Positions 1-64,000 of a stretch of DNA of 64,000 nt are shown one piece after another. How positions within the stretch are numbered: position 1 is the first letter of the stretch; each line of letters begins with the position of its first letter. This DNA comes from Diplonema japonicum (lineage: Eukaryota; Protista; Euglenozoa: Diplonemea): the NCBI GenBank assembly GCA_964019335.1, contig OZ025704.1:124001-188000 (forward strand), in the 5' to 3' direction. The position numbers were made by a program, and so were the translations under genes. A model generated the notes under the pieces. It searched no databases, was not told the DNA's origin, and saw nothing but the letters and a program-made list of their open reading frames with translations.

Positions 1-3000
1 TCCTACGCCGAGGAGTGCCCCGGGAAACTGTCCGCGACAGTGTTCTGCAATGCGAACGGTGACTGTGATTTCGATACAGGTACATGCATCTGCAGGGCCA
101 ACCTTGCAGATGGTTTCTGGAACGGTACTGCTTGCGAAGACTGTTCATTCGGGTACTGGGGCCACCATTGTCTTGACTCATGTGTGGGCGGGTCCTGCAA
201 CCCATGCAGTGGCCATGGGACATGCGACATGGGTGTGCTGGGAAGTGGAAACTGTACTTGCCATGCGGATGCTGTCCTAGGGCACTGGCAAGGTGAGCTG
301 TGCAGCCAATGCGTGAACGGGTTTTTCGGTAAAGACTGTTCCCAAAGCTGTCCTGGAGTGAATGATACCTGCTCAGGCCACGGGCGCTGCTTTGGAGGAA
401 GATTCGGGTCTGGCACCTGTGAATGTGACTCAGGGTGGGGGCCGGGCTTCTTCTCTGGAATCGATTGCTCAGACTGCTTGGACGGTGTGTGGGGCCTGGA
501 ATGCCGCGCCCCTTGCCCGGGGGGTATTAGCAACCCTTGTGGTGGACTCCGTGGGACCTGCCACTCAGGCCGTCAAGGTAATGGCACATGTAACTGCCTT
601 ACTGGTTATTATTCGCTAGATTGCACGGAAGAGTGCCCTGGGGGCAGTCAAAACCCGTGCAGCGGTAATGGGATGTGTTTCTATGACGAGGAGATGGGAC
701 GATCTCTGTGCGTCTGCGACAATGGGTTTGCCGGACCAAAGTGCGACCTCGTGTGCGCAGGGGCCCCTGAAGGGCCGTTCTGCTCTGGCCACGGGGCGTG
801 TGATGTTGGATCAGCAGGTACTGCCACTTGTGGCTGCTCAGGCAACTGGGGACCTGTCAATTTGTTCGACACGGCAACGCTCACGCTGCGCAACAACCCC
901 AACCCGCTGCTGTGTGACCAGTGCAACCCTGGTTTCTTCGGAGACAACTGTCAGATCGAGTGCCCCGGAGGGCTTAACAACACGTGCTCGCTGCACGGTT
1001 ACTGCAACACCACATCAGGAAGCTGCGTGTGCAATGAGCGGTTTGCAGGAGTGAACTGCCACATACCCTGCGATGGGTTGGGTGGTGCCATCTGCTCAGG
1101 GCACGGCAGCTGCTACTCTGGTGTTGATGGAGATGGTTCGTGCACGTGCTATGCTAGTGCAAGCCAGGGCTACTGGACAGGCGCACATTGCTCTGAGTGT
1201 CTGTATGGGTACTATGACTCAACGTGTGCGGAAGAGTGTCCTGGGGGTGGTTCCAACCCTTGCTCGGGGCATGGATCCTGCTTGGGTTCTGTGTCAACAA
1301 CAACAGCAAACTGTTTTTGCACGGGCGACTGGTACGGTGGAGACTGTAACTGTGCGTTGAACACCACAAGCCTGACTAATGCCGAGATAGCCTCTTATGA
1401 CATTGCCTACCAGTACCACGTGCGGAACTGCACCTCTACACAGTGCACAAACAACAACACTGGCACCATCCACATGGGTGTATGGGGGTTTGCATGCGAC
1501 AAAGAATGCCGCGGAGGTGCTGCCACACCCTGTTCGGACCATGGAGTCTGCTCATATGGCCGTGGCGGTTCAGGTGAGTGTCAGTGCAACCAAGGATGGA
1601 GCGGCTGGTCGTGTGAGTACTTATGCCCTGGTGGGGAGGCCAACCCTTGCAACGTACTGACAGGGAATGGGTACTGCCCTGGCGGTCTTGATGGATTGAA
1701 CGGAACATGTATATGCAATCCAGGATTTGCCTCAACCGACTGCAGTATAGAATGCCCTAGTGGGTATCGCAACCCGTGCAGCCTGCACGGCACGTGTGAC
1801 GATGGTGTGGCTGGGTTAGGGATTTGCAACTGCTACCCTGGCTATGCGACCTACGACTGCAGTGTTCCCTGTCCGGGGGTCATCAATAGCACCATTGTGT
1901 GCTCCGGGAATGGGTTCTGCAGGGATGGACGCTTGGGGAACGGTGCATGTGAGTGCGACGGAAACTTCAATGGGACAAATTGCGAGGACTGCCTCCCGCT
2001 GTATGCAGGGCCGCAGTGCTCGAAGCAGTGCCAGCCCATTGGGGATCCCTGCAACGGGCACGGGCGGTGCAACGATGGTATCAACAACGACGGGTCGTGC
2101 ACCTGTGACCCGGGGTACGGGGGCGAGCTGTGCTCATTGGAGTGCCCAACCTTTGATAACCAAATCTGCGGAGGGAGCGGGAAATGTAACGTGACGTTTG
2201 GCGTGTGCGACTGCGAGCAGTACTACTACGGCGATGCGTGCGAGACAAACTGTAACGAGGCAGTGACGTGTTTATCCCTCCTAGACCCCGTACTGCTTAT
2301 CAACGATCCGACAAACATCTACCCAGCAGCATGGAAGCCTGTCCTCTGCAACTCAACTGGCATCTGCAATTGCTACCAAGAAGGTGGTCAACGAGGCTTC
2401 TGGGATGGGACTTATTGCTCTTCATGCATGTATGGGTACAGGGGGTTCCTCTGCAACCGAGAATGTGAATGCTCCGACCACGGTTCCTGTGACCGATACT
2501 CAGGGAAGTGCTTTTGCGACGCATCGCTCTCACGCGGGTACTGGGACGGCAGCACTTGCAACAAGTGCCTCACAGGATGGATCGGTGCAGACTGCACGGA
2601 GCCAAATGTGTTCCTTAGTCGCGTCGGGAATATCGAAGCAGGCTCCGTGGGGAAGAAGCAGAAGTCATCCGGCACAGGGATCTCCCTGTTCGACTCTGCA
2701 ACGCAGTGGGTGTGGGGCGGCTCGTGGCCTATCACGCGATTCAGGCAGCCCGACCCTACTCTCGCACCTGAAGAGGAGGAACTCGACCTCGGAGGTGCAG
2801 CAACAGCTGCCTTCTTCTTGGGCAACTGGGCTATCATCGCTGTCAGGGTTCTGTTCCCATACGGAACCCCCACGGGGACATGTTACTTAGGAGGGGTAGA
2901 GGTCAGTGCCTTCGCTCCAGCACGTGTAGCAAGCAAGACAGCATGTCTGGGGAGCCCGACAGCCGCCGAGGTGCAGGCAGGCGGTCTGACGTGGGTTGAA

Positions 3001-6000
3001 GGGGAGAGACAAGCCGATCGCATTATGAGGGTGCACAAAGATACCTTTGCACTTGATACTAGTTACTTGTATCTGTCGTGTAACTACTGTGTCACGAACC
3101 TTGTGACTTTCGACACCACAAACGATGTGGCTTATTGGTATCTGAACCCAGGTGTGATCCCTGAGGACAAAAAGGTGGAGGTGACGTCTGTGTCTGCTGT
3201 GACCGGAGTGGGCTCACTAGCCACGGTGTTGCTGACAGGTGCTACAGGAAAGGTTTCGGCGATACAGCTAGCCACAGGTGCTGTGGATGTTCAGGCGACA
3301 ACTGCAGATGGAAGCTCTGCTGTTTTCACGATGCAGCGCTACACAGCAGCAGCGAGGAAGGCGAAAGTGCTAGAGAGGACTGCAGCCGTCCTTGCCACTA
3401 CCACCAACTGGGTGCTAGAGGCAATCCCACTTTGCAAACAGGTCATCTGCAACATCGGTGGCTCAGTCTCTTCGAACGGTTACACGTACTATGGCATCGA
3501 GCACCCGCTCTCTGCCAGCTCCCGCATCTTGCTCGTCAAAGCGGACTCAGCCACACAAACAGTCATATTTGCTGTCGTCCCGTACACAGAGATAGGGGTT
3601 GAGCATCTTGTGGTGGATCCAGAGTCGAACTTGGGGTTCATAGCAATCAACAACAGGGCTAGCCCCACGGACACTGCCACTGCTGCCGGTGTGATCTTCA
3701 AGTGGTCGATGGTCTCGCTGGCGATCAAGGGGCGCATCGGCTTGAACAAAATCGGGACCAACCTGGAGACTGTACTGGGCTTTTCAATCAACAATATCGA
3801 GCGTGTGCTGTATGTGTCGATCGATCTGCCGCAGCTACGTATCATGCAGATCACGCTGTACTCCATCATAGAACTCAAGCCGCCGTATGCAGACCTACGA
3901 GGAGGCACACCCATCATCGTGGTGGGGGAGGGGTTCACCACTTCGGCAAATGGAACTCTCTGTAAGTTCGGAACTACTATTTACGTAGGAACCTTCATTG
4001 ACAGCACGCAGATTCGGTGCATTGCACCTGGAGCAGTGACCTCAAGCGGTTGTGCGGGGCAGACACTGGAGGTCTCTGTTGCTCTGAATCGCTTCACCGA
4101 CAACCAGCAGTCTCTCGGGTACTCCAACACGCCTATCATCGACTCTGTGTCCCCCACTTCAGGGTCTTACGATAAGGAGATCCTTATCACGGTGAAGGGC
4201 TTTGGTTTCCAAGACTCTAAAGAGTTCCTGAAGTGCAAGTTTGGTCCGAAACATGATGCGTTAAACACACATACGCACATTAGCCAGGGGACCTTCATCG
4301 AAGCACGCACGGTACTGTGCAAGCAGAATCTTATGCCAGGGCCCAGCCCGCTGATGTCATACTTGGAAGTCAGCGTCGACGGTCAGTACTTCAGCAGCAG
4401 CAGTGTGGAGTATTCTACCTTAGGCAAGGCAGCCATGTTCCACGGGTACTTCGTGTCGCAGATATCACAAGTCAATGATGTAGTGAAGTCCGCAGAGGTG
4501 ACGATGCTGTCGTCTGTAGAGGGGATGAGGAAGGACGAGGTAGGGCACTTCGTCCCGTCAGATGTAGGTTTCTTGGGCGCCACTGCAACCCTCACGCTGC
4601 TGAGCCCGCAGAAGACAGACGTCACACACTTGCTGATAGGTAACACAACGCAGCTGATGCAAGACGGAAGCGTGAAGTTTGAACAGCTTCATTTGTTGCG
4701 GCCGAAGAGCGGGAGCTATCAGCTGCTGGTGACGCACAGTCTGCAAGGATTTTCGCTCACGTCGGAGCGCATCGTCACGCTGGCGGTGAGCATCATGCAA
4801 GGCGACCCTGTTAAACTGCTGTGGGTGAGCGACGACCCGCTGCCGGAACGCACCACCACGCAAGGCATGCTTCCCAACGTGCTGACTGTGAAGCTCATCG
4901 ATATCTCGGGGAACCCTGTGTACCTTGAGAACACACAGGTACACATCGTTGTTGCGCCTGAAATCGCACTTTCAGGAAACATCAAGGATCTCAGCGAGCA
5001 AGCTGTTGCAGCATTTGCCCGTCTGCTGATCCCTGGGTACCACAATGTGACGTACGACATGTCGGTGGGGATCCCGATCCTGCCGCACATCACACCGCTC
5101 GGGTTCTCGGTGCGGGTAGCGGACTGCGCAAACGACGGGAACAACAAACCGCGATACGGGAAGTACAATGAAACATACGACAGATGCTACGACTGCCCTG
5201 CAGGAGGGTCCTGCTTTGGGAACATATCGGTGCACGCCATGCAAGGGTTCTGGAGGCGGGATCCCGATCTATACGAGTTCCACAAATGCCAACACACCGC
5301 AGCATGCGAAGGCGGAATGGAATCAATATGCAAGCAAGGATACACAGGCCCTGTATGCGGGGTTTGCGAGCAAGGGTACGGAAAGGACCGAAGCCAATGT
5401 CTGGAGTGTCCTTCGAATGGGACATCTGCCACTTTGGTAGGAGCGTACTTCCTGGCGGTGGCTGTGATCTTTGCGTGTTTGATACGAGCTGCTTTGGAAG
5501 ACAACGAGTTGTTCTCGAAGATCGCAGCCGACAGGAGGTACATCTCACCTGTTCTGAAGCTGCTTTTGAACGCGTTGCAAATGTTGACGCTCGCTGTGGA
5601 GTTCAAGCTGGAGTGGCCCACGTTGGTGGGGAAGGCATTCGACATCAGCGAGGCGGTGTCGTCTGTGAACCTCAACATGAGGACCTTCAGCTGCTTGTTC
5701 ACAAGCAACCTCCTCAAGCAGTACATAGGATACATCATGCTCCCTGTTATCGTGTTCGCCATGACAGTCTTGCTGTGGGGCTCCCAGATATTGTGGCGAA
5801 GCCTCCGTCGCATCCCAACAGGCCCGCTCATTGAAAAGCTCGTCACCGTGAACGTTGTAATGATATACATCGTCTTGCCCACATTGATGAAGCAGACCGC
5901 GCACGTGTTTATGTGTGAGGATTACAGCGGGCTAAGCGTTTTGCTGAAGGATCCGGGGATTGAGTGCAATTCACCGACTCACAAGAAATATCGGTTGCTG

Positions 6001-7443
6001 GCAATGGCGGCTGCGTTGCTGTACGGGGTGATGCTGCCCTTTGGGTATCTGCTTATCACGCTGTGGTTTAAGATCTCAGGTCGATTTGGTGAACGCTTGC
6101 TCACGAACACATTAGGGTTTCTGTTCAGAGGGTACAAGACCGACAAATGGTTTTGGGAGCTTGTCATTCATCTAAGAAAGTGCTTCATCATCGCTATTAT
6201 AATAACATTTGAGAACGACCCGCTCATGCAGACGTATGTTGCACTGTTGCTCATCGCGATCAGTTTGCTGCTGAACCTGTTCTTCGAACCTTACATCTCG
6301 AAGTTCATCGAGAGGCTGGAAAACTTCGCCCTCGCCTCCGCCTTCGCGACGATCAACATCGGGTTGATGTTCAACCACATCAACAACGCAGTGTGGGAGG
6401 CCCTGCTGTCGATCTTCCTGTTCGTGATGAACGCATTGCTTTTAATATCGTTCATGTCCGTCTTTGCGAAGAAGCTTCGCGACATGATATATGTGAAGTT
6501 TGACAAGGACGGCGACGGGAGTATCACGACAAAGGAGGTGGTCGAGGTTCTTCTCGAAAAATGGTTGACAATCTTCGCGAAGAAAAAAGAACGTCCCCAC
6601 CCTAGGAAGCGGGCTCGAAGCGTGCGGGAAACGGTCGGGAAGGAAGAACCGATACCACACTTTACCCCGAGCACTAATAAGTCAGCACTGTTGCAAGCTC
6701 ACAACCCAGAGGTTGAGAAACCATCTGCAGAAGAAGCTGTGCCGCAACTGTGCGACACGACACCTGATGACCAACACTGGCCGAGCCCTTGTGTACCAGT
6801 TGTTCCAAACCCGTTTGTCGGTACTGCGAATCCTGTTCGCTCGGCTCCCGTTGTTGAAATGACAGAACACCACCACCACCATGACAACATAAGTGCAGCT
6901 ACTTCAACAGATCTTACAGACGATCGGCAAAGCGGAAGTGTGACACATGAGACTTTCAGTGCAAACGTCACCCCGGTCGAAGAACCGCTTCAACATCATT
7001 CCATGAATCAAGATGATATCGATGGGATTGTTGCGGAGGCACGGGCGAAACTTGCGAAGCTTAAGGGTGGTGTCGGGCTTGCAATCGCCGACTTCACTAC
7101 ATTCGATGTCCCCAATATGGTCAAGGTCGTGCGGGTCAAGCCGCACGGTCCTGCTTCTAAGTCGGGACTTCGCACCAATGATAGAATCCTCACCCTCAAC
7201 GGGGAGGAGGTTGATATGAAGAGAACCTTTTTAATGCTTGCTTCCGACAGCGATCCAGGTGATGTGCTGGACCTTACTGTGTTACGTGGGAACGACACGC
7301 TTGTCATCCATCTTACAGTGGGCTGTCAGGTCACCCGTGAACAGTACGAGCTTTTGACTCGTGTGTCTGAGGGTGTTGTTCATTATTTAGATTTGTCTCG
7401 TGTGAAGGAGATAATCATTCGTGAGTGTGTCCATGCTTGGTAA
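1..7443 (+). CDS. 5'-partial giant cell-surface receptor-like protein: many EGF/laminin-EGF repeats, two IPT/TIG domains, Cys-rich juxtamembrane region, ~7-8 TM helices, EF-hand, C-terminal PDZ
   Basis: Frame open from base 1 to TAA at 7443. Repeated CPGG..NPCSGHG.C...C.C...W.G..C motifs; IPT motifs (GGTPIIVVGEGF...CKFG; PIIDSVSPTSG); hydrophobic segments from ~5430 to 6470; DKDGDGSITTKEV EF-hand loop; VKPHGPASKSGLRTNDRILTLNG PDZ motif. Confidence 0.93.
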   Translation, partial: SYAEECPGKLSATVFCNANGDCDFDTGTCICRANLADGFWNGTACEDCSFGYWGHHCLDSCVGGSCNPCSGHGTCDMGVLGSGNCTCHADAVLGHWQGELCSQCVNGFFGKDCSQSCPGVNDTCSGHGRCFGGRFGSGTCECDSGWGPGFFSGIDCSDCLDGVWGLECRAPCPGGISNPCGGLRGTCHSGRQGNGTCNCLTGYYSLDCTEECPGGSQNPCSGNGMCFYDEEMGRSLCVCDNGFAGPKCDLVCAGAPEGPFCSGHGACDVGSAGTATCGCSGNWGPVNLFDTATLTLRNNPNPLLCDQCNPGFFGDNCQIECPGGLNNTCSLHGYCNTTSGSCVCNERFAGVNCHIPCDGLGGAICSGHGSCYSGVDGDGSCTCYASASQGYWTGAHCSECLYGYYDSTCAEECPGGGSNPCSGHGSCLGSVSTTTANCFCTGDWYGGDCNCALNTTSLTNAEIASYDIAYQYHVRNCTSTQCTNNNTGTIHMGVWGFACDKECRGGAATPCSDHGVCSYGRGGSGECQCNQGWSGWSCEYLCPGGEANPCNVLTGNGYCPGGLDGLNGTCICNPGFASTDCSIECPSGYRNPCSLHGTCDDGVAGLGICNCYPGYATYDCSVPCPGVINSTIVCSGNGFCRDGRLGNGACECDGNFNGTNCEDCLPLYAGPQCSKQCQPIGDPCNGHGRCNDGINNDGSCTCDPGYGGELCSLECPTFDNQICGGSGKCNVTFGVCDCEQYYYGDACETNCNEAVTCLSLLDPVLLINDPTNIYPAAWKPVLCNSTGICNCYQEGGQRGFWDGTYCSSCMYGYRGFLCNRECECSDHGSCDRYSGKCFCDASLSRGYWDGSTCNKCLTGWIGADCTEPNVFLSRVGNIEAGSVGKKQKSSGTGISLFDSATQWVWGGSWPITRFRQPDPTLAPEEEELDLGGAATAAFFLGNWAIIAVRVLFPYGTPTGTCYLGGVEVSAFAPARVASKTACLGSPTAAEVQAGGLTWVEGERQADRIMRVHKDTFALDTSYLYLSCNYCVTNLVTFDTTNDVAYWYLNPGVIPEDKKVEVTSVSAVTGVGSLATVLLTGATGKVSAIQLATGAVDVQATTADGSSAVFTMQRYTAAARKAKVLERTAAVLATTTNWVLEAIPLCKQVICNIGGSVSSNGYTYYGIEHPLSASSRILLVKADSATQTVIFAVVPYTEIGVEHLVVDPESNLGFIAINNRASPTDTATAAGVIFKWSMVSLAIKGRIGLNKIGTNLETVLGFSINNIERVLYVSIDLPQLRIMQITLYSIIELKPPYADLRGGTPIIVVGEGFTTSANGTLCKFGTTIYVGTFIDSTQIRCIAPGAVTSSGCAGQTLEVSVALNRFTDNQQSLGYSNTPIIDSVSPTSGSYDKEILITVKGFGFQDSKEFLKCKFGPKHDALNTHTHISQGTFIEARTVLCKQNLMPGPSPLMSYLEVSVDGQYFSSSSVEYSTLGKAAMFHGYFVSQISQVNDVVKSAEVTMLSSVEGMRKDEVGHFVPSDVGFLGATATLTLLSPQKTDVTHLLIGNTTQLMQDGSVKFEQLHLLRPKSGSYQLLVTHSLQGFSLTSERIVTLAVSIMQGDPVKLLWVSDDPLPERTTTQGMLPNVLTVKLIDISGNPVYLENTQVHIVVAPEIALSGNIKDLSEQAVAAFARLLIPGYHNVTYDMSVGIPILPHITPLGFSVRVADCANDGNNKPRYGKYNETYDRCYDCPAGGSCFGNISVHAMQGFWRRDPDLYEFHKCQHTAACEGGMESICKQGYTGPVCGVCEQGYGKDRSQCLECPSNGTSATLVGAYFLAVAVIFACLIRAALEDNELFSKIAADRRYISPVLKLLLNALQMLTLAVEFKLEWPTLVGKAFDISEAVSSVNLNMRTFSCLFTSNLLKQYIGYIMLPVIVFAMTVLLWGSQILWRSLRRIPTGPLIEKLVTVNVVMIYIVLPTLMKQTAHVFMCEDYSGLSVLLKDPGIECNSPTHKKYRLLAMAAALLYGVMLPFGYLLITLWFKISGRFGERLLTNTLGFLFRGYKTDKWFWELVIHLRKCFIIAIIITFENDPLMQTYVALLLIAISLLLNLFFEPYISKFIERLENFALASAFATINIGLMFNHINNAVWEALLSIFLFVMNALLLISFMSVFAKKLRDMIYVKFDKDGDGSITTKEVVEVLLEKWLTIFAKKKERPHPRKRARSVRETVGKEEPIPHFTPSTNKSALLQAHNPEVEKPSAEEAVPQLCDTTPDDQHWPSPCVPVVPNPFVGTANPVRSAPVVEMTEHHHHHDNISAATSTDLTDDRQSGSVTHETFSANVTPVEEPLQHHSMNQDDIDGIVAEARAKLAKLKGGVGLAIADFTTFDVPNMVKVVRVKPHGPASKSGLRTNDRILTLNGEEVDMKRTFLMLASDSDPGDVLDLTVLRGNDTLVIHLTVGCQVTREQYELLTRVSEGVVHYLDLSRVKEIIIRECVHAW

Positions 7444-8365
7444 TTTCTTTTTTTTTTTTTTTTTTTTTGCCTTTTTCCAAAGGTATTCATTTACACATTT
7501 TCTTTTTTTTTTTTTCTTTTTTTTTTTCCATCTCCCGTTTCTTCAAAGGAACAAAAAAGGGGGGGGGGGAAAAGAAAAATCCCGTTCAGTAGTTTCTTCT
7601 TAAAAATATGTCTCAGGAAAAAGAAAAAAAGAAAAAAAAAAACAGTAACAATTCTTATATTTTTTTTTTTATGGTTCTTATTTTTTTTTTAAAAAATATT
7701 TAACGGGTACTGCTCAGTTTCTTGTATGAAAATAATTAAAAAAAAAAAGTGGTAGCATGCAGTATTTTTATCCCCCAGAATTTATATACTGTGTGTGTCA
7801 AAAAAAAAAAAAAAAAAAAAAAAAACAAATGCTAAAAACCGACTCTTTTTGTGAAGAGTCTTATGTTTTCTTTTGTATTTGTTTGCACCGCGACCGATGC
7901 CGATCTTAAAATGGCTAGTTTTTTGTTTTTGTTTTTTTGTCTTTTACAATATTATTGTCGAGACTGAAAGCTACAATCAAGAGAAGTATCAAAAAGTTCT
8001 TTTTAATTTTTTCCCCCCTGCCCTATTCGATTTTTAATTGCTTGCTCTTGCTCTCCCCTGCCTGCTTCCTCTTTAAAAAAAAAAAAGAAATGACCGAAAG
8101 AAAAGAAGAAGAAAAAAAAAAAAAGAAACCATTAGCCTCCCTCTTCACACACAACTTCTTTCTTATATGTTTTAAATGTGTACTCCGTTACCTCTCCTTA
8201 ACATAGGTTTTTCTTCATTTTTTTTTCTTTCTTGCTTATATTGTTTGTTACGTGTAGTCTGTAGAGTTTTTCTCACTCATATAAACATTTTTTTTTTTTT
8301 TTCTGACATAAAAAAACCTCCCCTCAAAAAAAAAACTTTTTTTTTACTTCACAGGAAATGCTAAA

Positions 8366-11263
8366 ATGCGGTTCCTTTGGTGGATCATAGCGGGAACCTT
8401 GTGGTGCTGTGATGGGAGGGCATTGTCAGGCCCAGAGCAATATGAAATAGGGGACAAAGTGCAGTACATGGGTGGGGGAAGGTATCAAGGAAACGTGACG
8501 TGGTCCCCAACAGACCGGCTGATCTTGTTTGCTGTAGGCGAGGTAGAAGAGGTGGACCCCAGCCACCAGTACCCTCTTGTCGTTCTCTTCCCAACCACGT
8601 ACGTCCGTCTGCTTGACACAGACGTCGTCCCCTACCCCTTTCGCATTGCACGCTTGGGTACATGCCACACTGAAAGCAACGGCAACTGCACTGCCATATC
8701 CGGTTTAAACCTCTGTACCTGTGCCTCCGCTTCCCTCCGCATCCCGTATGGCGGCACCCTCACCAGCAAAGAAGTCGCCGGGGGTGGTTATGGGCCTGGA
8801 TGTTACGAGAGCTCCGTATGATTGAAAAGAAAAAGAAAAAAAATAACGTCACGCAGATCACACGCGACGCCTTCTTCAACCCTCATGTGCACCAGACGCA
8901 AAGCGAGCCCACTGCGGCCAGTGAAGGGGTATGGACTCTTATGAGGCATTCCAACTATACAGTCGTCCTTTTTATGTGCTTGCGATCTCCTTTCATGCGC
9001 CGCCGAGCGAGAAGCGGACAGGAACCTTATCACACCCACTCTCACTGTCGTCCCGCAGGACCACGCCCCCAAGGAGTTACCTCCCCCCGTGACGGGCACC
9101 GCAACCCTCGAGGTTGCCCCCAGCGACGCACCTGTTGCCGACAGCACTGCAACAGTATTGCCACCAGTAGGCAGCACAGCGACCCTCTTCGCGCCTGTCA
9201 GCCAGGACGCCGTCGTTTTGTGCACAGATATCAACAATGCCAATATATGCAAGCTGAAAGGGAACTGCACGTGGAACCCTAAGATAGGGTGCAGCACGGA
9301 GTGCACATCGGTACGGACGCTAGACGCCTGCGGCAAGGAGGCCCCGTTGTGCTCATGGGACAGCACCTCAGGACGGTGCTCTGCAGCATGCAACACACGG
9401 GTACATCAAGCAGCATGCACGAACGGCTCCCTGTGCACGTGGGACCCTTCGGAAGGCACCTGTAGTAAGACTTGTGCCTCGTTGAGCCGCGCCGACTGCG
9501 CCAACAGGTCAAATTGTGAAGTCACCACTAGTGGCTGCCGTCTGCGATGCAGCGGCCTGCACCCCGAATCGCTGTGCACGTTCCATTCCGCGTGTGCTTG
9601 GGGTACGAACACCGTCAGCTGCAGCACGAAGTGCAGCACTGTAAACACAGCAGAGTGCAACCTCAGCCCTTCATGCGTGATGGACGCGAAGCTCTGCAGG
9701 GCGGACGACTGCTGGAACGTCACGAACTGCACCGAAGCTACAGACTGCAGGGAAGTCCCAAATGGGTGCAGACCAGACTGCACGGCGGTTGGCAGCGCCA
9801 CAGGGTGCCAAGAAACAGCGTACTGTGAATGGACAGGCAGCACATGCATAGCAAGGTGCTCTGTCTACAATGCCTCACGGTGCACTGCAGAGGGGTGCGT
9901 CTGGGGCTCTTCACGCTGTGTTGCTGCGCACACATCGCCCCCTAGCAGCGACTACAACACGCTGATATATTCGCTTCTCGCAGCTGCCTTGGGCTTGCTA
10001 CTGTTGCTTATCTTGCTTTATTGCTGCTGGAAAAACAGAAATTGCATCCGCAAGAGCCGCGCCAAGAACAAGGAACCTGTTGTTCTGGCACAGTATGCAA
10101 CTGAGGATAGCAAGGTGAAGTTGGTTTCGCGCAAGGACAGGGGCGTGGACAACAGCGAGGAGGGTGTGTCCTTCGATGACAATGGTACCGTGCTGAAGGA
10201 GGTGACGTACCACAAGGGGCAGAGGATCCTCATCGACCAGAGCGGCGAGAAGCGTGACGTGCCAGTGTGTGACGAGGCTAACATCGTCGCCGCCTTGCAG
10301 CAGGCAGAGAAGAACGGTCTCATCTCGTCCTTCACCATCGTCGACGATGCGGAACGCACCGAACCGTCATTGCCGGAAGACGAGCCTGATCACGTGGTGC
10401 GAGGGGGCGTTGCTGGCGATGCACAGGGGGAGATATTCATCCCAGAAATCACGATGGAAGCAACGTCCCACGGGGGTGAGGAACACAGTGGGGGGAGCAC
10501 GAACAAGTCGCACCCGCAGCAACACGGACACGGACACGGAGACCCAATGCACAACATGATGAACATGCAGATGATGATGATGATGCAGAACATGCAGGAG
10601 CGACAGAACTGTCAGCAGTGCAGTGGACACAACCACCACCAAACCGCGTGTGGCTGGGCTCATGCTCATGATCATCCTCATGCTCACTCGCCTGTTGTGT
10701 GCCATCATAAAAACTCGCGGAACCGCTGTGTCCATGAAGACTACAGCAGCAGCGAGGCGTCGACACCTGTGAAGAGGAGGCGGGGCCACAGCCACAGGAG
10801 ACACCGCGATGTCGAGTACGTGACATCCCCCTCAGGGTTCAGAACACCGAAGGCACACCGCAGGTACGTGTCGCACACGGTGCTCAGCGACACGGAGAAG
10901 GAAACAGCGTACCCAAGCAGGGATGAGGAAGTGTGGCGGCTAGCGAGGGAGGTACATGACATCAGAGTGAATCTGGAACACCCTGTGTATGTGGACACAG
11001 CTGTGTCCATGCGCATGGTCCCCCCTAAGGTGCAGGTGGAGGGTATCGAACACGAGGCAGAGCACATCACCAGCACGCCCTTGGCAGGGCCACCGAGCTA
11101 CGTCCCGCCCACCCCGCCGCACCCCATGCAGGGCGGGGAGTGTGAAACACACGGCGATGCCATCCGCCTGTTGAAGAAGGCCACCCTTGACATGCAAACC
11201 ATGCGCAGGGAGACCGAAGCCTGGCGGGGCGACGAGGGCGCCATGGTAGAGGAGAACATGTGA
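8366..11263 (+). CDS. Type I membrane protein (~940 aa) with signal peptide, Cys-rich C.W repeats, one TM helix and His/Met-rich cytoplasmic tail; exons 8366-8815, 8857-8928, 8963-11263
   Basis: GTATG..CAG introns 8816-8856 and 8929-8962 join three ORF-track frames in phase; signal peptide MRFLWWIIAG; TM segment LIYSLLAAALGLLLLLILLYCCW. Confidence 0.85.
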
Positions 11264-11462
11264 TCCTGCTTTACAGCAGTTCAGTTCTACTTGGCAACTT
11301 TAGCATCAGGAAATGAAAAGAAAGATGAAGAAAAAAAAAGAAAAAAAAAACCTCCCTCGTTCATTCTTTTTTTTTTTTTGTTGTTGTCTTCTTTTTTACT
11401 TTGTTTGTTTAAATGAAAAAAAAAAAGAGGAAAAAAAAAAAAAAAAAAAAAAACACAAAAAC

Positions 11463-11972
11463 ATGGGTTGTGAGGGTAGCAAAGAGCGCCCCAGCGGTGC
11501 GGCAAGACCTCAGCCGTATCAGCACCAGTATGACCAGGGGGTGTACAGGCAGCCGCAGGCTCAGCCGCAGCCCACCTACCACCAGCCAGCCCAGCCGCGG
11601 TACGACCACCAGCCAGCGATGAACAACACTTATAACCACCAGCCCGCAATGAACAATACCTATAACAATACCCACAACACCCCTCCTAGTCAGAACCCCT
11701 ACCACAGCACAGCGAACCAAGAGCACCAGGAGGTCGAAATGGCGAGGACGGCCATCGCAAGGGCCAACTCTCTTCCTGTATGTGTGTTTTTTTTTTTCTT
11801 CTTTGTTCTTTTCTATACTGTACTCTTACAGCCCCAGCGCCCCCCTCAGCCTGTCTACGCTGCGGAGCAGCCCATGATGTACGAGACCCCACGGGAAAAC
11901 ATGAACAGGCAGAACACCGCACGCTTGTTGAATCAACAGAAATATGTATGGGGCTTTTAGAAGAGAATAATA

Positions 11973-12003
<31 letters not shown>

Positions 12004-12414
12004 CAGGCGTCAGTTGACCAACTCCAAGAAGTGTATCCAACTCTGGACAGGGAGGTCATCAGGGGCGTCATAAACGATTGCAATGGGGATCAGGTATATT
12101 CCCCCCTTTTTTTTGTTAACCCCTCACATCAGGAGAGATGCCACGCTGAACTTTCAGAGCTGTCAGGAAACCAGGGATCGCCTTCCCCTCCGCATGGATT
12201 GGGGAGATCGATGTCGGGAAGCCCAAACAGGCAAGGGAGCTTCTGGGAGGTGGGTGCTGCTGTAGATGCCAACTACCAAGGACAGTGGTACTCTGCCGTG
12301 GTGGAGGGGGTGGAGAATAACGGAGATTACAGGGTGAAATGGACTTCTGACGGTACCTGTACCTTAGTCACTCCTGAAGATCTTCGCAACAGACAGGGGT
12401 TGACAAACATGTAA
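11463..12414 (+). CDS. N-acylated (MGC) Gln/Pro-rich protein with CUE ubiquitin-binding domain and C-terminal Tudor/Agenet-like domain (~265 aa); introns 11778-11831, 11946-12006, 12094-12132
   Basis: Splicing gives VDQLQEVYPTLDREVIRGVINDCNGDQERCHAEL (CUE pattern) and WEVGAAVDANYQGQWYSAVV...YRVKW.SDG (Tudor-like). Confidence 0.8.
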
Positions 12415-14034
12415 AAATTGTTTTTCTGTGTCCCTCTTTTTTTTTTTTTTTTTTTTTTTCCATTCGTCTGTATTCGGGTTTTTTTTTTTTTTTTTTTTCA
12501 TTATTATTTATCTTTCACCCATTTCTTATAATGTGTATAAGCCCTTCTCTCTTCTCTTTTTTTTTTCTCCTTTTTTTTCCATACCCCCCCCCCCCCTCCC
12601 CTCCAACAGGTGGCATTTCTTTTTCTCTCTAGTTTAGTATGCGTTTGTTTGAGTGTTTTTTTTTTTTTGATCTGGGGAGAAAAAAAAAAAAAAAGAAGGG
12701 GGGAAAAAAAAGAAGAAGCAGTGAACAAATCAGCTTTTTTCTTTTTTTCTTTTCTTTTTCTAACCGACACGTTTAGCTGCAGTGGTGCGCTGGGGCAAAA
12801 AGAAAAAAAAAGAAAATAAGAGAAGAAAAAATAATTAATAATGAGAGAATAAAAAGCTTTAAAAGAAAGAAAAAAAAAGGAGACCTTTGGCCTTCGGTTT
12901 GATCTTAGGTCGGTCTAGATCATGTTTCTTTTTTTTTTTTCCCTTTTTTTTCTCTTTGACCTACGGACATGCCGCATTGTGCAAGCACGTAGCTCGGTAT
13001 ATTTAAGAGGTTTTCTATTCCTCATTTTCTCCCCTTTGTTTGCCACTCTTCTTGCCCTCATGATCTTTATTTTTCATCCCCCCCCCTTTCCTTTCTACTT
13101 TTTTTCCATACTCGCTTTCGCACTCTTGAAAAGCTTTGATTCTTCTGTCGGGTAGGGACCTTCTACCCCTCACCCTCCGTTTAAAAAAAAAAAAAGAAAT
13201 GCAATCTTCTGCCTTCTCTCTCGCTAGCTACCCTTTAAAAAAGGGGGAAGTGCCGTGAGGTGGTTAAAAAAAAAAAGTAACAACAAAACCACCGAAATAT
13301 AGAAAGGTGGTTTTAAAAAAAAAACCCCTCCTCCCCCCCAAAAAAAAGGGAAAATAAAAAATAAAAATAAAAAAGGAGGGGGGGGAAAGAAAGAAAAATG
13401 GAACAATTGGCGGAACACGAACGGAATTTAAAAAAAAAAAAAACCAAAAGTACCCCCCTTTTTTTTTCCTTGTCTCGCTTTTGTTTTTTTCTCAGAAGAC
13501 GAAGAGGGCGAGCAAGGAGTTTAAAAAAAAAAAAAAAAAGGAAAAGAAGAAAAGAAAATCGGTCCTTTCTTCCTTTCTTTCTGGTCTCCTTCAGAAAAGA
13601 CTCACGAGGATCTGGTTTTTTATTTTCCCCTCTTTTCCTGTTCCCCCCCCCCCCCCCGCCACCTATTATTTAATTTGAAAGGGGAAAAAAAAATACAAAT
13701 TAAAGAGTGTTTAACCGACTTTTCTTTGAACAACATACATAATGCGTGGATTCCGTATTTTCTCCATCTCCCCCCCCCACTCCCCTCTTTTTTTTTCGCC
13801 ATCTTCCTTTTTCTTATTTCCCCCCTCTTATTTAAACACCCCCCCCTCCCAAAGGCCACTGATATATACATTAAAAGACTTCCCGCCCTGCCCTCTTTCC
13901 CTCCCCCCCCCTTTTTTTCAAAGACATCTTTTTTTTACCAACGATTCTAAAGCTACAGTTTCTGTACTTTATTGGTATCGACCGTGCCAAGAAAGGAACC
14001 AGTAGAGCGGTTTGAAAAGAAAAAAAAAAAATAG

Positions 14035-15620
14035 ATCAAAGATCAGCAGCAAGTATTACGAAGCACAGCGAGGTGATAGTAAAGTATCAGCATCAGTATA
14101 TCAGTGAAAAGTTTGACAGTAGGAGTACGAAAGTTTATAGTGATTGGTAGACGAGAGAGCGAATTTTACAAAGACAGTTTTATTTTATCCCCCCTCACCG
14201 ACGACGATCATGGACCCCCATCATCTGGTCCAGAGGGCACAGAGCCTGCTAGCGGGCGACCTCTCTAGGAAAACAGGAGCCTGGTGCTGACCACACTAAG
14301 CTGCATTTTACAGTTGGTCGAAAAGGCACAGGTCCCCTAAACAGCCCGCCCCGCAGCAACAGCCAGCTCTGCAACAATACCAGCCCCCGCCGCAACCCAA
14401 CAGTCATTTGCTCAGCAACACCTCCTCAGCCATACCAACACAGACGGGTCAACCCCAGCAACAATTTCAGCATCAGCAGCACCAAAACCAACAGGCAAAG
14501 GGGCAACAGCGCCAGCAGCAACAATCGAAAGGACAGCCGGCCCTGCAGCAGCAACAACAATCGAAGAGGACACCCCCGAGGAAGGAGATAAGAGGAAGCG
14601 CCAAGACATACCTCGGGGCGGCCACCAATTGGACGAGCAGACCTGCCCCTGTCAAACCCCCCTTAGCACTGGTACAGCAACACTGGGGAGCTCAGCAGAT
14701 CCACAACGTGATTCCCGACCAGCTCACGGCTGGTATCTACTTCAATCCCTCGGACCCGGTCCAACTCTCCTCTCGTCTCAAGGCACTCGGCCTTGATTTC
14801 AAAATCATCTGCACCAAGCCATTCGTGGGTGGCACTGAGTCATCCAAGGAGGACATCAACAGGACTACGATACTCAAGGCAGTGATTGCGAGAGACCACT
14901 GCTCGGCGGCACAGTGGAAACGCACTGCGGACGGCAACGCCATTAAAAGGATGGCACTACTAGCAGCACGCGACAAAGAGAGACTCTACAAGGTCTTACC
15001 GAATGCTGTCTTCAGGATAGACCGATCCACAGAGAACAAGACAGCCACCGCCCTCGTACGTGTAGACCCTGAACACGCGATGAGACTGTTAGCAGCTTCA
15101 GGGGACCAGAGCGTCTTCTGGACACACGCGTTCGCGAGAGACCGACTAGAAGTCATCCAGCTGAAGAAAGGGATCAGGGCGGCCGACGTCCCCACCGCGT
15201 CGCTGGGCACCTCCCTCACCGTGACGCCGATCGGGTTAGCCCTCATGCTACCGAGAGGTGCGGACCGCAAGGAAGTCCTGGCCAGGGTCAACCCCATCCT
15301 ACTCCCGGTGCAGAAGACAGGCGAAAAATACATTCTGGAAGGGTGTCTGAACTGCGAACACGAGTGCGACTTGAGAGTCGACCTGGCTAGTTGTGGGTAG
15401 GTTATTAACCACATGGACAAGTTATAGCCATGCCGTCACTGGTTACTCCACTCGTCCGATCTTCGCGTCCCCGAAGGTCACCCACTCGATCCTAGAGGAA
15501 CAAATGCGAACTCATTGCATCCTCAACAACTCGCTAGTTGGTTTCACGCCCAAGCTGCTGATGAGATACCACGACGGGCCTAAGGCACTACCACGACAGA
15601 AGGAATCAAACACTAGATGA
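14035..15620 (+). pseudogene. Degenerate retroelement-like (ORF1/gag-like) coding relic
   Basis: The 330-codon frame 14408-15400 has no in-frame ATG start; upstream ATG at ~14210 is disrupted by stops/frameshifts; coding-like sequence continues past TAG 15398-15400; no homopolymer UTR between 14035 and the ORF, unlike host genes. Retroelement origin is inference. Confidence 0.4.
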
Positions 15621-15753
15621 GTTGATTGTCGTTAGGCGATCCTGTCACATACTGCAGGTTCCCTTCAAAGACACCCTTTTTTACTCCATTTTTTTTTGTT
15701 CCTCCCATTCTCTTTCAAAAAAAAAAAAAAGGTTTTGAGAAAAAAAAAAAAAA

Positions 15754-16395
15754 ATGACTGTGACATTCACCTACTTCCCGCTTCTGGCCAGGGGTTTCGC
15801 GCCCATGCTTGCTCTGGAGGAGCACAAGGTAGACTGGAAGGGAGAGGCCAAGACTAAGGAGACGTGGCCCGAGATGAAGGCGGCCGGGATCTGCCCGTTC
15901 GGGCAACTACCGATTTTGGAGACTGCAGACTGTGGTGTCATTGCCCAAGCAGGGGCCATCGCGGGGTACGTGGGGAGGGTCAAGAACGCCGCAGGGAAGG
16001 ATGGCAGGGAAGCCGCCGTCTCCGAAATGCTCTCAGGAATCAGTGAGGACTTCTACAACGACCTGAACAAGCTTCAGCCCACCGTCTTTGTTGCCTCGAA
16101 AGGCACGAAGGAGGAGTTCACCGCAATGTGGTCCACCACCTTCCCCACCCGCCTTGCTACTCTTGAAAAGTTTGCCAACGGAAAGGACAAATTCACAGAG
16201 GCCGGGAACACCATTGGTGAACTTAACCTTTTCTCCACCCTTCACCAAATGGTCCTTTGCAGCCCCACCATCCTCGACGCCAGCCCCGCTGTGAAGTCCT
16301 TTTACAGCCGTGTGTTGGCCCTCCCTTCTACCCAGAAGATCATCACAGGGAAGTCTGCTTTCGGTGCTGTCAACCAGTACTTCCTTACCAACTAA
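15754..16395 (+). CDS. Glutathione S-transferase (sigma/Tyr-type-like), 213 aa
   Basis: TYFPLLARG, WPEMK...CPFGQLPILE, IAQAGAIAGYVGR motifs. Confidence 0.93.
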   Translation: MTVTFTYFPLLARGFAPMLALEEHKVDWKGEAKTKETWPEMKAAGICPFGQLPILETADCGVIAQAGAIAGYVGRVKNAAGKDGREAAVSEMLSGISEDFYNDLNKLQPTVFVASKGTKEEFTAMWSTTFPTRLATLEKFANGKDKFTEAGNTIGELNLFSTLHQMVLCSPTILDASPAVKSFYSRVLALPSTQKIITGKSAFGAVNQYFLTN

Positions 16396-16592
16396 AAAGA
16401 GGGAAAAATAACAAAAAAAATATGAGGGGGTTGTGTTTTTTATTTTATTTTTTAAATTTTCTTTTTTGAATGAATAAATAAAAAAAGGAAGAAGAAAAAA
16501 AAAAAATAGCTGTGTTGCCAGAATTTTTAAAAAAGTTTTTTTTAATAATAAAAAAAGGCGGCAGGCTAGGGTAAGGGATTCTTTTTTAAAAA

Positions 16593-16624
<32 letters not shown>

Positions 16625-16816
16625 ATAGGGGGGAAAAAAACAAGAAAAAGGAACCGACACGCAAAAAGCTGGTCTTTTTCTTATTCTTTTTCTTTTTCCT
16701 CTTTTTTCTCTCTCTCTTTTTTTTTTTTTGGCATCCTCTCTTTTCAATATCTTATTTCCCTGCATTCCTTCTCGCTTCTAAAAAAAATAATAATAATAAG
16801 GAGAGAGAGGGGCAAC

Positions 16817-19372
16817 ATGAAGCTCAAAGACATGCCCGTGTGGGAGGTGGTGGACGAGCTGATAGCGGGCGCGAAAGATGGGAACATGAGCACGATGAAC
16901 AAATACCTAGGTAGGTGCATGGAATTCGAAGCTCTAAACAACAAGGACGGGCACGGCTTCAGCAGCCTTGCGTGGGCGGTGTGGAACAAACACATCGACG
17001 TGGCTACCGTACTGATCGAAGCAGGGGCGGACGTGAACACGGTGGATGATGACAACCAAACACCGCTTTTCAATGCTGCGTACTCAGGCTCGCTGGAACT
17101 GGTGCACTTGTTACTCGCTTCTGGAGCTGACCTTCTCATAGCGGACAGTGAAGATGAGACACCTTTTGCGGCTGCTGCTTCTCAGGGCCACCTTGCTATC
17201 GTCCAGACCCTCGCCTCGGCAGGAGCCGACCCTCTTGTCCCCGACTCAGATGGGCTCACCGCCCTTCACAAGGCGCGCTCTAAGAACTATGCTGAGCTCA
17301 CCTCCTTCGTGCAAACCTATGTCATTGCACACACACGCTCTGCAGGGAAGTCTGTGGTAGTCAAAGACGGCACGTCCTGCCGTCCGGACCTCGAGCTCGA
17401 TGCTGCGTGTTTTACATCTACTATCTCCCAGTTACAGCAACTTATCTCCACACGTTGGGGGACACCCCCCACCGCCCTCTCCTTCGGCGACTACACCGGT
17501 CGGTACGAAGTGCAGCCGCCGGCACACATCACACTGGGCTGCATACCCCCCGCCATCGAGCAGGCTGAGATCTGGACATGGCCCTCAGCACGCGTCATCA
17601 ACGCCTCGTCTGTGCCCGTCTCGAAGATGACGTACAGCGGTGAGGTGTTGCCTACGCCCATCCCCACCCCTTCGACGTCATCCAAGAAAGCGCGAACAAA
17701 GAAGAAGAGGGTCAAGAAGACGGCTTCCATCAGCAGGTCGACCACCGCCAGTGGGCTTTCCAGCAGGATGGCCTCACCATGCGGGACAGAGCAGAGCGTG
17801 TCATGCAGCGGCACAGCGCAGGTGCTCGATGCTGCGGCGATGCTGCTCAGTCGTGATGTTCCTTCAGTGCGAAGCGTGACGTTCGAGACCTCTGTGAGGT
17901 CTGTGACAGAAGTGGTCAGCGAACCTGAGCAAGCTGAAGGTGTTGAGGGGTCAGAAGGAGCTAAGTTGGAAGACCGCACTGCACACGACGAGCAGTCAGA
18001 ACATGCGGACGAGGAACCTGTGTGCGCTGCCAGTCCGACGGGTAGCAGCAGTGGGGTTGATGTGGATGTAGATGTCGATGTGTCGCACAGATCTGTGACG
18101 ACAGCCACGATCGTGACTGTTGAGACGACAGGTGAGAGCAGCGAAGCGTGCAGCATTCTGGAAAGCGTTGCAGAAGCAGAAAGCATTGCTCAGACGGCCA
18201 ATGCGGTGCAAGTGGTGCGAGCGGTTAGCGTGGTGCGGGCGGTTAGCACCGTGCGTGAATCGAGTGCTGAAAGAGAAGAGGTCACCACGCAAGAGACGGC
18301 GGAGCAAGAAACGATCTCTGTTCAAAGGGAGTGTCGGGAAGAGGTGGCAACGACGGAGTCGCGGAGGGAGGCATCGTGCACCGCAAGCACTGTCATGTCG
18401 CACGGCAACATTTTCGCAGGACTGCGGAGTGTCACAGAGTCGCCCTGCTCAGAGATGCTGATGAGCGTGAACACGCCACGGACACCTGAGCCGGTCCCCA
18501 TACTGCGACACTTCGCAACGCAGGCTGCTGAGATCGACACCCCGCCGCTTATGCCAAGCAACATACCAGCACCCGTTCCCCCTGCCAGGGGATATAGCAT
18601 CTCTCTGCCGTCATCAGAAGTAAAGGCTGCGGTTCCTGCGAAACCAGGGCTCCCCACTGCCCTTCATGAAGCTGCAGTGACAGGGGAGCTATGTATGGCG
18701 GAGTACATTCTGTCGCAAAAGGATGCTGATATAAACTGTTTAGACCCGAAGGGAAGGACGCCTTTGATCTGGGCATGCATTGGGGGGCAGCTTCCGTTGG
18801 TAAAGCACCTTCTAACACAGGGTGCCAGCCATGCGGTACGTGATCTGGACGGGTGCACAGCGCTCTTCCACGCTGCCGTCAACGGGAAGAACGACGTGCT
18901 GCGGTGGTTCGGAGAACACGTCAAGGGCAACAACTTCCACCTGCTGGATACCGAAGGGCACAGCATGGTGCAGTGGGCCGCCTATAAGGGCTACCTCTCC
19001 ACCCTGCGATATCTACACGAAGTGCATAAGGTGAGATTAGATTTACCGGACTACGAGGACAGGCTGGCGATCCACTGGGCAGCAAGGATGGGGAAGTGTG
19101 ATATTCTGAGGTATCTCATCGAAAAGGGCACTGCCGTGTTCCTCAGAGACAAAAATGGGTCTACAGCAGAGGACCATGCCATAGAAAGGCAGCAATGGGG
19201 CGCTGTCACTGTATTAAGGGAGGCCAGGCTGCTCATCGAGGGTGGGACGCAGTCCGATCAGTGGCGGCACTCTACCTCCAAGGCGATGCAGGCGTGCTCG
19301 GGCATCGTGACACCGACGCTGAGAACGAACACGTCTTCCACCTTTGTCATCGAGAACAGCAGGAGGATGTAG
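16817..19372 (+). CDS. Ankyrin-repeat protein with N- and C-terminal ankyrin clusters separated by a Ser/Thr/Glu-rich disordered linker
   Basis: QTPLFNAAYSG, TPFAAAASQGH, RTPLIWACIGG, LAIHWAARMG ankyrin motifs. Confidence 0.92.
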   Translation: MKLKDMPVWEVVDELIAGAKDGNMSTMNKYLGRCMEFEALNNKDGHGFSSLAWAVWNKHIDVATVLIEAGADVNTVDDDNQTPLFNAAYSGSLELVHLLLASGADLLIADSEDETPFAAAASQGHLAIVQTLASAGADPLVPDSDGLTALHKARSKNYAELTSFVQTYVIAHTRSAGKSVVVKDGTSCRPDLELDAACFTSTISQLQQLISTRWGTPPTALSFGDYTGRYEVQPPAHITLGCIPPAIEQAEIWTWPSARVINASSVPVSKMTYSGEVLPTPIPTPSTSSKKARTKKKRVKKTASISRSTTASGLSSRMASPCGTEQSVSCSGTAQVLDAAAMLLSRDVPSVRSVTFETSVRSVTEVVSEPEQAEGVEGSEGAKLEDRTAHDEQSEHADEEPVCAASPTGSSSGVDVDVDVDVSHRSVTTATIVTVETTGESSEACSILESVAEAESIAQTANAVQVVRAVSVVRAVSTVRESSAEREEVTTQETAEQETISVQRECREEVATTESRREASCTASTVMSHGNIFAGLRSVTESPCSEMLMSVNTPRTPEPVPILRHFATQAAEIDTPPLMPSNIPAPVPPARGYSISLPSSEVKAAVPAKPGLPTALHEAAVTGELCMAEYILSQKDADINCLDPKGRTPLIWACIGGQLPLVKHLLTQGASHAVRDLDGCTALFHAAVNGKNDVLRWFGEHVKGNNFHLLDTEGHSMVQWAAYKGYLSTLRYLHEVHKVRLDLPDYEDRLAIHWAARMGKCDILRYLIEKGTAVFLRDKNGSTAEDHAIERQQWGAVTVLREARLLIEGGTQSDQWRHSTSKAMQACSGIVTPTLRTNTSSTFVIENSRRM

Positions 19373-19561
19373 GTGTTTATTTTGTAGACTTTTGTTAATA
19401 GTATTTTCTAATCTTTTTCTTCTTCTTTCTTCTCTTTATTTTGTTGTCTTACTTATTTCTTTTTTGTGTTTCCTTTCGTTTTCACATTGTTGTTGTTCTT
19501 GTTTTTCTTCTCCCCCCTCCCCCTCCCCCTTGTACGCTTAGTCCGATGTAGTGATGTAGAG

Positions 19562-19615
19562 TTTCTCATTTTTCTCTTTTTCTTTTCTCCTCTCTCCATT
19601 TATCATCTCGAACAG
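19562..19615 (+). promoter_or_regulatory. Putative SL trans-splice acceptor (pyrimidine tract + CAG); similar sites end at 8354, 29229, 46902, 60609
   Basis: Pyrimidine tract followed by YAG 8-83 nt upstream of the ATG; trans-splicing inferred from unidirectional gene order. Confidence 0.55.
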
Positions 19616-19627
19616 GTGGCAGCAGCG

Positions 19628-22600
19628 ATGAAGGAATGGCTGTTTTCCATCTTGGCGAGCATCCTCCTGCACACTGCTACAGGGCAAGGGTGGAAGGATT
19701 GGGGCCAAGGAAGCTGCCAAGCGAACAACGGGCTAATGCCCCCTAATCTGAACGTCTTTGACGGGTACGAGGTGCTAGGGCTGACGCTGGACGAATGCAA
19801 GACGAGATGTGCGGAGAAGCATACACTAGGGTGCAAGTCTATTTCCTTCTGGAGTCCCAATGACTGCTACCTGAACACAGATGAGGCGGATGTGAACTGG
19901 CCCCCCCCACTTACGGGGTACTCACGTATCTCAACAGGTGGTAATGGCGTGGCTCAGGTACACCCCGTCACCAGTGTTTCTGGTGGTGGAAATTTCAAGT
20001 GCTTCGAGATCAGCGGCTGCGTGGTGCACGACCTTACGATGCCTGCCGGCTCTGCTAATCCTTGCGGCGACGTTATGGACCCCGGTGCCACCTGCACCCT
20101 TACCCTTATGAGCATTCCGTGCCAAACAGTCACCTGCATGGCTGGGAGCCCCCCCAGCTGGGACTCCCTTACTCCCGCGTGCAACCTAACCCCAGCTCCC
20201 GACACCCCTGCACCCGATACTCCTGCACCCAAGACTGATGCTCCTGATACTCCTGCACCCAAGACCGATGCTCCCGATACTCCTGCACCCAAGACTGATG
20301 CTCCCGATACTCCTGCACCCAAGACCGATGCTCCTGATACTCCTGCACCCAAGACCGATGCTCCCGATACTCCTGCACCCAAGACCGATGCTCCTGATAC
20401 TCCTGCACCCAAGACTGATGCTCCTGATACTCCTGCACCCAAGACCGATGCTCCTGATACTCCTGCACCCAAGACCGATGCTCCCGATACTCCTGCACCC
20501 AAGACCGATGCTCCTGATACTCCTGCACCCAAGACTGATGCTCCTATGACCGATGCTCCTGATACTCCCGCACCTATGACCCCTGCACCCGATACTCCTG
20601 CTCCCAAGACTGATGCTCCCGACACTGTCGCGCCGATGACATCTGCTCCCGATACCCCTGCACCTGACACTACTGCACCTGCTACTCCCGCTCCCGATAC
20701 CCCTGCACCTATGACCCCCGCACCAGATACCCCTGCACCTTTGACAACTGCTCCTGATACCCCTGCACCTTTGACATCTGCTCCCGACACCGCTGCCCCA
20801 AAAACCCCCGTCCCTGATACTCCGGCACCCAAGACACCCGTACCTGAGACCACTGTCCCTGATACGGCCGCACCCGATACAGATGTTCCTGCCACAGACG
20901 CACCTGTAACTGCCGCGCCACCGGGACTGACAGCAACTCCCACGGCCATACCTACTGTCTCTCCTCTTACGGCAGTTCCCACAGCCGTGCCGACTGCTGC
21001 ACCCCCCACTGCCAAGCCTGTCACGTCCGCACCTGAAACTGCTTCACCAACCACAGTCCCTACAACTGGGGCACCTGATACGGCCATCCCCACTGCGGTA
21101 CCCACGGGGGCACCAGGAGTACCCCCGACAGCTGTACCCACCTATATGCCCACAGCTGCCCCCATGGCACTGCCTACGTTCACACCCACAACAGCAGCTC
21201 CGACAGCAGCGCCCAAAACTGAAGCACCTGCCACCGGGGCACCTGCCACCGGGGCACCTGCAACCGGGGCACCTGCCACCGAAGCACCTGCAACCGGGGC
21301 ACCTGCCACTGGGGCACCAGCTACCGCTATTCCAGCAGTGCCCACGAAGGCCCCGATCCCGCTAACGCCAGTGCCTGATACCAACGCGCCGCCCACGCCA
21401 TCACCCGCGGGATGTGTTACTGACCCGTTGTGGAAGGACGGCCACGTTGCAAAGGGCAACAATTGTGCTAATAGCAGCTTTGTCCAGCATGGTGGCTTGT
21501 GCCAGGTGCTGATCCGTGGGAAGGAGTGCGAGGACAGGATGTGCAACGGTGGGGAGTGGAGCAACCTGACATGCTCAGGCAGCAACGAGCTGAACGCCGC
21601 ACAGAAGAAGGTCATCGTCGCCGTGAGCGGCGTGTCGCCTTTGAAGGGCGGGCAGATCGTGGTCTTGACGAACCTGGCCTGCAAGGTTGAGGACCTCGAC
21701 TTAGAGGGGGCGGAACCCCTGGACTGGGAGTTCCATCCTGTGGGAATGCCGATCGGGAGCCACAACCATAAATACTTCATGGGGGCCATCATATGGGATC
21801 CCATCATTATCATGGGCTTTGGACTGGTTTTGCTGGGACTGGTCTTCATGCAGGTGGGGCTGTGGAAGATCTCCTTCGGGAACGCCTTGGGGAACGTCCG
21901 TGCACCGGGGCTGCTGTACATACCGTACTTCTTCTTTCTGCCTGGGCTGTCGCTGTCGAGCGCGCACATGGCATTCGGGTACGACTTGGCACCACCGTCG
22001 GTGGCAGTATACGGGTGGTGCATGATGGTGGTCCTGGCTGCTTCGCCAGTGCTGCTGTGGTGGTATTTGTTGAGGGAGGGAACCTTCGAAGGGATCACTG
22101 TTCCCGACCCCCGTCTTACAAAGACGGACTTACTCGGCGATGTGGAAGATGAGGAGGGAATGCACAAGAAGATGACCTACCTGGACAAAGGGACCTTCTG
22201 GAGGAAGGTGTACGTCTTCATCTTCGGGAGGTACATATGGGTCTCCACAGAACGCCGCTTCGTCGAGCTTTACGGCGCTGTCTTCGAGGCGTACAGGTAC
22301 GGCTACCAGTGGTTCCCGTTGTTGGACATCACACAGTTAGTGCTGCTGTCGTGGTTTGCCAGTTGGAGCACATCTGACAAGGTGGCGTGCAACATGAGGA
22401 ACTCGCTCATCACGTTGGTCTTGCTGATCTACTTCGTCACTGTTTGCGTATGGATTCTTTTTTTTTCTTTCTTTCAAATTAAAAAAAAAAAAAAAATTAT
22501 AAATACCGCAGCGTTGCCGCCCCTTCATGGCGCTCTTCGAGAACCTAGTGGCCATGCTCATCTCGTTCCTCATGCTGCTCTCCATGGTCATCATGCTCGT

Positions 22601-23399
22601 TGCCATGGCAATGAGCGCAGGGCCTTCCCGTGAAACACTGTTTTCCGTTGCCGGGTACCTCCTCCTCGTCATAACAGGCCTTATCGCCTTGAAGACTATC
22701 TACGACTTGATATGCTTCATATGGGACATGAAGGTCGGACGGCGGCGGAAACTGCAAAAAGCAACGTTGAAACGTCTCCTTGAGGACAAGGACATCAGCG
22801 AGATGGGGGACATAGACAAGGATGTCATGGAAGGGCTGATGAATATTTGCGTCCTCCCTGAAGAGAGGAGACGGGATCCCGAAGGGGGCGAGTACAAGAC
22901 CAAGGCGTCTTTCTTCGCCCGTTACAAGGGGTACGAGGAATGGGACGATGCGGAAATGGAAATGAGAATTGACGAAGATGGGCTACCCAGGACAGTACAA
23001 GTATTCATAGAGGAACATGAAGGCGAGACAGGGTTGGTAAGAAAATGGGACGCTTGCCCTCATCTATATGATCCCCCGGAACGGTCAGTGGCTTCGTTTT
23101 CTGAGGTTTCTGACGAACACCCGGATTTGGGAAAACCTCTTCTAGCACTCTCGGCCACAGGGGGCGATGCATCGTCTCAGGTGTCAAGTCCAGATGCTTC
23201 AAAATACACTCCACCACAGCCTCCTTCACATGATGGATTCGAGGATGATAATAATGTTACCGCAGCTTATGTACGGGATTATAATACTCAGAGTGCTTGC
23301 TTGGCCGGCGGCCGTAGATCACTGAATTTGAGTGAACTGAACTCCACGTCTTCGCCGAGGTCTACAAAACGAAGGTTCGGGAAGTCCGTTTTTTTTTGA
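19628..23399 (+). CDS. Mucin-like multi-pass membrane protein (~1235 aa): signal peptide, PAN/apple-like Cys domain, long TDAPDTPAPK/APAT stalk, ~8 TM helices; intron 22448-22511
   Basis: ATG 19628 follows pyrimidine tract+AG (19615); MKEWLFSILASILLHTATG signal peptide; GTATGG..GCAG intron joins the two ORF-track frames in phase 0. Confidence 0.88.
20216..20545 (+). repeat. Coding minisatellite, 11 x 30 bp (GATACTCCTGCACCCAAGACYGATGCTCCY = DTPAPKTDAP)
   Basis: Directly visible tandem array; units differ only at two synonymous C/T positions. Confidence 0.97.
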
Positions 23400-24193
23400 A
23401 TTGAACAAAAAAAAAAAAGAAGATAAAAAAAAAAAAAGAAAAAAAGAAAAGAGGCGTTTCGCTACGCATTTTTTTTTAACAAACTATTTTTTGTAGATTA
23501 GTTTCTTTTTTTTTTTTTTTTTTTAATTTTTTTTTTCTTTCTTAAACCCAACAACAACAAAAAAAAAAAAGAAGGCAGCTAGGATAGAGGATAAGGATTT
23601 TTTTTTTTAATTTTTATTTTAGAAAAAAAAACCCCCCAGCTTTATTATTCCCCCAGGCATTTAAAGTAGTTGGGTTTCCGGCTTAGAAAAAAAAAAAAAA
23701 AAAAAAAAAAAAGAAGTCTGAGCTGAGATAATATCATCAACCGCTCCCTTGAAAATTAGCTGGGACTGATCAGGTGGCCGCACTCTTTGAGGTTGATATT
23801 GGTGCCTCTCGCACACTGCCGCTCAACAAAGAAGGTTGGCCTTGAATCAAGACACCAACATAGTCTTCTGAAATATGAGTTGTACTGTCCAAGAATCAAT
23901 CCTGGATAGTCGGATGAGCTTATTTTGGTCTAGGGCGCACAGGGGTATAATAAAGGCGGGGTCAAGCTAAAATTTACGGGTAAATTCCTTCAAAAAAAAA
24001 GGGGGGGGCGTTTATTTTTTATTTTTCATTTCTTCAGGCATCCTGCCACTAAAAAAAAAAAAAAAAAAAAAACTCTGATGAAGTGTGATGAGATATTTTA
24101 TTAGGTAAAACACCGCTCGTACACACAAACCAATGAAGCGTTAAGCTCGTTTTTTTTTTTCCCGTTTTTTTTTTCTTGTCCCACCCAAAGTAG

Positions 24194-24224
<31 letters not shown>

Positions 24225-24634
24225 CCCCCTCATTATGCTTGCGAGAATTTAAAAAAAAAAAGAAAAGGAGAAAAGAGAGGGGGGAGGCATACTCGGGTGT
24301 CTCGTTTGTTTAGTGTTCAATGGTGTGTTGCAACACAGTACTTCCCCCCCCTTCCCCGTTCTTCTTCTTTTTTTCTTCTTCTTTCTTCTTCTTTTCTTTC
24401 TGAGAGCATAATAAGTAATTCAGCTTGCAAAAGGATGGGGCGGAGAAAGTTTATACTTATTTTTTCTTCTTTTTTTTTTTTCTCTTTGGGGTGGGGAGAA
24501 ACTGTGAGCAAAAAAAAAAAAAAAAAAAAAATTCTTTTGTTACGTTAAGTATTTGTTCCCCCTCCCTCCCCCTCTTTTTTATATTTGTTTCCACTTCCGA
24601 TACGGGTGGCTTTAAAAGGAAAGATTCTTTAAGG

Positions 24635-24667
<33 letters not shown>

Positions 24668-25232
24668 AGGTTTGTTACAAATCCTGGGAGGGGAGGGGAG
24701 GGGAGGGGAGGGAGGCATTTTTCAGGCCTCTTTGCCCAATATTAGCACCTTTCTTTTCTTTTCTTTTCTCTTTAAAGCGTTCACCGTAAGTTGGTTCTGA
24801 GGTTACACAGGGGGTTTTCACGGATCCCTCTCCCCCCCTCCCCCCTCCCCCCTCCTTTGAGCACTTCAAGATGTAGCGATGTTCATTGAGGCAAAAGAGA
24901 GGGGGGAAATAGTGCAATACCACCACCTCATTAGTTCCACCCCCCCTCCTTATTTACCCTTCTCCTTCCACTTTTTATCAGCACATTCCCCTCTTGGGGG
25001 GGAAACAAAAACTCCCCCCCCCCCTTTTTTCTTTTATATTTACGTGCTGTAGTTTTTTTTTTTTTTCCCTTGTTATTATTGCGGTGTTTCGGCAAGGAGG
25101 AAAACACGGGAAGGGGGGGTTCCCCCCTGGCCCCCTTTTTCTCAAAAAAAAAAAAAAAGAAAATGGAATTGTGTTTTTTTTTTTTTTTTCTTGCGATTTT
25201 TCGGTGGATATGTATTAACAAAAGAAGAAAAA

Positions 25233-25560
25233 ATGAAAATTCTACGGACGAGGTCCAACCTTCATGGGTAAGGGAGTTGGTACCCATAGAGACCATAAAA
25301 TAGGCCGGTGTGGGGGAAAAAAAGCTACCCCGTGGTACGCAGAAACCTGACGACGCAAAATGATTATTCCTTCGGTTTTTTGATAAGAAGTTCACAGACG
25401 TCATCCAAGAAGAGACAAACAAGCATAAGGACGCTGAGATTGATAAGATTTCGACCCAGGGCTCCACCGCTTTCTCGGATTGAGCATTATAATGGGTTTG
25501 CGGCGTGCCCAGAATTAGCAAACGTATTGGTCCACAGGACCCATGAAAACCCCCCTTTTC
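25233..25560 (+). pseudogene. piggyBac-type (DDE_Tnp_1_7) transposase N-terminal relic
   Basis: Manual translation gives LFLRFFDKKFTDVIQEETNKH, then after a frameshift LHRFLGLSIIMGLRRAQN*QTYWST...TPLF. This matches the piggyBac F..FF......I...TN and FLGL.I.MG.......YWS......P.F motifs. Contains stops and a frameshift. Confidence 0.75.
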
Positions 25561-25888
25561 AGTAATTGGGGGGCTTGGGGTCTACTGTCCTCTCAAGCGT
25601 AAGAGATATGGCATAAAAATATACTGCCTAAACAAAATGAGCTACCACTGAGCTACGGCATGCTGCGCTTTTACAAACGTCACTCGACATATAAATTAAC
25701 TGGTTCGCAAAATATGAGACGTAACCCAACCTGCCCAAAACACAGTCAGGCATCCGAGGCAAAAGAGGCACAAACACTTTACCAGGTTTCCGAGCCACCA
25801 AGCATCACACCTGAGGCCGGCAAGAAAATTACACTGGCCATGCATACAGGCGTTCTTTTACACGATACTTTGTTGATGAAGGAACCTA

Positions 25889-26013
25889 TGTGGCAGGCCC
25901 CCCAGCCCAAATAAGTACAACCCAAATAAGTGTATTCCAAATAATTCTTTTTTTTTGGAGCCCAAACACCCCCCCTCCACTGCCCAAATAAAGGGATTAT
26001 TCGGGGGGCCCCT
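25889..26013. repeat. ~125-bp terminal segment of a TIR element, reverse complement of ~51347-51472
   Basis: Near-identical inverted copy with repeated CCCAAATAA motifs, ending ...GGGGCCCCTT|TA. Confidence 0.9.
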
Positions 26014-26156
26014 TTAGTTATTTTTTTTTTTTCTTTGCAGTTTTTGGGCCACTGTCGCCCTTCCTGCGTTGTACCGCTGTTTTACCCCCCCAAGAAAAGA
26101 AAGAATGTTCGTTTTTCTTCTATTATAACCACACAGATGGCTGATTGTCCCAGAGT

Positions 26157-26189
<33 letters not shown>

Positions 26190-26421
26190 CTCGTTCGGTT
26201 TTATTTTGTTCTGTGTCGCCTCTGTACTTGAACCACAAGGAACAAAGGTCATCTAAGAAGGGCGTGCTGGGTGGAAAAAAAAAAAAAAAAACACAAATAC
26301 TCGCACGTTGTTAATTCCCCCCCCACCCCACCCCTCCCTTGCGCTCAGCCCTGGCTTCTTATGAATTCTCATTAAACTGCTATAACATAGAAGTTGTGAG
26401 TAAAAAAAAAGTTTTTTTTTT

Positions 26422-26473
<52 letters not shown>

Positions 26474-26614
26474 TTTTGTTCTTCTTCTTCTTCTCTATTT
26501 TTTTTATAATATTCTCGTACCCCTATTTTTTTTTTTTTTTTTTTTTTTCCAAAGGGGAAGACTTGGAAAAAGAAACAAAACAAAACAAAAAAAAAAAAAA
26601 CAAAAACAAAAAAA

Positions 26615-28424
26615 ATGGACGGCTGGTTCAGCAAAGCAATGGAAAGTGTGAAGAAAGGAGCAGATCAACTGTCAGACCAAGCAAAGCAGCTGTCAGAACA
26701 AGTCAAGGTGCAGGCAAAGGACTTGGGCGTGATGGAACTCATAAAACTGGATGAAAAAACAGAAGAAAAAACGGAAGAAATCGGAGTCCCATGGGAAGGC
26801 CCCCCACCCGCACAATGGGAAGAAAGGATGGGGCAGTGGAGGGTTCTGGTAAAATCACTGTTGAGCGATCCCAATACATTTCTAGTAGGGCCGATGGGGA
26901 GAGAGGAGGGTGTGGAAGGCATCGATTGGACAACCGAAGATGCTCCCCCACAATTCCAAATATCCTGCGCCAAAGATGAAGACTTTTCCCAAACAAGATT
27001 CACCCTCGTCCCGAAGTGGGTCTCTGACAAAACATTCTGGGCCAACTACTACTGGAAGATACGAGAACTCGGGAAGGCCGAACCGACAAATCTTGAAAAA
27101 CTCCTAAGGACCCTCAACACCGACCCAACATCACCTCCTTTGGCAGTGGGGGAAAGATTGAAACACAGGGGGGTTACTCATGTATGCACGAAAAAAAAAA
27201 TAGCTATTTATTAAGTGAAAATAAGATAGCATTATTTCACGCGTGGTGGCAGGGGGTTTAACGAGTAGGGATCTTAGTTCACTTGCTGCGCTCGTGAAGT
27301 AAAAAGCTACGAGTTAAACCTGCCACCACAAGTGGAATAATGCTCTTATTTTCACTAATACGTTGTTTTATTTAACAAGAATCGGGTTTGAAAGGGTGGG
27401 AGGTTACAGGGTTGGGATTTGGGTTACAGTGTGTGGGAGATGCAACGTCGCTAAATTTCAGTTTGTGCGACTCTTTTGTCCTCATCCCGCTTGCAAACAT
27501 GCAAGCTGCATATGCCTGACACATGTTGTAGGGGTCGCTGAATTTCACTGCCAGATACTCTTTCATTTGTTCCTGACACCGAAGCTTTTTTTTTTCGCCT
27601 CATGGCCTTCTTCAAAAGAAGTGCAACCCCGGGAAAGCTCTGCATTTTTTTACCGAAGTTTCGTTGGGTGATGGCGTTGATCTTGCTGTAACTTGCCCTA
27701 AACCTAGGTGGAATAGGTGAACTTAGGCCCAGGAGTGAAATAATGTTACATTATTTCACGCTCGAACATTATTTCACTCCTGGGCCTAAATTCAAGGTAA
27801 CTGGGAGTGAAAATAAAGCTGGGAGTGACATAAAGTAAAATCTTATTTTCACTCCCACCCTTGAAAACCCGGCTCGAGTTATATAAAAACAAGAAAAAAA
27901 AAAAAAAAAAAGAAAAAAAAAAACAGGAAACTGATGTCATTCAAAGTATACTCGACCTCGTAAAGGAGCAGGAGAACACAGACAAACGGCTGTCAGAAAT
28001 GTCGAGGTCGATGGAGGAGAAAATCAAAACCAGTGAAGAGAACATAGCACTCTTGAAGAGGATCCGGGGCAGGGCCACGCCAAACTCCTCGAACGCAGCA
28101 TTGCGGGATAGTGTTTACGAAAGCTGTAAGTATCACCTTCAGAAGGCCGAGGCCCTCCTTCAGCAGGGCATGTCGGAGACAGCTAACAACCAGCGAGGGT
28201 TGCCTCTTGACCGTCTAGCCCGGGCTGTCAAGGATCTTCACAATATCGAAGCAGAAGGATCAGCCACACTCGAGCAGGAGGACAGTTCACCAACATCAAC
28301 AGCACCTAAGGGTGAAGATGATAAACCAGCTGAACAGCCTGATGCCAACGACGCGAAAAAAAATGAGAAAGAAAAGATTTCTGAAGATTACTTCGGTGGT
28401 GCGCTCCCGTGGGAAGAGGAGTGA
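26615..28424 (+). CDS. BSD-domain protein (~354 aa); exons 26615-27181 and 27927-28424; 745-nt intron contains a transposon
   Basis: RFTLVPKWVSDKTFWANYYWKI BSD motif; GTATGC donor at 27182 and A-tract+CAG acceptor at 27926 give a phase-0 join. Confidence 0.88.
27199..27882 (-). mobile_element. 684-bp non-autonomous tyrosine-recombinase (Crypton-like) element, copy 1, inside the BSD intron
   Basis: Near-identical to 42936-43619. Minus strand ~27699-27444 encodes ASYSKINAITQRNFGKKMQSFPGVALLLKKAMRRKKKASV, a frameshift, then QEQMKEYL...AACMFASGMRTKESHKLKFSDV (YR box I G.R..E...L...D). Hairpins at both ends, no TIR. Confidence 0.88.
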
Positions 28425-29255
28425 GGGGGTGGGGGGAAAAAAAAGAAAAAAAACTAAAACGAATTAGCTGACCATATAAAAGTGTCGAGAGGAAAGAAAA
28501 AAAATAGAAAAGACAAGAAGCAATCCCCCCACCCCCCATTTTCTTTTTCCTAGCATTATTCTTCTCTTGAGTTCTTATCCCCCCTCCTTTTTTTTGTGTT
28601 GCAGGAACAAGTCTGGAATGTTGACTACGTTTACGGGTTATAAACTTTCTCTAGGTTCCACCCGGCACGTAAAATTTACCCTGCTCCCCCCCCCCCCCTG
28701 CTTTTTTCGTCCTAGCATCCAATTTTCTTTTTCTTGTCTCTTTATACTTTTTTTTATGTGCAATGGAACAATGGAGGGAGGGGAAAAGACGATGGGAAAA
28801 AGAAGAAGAAAAAAAAAAAGAATGTGCTACCCGGAGTGGGGGGAAAAAGTGAAGGAAATGTAGAAATATTATTAAAAAAAAGATCTTGCTTTTCGTACTA
28901 TCCCCCCCCCCCCCCCCCCCCCCCCTTCCCGCTCCCGCTCCCTCTTGTGGACTAAGTGATTGCTTCTCTTTTTTTTTCCCCCCCGAATTTCTTTCAAAGC
29001 TGCGTGCCTGCGGTACATCCTCAATTGGGTGCAGATGTACTCAACAAAGAGCAACAACAAACGCCCTTTCCAGCAAAAAAAAAAAAAAAAAAAAAAAAAG
29101 ACTGGAGCACACCCCCAGAGACCTGTCCTTCTTAAATACTCCGATTTCATGTATTTAGGAGCTGTTTGCCCCATTACGGTAGATCTCTCGTCAAAACGTC
29201 CATTTTTTTTTTTTGATATTCACTTGTAGGAAAAAAAAAAAAAAAAAAAAAAGAG

Positions 29256-32200
29256 ATGGACGGCGAACCCCATGACGTCCCTACCCTGCTGGAGAGGATA
29301 AAATACCTCGAGGAACTGGAGAGAGGGTATAAACTGGAGATAGACAGCCTCAAAGCCCAGCTGCGTGACGTCGCCATGTCACCAAGAAGCCAGCTGGGAA
29401 GCAGGAAATCATCTCTAGTCTCTCAGGGAAGCCCAAAGGGCATTACAAGACGCGTCTCGGTAGCTTGGGAAGACAGGTCACCGAAGGCAGACAGCTTACA
29501 CCTGTCGGTCCCACGAGCAAACTCCACATCATCATTCAGCGGTATAGAAGTATCGCCTCGTTACATGCAATCCTGCGAACTACTTCAATCATGTGAAGAT
29601 GAAATTCAAAAACTGCAGAGAGAAATCGAGTCGCATGTGGAACGCAAAGAAGAGCTTGGTGATGAAGTTGACAAAACACAGAAGATGCTAGACAGCTGGC
29701 GGCGTCAGCTCGAAAACTGTCAAAAAGCCGTGACCGTGGAAAAAAAACAAAGGGAGAGGATGCAGCGCTCACTCGCGCTTCAAAGAGAAACCCTTGCCAA
29801 CGAAGAAGCCCAGTTCCAATCGGAAAAGGACGCCATGGAAAAAAAACGCAAAATCTGGCAGGAAAAGCTCAAGGTCATGGAAAGCGAATACAAAAGCTGC
29901 AAAGCATCAGGCATGAAGGACGTCGACAGCATTACCAAAGAACTCAGAGCGTTAAAACTAGCACGGCACAACTCAGAAGCGCTTCTTGTCGCAGACAATG
30001 AACTCGTAAACGGAAAAGCAGACAAAAGCGAGATCGAGACCGCCAAGTTAGAAGCAGAGCTCGACAACCTAAAAAAAGATCTCGCTGCTGTTCAAGAACA
30101 AGCTGGTGTCAATGAGGCGGTTATCGAGACCTACCGAAGCATGACGGCAAACGCGTCCAAACACTACACACGTGACCTCACCAACGCAAAACAAAGTTGC
30201 GCGTCAGCAGAGAAGGAACGGAAAGAGATACTCAGCGACTACGAGGGCCTCGTTGTCGAAAACAAAGCTCTCGCACACGAGCTAAGAACTCTGCGGAGTA
30301 GAAAGAACATCGACGTCCTCCTCCTAAAAGAGTTTCGAACAAACCTCAAGAGCAAGGACAACCAGATACAGGCATTATTAAATCAGATCCCTTTCCACGA
30401 CTTCAAAAAAAAAGACAAACTCGCGGTTCAGCAAACCGAGATAAAACGTCTCGAAAAAGAAGTCGAAGAGCAGCGAACCCTCTCCGAACGGTACAAAAAG
30501 GAAAGCGAAGAACACAAACAACAAAGCATAGAGTACGAACAGCAAAATGCGGAAAAACAAAAGGAGCTGACAGAACAACTCCTGGTAGTCGAGGGTCTGA
30601 AATCGGATCTAGAAAAGCAAAGGGCGGAAACCGAACAGGAGGTATCTCGTCTGCAGGGAAAACTGAATGCGATGAGCGCCGAGATGGACTCGCTGACCAA
30701 AGTGAAGAAGGAAGAAGATGAGACGCATGAGAACATCAAATCGGAACTTTTGCACCAGAACAACTACCTCAACACACGTATGGCAGTCACAGAGCTCAAC
30801 GCGCATGAACGTGCGGCACTTGTCGAAGAAGTTGCGCGGCTCAACAAGATCCTCAGCGAAATGAAAACCGAGAAGGAAGGCATCATCAAGGAAGGCGCCG
30901 ATCTTCGCATCGTTGTTAAGCAGCTCAAAGCTGTCCTCGCTGAGAACGGCGAACGGTACGACACATGTGAAGCAGACCTGGCAAAAATGACCAAGAACAC
31001 CGCCGCAAAAAAAAAAGAACTAGACATTCTAAAAGCCGAGATCGTCAAGCTCCAGCGTGACAACAAGGAAATGGAGGACAAACTGTACTGGAAGACAGAG
31101 GACGGCGAAAAACTCCAACAGATGATCGGGCTGCACCAACGGGAGGCGGAGAAAATGACCACCGAATGCACAGAACGGGTGAAGAAAGAAGCTGCAAAGG
31201 CGAAAGAATTAGAAGACAAACTGAACAAGGCCCAGGAGGACATCGTGAAGATGGAAGAACAAATAAAACAGCTGGAGAAGAACGTAGAAGGGACAGAGGA
31301 AAAGCTAGGAGAAGAACGCGAAAGTGGCTCAGTTCTACGTGCTGAACGTGACAGGCTTGACGAAGAACTACGGGAAACGCTGAAGGTGAAGGACAAGAAG
31401 ACAGAGACATTAGACACCACGAACAAAATGCTAGAAGAAAAGCAAGCCAAGGTGTCGGAAGCCGTGAAGGAGCGCAACAAGCTTCGGGAGACGACTAGCA
31501 AGCTCCAACAAGAAATCAATGTGAAGGAGGAGAGCCTCAAGGCCTTGGAAATAGCTCATGCAGAGCTGAAGCAAACCCTCGAGGAACGAAACAAATTAAC
31601 ACAGCATGACAAGCAGGTAACAGCAGAGCAGGTGCAGGACCTGCAAAACGCCGAAAAGGAACGAGAGGTGACGATCGCCGTGCTGCGAGGAGACAAAGAG
31701 GCTGCAGAGAAGAAACTACAAACTGCAAAAGAAGAGATAGCAGATCTGGAGGGAAAGATTGAGAGCCAAAGGGAAAGCTCAAGGGGCAACATCAAAACAG
31801 TTGAAGAACGCCTTGAAGAGGCACGAAACGAGGCTGTGGACCTACGAAACATAGTGAGCGCCAAAGACACCAAAATAGCAGCTCTCCGGAAAGAGCATTT
31901 AAACGCGGAAGAGAAACTGGACGAAGTCAGGGAAGAAGCCGAGAGGCTGAAGATACAAGTACAGAGCGAGAGAAGACGGAGCAAGGAGTACACCAGTGTG
32001 TCAAGGGACATCATGGAGCTAGCGGAGGAGAAGGACAGGCTGAAGAATGAAGTCACCAATCTCCAGAAGGTAGAGCTCTCCACATTAAAAAAAAAACAAA
32101 GAAAAAAAAAACCCCCCCCATCAGCTGCATGTAAGGACCTTAAGCGAAGAGACTCAAGCTTTCAAGAACGAAGTAGAAGAGGTTAAGAGGCAGATGAGCA

Positions 32201-32508
32201 GGTCTGCCTCACCCGCTGCATCTCCTGGGAGGTACGCGACTCCAAGCAGCACACGAAGCACAATGAGCAGAAGGCAGGAGTGGGACATGAAACACCTTGA
32301 GTTTGAGGACAACGTAACACTCCTCAAGGTTCAGCTGGAGGGCCTCTCTGACGCGATGCGAAGGTCTACTGTGGCCGCCCACCAGCTCTCTGACAAGTGG
32401 AACACTGACGAACCAACCATTTCCCCTGTTCTGAGACCGCTTGACATAGTGTCCAGCACTGCTGCTGGGTCACCGAAGCCTTCCAGTATCAGTCCTAGAA
32501 GGGTATGA
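29256..32508 (+). CDS. Long coiled-coil protein (~1065 aa); intron 32070-32124
   Basis: Heptad-like E/K/L/Q-rich ORF; GTAGAG..TCAG intron joins to the 32194-32508 frame in phase 0. Confidence 0.85.
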
Positions 32509-33904
32509 ATTAGGGGGGAGTTTTTTTTTTTTTTTTTCCTTCATTTCCACAGAGCATTTCACCACCTCATCGATATGTGCTTTACCAGAAACCGTAGGAA
32601 TTGAAAGGGTGGGGGGGGGGGGGGGGGGTGGAGATGTTTACAGACGTTGTTGTTTCTTAAAATCTTTTGTTTTTTTTTATGGGGGGGAATGGGGAAATGT
32701 GGGTGGAACCGTTTCGTACGAGAGGAGCTTCTAATTTCTTCTTCCCCCCCCCCCCCCCCCCCTCCTGCCTTTTTTTGGTTTTTACAAGAATAAGTCTTCG
32801 ACTAGTCCAAACAACAAGGGAACGTGGGCACCGCGTTTTCGGGTTTTAAGAATTTTTCGGCACATAATACAGACAACTGCCCCAGTTCCTCTTTTTTGTT
32901 TTTTGTTTTTGTTTTATTGAACACCGGGTGTAAAAGTTTTAATTCTGCACCCCCACAAAAATCCCCTTCTCATCCTCTACTTTTCTTTTTCTCTTTTTTC
33001 TTCTTTTTTTTTTCTCTGTATTCTTTATTGAGGGAACGAGAAGGAGAGGATTCTTGTTTTTTTTTTTTTTTTCTTTCTTTTTTTTTTCTTTTTCATGCGT
33101 CTTACCGAAACATGAGGTGCGGGTTCACCTTTTCGGGAGGCGTTTACGTTAAAACCCGCAAACCCGAAAAAAAAGGGGGGAGGGGGGGGGGCATTTCCGA
33201 AGTATCGATAAAATTGTTTTTTTCCAAAGGAAGTTGACATGTCTCCCCCCCCCCCCCCCCCGTTTTCTTTTATATGGTTTTTTGTATTTTTTTTGAACAC
33301 TCATGACGCACACAAATCTGTTACCCCCCATTCTAAATCTCATTTTTTACCCACCATATTACTGCAAGAATGTGTTGAAAAATTAAATTCTTTGTTGTTG
33401 TTACAAATATTTATTAACTTGTATTTATCTTCCTTCAGCCGAGACGACATCTCCCCGACCACCCCCCTTCCTTATTGTAAACAAGCTCAGATGACCTTTT
33501 TGGGGGCGCTATGGGCGCAATGCCGAAAAAGACTATAATTTTTGGCCCGTTTTCCCAGTAAAAACGATCACTCTACCATAAATGTAATTGCCGTGTTTCG
33601 ACAAACGGTTTTTAAGACTTTTGACTTTTTAGGAAGAACAAAAAAAAAAAAAAAAAAAAGAACGCGGAGTTATGGTGGGGTAAATTTATTCCCCCCCCCC
33701 TTTCTTCTTTTTGTTTGCCTCAGAAACGCTAAGAAACAAAAAAAAATGAGAAAAGAAAGCCCCCCCCCCCCCCCCCCCCAGGGATGAATAAACCTTTTTT
33801 TATTCCTTTTTTTTTTGTTCAAACAAGATTGTATCCCCCATTTCTTAAAAGTATATGGGTAGTACTCAGGGAAATTTAAAAAAAAAAAAAAAGGAAAAAA
33901 AAAA

Positions 33905-34885
33905 ATGCCCACCCGAAAGAGAACGATCCTGATGGACGAGGACAGAAAACAGGATGAAACAACATTTCCGGTCGTGAAGAAAAAGCGGATGACATCTACA
34001 ACAGAACCTAAACCGGAGGTCTTTTTCAAGCCACGATACCCAGACGGCTGGCTGATGGCGGAGTACAAAGGCGCGATAGAAAAGTCCGCCATCACAAAGG
34101 AACTTTTATCCGACTGTAAGAAAGCGTTTTTAAAAAAGAGCTTCTGGATGCCCGCAGGGGGGAAACCACGCTGCGCGTTTGAGCAATACGCATTGCAGAT
34201 ATACAATGAACACATTGCAAAACTCGACACCCCAGTTCCTGTTAAGAATTCCGGGGCAGAGTGGTGGATACAGATAAGAGGCCGAGGGACCTCACAAAAC
34301 ACCGAGGAATCGCTTGGCTTCCACTGGGATCGTGATGAGGAGTGTGCTGTGAAACAAGGCAGGGTGATATGCCCTACCTTCCTAACGGTAACATATTTGT
34401 GTGATGTCGGTGCTCCCACAGTAGCAATCGGTGCTCCACCTCTGCCTTGCAAGGGTTCTGTGAAAGTTCCTAACATGTTTGTGAGCCATCCTGCACAGGG
34501 GAAGCATGTTGTTTTTCGTGGTGACATGCTTCACGGATGTCCGCCTGAGATGATGAAGCAGAGCAAGTGTGCGTATACCCGAGTCACGCTGCTCGTGAAT
34601 ATTTGGGTAGGGCACCACCCTTCTGAGATAGAGCCGGCGCCCTTGTCGCTTATTTCCGGTTTTGTTACTCCTTTCAAGGAGCTTTTCACGAAGGTGTCTC
34701 CTACCGCTGTCCCGCCTCAAATTATCCAGCCGGGTTCGTCTTCGCCGGTGACAGGGTTTGCCTTTGGCCGTAAGGGTAAAGAAGAACATGAGCTCTGGGT
34801 TCCCATACCCCCGAAAAAATCCGCGTCGCTCGGGACTTTCGAGATCACATGTCCCAAGGGGTGTCGTGTAGTTAGGAAGACGTAG
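33905..34885 (+). CDS. Putative 2OG-Fe(II) oxygenase-fold protein, 326 aa
   Basis: GAEWWIQ, FHWDRDE (HxD), TVTYL..GAPT, F.GDMLHG (distal His), RVTLLVNIW (2OG-binding Arg). Confidence 0.75.
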   Translation: MPTRKRTILMDEDRKQDETTFPVVKKKRMTSTTEPKPEVFFKPRYPDGWLMAEYKGAIEKSAITKELLSDCKKAFLKKSFWMPAGGKPRCAFEQYALQIYNEHIAKLDTPVPVKNSGAEWWIQIRGRGTSQNTEESLGFHWDRDEECAVKQGRVICPTFLTVTYLCDVGAPTVAIGAPPLPCKGSVKVPNMFVSHPAQGKHVVFRGDMLHGCPPEMMKQSKCAYTRVTLLVNIWVGHHPSEIEPAPLSLISGFVTPFKELFTKVSPTAVPPQIIQPGSSSPVTGFAFGRKGKEEHELWVPIPPKKSASLGTFEITCPKGCRVVRKT

Positions 34886-35133
34886 AGAAAGAGGGGGAAA
34901 AAAAACTAGTTTGGCGCTCCATTTGTTTGTGCGCACGAGCGGAAAACCGAAAAAAAAGAAGAGAGAGAAAGAGAGAGAGAGAGAGAGGGGTTTTCGGACA
35001 ACGAACCCCTCTTTTTTTTTTTTACCCCCCCTTTTTTTGTTCCCATCGGAAAGGCATAGGAAAAAAAGAAAAAAGAATTCCCGACCACAGTCCCCCCTCC
35101 CCCTTATAAAAGAAAAAAAAAGGAACAAAAAAA

Positions 35134-38100
35134 ATGGATAAACGAGTAGCGGTGCTCTTGCCGGTGATTATATTATTGGTGATGTACATGAAAACGAAGA
35201 AAAGTAGCAGGGGAGGGGGCGAGGGGAAGAAGAAAAAAGTGCGCGGCGGGGTGGGAATGTTGATGTCGATGCTGATGCCGAGCGTGGGCGCCGGAGAAGG
35301 GAGGCTGGAGATATTGATCATGGCGCTCCTGTGCTTTGTGAGGATCTACCTGATGTCGCTGTCGTCGAAGCTCTACCAGAAGCTGGTGGAGGCGGACCTT
35401 GTGAAGGGGGGACGGTTCTGGAAGTTATGGCGCACCGTGATCATGCTTGGCATGGCACACACCCTGAACGACCAGACCATCAAGTACTACGGGAAACGGT
35501 TAGGAATTGTGTGGCGTGAGAAGCTCACAAAAACCTTGCACGACTCATACTTCAAGGGCTTCAGGTACTACTCTGCCACCCATGGTGTGACTGCCTCCGG
35601 TGATATCATCGCAGCCGATGTGAAGGAGGTCACGGGCCGCCTGTCGCAGATGATCGCCGAGGGCCTCCATGCCGTCACTGCTGGTGTCTTCTTCTCTTAC
35701 CTTGTCGGTGCACGCTTTGGTGCGCGCTACGCTATCATGCCTTATCTTTACCTCTGGATGGGGTTTGTACTCTCCTCGAAAATCGCCCCCGTTAACTGGG
35801 CAAAGGTCCAAGGCCAGATTAGAAACAACTTCACAGAATGCCGTGAAGCTGTCTCCCGTGTCGTGACCCACCAGGAGCCCATTACTGCGCAGAAAGGCGA
35901 GCAGTACGAAAAGGCTGTCATCGAAAGGAACTTTAAAACGTGGGTTGCCTCGCAGCACGTTGCAGGTCGGGCTGTCATCTGGTCCGGTTTTGTGAGCCAG
36001 ACCGTTTTCAAGTGGTGGATCCGTTCCTTCCTCGGCACCATGGTGATCGGCCCCTACACCCTCAGAGGGATCAAGAACATGGATGAGAAGACTATGCAGC
36101 AGCTGCGCAGTCAGATCGGTTACCACTTCATGCTTGTGAAGGAGTCGTTCATGGCCGCCGGGAACACGGCAAAGATCCTGTACCAGCTGAACCAAATACA
36201 GGGTTCTGTGAAGAGGGTGTGCACGCTGATCACTGCGTTGGAAGAGACGCCCGACCCGCAGGGGAACTTCGTGCACGAGGACGCCATCAAGTTCGACAAC
36301 GTGCAGATTGCGATGCCGACAGGACAGGTGCTTGTCGACGACCTGACCTTCTCCCTTGAGAAGGGCGACTCGCTGCTGCTGACCGGGCACAACGGGGCAG
36401 GGAAGTCCTCCATCTTCAGGTGCCTCGGCGGCTTGTGGTCCATCAACAAGGGGCTCATCACAAAGCCTGGTTCCGACGGCGACGAGGGTCTCCACCACAA
36501 GGTCTACTACCTTCCGCAGAAGCCGTACACCGTCCTCGGCGACCTCTCCAGCCAGATCACCTACCCCGACGACATCACACTCGACGAACCCGAGCTCCGC
36601 GAGATCCTCTCTGAAGTGGGCCTCGAGTACCTTGTGGACAGCACTATCACGGACTGGGAAGGGCTGTCTCTCGGCGAGCAGCAGCGCCTTGCCATCGCAA
36701 GGCTGTTGCACCACAAGCCCTCCTTCGCCATCCTCGACGAGTGCACGTCTGGCGTAAGCGGTGAGATGGAGAAGAAGCTGTACATGATCTGCAAGATGCA
36801 CAACATTACTTACATCACCATCTCCCACAGGCCTGTCCTCAAGGCCTTCCACAAGAGGATGTTGGAGATCGGACTCGGCGACGGGAAATATGAGTTCTCC
36901 GACCTGAGCAGCTTCGAGGAGCCTGACTATGGAGTATCCATGAGCCCGATGAGTCCAGGGAAGAAGACTACGGAGGAGGTGGCCCAGCAGAATGAGAAGC
37001 CTAAGACTGATTGCTGCGAGTCGCAGTGGCCTGCCTTGGACGTCGTGCGCATGGCGTGGCCTGAGAACGGGAACGCCAAGTTGGCAGCCATCGCGACGTG
37101 CCTTGTGGGGCAATCATACATGCAGACGAAGCACTCCGTCATCTTCGGTGGCATGCTTGGCTCCATCTTCACACAGGACTCGGAACTGTTTTTCGACGCT
37201 TTCAAACAGGGCTCTGTGTGCAGCGTGGTGGGGTCCGTGTTTGAGCAGGTGATGGAGTACATTGTGCGCGAGTGGAACACGGAGATGAAGCAGAAGCTGA
37301 CAGAGAGGTTCTCAAAGAAGCTTCTAGAGCCAAATGCGTGCTACAACCTGACGCAGATCGACGGCAGGATCAAGGACCCGCACCACAGGATGACCCTCGA
37401 CGTGGTCGCTTTCTCCGACGCTGTGTCGGAGCTTATCCCGCAGCTCGTGAACCCCTTGGTCACCATCGGGTTCTCGGTAAGTGGCATGGCTCAGTTCGTG
37501 GGCGCCGAGACAATTGGTGTGGTGGCTGGGTATGTGGTGGCAGGGTATGGGATCATCAAGGTGAGCCTCCCCGACTCCAAGACGTTGGTGAAGAAGGAGA
37601 GCGGCGAAGAGGCGCAGTTATGCAGCATCCACAGCAGGGTGACGAGGTTCGCAGAATCCATCGCGTTCATCGGCGGCGGACAACGCGAGAGGCTCATCGT
37701 CGAGAAGAAGATGAAGGACGTGCTGGCCGTCACCGAGCAGCGTGTGAAGGAGTCCTGGAAGTTCGGGTTGGTGAACGGAATGGTGGTCCGCGAGGGCCCC
37801 ACCGCCCTGTACTGGCTGGTCCGACACGAGTTCAACAAACTGTCTGGTGCACTGAATAGCAAGACGACCGAGGACTACTTCAAGCTAGCCCAAGGACACG
37901 TTTTCGCACAGGAGGCGGTGCAGTACATCTTCAGTGCGTTGGGGCAGCTCCTCGACTCGACGGAGAAAATCGAAAGCCTGTCGGGCAACGCACTGCGCAT
38001 CGTGGAGCTGGACAACGCCTTCAGCTCCTTGAAGACAGACAGGAACGCTTCGAGGAACTATCGCAAAGCACAGCACGTGCAGGTCACCGACGGGTGCATC

Positions 38101-38608
38101 CAGACACCTACAGGCGTGTCAATGGCATCTGGTTTGAACCTAACAGTCACACCCGAGACACCCTTGATGGTAACAGGGCCCAACGCCTGTGGGAAGACAG
38201 GGTTCTTCAGGATGCTGTGCGGGCTGTGGCCCACACCGACAGGGACTGTGGAAACTCCCCAAGACATGTTCCTGGTACCGCAGTCGATCTTCATGGTGTC
38301 GGGCACGCTTGCTGACCAGATCACCTACCCTGTGCATGTGCAGGACAAGCAGCTGGATTCTGAACTGTGCTGCAAGCTTCTGGAGCTGGTCGGGATAGGG
38401 TACCTCTCTGGTCGTGAGGGGTGGCATCACACCAAGCCCTGGGAGAACATCCTCTCCCTTGGCGAACAGCAACGCCTTGGCATGGCCAGGCTTTTCTACA
38501 ACAAACCGAAGTTCGCTATTCTCGACGAATGCACCTCCGCTGTGTCAACAGATGTGGAACACAGGCTGTACAAAGAGGTATGATGTTGGGGAAAGGGGGG
38601 GGGAATGC

Positions 38609-38639
<31 letters not shown>

Positions 38640-38757
38640 GAAAAATCTTGGTGTAACTTGTATCACCTTGAGCCAGAGGCTGGCTTTGAATGAGTTCCAC
38701 ACGCAGGAGCTTGCTTTGAACAGTGACAAGACTTGGAAGATTTTGGATGTGGAATAG
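35134..38757 (+). CDS. Full-size ABC transporter subfamily D (peroxisomal/glycosomal fatty-acyl-CoA importer; TMD-NBD-TMD-NBD), ~1187 aa; intron 38578-38637
   Basis: NBD1 GHNGAGKSS, YYLPQKPY, LSLGEQQRL, ILDECTS, ITISHR; NBD2 GPNACGKT, LSLGEQQRL, ILDECTSAVS; EAA-like ESIAFIGG; last exon restores GVTCITLSQRLALNEFH. Confidence 0.93.
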
Positions 38758-39754
38758 AAGAGAAGAGTTACAGTTTGCCCCCCACCCCCCCTCGTTTATT
38801 TTTGCTCTTTTTTTATGACTTTTTTACTCCGTTGTGATTGTGCTACCTTTTTTTTTGTTGTTTTGTTTTTCTTTTGCCGTTGCGCACGAGCAAAGAGTGG
38901 CTCGCCTATATTCTTTCTTATTATTATTTTTTTTTTTGAATCTTGTTTATTCTTTTAGCAAGGGGACAGTTAAATGCAATAAAAAAAACACAAAAAGAAC
39001 TTTCTTTTTTAAAAAGGTTTTATAATAAATAAAAAAAAGAACAAGGTTTTTTTTCTGTTGTTGTGTTTTTTTTTTCTCACCCCCCTTCTACTTCGGTGAT
39101 CTTCTTTTTTTCAAGGGCGCCGCCAACACCGGCCTCTTTTAACTCATATATTTTTTTCTTTCCCCCCACAAATGTCCGGCTGAATAATACTTTTTTTTCA
39201 AAATTCTGAATAACTATAAGAAGTTTTCTTCGTTTTCTTCTTCGAGCTTACTCCCCTGTCCACCTTGATTTTCGCATTTTAAAAAGCTCAGCCAGACATC
39301 TCAGCGCACCTGCCAGTAGCTTGTACAAGCAATCCGAAGACGGATTCATCAAAAAAAAAAAAGAGAAGTAGGAAGGGTGTGCTTCTGGAAACTTTCTTTC
39401 AATCTCGTCCTTTTTTTTTTTATATCTCGAAATATCTTTTAAAAGAAAATTGTACTTCTTTTTTTTCCCCCCCTCATTTCTTTCCGTTGTCTTCACAGAA
39501 GCTACCATTTCTTTTCTTTTTTTTTGTTATTCTTTTTGTTTATTTATTTTTTTATGGAGAAGGGTGGGTAGGTAAAAGAGGGGATAAAGAAGAAATAAAG
39601 CCCCCCCCCCCCACCCGAAAATCATCAAAACAAGACCCCCCCCGTGTGTTCTCCGGTCCCGTCTCCACCCTTCATTCCATTCATTCTCCCCACTTCATTT
39701 TTCTTTTTTTTTTTCTCCATCATACCACGGGCAAAAAAAAAAAAAAAAAAAGAA

Positions 39755-40990
39755 ATGCCAGGAGCAAACGGAATCCCTCTGTCGCTACTGTATAACTTCG
39801 AACTGAATGTGCACCGGTTGGGTTGGTTTTCAGCAACGCCACCAAAAGGCGGGAGATTACTACTGGTCTTCAGGCTGTGGGACTTCCCACCTCTCACAGT
39901 GGAATGCTGCAAAGATGGTGTCATCGCTGGAAGCGGCGTAGCAGTGATAGAACTCGGAAAAAACTGCATGTTCGAAGGGTCCTCAAGCGACGTAGGCAAA
40001 GCACTGCCTCTTGAACTTGTCGTCCTCCTCGTCGATGACCGCAACGGCCGAAAAAGAGTCCTCGCCAAAAACAGCACCACCGTGGGGTCCACATGCGATC
40101 AAGCCGCTACATTAAAAACAGCGAGAAATAACATAGAAATCCCCCTCCTTGACACAATGGACACCCCGTTCTGCATCGCGACTGTCTCATACCTGCTCAA
40201 CGCAGTGGGTCCTTATTACAAGGATCAAAACCCTTCCACAGCGAAGCCTGCTCAGTACGTTCAATACAAAGCAGAAGAAGGGCGGCCTTCTGTCCCATTG
40301 GAGGATGTAAGCACAGCAGACACCATTGGTGGCTTCATTAGGAAAGAGGTTCTCTCGCAGCTGTCCAGCTGCATCGATTCACTGCTACGGTATGATGATG
40401 TGGAAGACCTTGCGGTGGACGATGTGGTACGGGGTGCCGGTGCTGGCGTATTCGCCAGGCAGATAGGACTGATCCAGCAACTGCAACACAACACAAGCAA
40501 GCTAGCTAGCGTGGTCGAAGAAGCGTACTACAAGAAACACGGGATACGTAAGCAGACCATTCCGAGCAACGACGACAGCCCTGCAAAACGAATCCCGAAA
40601 AAAACAAAAAAACCGAAGAAGAAGAAAATGCACAAAGTCAAGCTCACGCCCGAGATGGCTGCCAAGCTTGCTCTTGCAGGAGGGGGTGTGAACATTTCTT
40701 CTGTTATACCAGTAGTGCTTGCTGCCGTTGTCGCAAACAGTGCATTCCAGGTTTTATCCCCTGACCTCCTTGCTCTGACAGGAGGGCGGTCCTCCAATTT
40801 CGGTCTTACGTCACCTGCAGAGCCTGCCCGTTCAAAATCCCCTCTTATTGGCGTACCCGTCCAAGATCGCAAGGACTCCATCAGCTCGCAGCACGACCTT
40901 GAGCTGACAGGGTACAGCAACTTCGAAGTGGACGAGGGAAGTGTGGTGTGCCACAGCACTGAGATATCTGAGTTCTCCGATCCCGAATGA
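39755..40990 (+). CDS. Protein with N-terminal MAP10/HPHLAWLY-like C2-type domain (~411 aa)
   Basis: FRLWDFPPLTV...GKNCMF resembles the MAP10 FRLLDFP...GKSCLF motif (recalled, not searched); ATG follows an A-tract. Confidence 0.65.
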   Translation: MPGANGIPLSLLYNFELNVHRLGWFSATPPKGGRLLLVFRLWDFPPLTVECCKDGVIAGSGVAVIELGKNCMFEGSSSDVGKALPLELVVLLVDDRNGRKRVLAKNSTTVGSTCDQAATLKTARNNIEIPLLDTMDTPFCIATVSYLLNAVGPYYKDQNPSTAKPAQYVQYKAEEGRPSVPLEDVSTADTIGGFIRKEVLSQLSSCIDSLLRYDDVEDLAVDDVVRGAGAGVFARQIGLIQQLQHNTSKLASVVEEAYYKKHGIRKQTIPSNDDSPAKRIPKKTKKPKKKKMHKVKLTPEMAAKLALAGGGVNISSVIPVVLAAVVANSAFQVLSPDLLALTGGRSSNFGLTSPAEPARSKSPLIGVPVQDRKDSISSQHDLELTGYSNFEVDEGSVVCHSTEISEFSDPE

Positions 40991-41394
40991 AATGGCCTTG
41001 TTAGGGTTTAAGGACCAGCGTACTCCCTGAGCGACGCTTGGGTGTGACCGCGGTCGATGTTCTTAGCGCAGAGGCCGTTCCATGACTGACAGGCGCTGGA
41101 CTGGATGAGCCGCATAGTAGTGACACCCAGTACACGCAAGAATAGATTGAGTTTAAAAAAAAGAAAAAGAGAAAAAAAAAAAAGAAAAAAAAAAAAACAT
41201 ATGTATAGATTTTTTTTTTTTGTTTGTTTGTAACAAAGTACTGCAGTATTTATCCCCCAGGGATTTATACCGTGTACCACAAAACCCACCACACAGCAAG
41301 AAAAAAAAAAAAAATCGAGCGCAAAGTGGCAACCTGCACGGGGTGTGATTGGGAGGCACCTTACTACTCTCCGGAAGTGGAATCGCTAGATGCT

Positions 41395-42625
41395 ATGAAT
41401 GAGAAGCCAATACACGTTTCGGGAAGCAGCGGGGAGGCGGACAAGGGCGTGAAGGACGCCACAATAGGGACGAGCAACAGCTTCGCGTGCCTAGAAACCT
41501 GCGGGGCGGTGATGAGCGAGGGCAGCACCGGAAGCCAAAAGGTACCCAGAACACACAGCGAAGACGAAAGCGACATTCTACTGGACAACAACAGCGACGA
41601 GAGCGAAGTTCTAAGCGAGCAGCAAGAAGAACAACAGCTCAACCTGAATTCCTTGTTCACGTTCAACTACAAGGCGTCCGGCCACCACCTCATGTTCCGC
41701 ACCAACGACGGGAAGATCGCTAAAGAGTCAACACACGAAGAGGAGCGTTTCTACACAGCACCAGAGGGGAAGCTGTTCTCCAGCTTCACAGCACAATACG
41801 CTGGTACAGGTTACCTCCACCAGAAGGACATTCAGCTCCTCGTCCAAAGGGAACACGACGAAGCACAGGGTACAGAAGGGTCCGTTCCCACCCGTCTTGA
41901 GGAATCGGGTCCTGCTACACCATCGTCCATGACAAAGAGGAAGAAGTTCATCTTGTTGAGAGACGTGATCAACGGGTTCAAGAAACCGTGCGTTTTGGAC
42001 ATTAAAATGGGGATCCGAGGGTACGGGCTGAACGCGACGCCTGTGAAGCGGAGGAATAAAATTAAAAAAATGTTTCAAACAACGAGCTCAACCTTGGGGG
42101 TATGGAGGGGAAAAAAAAAAAAAAAAAAAAAAAACACAGTTCCGCATACACGGCATGAAACGGTGGGACGCAGCATCTCAAAGTTACATCATGTCTGACA
42201 AGTACGTGGGCCGGGGCCTTGGTATAGAGACGATGAAAGGGTTTCTCTCCAGATTCTTCGTCACTCAGGAAGAGCCTGATTACCGGCTTGCCGAGATATT
42301 CCATGCACGGCTGAACATGCTCTCAGACCTCTTTGAAGATCAAGAGGTCTTTCACTTCTACACGTCATCTCTGCTTCTCTACTTTGACCATGAAAATCCT
42401 TATGAAACGGCGGATGTGAAAATGATTGATTTTGCCTTTAGCTACCCTGTGCGGGATATATTGAAGGTGGAGCCGTCGTCTTCTTTGAAGGATGAGGGTT
42501 ACCTCTTTGGTTTGCGGAACCTGACGCGTCTCTTGAGTAGTATAACCTCGTGCACCTCGTTCACCCCTTACCCTGCTAAGGCGATTAAAACGTTGCTTTG
42601 CTCTGATGAATTTGCGGTTGCGTGA
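41395..42625 (+). CDS. Inositol polyphosphate kinase (IP6K/IPMK family), ~396 aa; intron 42100-42139
   Basis: PCVLDIKMG, spliced TTSSTLG|FRIHGM, SSLLL and MIDFA motifs. Confidence 0.92.
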
Positions 42626-42935
42626 GAAAAAAAAAAAAAAAGAAAAAAAAAAAAAAAAAAATGTAGTGCATGCTCGTTTTCTTTTTTATTATTATTATTA
42701 TTATTTTACTCTCCTCGGTTTTTTTTTTTTTTTTTCTTTTTTCTTTTTTTCGCTTCATCCTTTATAAAAATTTTAAAAAAAAAAAAAAAAAAAAAAAAAT
42801 CAAGAATCATAATCATCAGGCTTCGGCCTTTCCAAAGGAAAGCTTACCCCCGTGCCCGTGATAGGCTGGTCTTAACCGGATCAGTGTGCTGGCGGGGATT
42901 TCTGTGAAAAATGTTAACCGAGGAGTAAAATAAAT

Positions 42936-43619
42936 AATAGCTATTTATTAAGTGAAAATAAGATAGCATTATTTCACGCGTGGTGGCAGGGGGTTTAACG
43001 AGTAGGGATCTTAGTTCACTTGCTGCGCTCGTGAAGTAAAAAGCTACGAGTTAAACCTGCCACCACAAGTGGAATAATGCTCTTATTTTCACTAATACGT
43101 TGTTTTATTTAACAAGAATCGGGTTTGAAAGGGTGGGAGGTTACAGGGTTGGGATTTGGGTTACAGTGTGTGGGAGATGCAACGTCGCTAAATTTCAGTT
43201 TGTGCGACTCTTTTGTCCTCATCCCGCTTGCAAACATGCAAGCTGCATATGCCTGACACATGTTGTAGGGGTCGCTGAATTTCACTGCCAGATACTCTTT
43301 CATTTGTTCCTGACACCGAAGCTTTTTTTTTTCGCCTCATGGCCTTCTTCAAAAGAAGTGCAACCCCGGGAAAGCTCTGCATTTTTTTACCGAAGTTTCG
43401 TTGGGTGATGGCGTTGATCTTGCTGTAACTTGCCCTAAACCTAGGTGGAATAGGTGAACTTAGGCCCAGGAGTGAAATAATGTTACATTATTTCACGCTC
43501 GAACATTATTTCACTCCTGGGCCCAAATTCAAGGTAACTGGGAGTGAAAATAAAGCTGGGAGTGACATAAAGTAAAATCTTATTTTCGCTCCCACCCTTG
43601 AAAACCCGGCTCGAGTTAT
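42936..43619 (-). mobile_element. 684-bp non-autonomous tyrosine-recombinase (Crypton-like) element, copy 2, intergenic
   Basis: Same length and ORF track as copy 1 (offset 15737); I saw two substitutions; flanked by ATAAAT on both sides (42930-42935, 43620-43625). Confidence 0.9.
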
Positions 43620-45201
43620 ATAAATGGAATTAAAAACAAACAAAAAGAAAAAGAAGAAGAAGAAGTCACAAAGAGGAAGTATGGAGAGGAGAGAAAAAAA
43701 AAAAAGAAAATCAAAAAAAAAGGGGGGAATAAGAGAGAAACCGAGACCCTCTTTCTCTCTCCCTCATTTTCACTTCCTTTTGCTCTTTGTACGTAACAAA
43801 ATACTGTGGAAAAGCAGTATATAGTCCCAATGCACAAACAAAGACAGGTTATGTGTGGTTTTTTTTGGGGGGGTATTTTTTTTTTCTCTTTCTTTCGTTC
43901 TTTCTCCCCTTCCCGCCCGTTAGATTATGGAAAGATTCGTTCCACTTTGTTATTTCTTTGTTCCTTTTTTTCTGGATCCCCCCGACCCCATTTTTTTTTT
44001 TTTTTTTCAAAAAAAAAAAAAGAATACTTTTGGAAGCCGTCAAGAAACTTTCTCGATTCATGACGTTGCCGTGGTTACTGTCCTTTTATGGGAAGGTTAT
44101 GTAAGAACACTGCTGATTACAATGTAGCAGATGTTCTACTAGAAATCAAGAGTAGACCAGCCTTTTTTTTTTTTTTTTTATCCTCCACACACTCTTTTTT
44201 TTACCCTATCCGTCTTTCCTGCCTTCCCCCCCCCCTTTTTTTTCCCTTTGTTCCAAAAAAATTGCGCCCCATATCTCTAAATTCCGTGTCTGGTCAATCC
44301 TGAACTTGCTCTAAGAAGAGGGCTATACTACCCGGGGTTTTAGAGATATGAGGCTTTTTTTTTTTTTAAATAATTATAATAATAATAATAATAATAAAGA
44401 TTTAAAAAAAAAAAACTAGAGAAAAAGAAAGTTCAAAATCATGCAAAGATGGTGATTCCCCCCCCCCCCCCCCCGTTACTTTCTTTTTTAACCCCCCCCC
44501 TTTTCCCCCTCCCCCCCCCTTTTTTTCTTTCGAAAATCTGTTTCTATGGCTCAGTGCAAAATTACTTTTAAAAAAAAGTTTTTTTTTATAGCAAAAACCT
44601 TTTTACTGTATTGTACTCTTACCGAATTTAGGATAAGTAGATGGATCTGCGCTGGGTGGATGTAGACATGATATGTCTGTTGGCTTTGAGGCCACAACAC
44701 GCGGATCTCTGGGAGTGACACAAAAACAGAAAGCACAGGGCGGACGGGCTGAAGATTTGCCCTCAAACAATCGCCTTTTTTCCCCTCCTTTTTTTCTAAC
44801 TTTGAAGGCATCCCCCCCCCCCCCCCCCCCCCATCCTCTTCTTTTCGTTCTTTTTTACCCCCCTTCCACAAAGAAAAAAAAGTTTTTTTTTTTTAGCCGC
44901 CTGGTATAACTAGGAAGGTTTTTTTTTCTCTTTTTTTTTTCCCTCTTTTTTTTTTTGCTGGAGCGAGTAAGCAAGCTTTTGAAAAGAATTGTTATTGCAA
45001 AAAAAAAAAAAAAGAAAAGAAAGAAAAAAGAGTAGGCGGCTTGTCCGTTATTTCCTCTGTAGGTGAAAAAGGCTTGCGCAAACAATCAGCCGACAATGTT
45101 GACTTTTTCAGTCAGTAGTGTTTAAAAAAAAAAATGAGGGGAAGAGAAAAATTAAAAAAGAAAGTCGTTGAAGAACAGTTTTGCAGAAACGTCTTTGAAG
45201 G

Positions 45202-45240
<39 letters not shown>

Positions 45241-45528
45241 TTAAAAATAAAAAATAAAAAAAAGAAGGGGGGACAAAAGTGCTCGTGTGCACAAACAAAA
45301 TCCAGAATTACTACAATAGTTTTCTTTTCTTTTCTTTTTTTTTTTTTTTCCTTTTTTTTCCTCTCCCCTTTTTTTTTCTAGGGGAAAGGGGGAAAGGAGA
45401 AGTCTTTCTTTAAAAAAAAAAAAAAAAAAAAAGTGGTGAAAGTCTGTTACTAAAAGCCCTCATAAATCCACCTTTGAGTGTGCTATGGTCAGGTTTGGCC
45501 CTATAAAGTTTTAGTTGTAACACCCCTT

Positions 45529-45567
<39 letters not shown>

Positions 45568-46543
45568 ACCCTCATTTCTCTACTAGCTTTTTGCCGGTCA
45601 GGCAATTATTGGGGGGGGGGGGGGGGGAGAATGGAAAAACAAAAACATGAAAACAAGTTTGTGCTCATTATCTTTTAGTTTTTTTTTCTCTTTTTTTTTT
45701 TTTTTTTTTCCCTTTCATATGTGTAAGGTCCACAGTGGTCTTTGCTTGTCAGACAAAATGTGAAAAAGAACGGAGGGGTGGGGGGAGTAGTAGTCAATAC
45801 CCTTCTTTCTTTTCTTCTCCTTTTAATTTCTAGCCCGTCGTCCCAAGTTGAGAATAGCAGATGAAGAAGAAAAGAAAAAAAAAAGTAACATGAGAATATG
45901 GGAACAGAGAGTGCTATAGTATTTAAAATAAAGAAATCACTTAGCCTATACTCTGTTTTCTCCTCCCCCCCTTTTTTTTTTCATTTTCACTTCTTTGCTG
46001 CTGTTCAGCAATTTTGGCAAGTAGCCGGAAATATGACGCGAAAAAAAAAAAAGATTTTTTTCCCCCCTTCCCTCCCTCTTCCACAGTATTAAATAATCTT
46101 CTTACTTATTTTTTCTTTTTTTTTTTTATTGCACCCCTCTTTATTCACTTCCAACTTATGCCATAGAAAAGTTTTTTTTTTTGTTGGCGGAAGGGAACGG
46201 CTGAGGGGAATCCAGTTCAGCGAAACCCAAAGTTCATTTCTTTATTCTTCTTGTTTTGTCATTTCAAAAAGAAAATAAAAGATTTGCATCAAGGTGAAGC
46301 TCATATCTTCCCCCCCCCCTTTTTTTTTCCCCCTCATCTTTCGCATCTTACCGCATTTTAAATCAAGAAGTCCTAATAGCCTATCAAGAGTTGGATACAG
46401 AAAGTTTTTTTTCTGCACCCTAAAATCCAACTTCTGGAATATAGTTTCGGGCAAGTAACGCCCACGTCCTTAACAATTTAAAAACACGGTATTTTGTGAG
46501 GGGGAAAAGGAAAGAAAGGGGAAAAAAAGAAAAGCAACCCCCT

Positions 46544-46577
<34 letters not shown>

Positions 46578-46930
46578 GTGCCCCCTTTAAAAAAAGGGGG
46601 AAATAGCAAAGCAAAAAAAAAGAAAAGAATTGCGGTTTTTATCTTGCGTACCCCTCACCCCCTTCCCTTATCCCCCCCTCTCCCAAGCTCTTTTTTTATT
46701 ATTTTTTTATTTCACTCCCCATTTTATTCTTCTCCCTCTCCCCCCCATTTGCATACTTTCTCCCCCCCCCTCCCTTTTTCTCGTTTCCACACCCCCCCCC
46801 TCACATTCTCTATTCTTGGTTTTATATTTTTTATTTTCATTTACTTTTCTTTTCTTTCTCATCCCCCCATTTCCCCAACTAGAAAATTCAAGTTTTACAC
46901 AGGTGAAGTTGGCAGGAGGGCCACGGGGGT

Positions 46931-46961
<31 letters not shown>

Positions 46962-46985
46962 AGAGAAAACAAAAACAAAAAGAAA

Positions 46986-49166
46986 ATGCAATTAAATGTA
47001 AAGAGAAAAAAAGTTTTTGGAGGAACCGCAGACCACGTGTCAGAGAACGGCTCGGTCCAGAGGCGGAGGGGTTTGGTCAAGATTCAGGTGGTGGTCCGCG
47101 TCAGGCCGCTGGCGGGGAACAAGGAGGGCATTTTAAAAACCACGGAAAAAAACAGGGTCTCAGTCATCATAGGAACCAGAAGAGAGCCACGAACATTCGC
47201 CTTCGACTCCGTCCTCAGCGGCGGCGACGACATAACAAACCGCGCGGTTTTGAACCACATAATAACCCCATCATTAAACAACGCCACCAAGGGTTTACAC
47301 ACATCACTCCTCGCAGTCGGAAGCGACAACATTAAACGTTCAAGATTAACCGCTTTCGACCTAGCCCATAAGTCTCTATCCGAAATATTCGGAAAAACCC
47401 AAGCACGACACGTAGAAATCTCCTGCTGCCAGATAGACCACGACAACTCCATAAAATGCCTATTCGCGCCTGAAAAAGGTTTCTTGAAAATCAGAGAACA
47501 TCCTGCAGCAGGGCCTTATGTCGATGACCTAACATCTTACGTAGCAAAAGACTACCCCGGGTCCAGACGGCTTCTCGACACGGTGGAACGAAGCAGGGAC
47601 CAACGGTCCCACGTTATTCTCACATTGTCTGTAAATGTAGGCGGGAAAACCGCGCGGATATTAATCGCGGATATTCTGCAACGAGACGCCGTTCCAAGGA
47701 AAACTGCAGCGTCTCTGGCATCGCTGTCGAGGGTGGCTCACTTGCAAAGCCAGTCATCACAACACACTCCATACCGTGAGACCGCGTTGACGTGGCTGCT
47801 CAAAGACGGTTTGTGCGGGAACTCAAAAACTATTGTTTTGTCATCTGTGTCGCAGATTCCTGCGGATCTCGACGACACGCTTGCGGTCTTGAAATTTTCC
47901 GAACAAGCGTGCGGGATGTACACGTCCCCTACTGCCTCCGTGATGAACGGCAAGCAGGGCGTCGTCACCGATCTCAAAAAAGAGATCAAAACTCTTGAAG
48001 ATCGTCTTAAAAAAAGCACCGACCGCGAGCTTGTCGAAACGCTGAACCAAAACCAGCGTTTGATGAAACGCCTCACAAGCACGTGGGACGAGAAGTGGAG
48101 GGAAACCGTCAACGAGCTTCAAATCAAGGAAAGAGAAGCCTCGCGTTTGGAAGAAGAAAAGGAAGACCTCAAAACCCAATTAATGCAAACAAGAGCAGAG
48201 CTCCTCCGAACCCGTGAAATGCGAACTATGGACCACGAGAAACTGGAGAATCTCATAGGAACTGTTCAGGCAACCCGCGACACGAAAAGCATCAAAGAAG
48301 AGCTTCGGAGAATAAAAACCGGTTACGGTGCTACATCACAACCATCGGCGACTTTACCAAGAAGATCACCGACACCAGCACCAAATATCGGTAACAAACG
48401 GCTTCCTCCAGGATCACGGCCGACAAAAGACAATTCAACATTCGCCATGCCCATCAGCGATACAGAGAGCACGGGGTCGTTGGGGTCCGAGCTGATGTTC
48501 AGAAAAATCCCGCCTAGTTCTCAGCGTACCGCTCCAGAAAGCCTTTCTAAATCATACGAAAAAGCACGGGGCACCGCTGTCGGGTTCGGTGCGTCATCAA
48601 CATACAAAAAATACGATTTTTCAAAACCACCGCAACGCGTTCAACCAACCTCCAAACCAGCACCTGTTGTAAGAGATGATAACAGTGTTAAAGCTTCATT
48701 GACAAGAGGGCAACAATTGTTTCAAGAATTAACCTCTCAGTACGGAAACGGGCCGAGCATGGGGAGGAAGGTAATTTTGCAACCGTCTCGAAAAGAAAAA
48801 CAAAAACCGGTAAAAATTGAAATAGATGCGAGTTCGTCAGGATCAGGGTTTGCAACCTCTCCACGTAGAGCGGCACCTGCGTCACGAAGAACGCCTTCTC
48901 CCATACACCCCCGCCATACAGAGGAGATTTTAGAATGGGAAGATGATTCTTATAACCGTGAATGGCAGGAGCAGACGGTCAACAATACCAACGAAGCTAT
49001 TCTGATCTCGGAGGCGAATCGTAGGAGGATTGATGTCCAATACCGGTTGAACCAGACCCCATCCAGTTCTGATGCCGCTGCCACCCCGAAGCGTATTAGC
49101 TTCAATTTGAAGCCTTCCGTGATTGAGTATCCAAGTGTGGAGCTGCTACCGGAACATGCTTGTTAA
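46986..49166 (+). CDS. Kinesin-like protein (kinesin-3-like motor fold) with degenerate ATPase motifs, coiled coil and disordered tail
   Basis: IQVVVRVRPL, FAFDSV, LKIREHPAAGPYVDDL, TPYRETALTWLLKDGLCGNSKT; P-loop and switch motifs altered. Confidence 0.88.
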   Translation: MQLNVKRKKVFGGTADHVSENGSVQRRRGLVKIQVVVRVRPLAGNKEGILKTTEKNRVSVIIGTRREPRTFAFDSVLSGGDDITNRAVLNHIITPSLNNATKGLHTSLLAVGSDNIKRSRLTAFDLAHKSLSEIFGKTQARHVEISCCQIDHDNSIKCLFAPEKGFLKIREHPAAGPYVDDLTSYVAKDYPGSRRLLDTVERSRDQRSHVILTLSVNVGGKTARILIADILQRDAVPRKTAASLASLSRVAHLQSQSSQHTPYRETALTWLLKDGLCGNSKTIVLSSVSQIPADLDDTLAVLKFSEQACGMYTSPTASVMNGKQGVVTDLKKEIKTLEDRLKKSTDRELVETLNQNQRLMKRLTSTWDEKWRETVNELQIKEREASRLEEEKEDLKTQLMQTRAELLRTREMRTMDHEKLENLIGTVQATRDTKSIKEELRRIKTGYGATSQPSATLPRRSPTPAPNIGNKRLPPGSRPTKDNSTFAMPISDTESTGSLGSELMFRKIPPSSQRTAPESLSKSYEKARGTAVGFGASSTYKKYDFSKPPQRVQPTSKPAPVVRDDNSVKASLTRGQQLFQELTSQYGNGPSMGRKVILQPSRKEKQKPVKIEIDASSSGSGFATSPRRAAPASRRTPSPIHPRHTEEILEWEDDSYNREWQEQTVNNTNEAILISEANRRRIDVQYRLNQTPSSSDAAATPKRISFNLKPSVIEYPSVELLPEHAC

Positions 49167-49555
49167 GGGGGGTTTTTTTTTTTGTTTTTTTTTTTTATTA
49201 ACCATAACCATAGTTTTTTTTTTTTTTTTTGGCTTTGTCACCCCCCCCTTTTTTTGGTCGGTCGTCTTTTTTTTTTTTGCTGAAGTAAAAAAAAAGAAAA
49301 AAAGAGAAAAAGAATTGAAAGAAGAAAGAATCTACTTATTCTGCTGCTTTTTCTCCCCACCCCCCTCCCTTTCTTTCTTTTTCTTTTTTTTTTACTGTCC
49401 CCCCCCCCCCCCTCATCCCCTCTTCCCTATTGTATTAAGTTTTCTTTTTTTATTTTTCTCTTTCAAATTATCTGAATTTTTTTGTTCCTCAAAAAACATT
49501 TTTTTTAAAACATAATTCTCAAAGAATCCCAGGGAGGGGAGGGAGAGAGACAACA

Positions 49556-49940
49556 ATGGAGCCCACAAAGGAAATACACATGAGGGCAGCAGGCACCAAG
49601 GGCGCCTTTATCAACAAGAGAGGAGTCATCGACAGTGGTGCTTTCATGAGTGTAGTGGACCATGAGACAGGGAAAGTAATGGGGTTCCACAGACAGGCAG
49701 GGGAGAGAAAATACACGTACAAAACCGACACGGGCGAGGGTGGGTACCTAAAGAGGGACATGGAGCTTGGCATTGGCCACCACCGACCGATACTTGCCCC
49801 TGTAGCCTGGATGCACGCACGAAGCTCAGCTACGGGCGGGACGCAGTCCACCGACCCACTAATAGGACGGCGGGGAGTGTTCAAACACTACGCGGTAACC
49901 TTCTCAGGTGGGGATGGTAAGGTTCACTTTAAGAGAACCA

Positions 49941-49945
<5 letters not shown>
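49556..49945 (+). CDS. Hypothetical protein, 129 aa
   Basis: ATG-to-TAA ORF of coding-like composition bounded by homopolymer spacers; no recognised motif. Confidence 0.6.
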
Positions 49946-49985
<40 letters not shown>

Positions 49986-50111
49986 AATTGCTCATTACAC
50001 GCCACGGGGATTTGCGGGGAATTTTTTTTTTCTTCTCTTCTTTCTTGTCTCTTCTTACCCCAAAGAAAAAAAATCCACAACGAAAAAGGAGGAGGGGGGG
50101 AGGGTGGAGGA

Positions 50112-50995
50112 ATGGACAAATACACCATTACCGACACTATTCTGGGGAAAGGTGGGTTCGCATCTGTGTATCTTGCCCATGTAAACCGGACAGGCGATAA
50201 GGTGGCCGTTAAAAAAACAAAAAAAATTGTGAAGGAAGAGATCTCTATTCTGGAAGTAGTCCGGAGCCACCACTGCGTCCGGTACCTAGAAAGCTTCGAG
50301 GATAAGCACAAAACCTACATCATCATGGAGCTCGTGGAGGGCGTCGACCTTCACCGCAAGATAGAAGAAGAGGGCGCTTTAAGCGAACCCACCTGCAAAG
50401 GAATATGCAGGCAACTAACCTCCGCTGTGGAGTATCTCCACAGGGATCTCAATGTAGCCCACTTCGATGTCAAACCTGAAAATATCATGCTGTGCAACAA
50501 TAATATTGTGAAGATTATTGACTTCGGGTGCTCCAAGAGGTACGACCCTACAGCCGAAAAAAGTATTTTTCGGCCGTGCGGGACGTTATTATATGCAGCA
50601 CCAGAGATTATTGGGAGGGTGCTGGTGTCAGGGGCCTCTCCGATTTCCCTTCCTACAAAGAATCTTGAGGCGTTAGATGTCTACGGGCTGGGTGTTGTTT
50701 TATATTACTGCCACCATGCTTCGCTGCCTTTCTACCCTTCTTCTTGGCCTTCGCTCAAACATCAGTACGAACAGGCGCTTGCCTTGGAACTGTGTTTTTT
50801 GAGCGAACCGTCTGGATTGCTTGCCACTCCTTCACTTTATCTGCACATGATCGCGATGCTCCCAGAGAGCCGTGCCACTCTACGGGAGATCCGGCAGCAT
50901 GTTTATCTAGATGAACAGGCTGCCGCGGGGTATGGGTGCGGCGTGGAGGCCATCTCTGAAACGTCGCTTGTTAAGCGGCGGAGATTGTGTCAGTA

Positions 50996-50996
<1 letters not shown>
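50112..50996 (+). CDS. CAMK-like Ser/Thr protein kinase (~294 aa)
   Basis: LGKGGFASV, VAVK, HFDVKPEN, IIDFG, YAAPE, DVYGLG. Confidence 0.92.
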
Positions 50997-51039
<43 letters not shown>

Positions 51040-51312
51040 GTGACATACTGAAAAAGAAGAAAAGAAAAAAAAAGAGAAGCAAAAAAAAAAAAGATTTCTT
51101 GCCCTACACACCAACTTTATTTTTTTTTTTTTCTTTTGAGAAGAAAAAATGGATTTTCAGTATTTCCGTAAACGGGGAGTGGGGTGTTCCCAGGAGGAAA
51201 TAAAAAAAAAAAAAAAAAAGAGAGAATTTCGTGATATCCCTTGGTTTTCAGGATCTGTACGATACGATACTGCCCCTCCCTCCTTTTTTTTTTTTTTTTG
51301 CATGAACAGGGA

Positions 51313-51343
<31 letters not shown>

Positions 51344-51346
51344 TAA

Positions 51347-52797
51347 AGGGGCCCCCCGAATAATCCCTTTATTTGGGCAGTGGAGGGGGGGTGTTTGGGC
51401 TCCAAAAAAAAAGAATTATTTGGAATACACTTATTTGGGTTGTACTTATTTGGGCTGGGGAGCCTGCCACATGGAAAGCAGGGAGTGGGGCTTAGAGCAC
51501 TTCGGAAATCTTAACATGCCAAATCGTGCCAAGATTTTTTTCATGTCCTTTTTTTTTCCAAGGGAAATTTTTTAACAGTTTTTCTCCCAGGCTGTGGAGA
51601 ACCCACAAACGTTGCAGACAAACCGCCTGGTTTTGGCGTTAGGTGATTGCTGGGAGGTTGTGGGGGTCTGAGAGGCTTGAGAAACTGTCAGGGCTTGAGA
51701 AGCTGCAAGGGCTTGGGAGGCTGCTGGAGTCTCGTCAGGTGTAGTGTCCATTGTAACACCCGCAACAATGTTCTGTGCTGCACTGTCTAAAGCCTGACTC
51801 CTTCAAAGTGCTTACTTCGCTAAGTGCCCTTAGCTGTATGGTCTCCTTGGAACTACCTGGAAGGTAGCCGCGAGATCGCATACAGCTAAAGGTGCCGAGC
51901 AGTTGCATGACCTTTCTCATGTGCCTGCCCTACCCACAGTGCCATGTTGATTCGGCGCTCTGCTGCATTCATCAACCAACGTCCCGCCTTGGCTGCTTGG
52001 GGCATGCCGCAGCCCCCCCTAACCCCTCAAAATGGCAGGAGGTCTGAATCGCCGGTGCCACACAGAAGCAGCTTCACAATACGTACTTTTCCTTTTCAAT
52101 CGATTGTTATATTTGTACTAATAAAATATAGCGTGCATTCGACGGCACTGATTAAGCGACTGGCACCTTCCGAAGAAGGGCCTCCCACATCCGCCGGGTT
52201 GAGCAGAGGATGCCCTGGGGCGGCCGTTCCAGTCTGATCACGTTGCACTATAATATATTTCTCATCTTCTAGAAGCCCTTGTAGCTCGCCAGGCCAGCAC
52301 TCTTACTTGCGTAAGCAGCCTCACAATACCGCCAGTGGGCTACAGCACAGCTTTGGGATCTTGCTCAGGAATGGAATATTGACATTGCGGGCCATGAAAG
52401 TTGTTAACACATGAATCCATGTGCCCCTCCGGCAATGCAGAAGCACCTGGGCCACCCACAAAGCGCCTTTGAACTAAGTAGTTCCATGAAATTTTGAACC
52501 GTTCATCACGAACCATCTAGCTTCTTGCGTTAAGAAAAATAGTCTCCCACAATAACCCCCAGGTGCTAACCCCCGTGGTCCCTGTTCAAAATGCAAAGGA
52601 ATTGCTTGTAAGTGCCCAAAACCAGGCGGAAATCGACTCTTTGGTCAAAAAAGGGGTGTAGTACATGGGTTATGTTGCAGGACTACCATGTGACCCCCCC
52701 ATCCCCCTGGTCCCCCTCCAAAAAAAAAGAAAGGGAGTCGGGAATTATTTGGGAAAAAACACATTATTTGGGAGGGAATTATTTGGGCCCCCCCTTT
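51347..52797. mobile_element. ~1.45-kb non-autonomous TIR DNA element inserted at a TA in a (TA)n microsatellite
   Basis: Ends TA|AAGGGGCCCCCCGAATAAT ... ATTATTTGGGCCCCCCTT|TA; multiple subterminal TTATTTGGG repeats at both ends; one end shared with 25889-26013; no intact ORF; internal 3x18-bp repeat at ~51673-51727. Confidence 0.8.
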
Positions 52798-52868
52798 ATG
52801 TGTTGACAATGAATTGTTAGTGCTGGGCTTATCCTTCAAAGGTGCACGAAACAACAAAAAATTTCAAC

Positions 52869-52903
<35 letters not shown>

Positions 52904-53067
52904 TATTCCCCCTCACTATGAGGGGGAGTCATGATTATTGTATCATGTCTTTTTTTTTTTTTTTTCTTCTTCTTTTTTCTTTCTTCAAAAAAAGAAATCC
53001 TAACACAGGAAGGGGGAGGGAAAAAAAAAGGAGAGGAGGGGGCAGGCTTCGCTGTGCGTGCCTGTAG

Positions 53068-53577
53068 ATGGTGGAGCAGGATGCACGAAGCAAGGTGACA
53101 AAGTACATCGTGTCTGCTAGTGTGGTGAGTGCGGGGTTGTACTCCTTCGTGTTAAGCCACTGCTGGTATGGCCGGGGAGAAGAGGAGGACGAGGAGGACG
53201 CTGGCAAAGAGGACCATCCGATAAAGGAGTCTGAACCCATCATCACCATTGCCTGCAGTATTATAGAAGCTCTGTGCCTTTACCACATGAGCAGATCGAC
53301 TCCAGGGAAGGTGGAGGGCCCCGCCACTGCCTGGCTTGAGGTTTCGGTCCTTGGGTCGCTCCTCTCCGTGTCTTCTAGCCTACTACAAAATTCGGCCTCT
53401 TTCGTGAAAACAAGTAGTTTTCAACCATATCATGTTGGGTATGCATTTTGGACGGGGAAAAAAAAAAAAAAAAAAAAAAAAAAAACCAGGTTTGACGTCT
53501 CACGCATTTGTGGGTCGGCTGCAATGATTCTCGGTGTGGAGCACGCATTGAGGAATTTGTCATCAGACGAAGAATAG
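53068..53577 (+). CDS. Small hypothetical membrane protein (~152 aa); intron 53439-53489
   Basis: Several hydrophobic segments; an in-frame GTATGC..A-tract..CCAG intron removes the poly-Lys artefact. Confidence 0.7.
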   Translation: MVEQDARSKVTKYIVSASVVSAGLYSFVLSHCWYGRGEEEDEEDAGKEDHPIKESEPIITIACSIIEALCLYHMSRSTPGKVEGPATAWLEVSVLGSLLSVSSSLLQNSASFVKTSSFQPYHVGYAFWTGKKKKKKKKKTRFDVSRICGSAAMILGVEHALRNLSSDEE

Positions 53578-53990
53578 GGGGGAGGGGGAGAGAGGGTGGG
53601 GGGGGGGGGGAAGAAAGTGTCAGGATATAATCATTTGTTACTTTGAGGAGGAAAAAGAACGAAGCAGAAAAAAAAAAGAAGAAAAAAAAAAGGAACCGGA
53701 AAAAAAAAAAAAAAAAAAAAAAGGTGACACGTTTTCACGAGTCAGCGAAAGCCACAATTCTTTTTTTTTTATAACCCATAAAAAAGCGGGCGGGGGGGAC
53801 CGAATGCATCAGGTCTGATTTCTTGCTGAATGACACTTTTTTTTTTTTCTTCTTTTTTTTTTTGATGGTGGTGGGGATAACATGAAAATATAAGAAGTAC
53901 ATCAGATGTGTTGTTCGCTGTTGACCTCCTCGTCGGTCACCACCGTAGCGCCCGAGTGGAAGAACGTGCAGCAAACTGCACGAGCGCAGA

Positions 53991-54705
53991 ATCTTGGTTA
54001 CCCGGGACGCCCCGGCTAGGGTTGAGCACACCGCACGCATTAAGGACACGACGCGGAACGCAGAAGAAGCTACAACTCGGCCGAGGAGCGCCCCCTGTAA
54101 TCAAGTAGTAGTTCGTGCTTCATTGCACGCTTAACGCCACCAAGTGTTGCAATCAAAGCCCCATTTTTTTTTTTTATTATTATTTACACCTACAGGTGTC
54201 TAGTAGCTGGTTTTTTAGGCGTCCTGTCACATACCGCAGGTACCCTTAAATGTCTCTTTTTTTTTTCTTTTTTTTTTTTCTTTATCTTTCTGTTTTGGGA
54301 GAGAGGATACCGCCCCCCCCCCCCCCCCCCCAGCTTTATGGGTTTTAAAAAAAAAAAAGAGTGGGATGGTGGAGAGGGGAGGACGAAAAAAAGTAGTACT
54401 TTTGATCACATAGCCCCCCAAAAAAGCCCCCCAAGAGGCGCGCTTCCTGTTTGAGAAGTTTAAAGGACATGAAGAAAAATGTAGCTCTGTGGCGACATAT
54501 ACCTGCATCCAAGGAAGTCTCGTAGTTTTCCCAATGTTTCGAATCGGTTATTGCATTGTTATGTCAAGAGGGTGGTGGGGCTGGCCTTAGCATTTTCTTC
54601 CCCCTCCTTTTGTATCTTGGTTACCAGGGACGCCCTGTAATCAAGTAGATGGTTCGTGCTTCGTTGCACACTTAACACCACTTAGTGTTGCAATCAAAGC
54701 CCCCA
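53991..54705. repeat. Two diverged copies of a short structured motif (53991-54163 and 54614-54705)
   Basis: ATCTTGGTTACC.GGGACGCCC...CTGTAATCAAGTAG...GTTCGTGCTTC.TTGCAC.CTTAAC.CCAC..AGTGTTGCAATCAAAGCCCC followed by a T-run in both copies. Confidence 0.85.
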
Positions 54706-55055
54706 TTTTCTTTTCTTTTTTTTTTTTCTCTTTGTTTCCTATCTTCCTCAAAATTTCCTTTTTTCTTTTTTTTTTGTCATTGGCTTTTTTTTTTTTTTTA
54801 AAAAAAGAATTTTCGCTTCTCTTTCCTCCGATACTTGTGTTTTGTCCCCTCCCTCCCCCCTCTTTTTTTTTGTTTCGAAAAAAAAAAAGAAAACGTACCC
54901 TCAAAAGGGTAGTGCCCAACTAATAAGAGAGATATGAAACGGAGGGGGGGGGGGGGGGGGACAGTTTTCTTTTCCTTCTTTTTTTCTTCTTCCCCCCCCC
55001 CCCCCCCTTTCCTTTCTCGAAAACAACAAAGGTAACATTACGTAAGTACCAAAAA

Positions 55056-56564
55056 ATGACGCGGTCCCAATCGGAGGATGACGCCGGGAGCCCCTCTGTC
55101 CTCTTAGAGGGTATGGAACACGCGAGTGTTATGGAAGTAGTTGAGGTGTACAACACCCTGGAGAAAATAGTAGAAGAGGAGAAGCTAGCAAGACGCTTCA
55201 AACCGCAGGCAGTCCCCCCAGAAATCATGAAAATTCTACATGACAACGAGATGATAGACAGGGACGCAGCACTGGAGGCGTCAATAAATGATGTCGCAAA
55301 ACACTCTGAGGAAATGGTGAATATCGAAGCGAAACTTAAAAACTGGAGGGACGAGCAACGGCCCAACAGGCGGCGGGTCGAAATCTTCAACGACATCCCA
55401 CAAACCACCCTGTGTTTCATCAGAAATATGTTTTATTACATAGCTTCGCTAACCGTTCAAAACGACGATTTTTACGATGAATCATGGGAATGGTGGAAGG
55501 CCCCAGAGGTCCGTTCTTCTTACGACCAACTCGGCTTCGAATGGAAAGCTGTTCTCCAGGGCAGCACAATCGATTCCACCGAACGAGAAATCCACACCAG
55601 AGAAACGTACTACAAGGAGGTAACCTGGTGGCAAGCACCCGAGTACGTACACGCCTTCCAAACTGAAAAAAACAACCCCGATTCCCAACGATGGACGACA
55701 CCCGAATTCTTTGAAGAATTCCAATCTACAGGAGTTGTACCCGGAATCGATGAGCTTAGCCCCGAAGAGGCCTCCTACCGGGAAACCTTTTACAAAGAAA
55801 AGAGCCCTGTGATACGTAAATGGGCTGCTGCAACAGAAACCGATCTGCATTTATGCTCTGAAGAAGAAGAAGCACAACGTATTTTCTACTACACTCATGG
55901 ATCATGGTGGGCTCAGGATCTCCACATTGCGATGTTTGAGATTCAAGGGAAAAGTTCGAATTTTGCCCTGTATCGTGTTGAAAATCCGGAATTCGTTTGG
56001 TGGATGGCCCCCATATATGTGGAGGATTATTGGAAGGCGGAGAGCGAAGGATTGATCAACCACCCCAGTGACCAACAAACGAAATGGTACGAATCCCATT
56101 CCTGGGTCTGCGAAAAAAATTTTAAAAATTTTTTAAACGGAAGCGAGGAATGGTTTAACGGGGTGGAGGAGGGTTCACCTGCTTACTATGAACGTCTGGA
56201 ATACTTCTCAAACCGAATCACCGACACGGAGCTGGAGGACCGCTGTCGTTGGGTCAAAGAGACGCGAAAGCGATTCTTGAAGATGAAAAAGGAAGATCTG
56301 GCAGAATACCTGAAGGCAATTAATGAGGACGATCCTGCCACCCCCACTATGCAGGAGGCCATTGTTTCACAACTACCCGACCCTTTTGATTTCTGCGATA
56401 TTTTGCCGTTGTTGTCACGATTCGAATTCATCATACCCCTGTCCCAAGAGGAACTGCACCACCAGGCCGAGCAACACGTTTTGCGTCTGAGGAGCGAGGA
56501 ACTCCTGGCGGCGGAGGAGGAGGCGTACTTCCTTGCCAATTTACAACCAGACAACGCAGAGTAA
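55056..56564 (+). CDS. Hypothetical acidic protein with Trp-rich WW.AP.Y repeats, 502 aa
   Basis: Long ORF; repeats WWKAPE, WWQAPEY, WWAQD, WWMAPIY. Confidence 0.8.
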   Translation: MTRSQSEDDAGSPSVLLEGMEHASVMEVVEVYNTLEKIVEEEKLARRFKPQAVPPEIMKILHDNEMIDRDAALEASINDVAKHSEEMVNIEAKLKNWRDEQRPNRRRVEIFNDIPQTTLCFIRNMFYYIASLTVQNDDFYDESWEWWKAPEVRSSYDQLGFEWKAVLQGSTIDSTEREIHTRETYYKEVTWWQAPEYVHAFQTEKNNPDSQRWTTPEFFEEFQSTGVVPGIDELSPEEASYRETFYKEKSPVIRKWAAATETDLHLCSEEEEAQRIFYYTHGSWWAQDLHIAMFEIQGKSSNFALYRVENPEFVWWMAPIYVEDYWKAESEGLINHPSDQQTKWYESHSWVCEKNFKNFLNGSEEWFNGVEEGSPAYYERLEYFSNRITDTELEDRCRWVKETRKRFLKMKKEDLAEYLKAINEDDPATPTMQEAIVSQLPDPFDFCDILPLLSRFEFIIPLSQEELHHQAEQHVLRLRSEELLAAEEEAYFLANLQPDNAE

Positions 56565-56707
56565 AAAAAAAAAAAAGAAAAAAAGAAAACCTGTACAATT
56601 CTCTCCCCCCTGCTCTCCCCCTCCGTGCTTTGGCTGCACGTCACTGACAATTATCTTTTTTTTTTTTTTTGGCTGTTTTTTTTTTTTTTTTTTATATTTT
56701 ATTTTAC

Positions 56708-56739
<32 letters not shown>

Positions 56740-56843
56740 AAGGGTGGTCCTCGAGTGGGATTTGCCCTTAAACATCGCCTTTTTTTTTTATTTTCTTGTT
56801 TTTAACTAGCTACAAAGAACACAAGTACAGGATAGAAAGGGGG

Positions 56844-57251
56844 ATGACTGAGTCCCCTGTTACACCGGGGATGACACCGTTGGCGGGGCCAATGAGGGAT
56901 TCTTGCCCTGCTGATGACGCCAGAGATGTGGTAAATCCCGTTGGTACAGAGTTGCTGGCAATGAAGGAGTATGTTGGGGGGGGGGGGTGGAAATTTATTT
57001 TTTTCTATGATAGGGGCACCCCAGCCGACCTATCGCCTGCGCAATCGTTTCAACAGTCACCAACCTTCCTTGGGCACAGCTCTCCTTCTTTGGGAATAGT
57101 GTCAATAGCTGACACAGCCCCTCACCGGCCCTCACCGGGTGATACAATGCTGGAAGGGTCATTGGCTGATCCGTGCTTAGACTATTGCCAAACACCGGAT
57201 AGAACTGGTCTGAAGCCAATCTCCCCATTCCCCCAGTCCTCAGGAAGATAG
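56844..57251 (+). CDS. Small Pro/Ser-rich protein or terminal exons of the preceding gene; intron 56969-57013
   Basis: Coding-like composition; in-frame 45-nt GTATGT..TAG intron. A phase-compatible GT(56561)..AG(56809) join to the upstream ORF is also possible. Confidence 0.55.
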   Translation: MTESPVTPGMTPLAGPMRDSCPADDARDVVNPVGTELLAMKEYVGGGGWKFIFFYDRGTPADLSPAQSFQQSPTFLGHSSPSLGIVSIADTAPHRPSPGDTMLEGSLADPCLDYCQTPDRTGLKPISPFPQSSGR

Positions 57252-57400
57252 AGTGACAATGAGAGGGCGGGGTTACACAGGAAAAAAAAAGAAAAGAAAA
57301 AAATATTCGATAAGATTTTCGGTGGGGGGGGGGGGGGGGGGAACGAAAAGAAAAAAGTTTAGGTTTGGTTTTTTCTTTTTCTTTTTTTATTTTTTTTTTT

Positions 57401-58097
57401 TTAATTCTGAGCAGCTTTCTCAAAGAATTTAGGCCGGAAGATATAAATCAGGTTTCACTTTATTTCACGCCCAGACCTGGCGTGAAATAAAGTATCTGAT
57501 TTTTTCCTCATGTTTTTAAGCCAAACGTTGCTGATTTTGCAGGGCGTGAAAATCAGGTACTTTATTTCACGCCCACAGTCATTTCTAGCAAAATGGGAAG
57601 AAAACCGAAGGCGACCGGGAAGCGAGTCAAGGGCATCAGCCTCGAGAAAGAGGCCAAAGCTGTGATGGAAGACACGCTTCCAACGGCAAGCAAAATAGCC
57701 TACAAGAAGGAGTGGGAGAGGTTTTGCACCTACCACTCGATCAAACCCACGCCCCTTCAGCCCTGCCCCCTTCGACACAGCCCACTTCTTCAGTGCACAG
57801 AATCACGTTTGACATAACGGCAACATCAATTCGCCTAATTTATCATACCAAACCCAGTACCGTGTTCAGTAAAGACTCGCGCATTGCGCCGCTACAAGCA
57901 GGCAGCAGCGAAGCCACACTTAGCACCTAAATTCTTTTCGAGAGCAGCTCATCATTAAATAAAATGCAGTATTGAATAAAATCAGAGCATGATTTCACTT
58001 GTGGGCTCCCCTTTTTTGACTCGTTTTTTTACTCGTCAAAAAGGGGACCCCACGCGTGAAATCAGGCTATCTGATTTTCATTTAATAAATAGCTATT
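57401..58097 (+). mobile_element. Diverged non-autonomous tyrosine-recombinase (Crypton-like) element, inverted relative to copies 1/2
   Basis: 3' end ...CACGCGTGAAATCAGGCTATCTGATTTTCATTTAATAAATAGCTATT aligns to the reverse complement of the copy-1 end. ORF at 57593 (EKEAKAVMEDTLPTASKIAYKKEWERFCTYH) resembles a YR N-terminal LP..S...Y...W..F helix. Left boundary approximate. Confidence 0.78.
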
Positions 58098-58221
58098 ATC
58101 GTGATCAACTTTCTTTTTTATATTTTTTTTTTTAAAAAAAAAAAAGAAAATTGCTGTTATGGTCATTCTTTTATTTTCGCTTTTTTTTTTCTTTTTTTTT
58201 TATTATTATTATTATTCTAAT

Positions 58222-58260
<39 letters not shown>

Positions 58261-58615
58261 ATACGTGGTCTCCCCCCTTTTTCCTATCATATTTCTTTAT
58301 TTTCTTTCTTTCTTTATTTTCTTTTATCGTCTTCATGACCCTCCTCCCCCCCCCCCCCCCCCCATTTCACTTTGCTCTTTTTTTTTCTTTTTCCGAATTC
58401 CCTGTTTTAAAAAAAAAAACTGTTTATGAGTGGGGAGGAGGGGCATTATAAACGAGGTGGTGAGATAGAGGAGAAAAAAAAATAGAAGGAGGGGGGGGAT
58501 ATTATGGGGAAAAAAAAAGGAACTTCGTTTTTTTTTTTTTTTCTTCTTTCTTTTCTATCTCATACAAAATCAACAAAAAAAAAGGAAAGTTTACAACAGT
58601 TCAAAGAGGATACAC

Positions 58616-59357
58616 ATGAATCGATATAAAATCCAGTACGTTATAGGGGATGGGGCCTACGGGCTGGTCATGAGGGCCACTCAAATAGAGACCGGTGACA
58701 CTGTAGCAGTGAAAAAGATGAAGAGGAAATTTTACAACTGGCACGAGTGCATGGATCTAAGAGAGATCAAATCTCTGAAGAAGCTAAACCATCATAACAT
58801 TATTAAACTGAAGGAGGTGATTAGAGAGAACGACGAATTGTTCTTTGTCTTTGATTTCTGCGAGAATAACCTGTATCAATTGATGACCGGTACTCAAAAA
58901 GGCCTCCCAGAGTACCTCGTACGGAATATCATGAATCAGATTTTTCAAGCATTGACTTATATGCACAAAGTATACATTTCTTTTTTTCATTTTTTTGAAA
59001 AAAAAAAAGAAAAAAAATTTTTTTTTTCCCTCCAGCATGGTTTTTTCCACCGAGACCTTAAACCAGAGAACCTGCTCGTCAACGGGGCCGGGGACCTCAC
59101 TCACCAAAACTACAGTAAGGATCTGGTGGTGAAACTAGCCGACTTCGGGCTTGCTAGGGAAATCAGGTCACGCCCTCCATTTACTGATTACGTGTCCACT
59201 AGATGGTGTGTTGGGGGAAAAAAAAAAAAAAAAAAAAAAAAAAAATAAAGGTATCGCGCACCTGAAATCCTTCTCCGGTCCACGAACTACAACAGCCCGA
59301 TCGACATGTGGGCTGCGGGTGTGATAATGGCTGAGATGTACTTGGTGTGGGGAAGAG

Positions 59358-59396
<39 letters not shown>

Positions 59397-59929
59397 AGAT
59401 TCGGCCGCTTTTCCCCGGTACAAGCGAAACGGATGAGATTTTCAAAATCTGTTCAGTGCTTGGGACACCGACCCCTCAGCAGTGGCAGGAAGGGCATCGG
59501 TTGGCACAGGCGATGAACTTCAAGTTCCCCCAGATGGTCCCCACACCGTTGTCCTCCCTCATCCCGTCTGCGGCGAACGAGGCTCTCAGCATCATGAACC
59601 AACTGCTGGTGTACGAACCGAAGAAGAGGCTGACCAGCAACGAGGCGTTGCAGCATTCGTTCTTTACATCGTATCAAGCTACATCCATCAAACCGCAAAC
59701 CCCAAGCGCACTTGGGCTCAGCTCAGCAGGGAGCTCTGTCGGAGGTCAGACACGCGAAGAACCCCCCCAGCAGCAAAAACAGACTAGTCAAGATTTTGAG
59801 ACATTCAGACACCATAGCACAAAGGTACAAAAAAAAAAAAAAAAAAAAAAAAAACAGACCGACTCCAGTGCGCCTGGCTCTAGGTGGTACCAAGAACAAG
59901 GTAGGAAGATGTCTTCGGATTATTACTGA
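58616..59929 (+). CDS. MAK/ICK (RCK) family CMGC kinase (~371 aa); introns 58970-59035, 59206-59250, 59345-59398, 59825-59857
   Basis: Splicing restores YMHK|[34 protein letters not shown]|YRAPE and EMYL|IRPLFPG. Confidence 0.95.
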
Positions 59930-60617
59930 GCGGGGGGGGGGGAAGAAAAAAAGAAAGAAAGGAAGGATACCAGCTTCACTTACGTGTTGAAATACTGTTG
60001 AAACAAAAAGAAATTGACAAACGGGACTTAACGATTCGTCAAGTTTTGTTATCACAGTAAATATATTGTGTTCCTCTTCTTTTTTTTTCTTTTTTTTTTC
60101 TCGCTTTAGATAGACAGTAGTCTCAAGCTTTAACATTTTTTTTTCTTTTTTTTTTTTTTTTTTTTTAGACTGAAAAGTTCGTTCTTTTCCCCATTTACAC
60201 TTTGTGGTTTTTTTTTTTTTTTTTTTTTTTCCCTTTTTTTTTTCCCCCCTTTCCCTCTTTCTTTTTTTTCTTTTTTTCCCTGATGCACACCGCGTTCCAT
60301 GTCACGGTCTAATTTTGATTCCAAATGTGTACAATACATTTAACAAAAAAAAGAAATCAAGTGGCATGGCGATATTTGCTTCATCAGGTTAAAAAAAAAA
60401 AAAAAAGAGGAAACCAAAAAGGGGGGAGAGAGGGGGAAAGGAAAACGAATCAGTTGTTAATAACCCTCAAAGAGGGGAAGAAAAAAAAAGTCATCCCCAT
60501 CCTACACACTTCACCCCCCCCCTTTTTTCTCGTTCTTGTCTATTAACAGTTTTTTTTTTCCTCTTCTTTTATTTTTTTCATATCTCTTCGATCTTACACA
60601 ACCTAACAGGTGCGCAC

Positions 60618-63032
60618 ATGTCTGAGGAGGCAGCTGCCATGGAAGAAGTGAATAAGGTAGAAGAGGAGAAAACAATAGAAGACAGCGAGAAGGTAGACAC
60701 GTCCCCTCTTCCAGGGATGTCAGGGATTCCGATCTTTGGAGGAAAGCCTTTAAAACCAGCTGTGAAGGAGGACGATGTAGAACCGGAGGTGAGAGCAGCA
60801 CCACAGACCCCAGAGAAGCGAAGCGAAGAGGTGAAGCAATCCTCCCTTTCGCCCTCGGTCTATTCTGAAGAGAAGGACCGTCTGCGGTCAGCATACATGG
60901 CGTCCCCTTACGTGGCACAGACACCCAGCAAGACCCCCACGCAGCGAGGCAAGAAGACCGCTAGTGTCCGCTCTGGTTCCGCTACCGCCACAGCTGCCAT
61001 TGTGTCCCACAAGCCACTCAACAGGAAGCCTCCTGCAGATCAACGTGGCTGTGTTTTCAAGTCCAACACACAGCGCTTCAGAACAGGCGATGTGATGGCC
61101 AGTGGCGGTGTCCCGCTCATCAGCAGTGTCTCCACGCCTGATGAGGAACCCAGCAAGATGGGCGGCAAGCGTGCCCTGCGCGACAACTGCAAAGGCTCTC
61201 CCCCAAGGTACGGGATGAACATCCAGATGCTCAGGAAACGCTATTCCAGACCTGTGAGGCACGCGGTCGAAAGGTGGGGGGACAAGGCGGAGTGCATAGG
61301 AAAGGCCACGTGTTCCGCAACATGCATGACAGTGGCCGACAGCACCGTGTGGTGCGCGGAGTCCGACGGCACCATCACCATCAGGGAGAAGGACGGGTCC
61401 GTCTTCGCTGTCGTGGAGCGTGACCACCATGCGCCTCAGATCACGTCGCTGCTGTACATCGCGTCAGGCAACAAGGGAGGGCGGGTGCTGGTGGGGCATG
61501 CGAACGGCACCGTGCTGGCATTGGACGCCATCACAGCCGAGAGGCTCACCAACGACGCTTTGTTCCACAGCAGTGCGGTGACATGTCTAGCGGCAGTGTA
61601 CCACGCGAACACCTCGTCGCTGGTGGTGAGCACGGCGAAGGATGGGACCATGCAGTTTTTTGACGGCCACACGCTGGAGGTGCTGCAGACGGTGGCGCAC
61701 CCGGCGGCTGTGAACTGCGTGGTGGCGTCGGGGCCCTACACATACACAGGCTGCCAAGACGGGTGCGTCAGGAAGTGGGACACGCAGACGGGCGTTGAGC
61801 TGTCGTCGAACGCCCTGTCGGGGCCTGTGCGCGACATCATGCTCGATGGGCGGTACCTGTGGTGCTGCGCAGAAGGCGCACAGCAGCTGACCATCATCGA
61901 CGTCACCACAATGTCGCCAGCAGCACACCCGCACCCACCCACCACCGCCGCACCTGTGAAGGTGTTACATATGGGCTCCTCTACGTGGACCCTGCACAAT
62001 GACAACAGCGTCGTCGTGTGGAACTCGCAGGTATGTCCGCACATCTCAACACCACACCACACCCTCAGACACTTGAGTGTGTCCGCACGATGCAGTCGCA
62101 AGGCAACGACACCATCTACTCCGCGTGCAAGGTGCAGACCGTACCCGAGGACTACGAGGTCTGGACGCTGTCGGAGGGCAGGGTGCAGATGTGGAGGAAC
62201 CATGAGTACCCGCTCCCTATTTGGTGTGCTCTCATCAATTCCCTTTTTTTTCCTTACATTACAACCCCTTGCTGCAGGTGCAACGACGCGTACCAAGCGT
62301 GGATGGAGAACGTGAACGAAGTTAAAGACGAAGTGGCACAGCTGAAGGCAACGGTGGCGTTGAAGAACGAGAAGATAGCACAGCTGGAGGGGCTGAACGA
62401 GAGGGTATGCAAAAGAAACCCCCCCCCCCCCCCCCCACGCTCTTAATTCCCCACAGTTGAAGGAAGACCTTGTGCAGGCCAACCAGCTACAAGTATCGGT
62501 GCAGTCGCTGGCGACGACGAGGTCGCAAGAAGTGGGGGTGGAGAACGAGAGGAGGAAGAAACTTGAGGCGGAGCTGAGCGACTTGCGACAGGTGATCATT
62601 GAGATCCACAAAGAGATTACACCTGCGGATCAACACCTGTTGCACTACAAGCCGAGCGACCTGAAGAGCATTGTCGGTTGGTTGGCGAACGAGTACACAT
62701 GTGGGGCAGGAAGCCTCCCTCAGCAGGACGGCGCTGAATCTGAGCTTCACCAGCTCCTGACAGACATACACAAAAAGCTAACACCCCCTGAGGACCACGA
62801 GGACACCTACAGTACCAGTGACTATGTAGGGATTGTCCGGTTACTGCAGGCACGTGCTGCCAACCCAGAAGTACAACAGATGGACACAAACGACACCATC
62901 GCTGACCTCACTGCGCAAAATCACAACCTCAAGGAGGACAACACCCGGCTGAAGGAAATGCTTGAAAAGCTCAAACTGTCACACAAGAGGGTCAACGCTC
63001 AGTTGCAATCCATCACCCAACAGCACTCTTAG
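60618..63032 (+). CDS. WD40 beta-propeller protein with disordered N-terminus and C-terminal coiled coil (~756 aa); introns 62031-62068, 62224-62277, 62405-62456
   Basis: HSSAVTCL, STAKDGTMQFFD, TGCQDGCVRKWD WD motifs; introns join the three ORF-track frames in phase. Confidence 0.88.
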
Positions 63033-63653
63033 ATTTTCTTTTTTCTTTTTTTTTTTTCCTCAAGCGCTACCTTGACCCCCTAGTACGGGATATGCTCAAA
63101 AGGATTTACCCAGTTAGTTTGAGGAGTGGCCCGGGAAAGGTTCCTGACACGTTATTGTAGTACCCCGAGTCTTCAGAAAGCAACTCAAACTAACTATCTT
63201 TTATGTTTTGCATTAGGGTGCATTATTGGATCATTTCAAAAACTTGGGTCAAGTTTAGCACTCCACCCCCTCTTTTTGTTTTTTGAAGTGTGATTTTCTT
63301 TCTTTTTTTTTTTTTCTGCTCCCCGTTTTCTTTCATTCTTGTTTAAAAAAGAAAAAACGACTTTCGAACTGCTGGGGCGAGGAGAGGGGGACTTTTTTCG
63401 TTTACCCCCCGGTTCTAAAGGGAAAGAGGGAGGGGGAAAAAAAAAGAAGAAGAAAAAAACTATAAAGCTGCCTGCCCCCCCCCCTTTTTTTCTTTCATGT
63501 TGTATTTTTATGAAACTTGTTTCTTTTTTTTTTTTTTTTTCTTCTTTAGATTAGTTCTTTTTTTTTGTCGCTGCTGCGGGTTTTTCGATGTTCCAGAAAA
63601 AGAAAGCTGAAAAAGGTGGTGAAACTAAAAAAAAAAAAAAAAAAAAAAGAAAA

Positions 63654-63914
63654 ATGTCGGTAGTGTCGCCCAGGAGCCCGACGTCCCCGATCGCAATGCT
63701 GGAGCATGGGGACGCATTCTTCAGGCTTAGAAGCTTTTTGTGCAGCTTTTACGAAGAACACAATCCAGCCATGTTGGGGCGGGTGGACACAGTCGCGACT
63801 ACGTGGGTTGGTGCTGAGGATGACCTTTTCCACCGGTTACTGGCAAGGTACCCTGAAAGACAAAGTGACTTTGAATGGATGCTTGAGTCACCACACAGCT
63901 GTGCCCACTGTTGA
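63654..63914 (+). CDS. Small protein (86 aa) with one FY..HNP..L..VD......G.E..L...L..(K/R)Y helical domain
   Basis: FYEEHNPAMLGRVDTVATTWVGAEDDLFHRLLARYP; ATG follows an A-tract. Confidence 0.7.
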   Translation: MSVVSPRSPTSPIAMLEHGDAFFRLRSFLCSFYEEHNPAMLGRVDTVATTWVGAEDDLFHRLLARYPERQSDFEWMLESPHSCAHC

Positions 63915-64000
63915 TCAGACAACAATTTTACACCTTTTTTTTTTTTTTTTTTTTTTGCTTTCTTTCCCCTGCTAGCAGTCTTCTTTGCCCCCTTCCCTCC

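Follow-up and report, generated by a model that had tools for sequence, protein, structure and literature searches.

A self-pairing, junction-spanning DNA module in miniature Crypton-like tyrosine-recombinase elements of Diplonema japonicum

The 64,000-nucleotide stretch of Diplonema japonicum DNA analyzed here (the window; contig OZ025704.1, positions 124,001 to 188,000) contains, at 27209-27360 on the forward strand, a sequence that can fold into a long imperfect hairpin. A sequence-only reading had likened it to the attC sites of integrons, as a co-varying terminal hairpin of tyrosine-recombinase elements that might act as folded single-stranded DNA, or as a structured RNA, rather than as a plain duplex. 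Is this hairpin a recombination site, and is it the fold that matters? The hairpin does co-vary and does belong to an element. It is not a lone terminal hairpin but lies at the heart of a self-pairing DNA module of much greater length, which runs through the left end of the element into its right end. This module is very probably the end, or recombination, module of a Crypton-like tyrosine-recombinase transposon. Functional folding of the strand itself, making a folded-strand recombination site, is also likely, if much less securely so.

The hairpin and the elements that carry it

The minimum free energy (MFE) DNA fold of 27195-27375 reached -43.1 kcal/mol, compared to -15.6 +/- 2.7 kcal/mol for 200 dinucleotide shuffles (z -10.1), and reproduced the sequence and fold described for 27209-27360. 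The MFE helix extends from 27214 to 27356 and consists, from its base, of a 13-bp stem, a TA bulge, a 12-bp stem, a GC/AA 2x2 loop, a 9-bp stem, a GGG bulge, an 8-bp stem, a GA/GA loop and GTAG. Its lower stem is made of two inverted pairs of a family repeat, GTGAAA(A)TAA(G/T)G. Above it, the upper stem and tip vary, and the apex is rich in indels. In the long form of the hairpin, two small arms form a three-way junction.

The identical copy reported at 42946-43097 lies inside a 724-bp repeat (27191-27914, equivalent to 42927-43655; 98.4% identical). The reverse complement of 57955-58105 also folds (-34.6 kcal/mol, z -7.5), and the TA bulge, GC/AA loop and a GA/GA loop are all found in the hairpin at 57970-58087 on the minus strand, as had been noticed. 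Not all of these asymmetries are fixed among copies. Of 30 family-1 copies, 29 had the TA bulge, as did those intact family-2 copies that were scored; at its place, AT or CCT/CA is seen in related families, and families 3 and 4 have 3-nt bulges on the 5' arm at other places. Six family-2 copies have TT in place of the GC of the GC/AA loop, and both orientations of the sub-apical GA/GA regions and tip loops were found among copies.

Element boundaries were determined from an alignment of 30 genomic copies with their flanks, together with motif positions. Element copy 1 (family 1, 685 bp) covers 27201-27885 on the plus strand, with A-runs on both sides. It starts with the left-end motif TAGCTATTTATT (27201-27212, plus strand), whose all-family form is TA(G/A)CTATTTATT, and the hairpin begins 12 nt inside this left end. 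The palindrome AATAGCTATT, described as the neighbor of the hairpin, is present, but part of it is the flanking target A-tract and the element proper begins TAGCTA. The hairpin is followed by an internal segment, I (AATACGTTGTTTTATTTAAC..CGGGTTTGAAAGGGTGGGAG; 27361-27412, plus strand), and by a recombinase gene remnant on the minus strand (27372-27671) that, judging from its open reading frames (ORFs), covers the N-terminal part through the box-I arginine (..ACMFASGMRTKESHKLKFSDV). As the earlier reading had it, such a remnant lies 5' of the hairpin in all three window copies. Further on are an internal hairpin (27718-27794) of inverted family repeats, GTGAAATAATG and CATTATTTCAC, detected as a self-BLAST inverted match and by k-mer positions, and a right subterminal hairpin, GGGAGTGAAAATAA..TTATTTTCACTCCC (27803-27856), which is again built from the family repeat. 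The right end (CTCCCACCCTTGAAAACCCGGCTCGAGTTATATA; 27846-27885, plus strand) pairs with segment I and is followed by an A-run.

Copy 2 (family 1; 42938-43622, plus strand) has its segment I at 43098-43149 and its right end at 43583-43622. Copy 3 (family 2, 696 bp) is on the minus strand at 57400-58095, with the left end at 58084-58095, segment I at about 57891-57969 and the right end at 57400-57444. The window copies (685-696 bp) are deletion derivatives of recombinase-only elements of 1.3-1.7 kb. Indeed, copy 1 is an internally deleted derivative of a recombinase element of about 1.64 kb, of which L032:5179-6817 is a full-length-like relative. The H-x-x-R box missing from the remnant is found in the matching longer ORFs (L031, 259 aa; L032), and the tryptophan and catalytic tyrosine in L032 alone.

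The attribution to tyrosine recombinases held: an intact 437-aa ORF of family 3 (L064:808-2118) scored 36.1 bits against PF00589 (cut-off 27.1), and the R, RR, W and Y columns were invariant (R201, R311/R312, W334 and Y343 in the alignment). An H-S-x-R-R-S block was conserved as well, with Q in the H column of one relative. Likeness to integron IntI, in contrast, was not borne out. In a PDB profile search the best match was Cre (7e-8), with IntI4 reaching only E 0.089, and we therefore discarded an IntI-like enzyme. No attC R/L box (GTTRRRY) was found in the elements either, their conserved sequences being TA(G/A)CTATTTATT and TTTTATTT, with the boundary at the A-run. In a feature-based neighbor list, the nearest protein clusters were eukaryotic integrases with or without DUF3504. 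A protein search returned four relatives. Four metagenome contigs that encode relatives, all of them short, contained no strong hairpin and no end motif. Units measured from the left-end motif to the I-complementary right end (1.35-1.68 kb) have one ORF each, and genomic reverse transcriptase (RT) hits showed no linkage to recombinase loci. These elements form a large, undescribed group of very small tyrosine-recombinase transposons in a protist.

Pairing of segment I with both element ends

The complete layout is (A)n, TA(G/A)CTATTTATT, an imperfect hairpin of 110-155 nt, segment I, a recombinase gene on the opposite strand, subterminal hairpins, the right end and (A)n. Three stretches are complementary to segment I: the left end, four A of the flanking A-tract (A4), and the right end over its last 35-55 nt. 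This complementarity was found in four or more families whose hairpin sequences are unrelated. Because I complements both ends, joining the ends would close a single hairpin, or quasi-palindrome, of 250-290 nt, and the full site exists only when the ends are side by side, either where a circle is closed or with I holding them as a splint. The joined construct of the family-1 element folded at -66 kcal/mol (z -12). Across families, joined constructs gave z values of -9.3 to -16.4, and hairpins alone -7.8 to -11.9. Natural head-to-tail junctions of the form right end-AAAA-left end occur in the genome (L044, L036/L022, L015 and C117:1914).

The match between segment I and the ends is confined to each family, with scores of 19.5, 12.5, 27.5 and 33.5 on the diagonal and 5-11 off the diagonal; in family 1, segment I is at least 90% conserved per column over 30 copies. 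In addition, a family-specific repeat of 8-13 bp builds both the lower hairpin stem and the right-side hairpins. The same architecture is repeated with unrelated sequences in families 1-4 and 6, a comparison of few families from one genome that represent about three independent lineages. The left-end motif, present in these same families, had 569 genomic matches, as opposed to 4 for the reversed control. All copies are inserted in A-runs in a single orientation, and the copy trees are star-like with about 1% divergence. With some 570 left ends and such trees, the lineage is abundant and recently active.

Copy 1 is located in a host GT..AG intron (27182-27926, plus strand), which consists of 19 nt, the element and 41 A-rich nt. 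In contigs from read runs X7 and X13, the latter a run in which a related species was seen, 27182 is joined to 27932 through four intervening letters. Contigs skipping 27183-27931 might be taken for an empty site in other samples, that is, an insertion polymorphism. This was rejected, since the joins correspond to the exact removal of GT (27182-3) to AG (27925-6), leaving ORFs 26615-27214 and 27861-28424 in frame, which indicates splicing. Run X7, which behaves like RNA in that it contains the spliced host gene, also contains the element sequence at high depth. This depth, the position of the region 3' of the recombinase ORF and the fact that tandem GA and G-U pairs are common in RNA too would suit a structured RNA: a stability or processing signal in the 3'-UTR of the recombinase mRNA, an antisense RNA, or a precursor of silencing small RNAs. 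No run is recorded as RNA, and neither the strand nor the ends of a transcript can be read from contigs. Moreover, Rfam gave no family at threshold, only hairpin-shaped miRNA models far below gathering, and known RNA families were set aside. Neither the pairing of I with the right end across the junction nor its pairing with the target A-run suggests an obvious RNA role; in addition, non-coding derivatives still carry the module, which marks the boundary of the element. The structured RNA offered by the earlier reading is thus highly improbable.

Covariation, arm conversion and strand polarity

Covariation was analyzed in an alignment of nine family-1 and six family-2 hairpins with 46 predicted pairs. 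Over these 15 hairpins, 97.4% of alignment cells paired, compared to 41-47% when the partners were slid. Between families 1 and 2, both sides had changed in 10 of the 46 pairs (1-5 with slid partners), and no family-level change broke a pair. The hairpin co-varies, as had been claimed, and the differing upper stems still pair; in further families the sequence turns over completely and pairing is kept. The change from TAAGA to TCAGA is more ambiguous: it is compensated, but it occurs in every copy of the family-specific repeat, including those outside the hairpin. Since the lower-stem repeats are found again close to the right end, some of the covariation reflects a change common to all repeat copies, to which co-evolution of a protein-binding site is equally suited.

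Conversions of GC to TT and inversions of the tips are recurrent and form no clades; such templated changes are what would be expected of a hairpin extruding in vivo. Template switching or arm conversion can keep long palindromes paired, so that covariation alone does not prove selection on structure, and conversion between arms is seen in these elements (GC to TT; L047). The pairing of segment I with the right end is imperfect, yet within family 1 both partners show a per-column conservation of 90% or more, which argues that this pairing is not re-templated at each cycle.

The site might be used only as a duplex. The potential to form a hairpin would then be a by-product of dyad-symmetric arrays of recombinase-binding repeats in double-stranded DNA, comparable to the arm-type and core-type sites of phage integrases. 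Palindromy outside the repeats would be kept passively by conversion and template switching between arms, and segment I would serve an architectural or regulatory purpose as an additional pseudo-junction site in inverted orientation. Family-specific repeats make up the lower stem and return near the right end, and dyad protein binding explains this stem equally well; conversions to perfect pairing (GC to TT; L047) show a mechanical homogenization of the arms. Joined ends would read ..AAATAAAATAGCTATTTATT.., near the dyad AATAAATAGCTATTTATT; the exact dyad was found only at two head-to-head pairs of left ends, in which the two left ends share TAGCTA. The resemblance of the enzyme to Cre, a duplex-acting recombinase, points the same way. 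Such a duplex-only site would leave unexplained why imperfect pairing between I and the ends is stably conserved, and why every family has an internal mirror of 35-55 nt of the right end.

Strand polarity weighs on both sides. Of 24 2x2 internal loops, 12 are tandem GA/GA when read on the strand antisense to the recombinase, and only one is TC/TC. GA/GA also occurs within the right-end/I helix in families 1, 2 and 4, and bulges are more frequent on the 5' arm (30 vs 11). The computed energies of the two strands differ by 4.9, 2.6, 0.5 and 0.2 kcal/mol in four families. The claim that folding of the antisense strand is favored is thus upheld by the mismatches (12 vs 1) but hardly by energy, as the difference between strands is small. 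A choice of strand by folding energy was dismissed on this basis (0.2-4.9 kcal/mol), and the polarity signal lies in the type of mismatch. The small energy difference suits the duplex-only explanation, which does not account for tandem GA/GA being so frequent on one strand, including in the right-end/I helix. Altogether, we consider this explanation rather unlikely.

Known systems and a possible mechanism

Cryptons are defined largely by features their ends lack, and to our knowledge the mechanism of their movement has never been shown. By recombinase signature, single ORF and end features, the sequences place the present elements in a Crypton-like class. Like Cryptons, they have a single recombinase ORF (R..H-x-x-R..W..Y), no RT and neither terminal inverted nor long direct repeats, their ends being TAGCTATTTATT.. 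and ..GAGTTATATA with A-runs at both. In Cryptons, a short identical run at both junctions is consistent with recombination between a circle and the target (PMC3212892). The elements described here differ in being much smaller (1.3-1.7 kb), in targeting A-tracts and in having a conserved 12-nt left end, a subterminal hairpin of 110-155 nt and an internal complement of both ends. None of these three end features is mentioned in the Crypton survey (PMC3212892), in whose text hairpins and palindromes are absent, and titles and abstracts of papers combining Crypton and hairpin point to none. The ends of this lineage thus carry an explicit, testable structure, the hairpin plus the internal complement of both termini.

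In integrons, the folded bottom strand of attC is recombined by IntI; the R''/R' boxes are RYYYAAC and GTTRRRY, and the crossover lies inside. The elements resemble attC in having an imperfect hairpin whose apex varies and in which one arm carries extra-helical bases and an unpaired central region, in a site that spans the junction of the circular form and whose base is split by integration between the two ends of the integrated unit, in head-to-tail arrays, and in structure being kept with sequence free. They differ in a far longer stem with family-specific repeats, a recombinase closest to Cre and a eukaryotic host. An attC-like single-strand mechanism is plausible.

CTX-phi is a bacterial filamentous phage with a single-stranded genome, in which the folded attP(+) is recombined by host-encoded XerCD. 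As in the present elements, two inverted and imperfectly complementary segments of one strand build a duplex-like site with a mismatched center. The phage genome is known to be single-stranded and its recombinases belong to the host, whereas the recombinase here is element-encoded and its single-strand stage is putative.

Parvoviruses (including AAV) and poxviruses have imperfect terminal hairpins that exist in flip and flop forms. They share with the elements imperfect terminal palindromes, two small arms in the long form and mismatched segments in two orientations. In the elements, only the tips invert, independently of each other; in family 2 the sub-apical part inverts too. As the lower asymmetries were inverted in none of 30 family-1 copies, flip/flop of the whole hairpin by parvovirus- or poxvirus-like transfer, or telomere resolution at the apex, was rejected.

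By analogy of layout, the closest eukaryotic counterpart is the internal complementary region of DIRS-1, an exact 88-nt complement of the outer tips of both ends, which is essential for retrotransposition and acts on single-stranded cDNA (PMC7192593). In both systems, a segment near one end complements the two tips side by side and could serve, on one strand, as a splint or as a mimic of a circle junction. The present elements are about one third the size of DIRS-1, have no RT, RNase H, methyltransferase or long inverted terminal repeats, and carry a long hairpin between left end and segment I; mismatches and bulges, themselves conserved, make their complementarity imperfect. A DIRS-like route would have single-stranded cDNA made by an RT acting in trans, with I aligning or restoring the termini for circularization before recombinase-mediated integration. 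This would fit the layout, which corresponds to that of the DIRS-1 region with its complementarity to both terminal-repeat tips (PMC7192593), the better-folding strand, which is antisense to the recombinase gene and has the polarity of first-strand cDNA, and the abundance of intact RT genes in the genome. Those genes are unlinked to recombinase loci, and the elements, one ORF in 1.3-1.7 kb, are without RT, RNase H and Gag. Furthermore, their pairing is stably imperfect where that of DIRS-1 is exact, and A-runs flank both sides of the antisense strand and are no 3' tail of a sense transcript. We thus consider a DIRS-like route quite improbable.

Under the favored explanation, the hairpin would be the central part of a cis-acting recombination site of miniature (1.3-1.7 kb) Crypton-like transposons with 0.7-kb deletion derivatives, and the family-specific repeat would be the binding site of the recombinase. 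The strand antisense to the recombinase gene would fold, either in single-stranded DNA or through extrusion of a cruciform. This fold would be nucleated by the hairpin, and I would zip onto both ends, aligning the two element/flank junctions at the A4/T4 step. There, the recombinase would cut and rejoin to give a circle, the junction of which could later recombine with genomic A-tracts in one orientation. As a more specific version drawn from the systems above, we tentatively propose a DNA transposon that excises, circularizes or integrates as a folded single strand, with I splinting the ends on the strand antisense to the recombinase gene and the recombinase exchanging one strand at A4, in the manner of integron cassettes and CTX-phi in bacteria.

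If true, such folded-single-strand transposition would be the first system of its kind in the nucleus of a eukaryote; it would also give the DIRS internal complementary region a counterpart that is DNA-only and may have been its forerunner. The recombinase may be the first eukaryotic tyrosine recombinase to work on folded rather than plain double-stranded DNA. If folding is functional, tyrosine-recombinase action on folded DNA is no longer a bacterial specialty, and the DIRS region gains a DNA-transposon counterpart that bears on the origin of tyrosine-recombinase retroelements. A small enzyme (about 440 aa) that targets A-tracts and has a structured donor site could then be studied as well. 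If folding is not functional, the elements are an example of dyad binding arrays and palindrome-driven templated mutation mimicking RNA-style covariation.

Finally, some family-2 copies do not have the upper hairpin. They could be taken as proof that it is dispensable, but the loss is a deletion between 7-nt direct repeats (CTGATTT) and the copies did not cluster in the tree, in which only two of them were included, so that these data are weak. Recurrent decay is a more likely origin for these copies than an active lineage without the hairpin.

Element boundaries and recombinase

The 724-bp repeat 27191-27914 recurs at 42927-43655 with 98.4% identity, and the second hairpin copy is part of the latter. 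This unit was searched against the assembly that contains the window (62.5 Mb, 132 contigs). The search gave 175 matches, at least 30 of them near full length, and the unit of the third copy gave 122. Element boundaries were set from a flank-inclusive alignment of 30 copies. The left boundary reads (A)n / TAGCTATTTATT and the right boundary ..CCCGGCTCGAGTTATATA / (A)n, which places copy 1 at 27201-27885 (685 bp), copy 2 at 42938-43622 (both family 1) and copy 3, a 696-bp minus-strand element of family 2, at 57400-58095. At locus L032 (5179-6817), family 1 has a full-length-like version of 1.64 kb; the 685-bp units derive by internal deletion and retain both ends. The L032 element exists as three identical copies (contig C69, G000:C69:31759, 67165 and 82764) with a frameshifted recombinase, in an apparent segmental repeat beside a gene for a 1267-aa Pro/Thr-rich membrane protein.

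The minus-strand ORF 27372-27566 bears a box-I-like ..ACMFASGMRTKESHKLKFSDV, and its longer relatives at L031 and L032 run on through ..FTGHSYRRSTAQ..W..Y. Intact ORFs, of 405-440 aa, occur in a more distant family (L064, L065, L066). The 437-aa protein of this family scored 36.1 bits against Pfam Phage_integrase (cut-off 27.1) and, aligned with four relatives, displayed the invariant columns R201, R311/R312, W334 and Y343. Of solved structures, Cre (7e-8) and a XerC-like protein are nearest to it, its closest protein-atlas clusters are eukaryotic integrase +/- DUF3504 families, and IntI4 matched with an E of 0.089 only. In the 1.35-1.68-kb units the recombinase is the sole ORF, and no reverse transcriptase was detected inside them. 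Such content defines a Crypton-type element (PMC3212892), and the elements display each of the defining features tested. The module is almost certainly the end of a Crypton-like transposon.

At about 25 loci (e.g. G000:C67:242061, C84:226276, C88:226060), a 59-codon open frame matches the catalytic part of the recombinase, at residues 54-103 only and with ~50% identity. These loci probably represent another non-autonomous family keeping a different gene fragment. Contigs of run X13, from a related organism, D (~4% diverged in flanking exons), match the hairpin 5' arm and the right end, with a left end reading ..AAATAACTATTTATT; therefore, the element group is not confined to this genome.

Hairpin fold, covariation and homogenisation

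Folded as single-stranded DNA, 27195-27375 reached an MFE of -43.1 kcal/mol, compared to -15.6 +/- 2.7 kcal/mol on average for 200 dinucleotide-preserving shuffles (z -10.1). The helix runs in the order AGTGAAAATAAGA, TA bulge, GCATTATTTCAC, GC/AA loop, GTGGTGGCA, GGG bulge, GGTTTAAC, GA/GA loop, GTAG, reproducing the sequence and fold that the sequence-only reading had given for 27209-27360. The reverse complement of 57955-58105 also folded (-34.6 kcal/mol, z -7.5), and the third copy indeed retains the TA bulge, the GC/AA loop and one GA/GA loop, as had been proposed. An RNA role of the hairpin is highly improbable.

The hairpin tips are mini-hairpins, CAC-TC-GCTTCGC-TC-GTG or the inverse CAC-GA-GCGAAGC-GA-GTG. 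Such tips were observed at the apex of L004, L006, L009, L010, L014, L018, L021 and L022, and at 27285-27303. In long-form copies there are two of these arms (a three-way junction), each in either orientation, and all four combinations are present. The inverse orientation includes d(GCGAAGC), a DNA mini-hairpin of unusual stability.

In an alignment of 9 family-1 and 6 family-2 hairpins, 97.4% of cells paired at the 46 predicted pairs, versus 41-47% with slid partners. Ten pairs were changed on both sides (1-5 when slid), and the covariation score was 0.236, against at most 0.074 for slid partners. The compensatory changes noticed from the sequence alone are real, but their structural reading is weakened for the lower stem. 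This stem consists of a family-specific repeat that occurs 4-6 times, two hairpins close to the right end included: GTGAAA(A)TAA(G/T)G in family 1, ..AAAATCAG.. in family 2, GTTAAAT(A/T)ATG in family 3 and AGTTTATTT in family 4. Since the repeat recurs, the change from TAAGA to TCAGA is common to all its copies and is as compatible with co-evolution of a protein-binding site as with structure. A site acting solely as duplex DNA is an unlikely reading. The upper stems point beyond dyad binding sites and homogenised arms: they are repeat-free and wholly different between families, yet always paired.

A second caution on the covariation is that palindrome homogenisation is mechanical and visible in these copies. 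Six family-2 copies have TT in place of the GC of the GC/AA loop, giving a perfect pair, and a mismatched block below the apex is found either way round, with L047 carrying a perfect, converted form. The family-2 body tree is star-like (terminal branches about 0.01). The conversion and orientation variants form no clades on it and thus arose repeatedly.

Junction-spanning fold and strand polarity

The hairpin is only the middle of a larger structure. Segment I, the internal stretch 3' of it (27361-27412), is complementary to the 12-nt left end, a stretch of A and the terminal ~35 nt of the right end (27846-27885). In family 1, the right end joined by four A (A4) to the left end through segment I formed one hairpin (-66 kcal/mol, z -12). 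Joined constructs of families 2, 3 and 4 also folded (z -9.3, -15.3 and -16.4), the family-2 right end reading ..CCTAAATTCTTTGAGAGAGCTGCTCAGAATTAAAT and the complementarity covering 35 nt in family 3 and about 55 nt in family 4. The sequences involved are unrelated from family to family, and segment I matches only the ends of its own family (local scores of 19.5, 12.5, 27.5 and 33.5 on the diagonal, 5-11 off it). The junction-spanning fold is confirmed on the window's copies.

Just two short elements are common to all families. One is the left end TA(G/A)CTATTTATT, which matches the genome 569 times versus 4 for the reversed control; the other is TTTTATTT, which in segment I faces the right-arm end and the A-run. 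When 20 genomic occurrences of the left-end motif were taken in list order, 14 had a hairpin of 87 nt or more (z no higher than -6) and a TTTTATTT segment after them, 15 were preceded by at least three A, and additional families came up.

Pairing between segment I and the right end is imperfect, and in 30 family-1 copies both have a per-column conservation of at least 90%. Therefore, the pairing is tolerated and kept as is, and not re-templated every cycle. DIRS-1 is characterised by an internal complement of both termini, and its end pairing is re-copied from a template each cycle (PMC7192593), unlike the stable pairing observed here; in the present case the complement lies in a DNA-only element, is imperfect and is fused to a long hairpin. 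A DIRS-like cDNA route would depend on reverse transcriptase acting in trans, and the genome is rich in intact genes for it. Well over a hundred reverse transcriptase genes have unbroken ORFs 1,400-2,000 codons long, a sign of highly active retroelements. However, these genes are unlinked to the recombinase loci, and this route is quite improbable. One Crypton survey makes no mention of hairpins or palindromes at element ends (PMC3212892), and the titles and abstracts of 13 papers combining Crypton and hairpin contain no pointer to such an end structure.

The internal loops are polarised. In eight representative folds, which come from about three lineages and are not independent, tandem GA/GA, on the strand antisense to the recombinase gene, accounts for 12 of the 24 2x2 loops, versus 1 for TC/TC. 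Tandem GA/GA also occurs within the right-end/segment I helix of families 1, 2 and 4, and unequal loops have their longer side on the 5' arm 30 times versus 11. Tandem G.A pairs stabilise a folded DNA strand, and the complementary strand would carry pyrimidine mismatches. Neither the GA/GA polarity nor the 5'-arm bias has structural meaning in ordinary duplex DNA. The proposal that the antisense strand folds is favoured by this census, but the folding model separates the strands by only 0.2-4.9 kcal/mol; given the few lineages and the non-independent representatives, loop polarity is suggestive, not decisive.

The most likely reading, in which we have moderate confidence, is that the recombination site adopts a folded-strand form nucleated by the hairpin. 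Both ends would be kept side by side by segment I at the A4/T4 step, and there the recombinase would make or open the circle junction. True attC/CTX-like single-strand exchange, a subset of this reading, is possible but doubtful. The likeness to integron attC, which the sequence-only reading had put forward, is functional at best: R boxes are absent and the enzyme, nearest to Cre, is not IntI-like.

Integration sites and host intron

Every copy lies between A-runs in a single orientation, and head-to-tail tandems, mixed families included, are joined by just 2-4 A. A family-1-like right end, AAAA and a family-2 left end meet at L044 (G000:C117:1914-1937), a family-2 right end, AA and a family-1 left end at L036/L022 (G000:C115:93122-94584), and a family-1 pair at L015. 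Such junctions would be expected if the A-run beside a resident end were itself a target, as in cassette arrays. At G000:C14:757437-757454 and C17:278203-278220, left-end motifs on both strands overlap by 6 nt in the perfect palindrome AATAAATAGCTATTTATT. Two elements sit there head to head with TAGCTA in common, which may bear on the crossover position.

Copy 1 lies inside a short A-rich GT..AG intron (27182-27926) of a host gene with ORFs 26615-27214 and 27861-28424. In contigs of two runs, only four letters separate 27182 from 27932, so that GT(27182-3)..AG(27925-6) is removed exactly, element included, and both ORFs stay in frame. An empty allele was therefore rejected in favour of splicing.

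Elsewhere in the window, BLAST showed no relation between the hairpin elements and a 129-bp inverted repeat pair (25888-26016 / 51344-51472; 99% identical, 25 kb apart). The window's most GC-rich 2-kb bin (0.61) contains, at 20075-20870, a GC-rich tandem array of 15/30-bp period.
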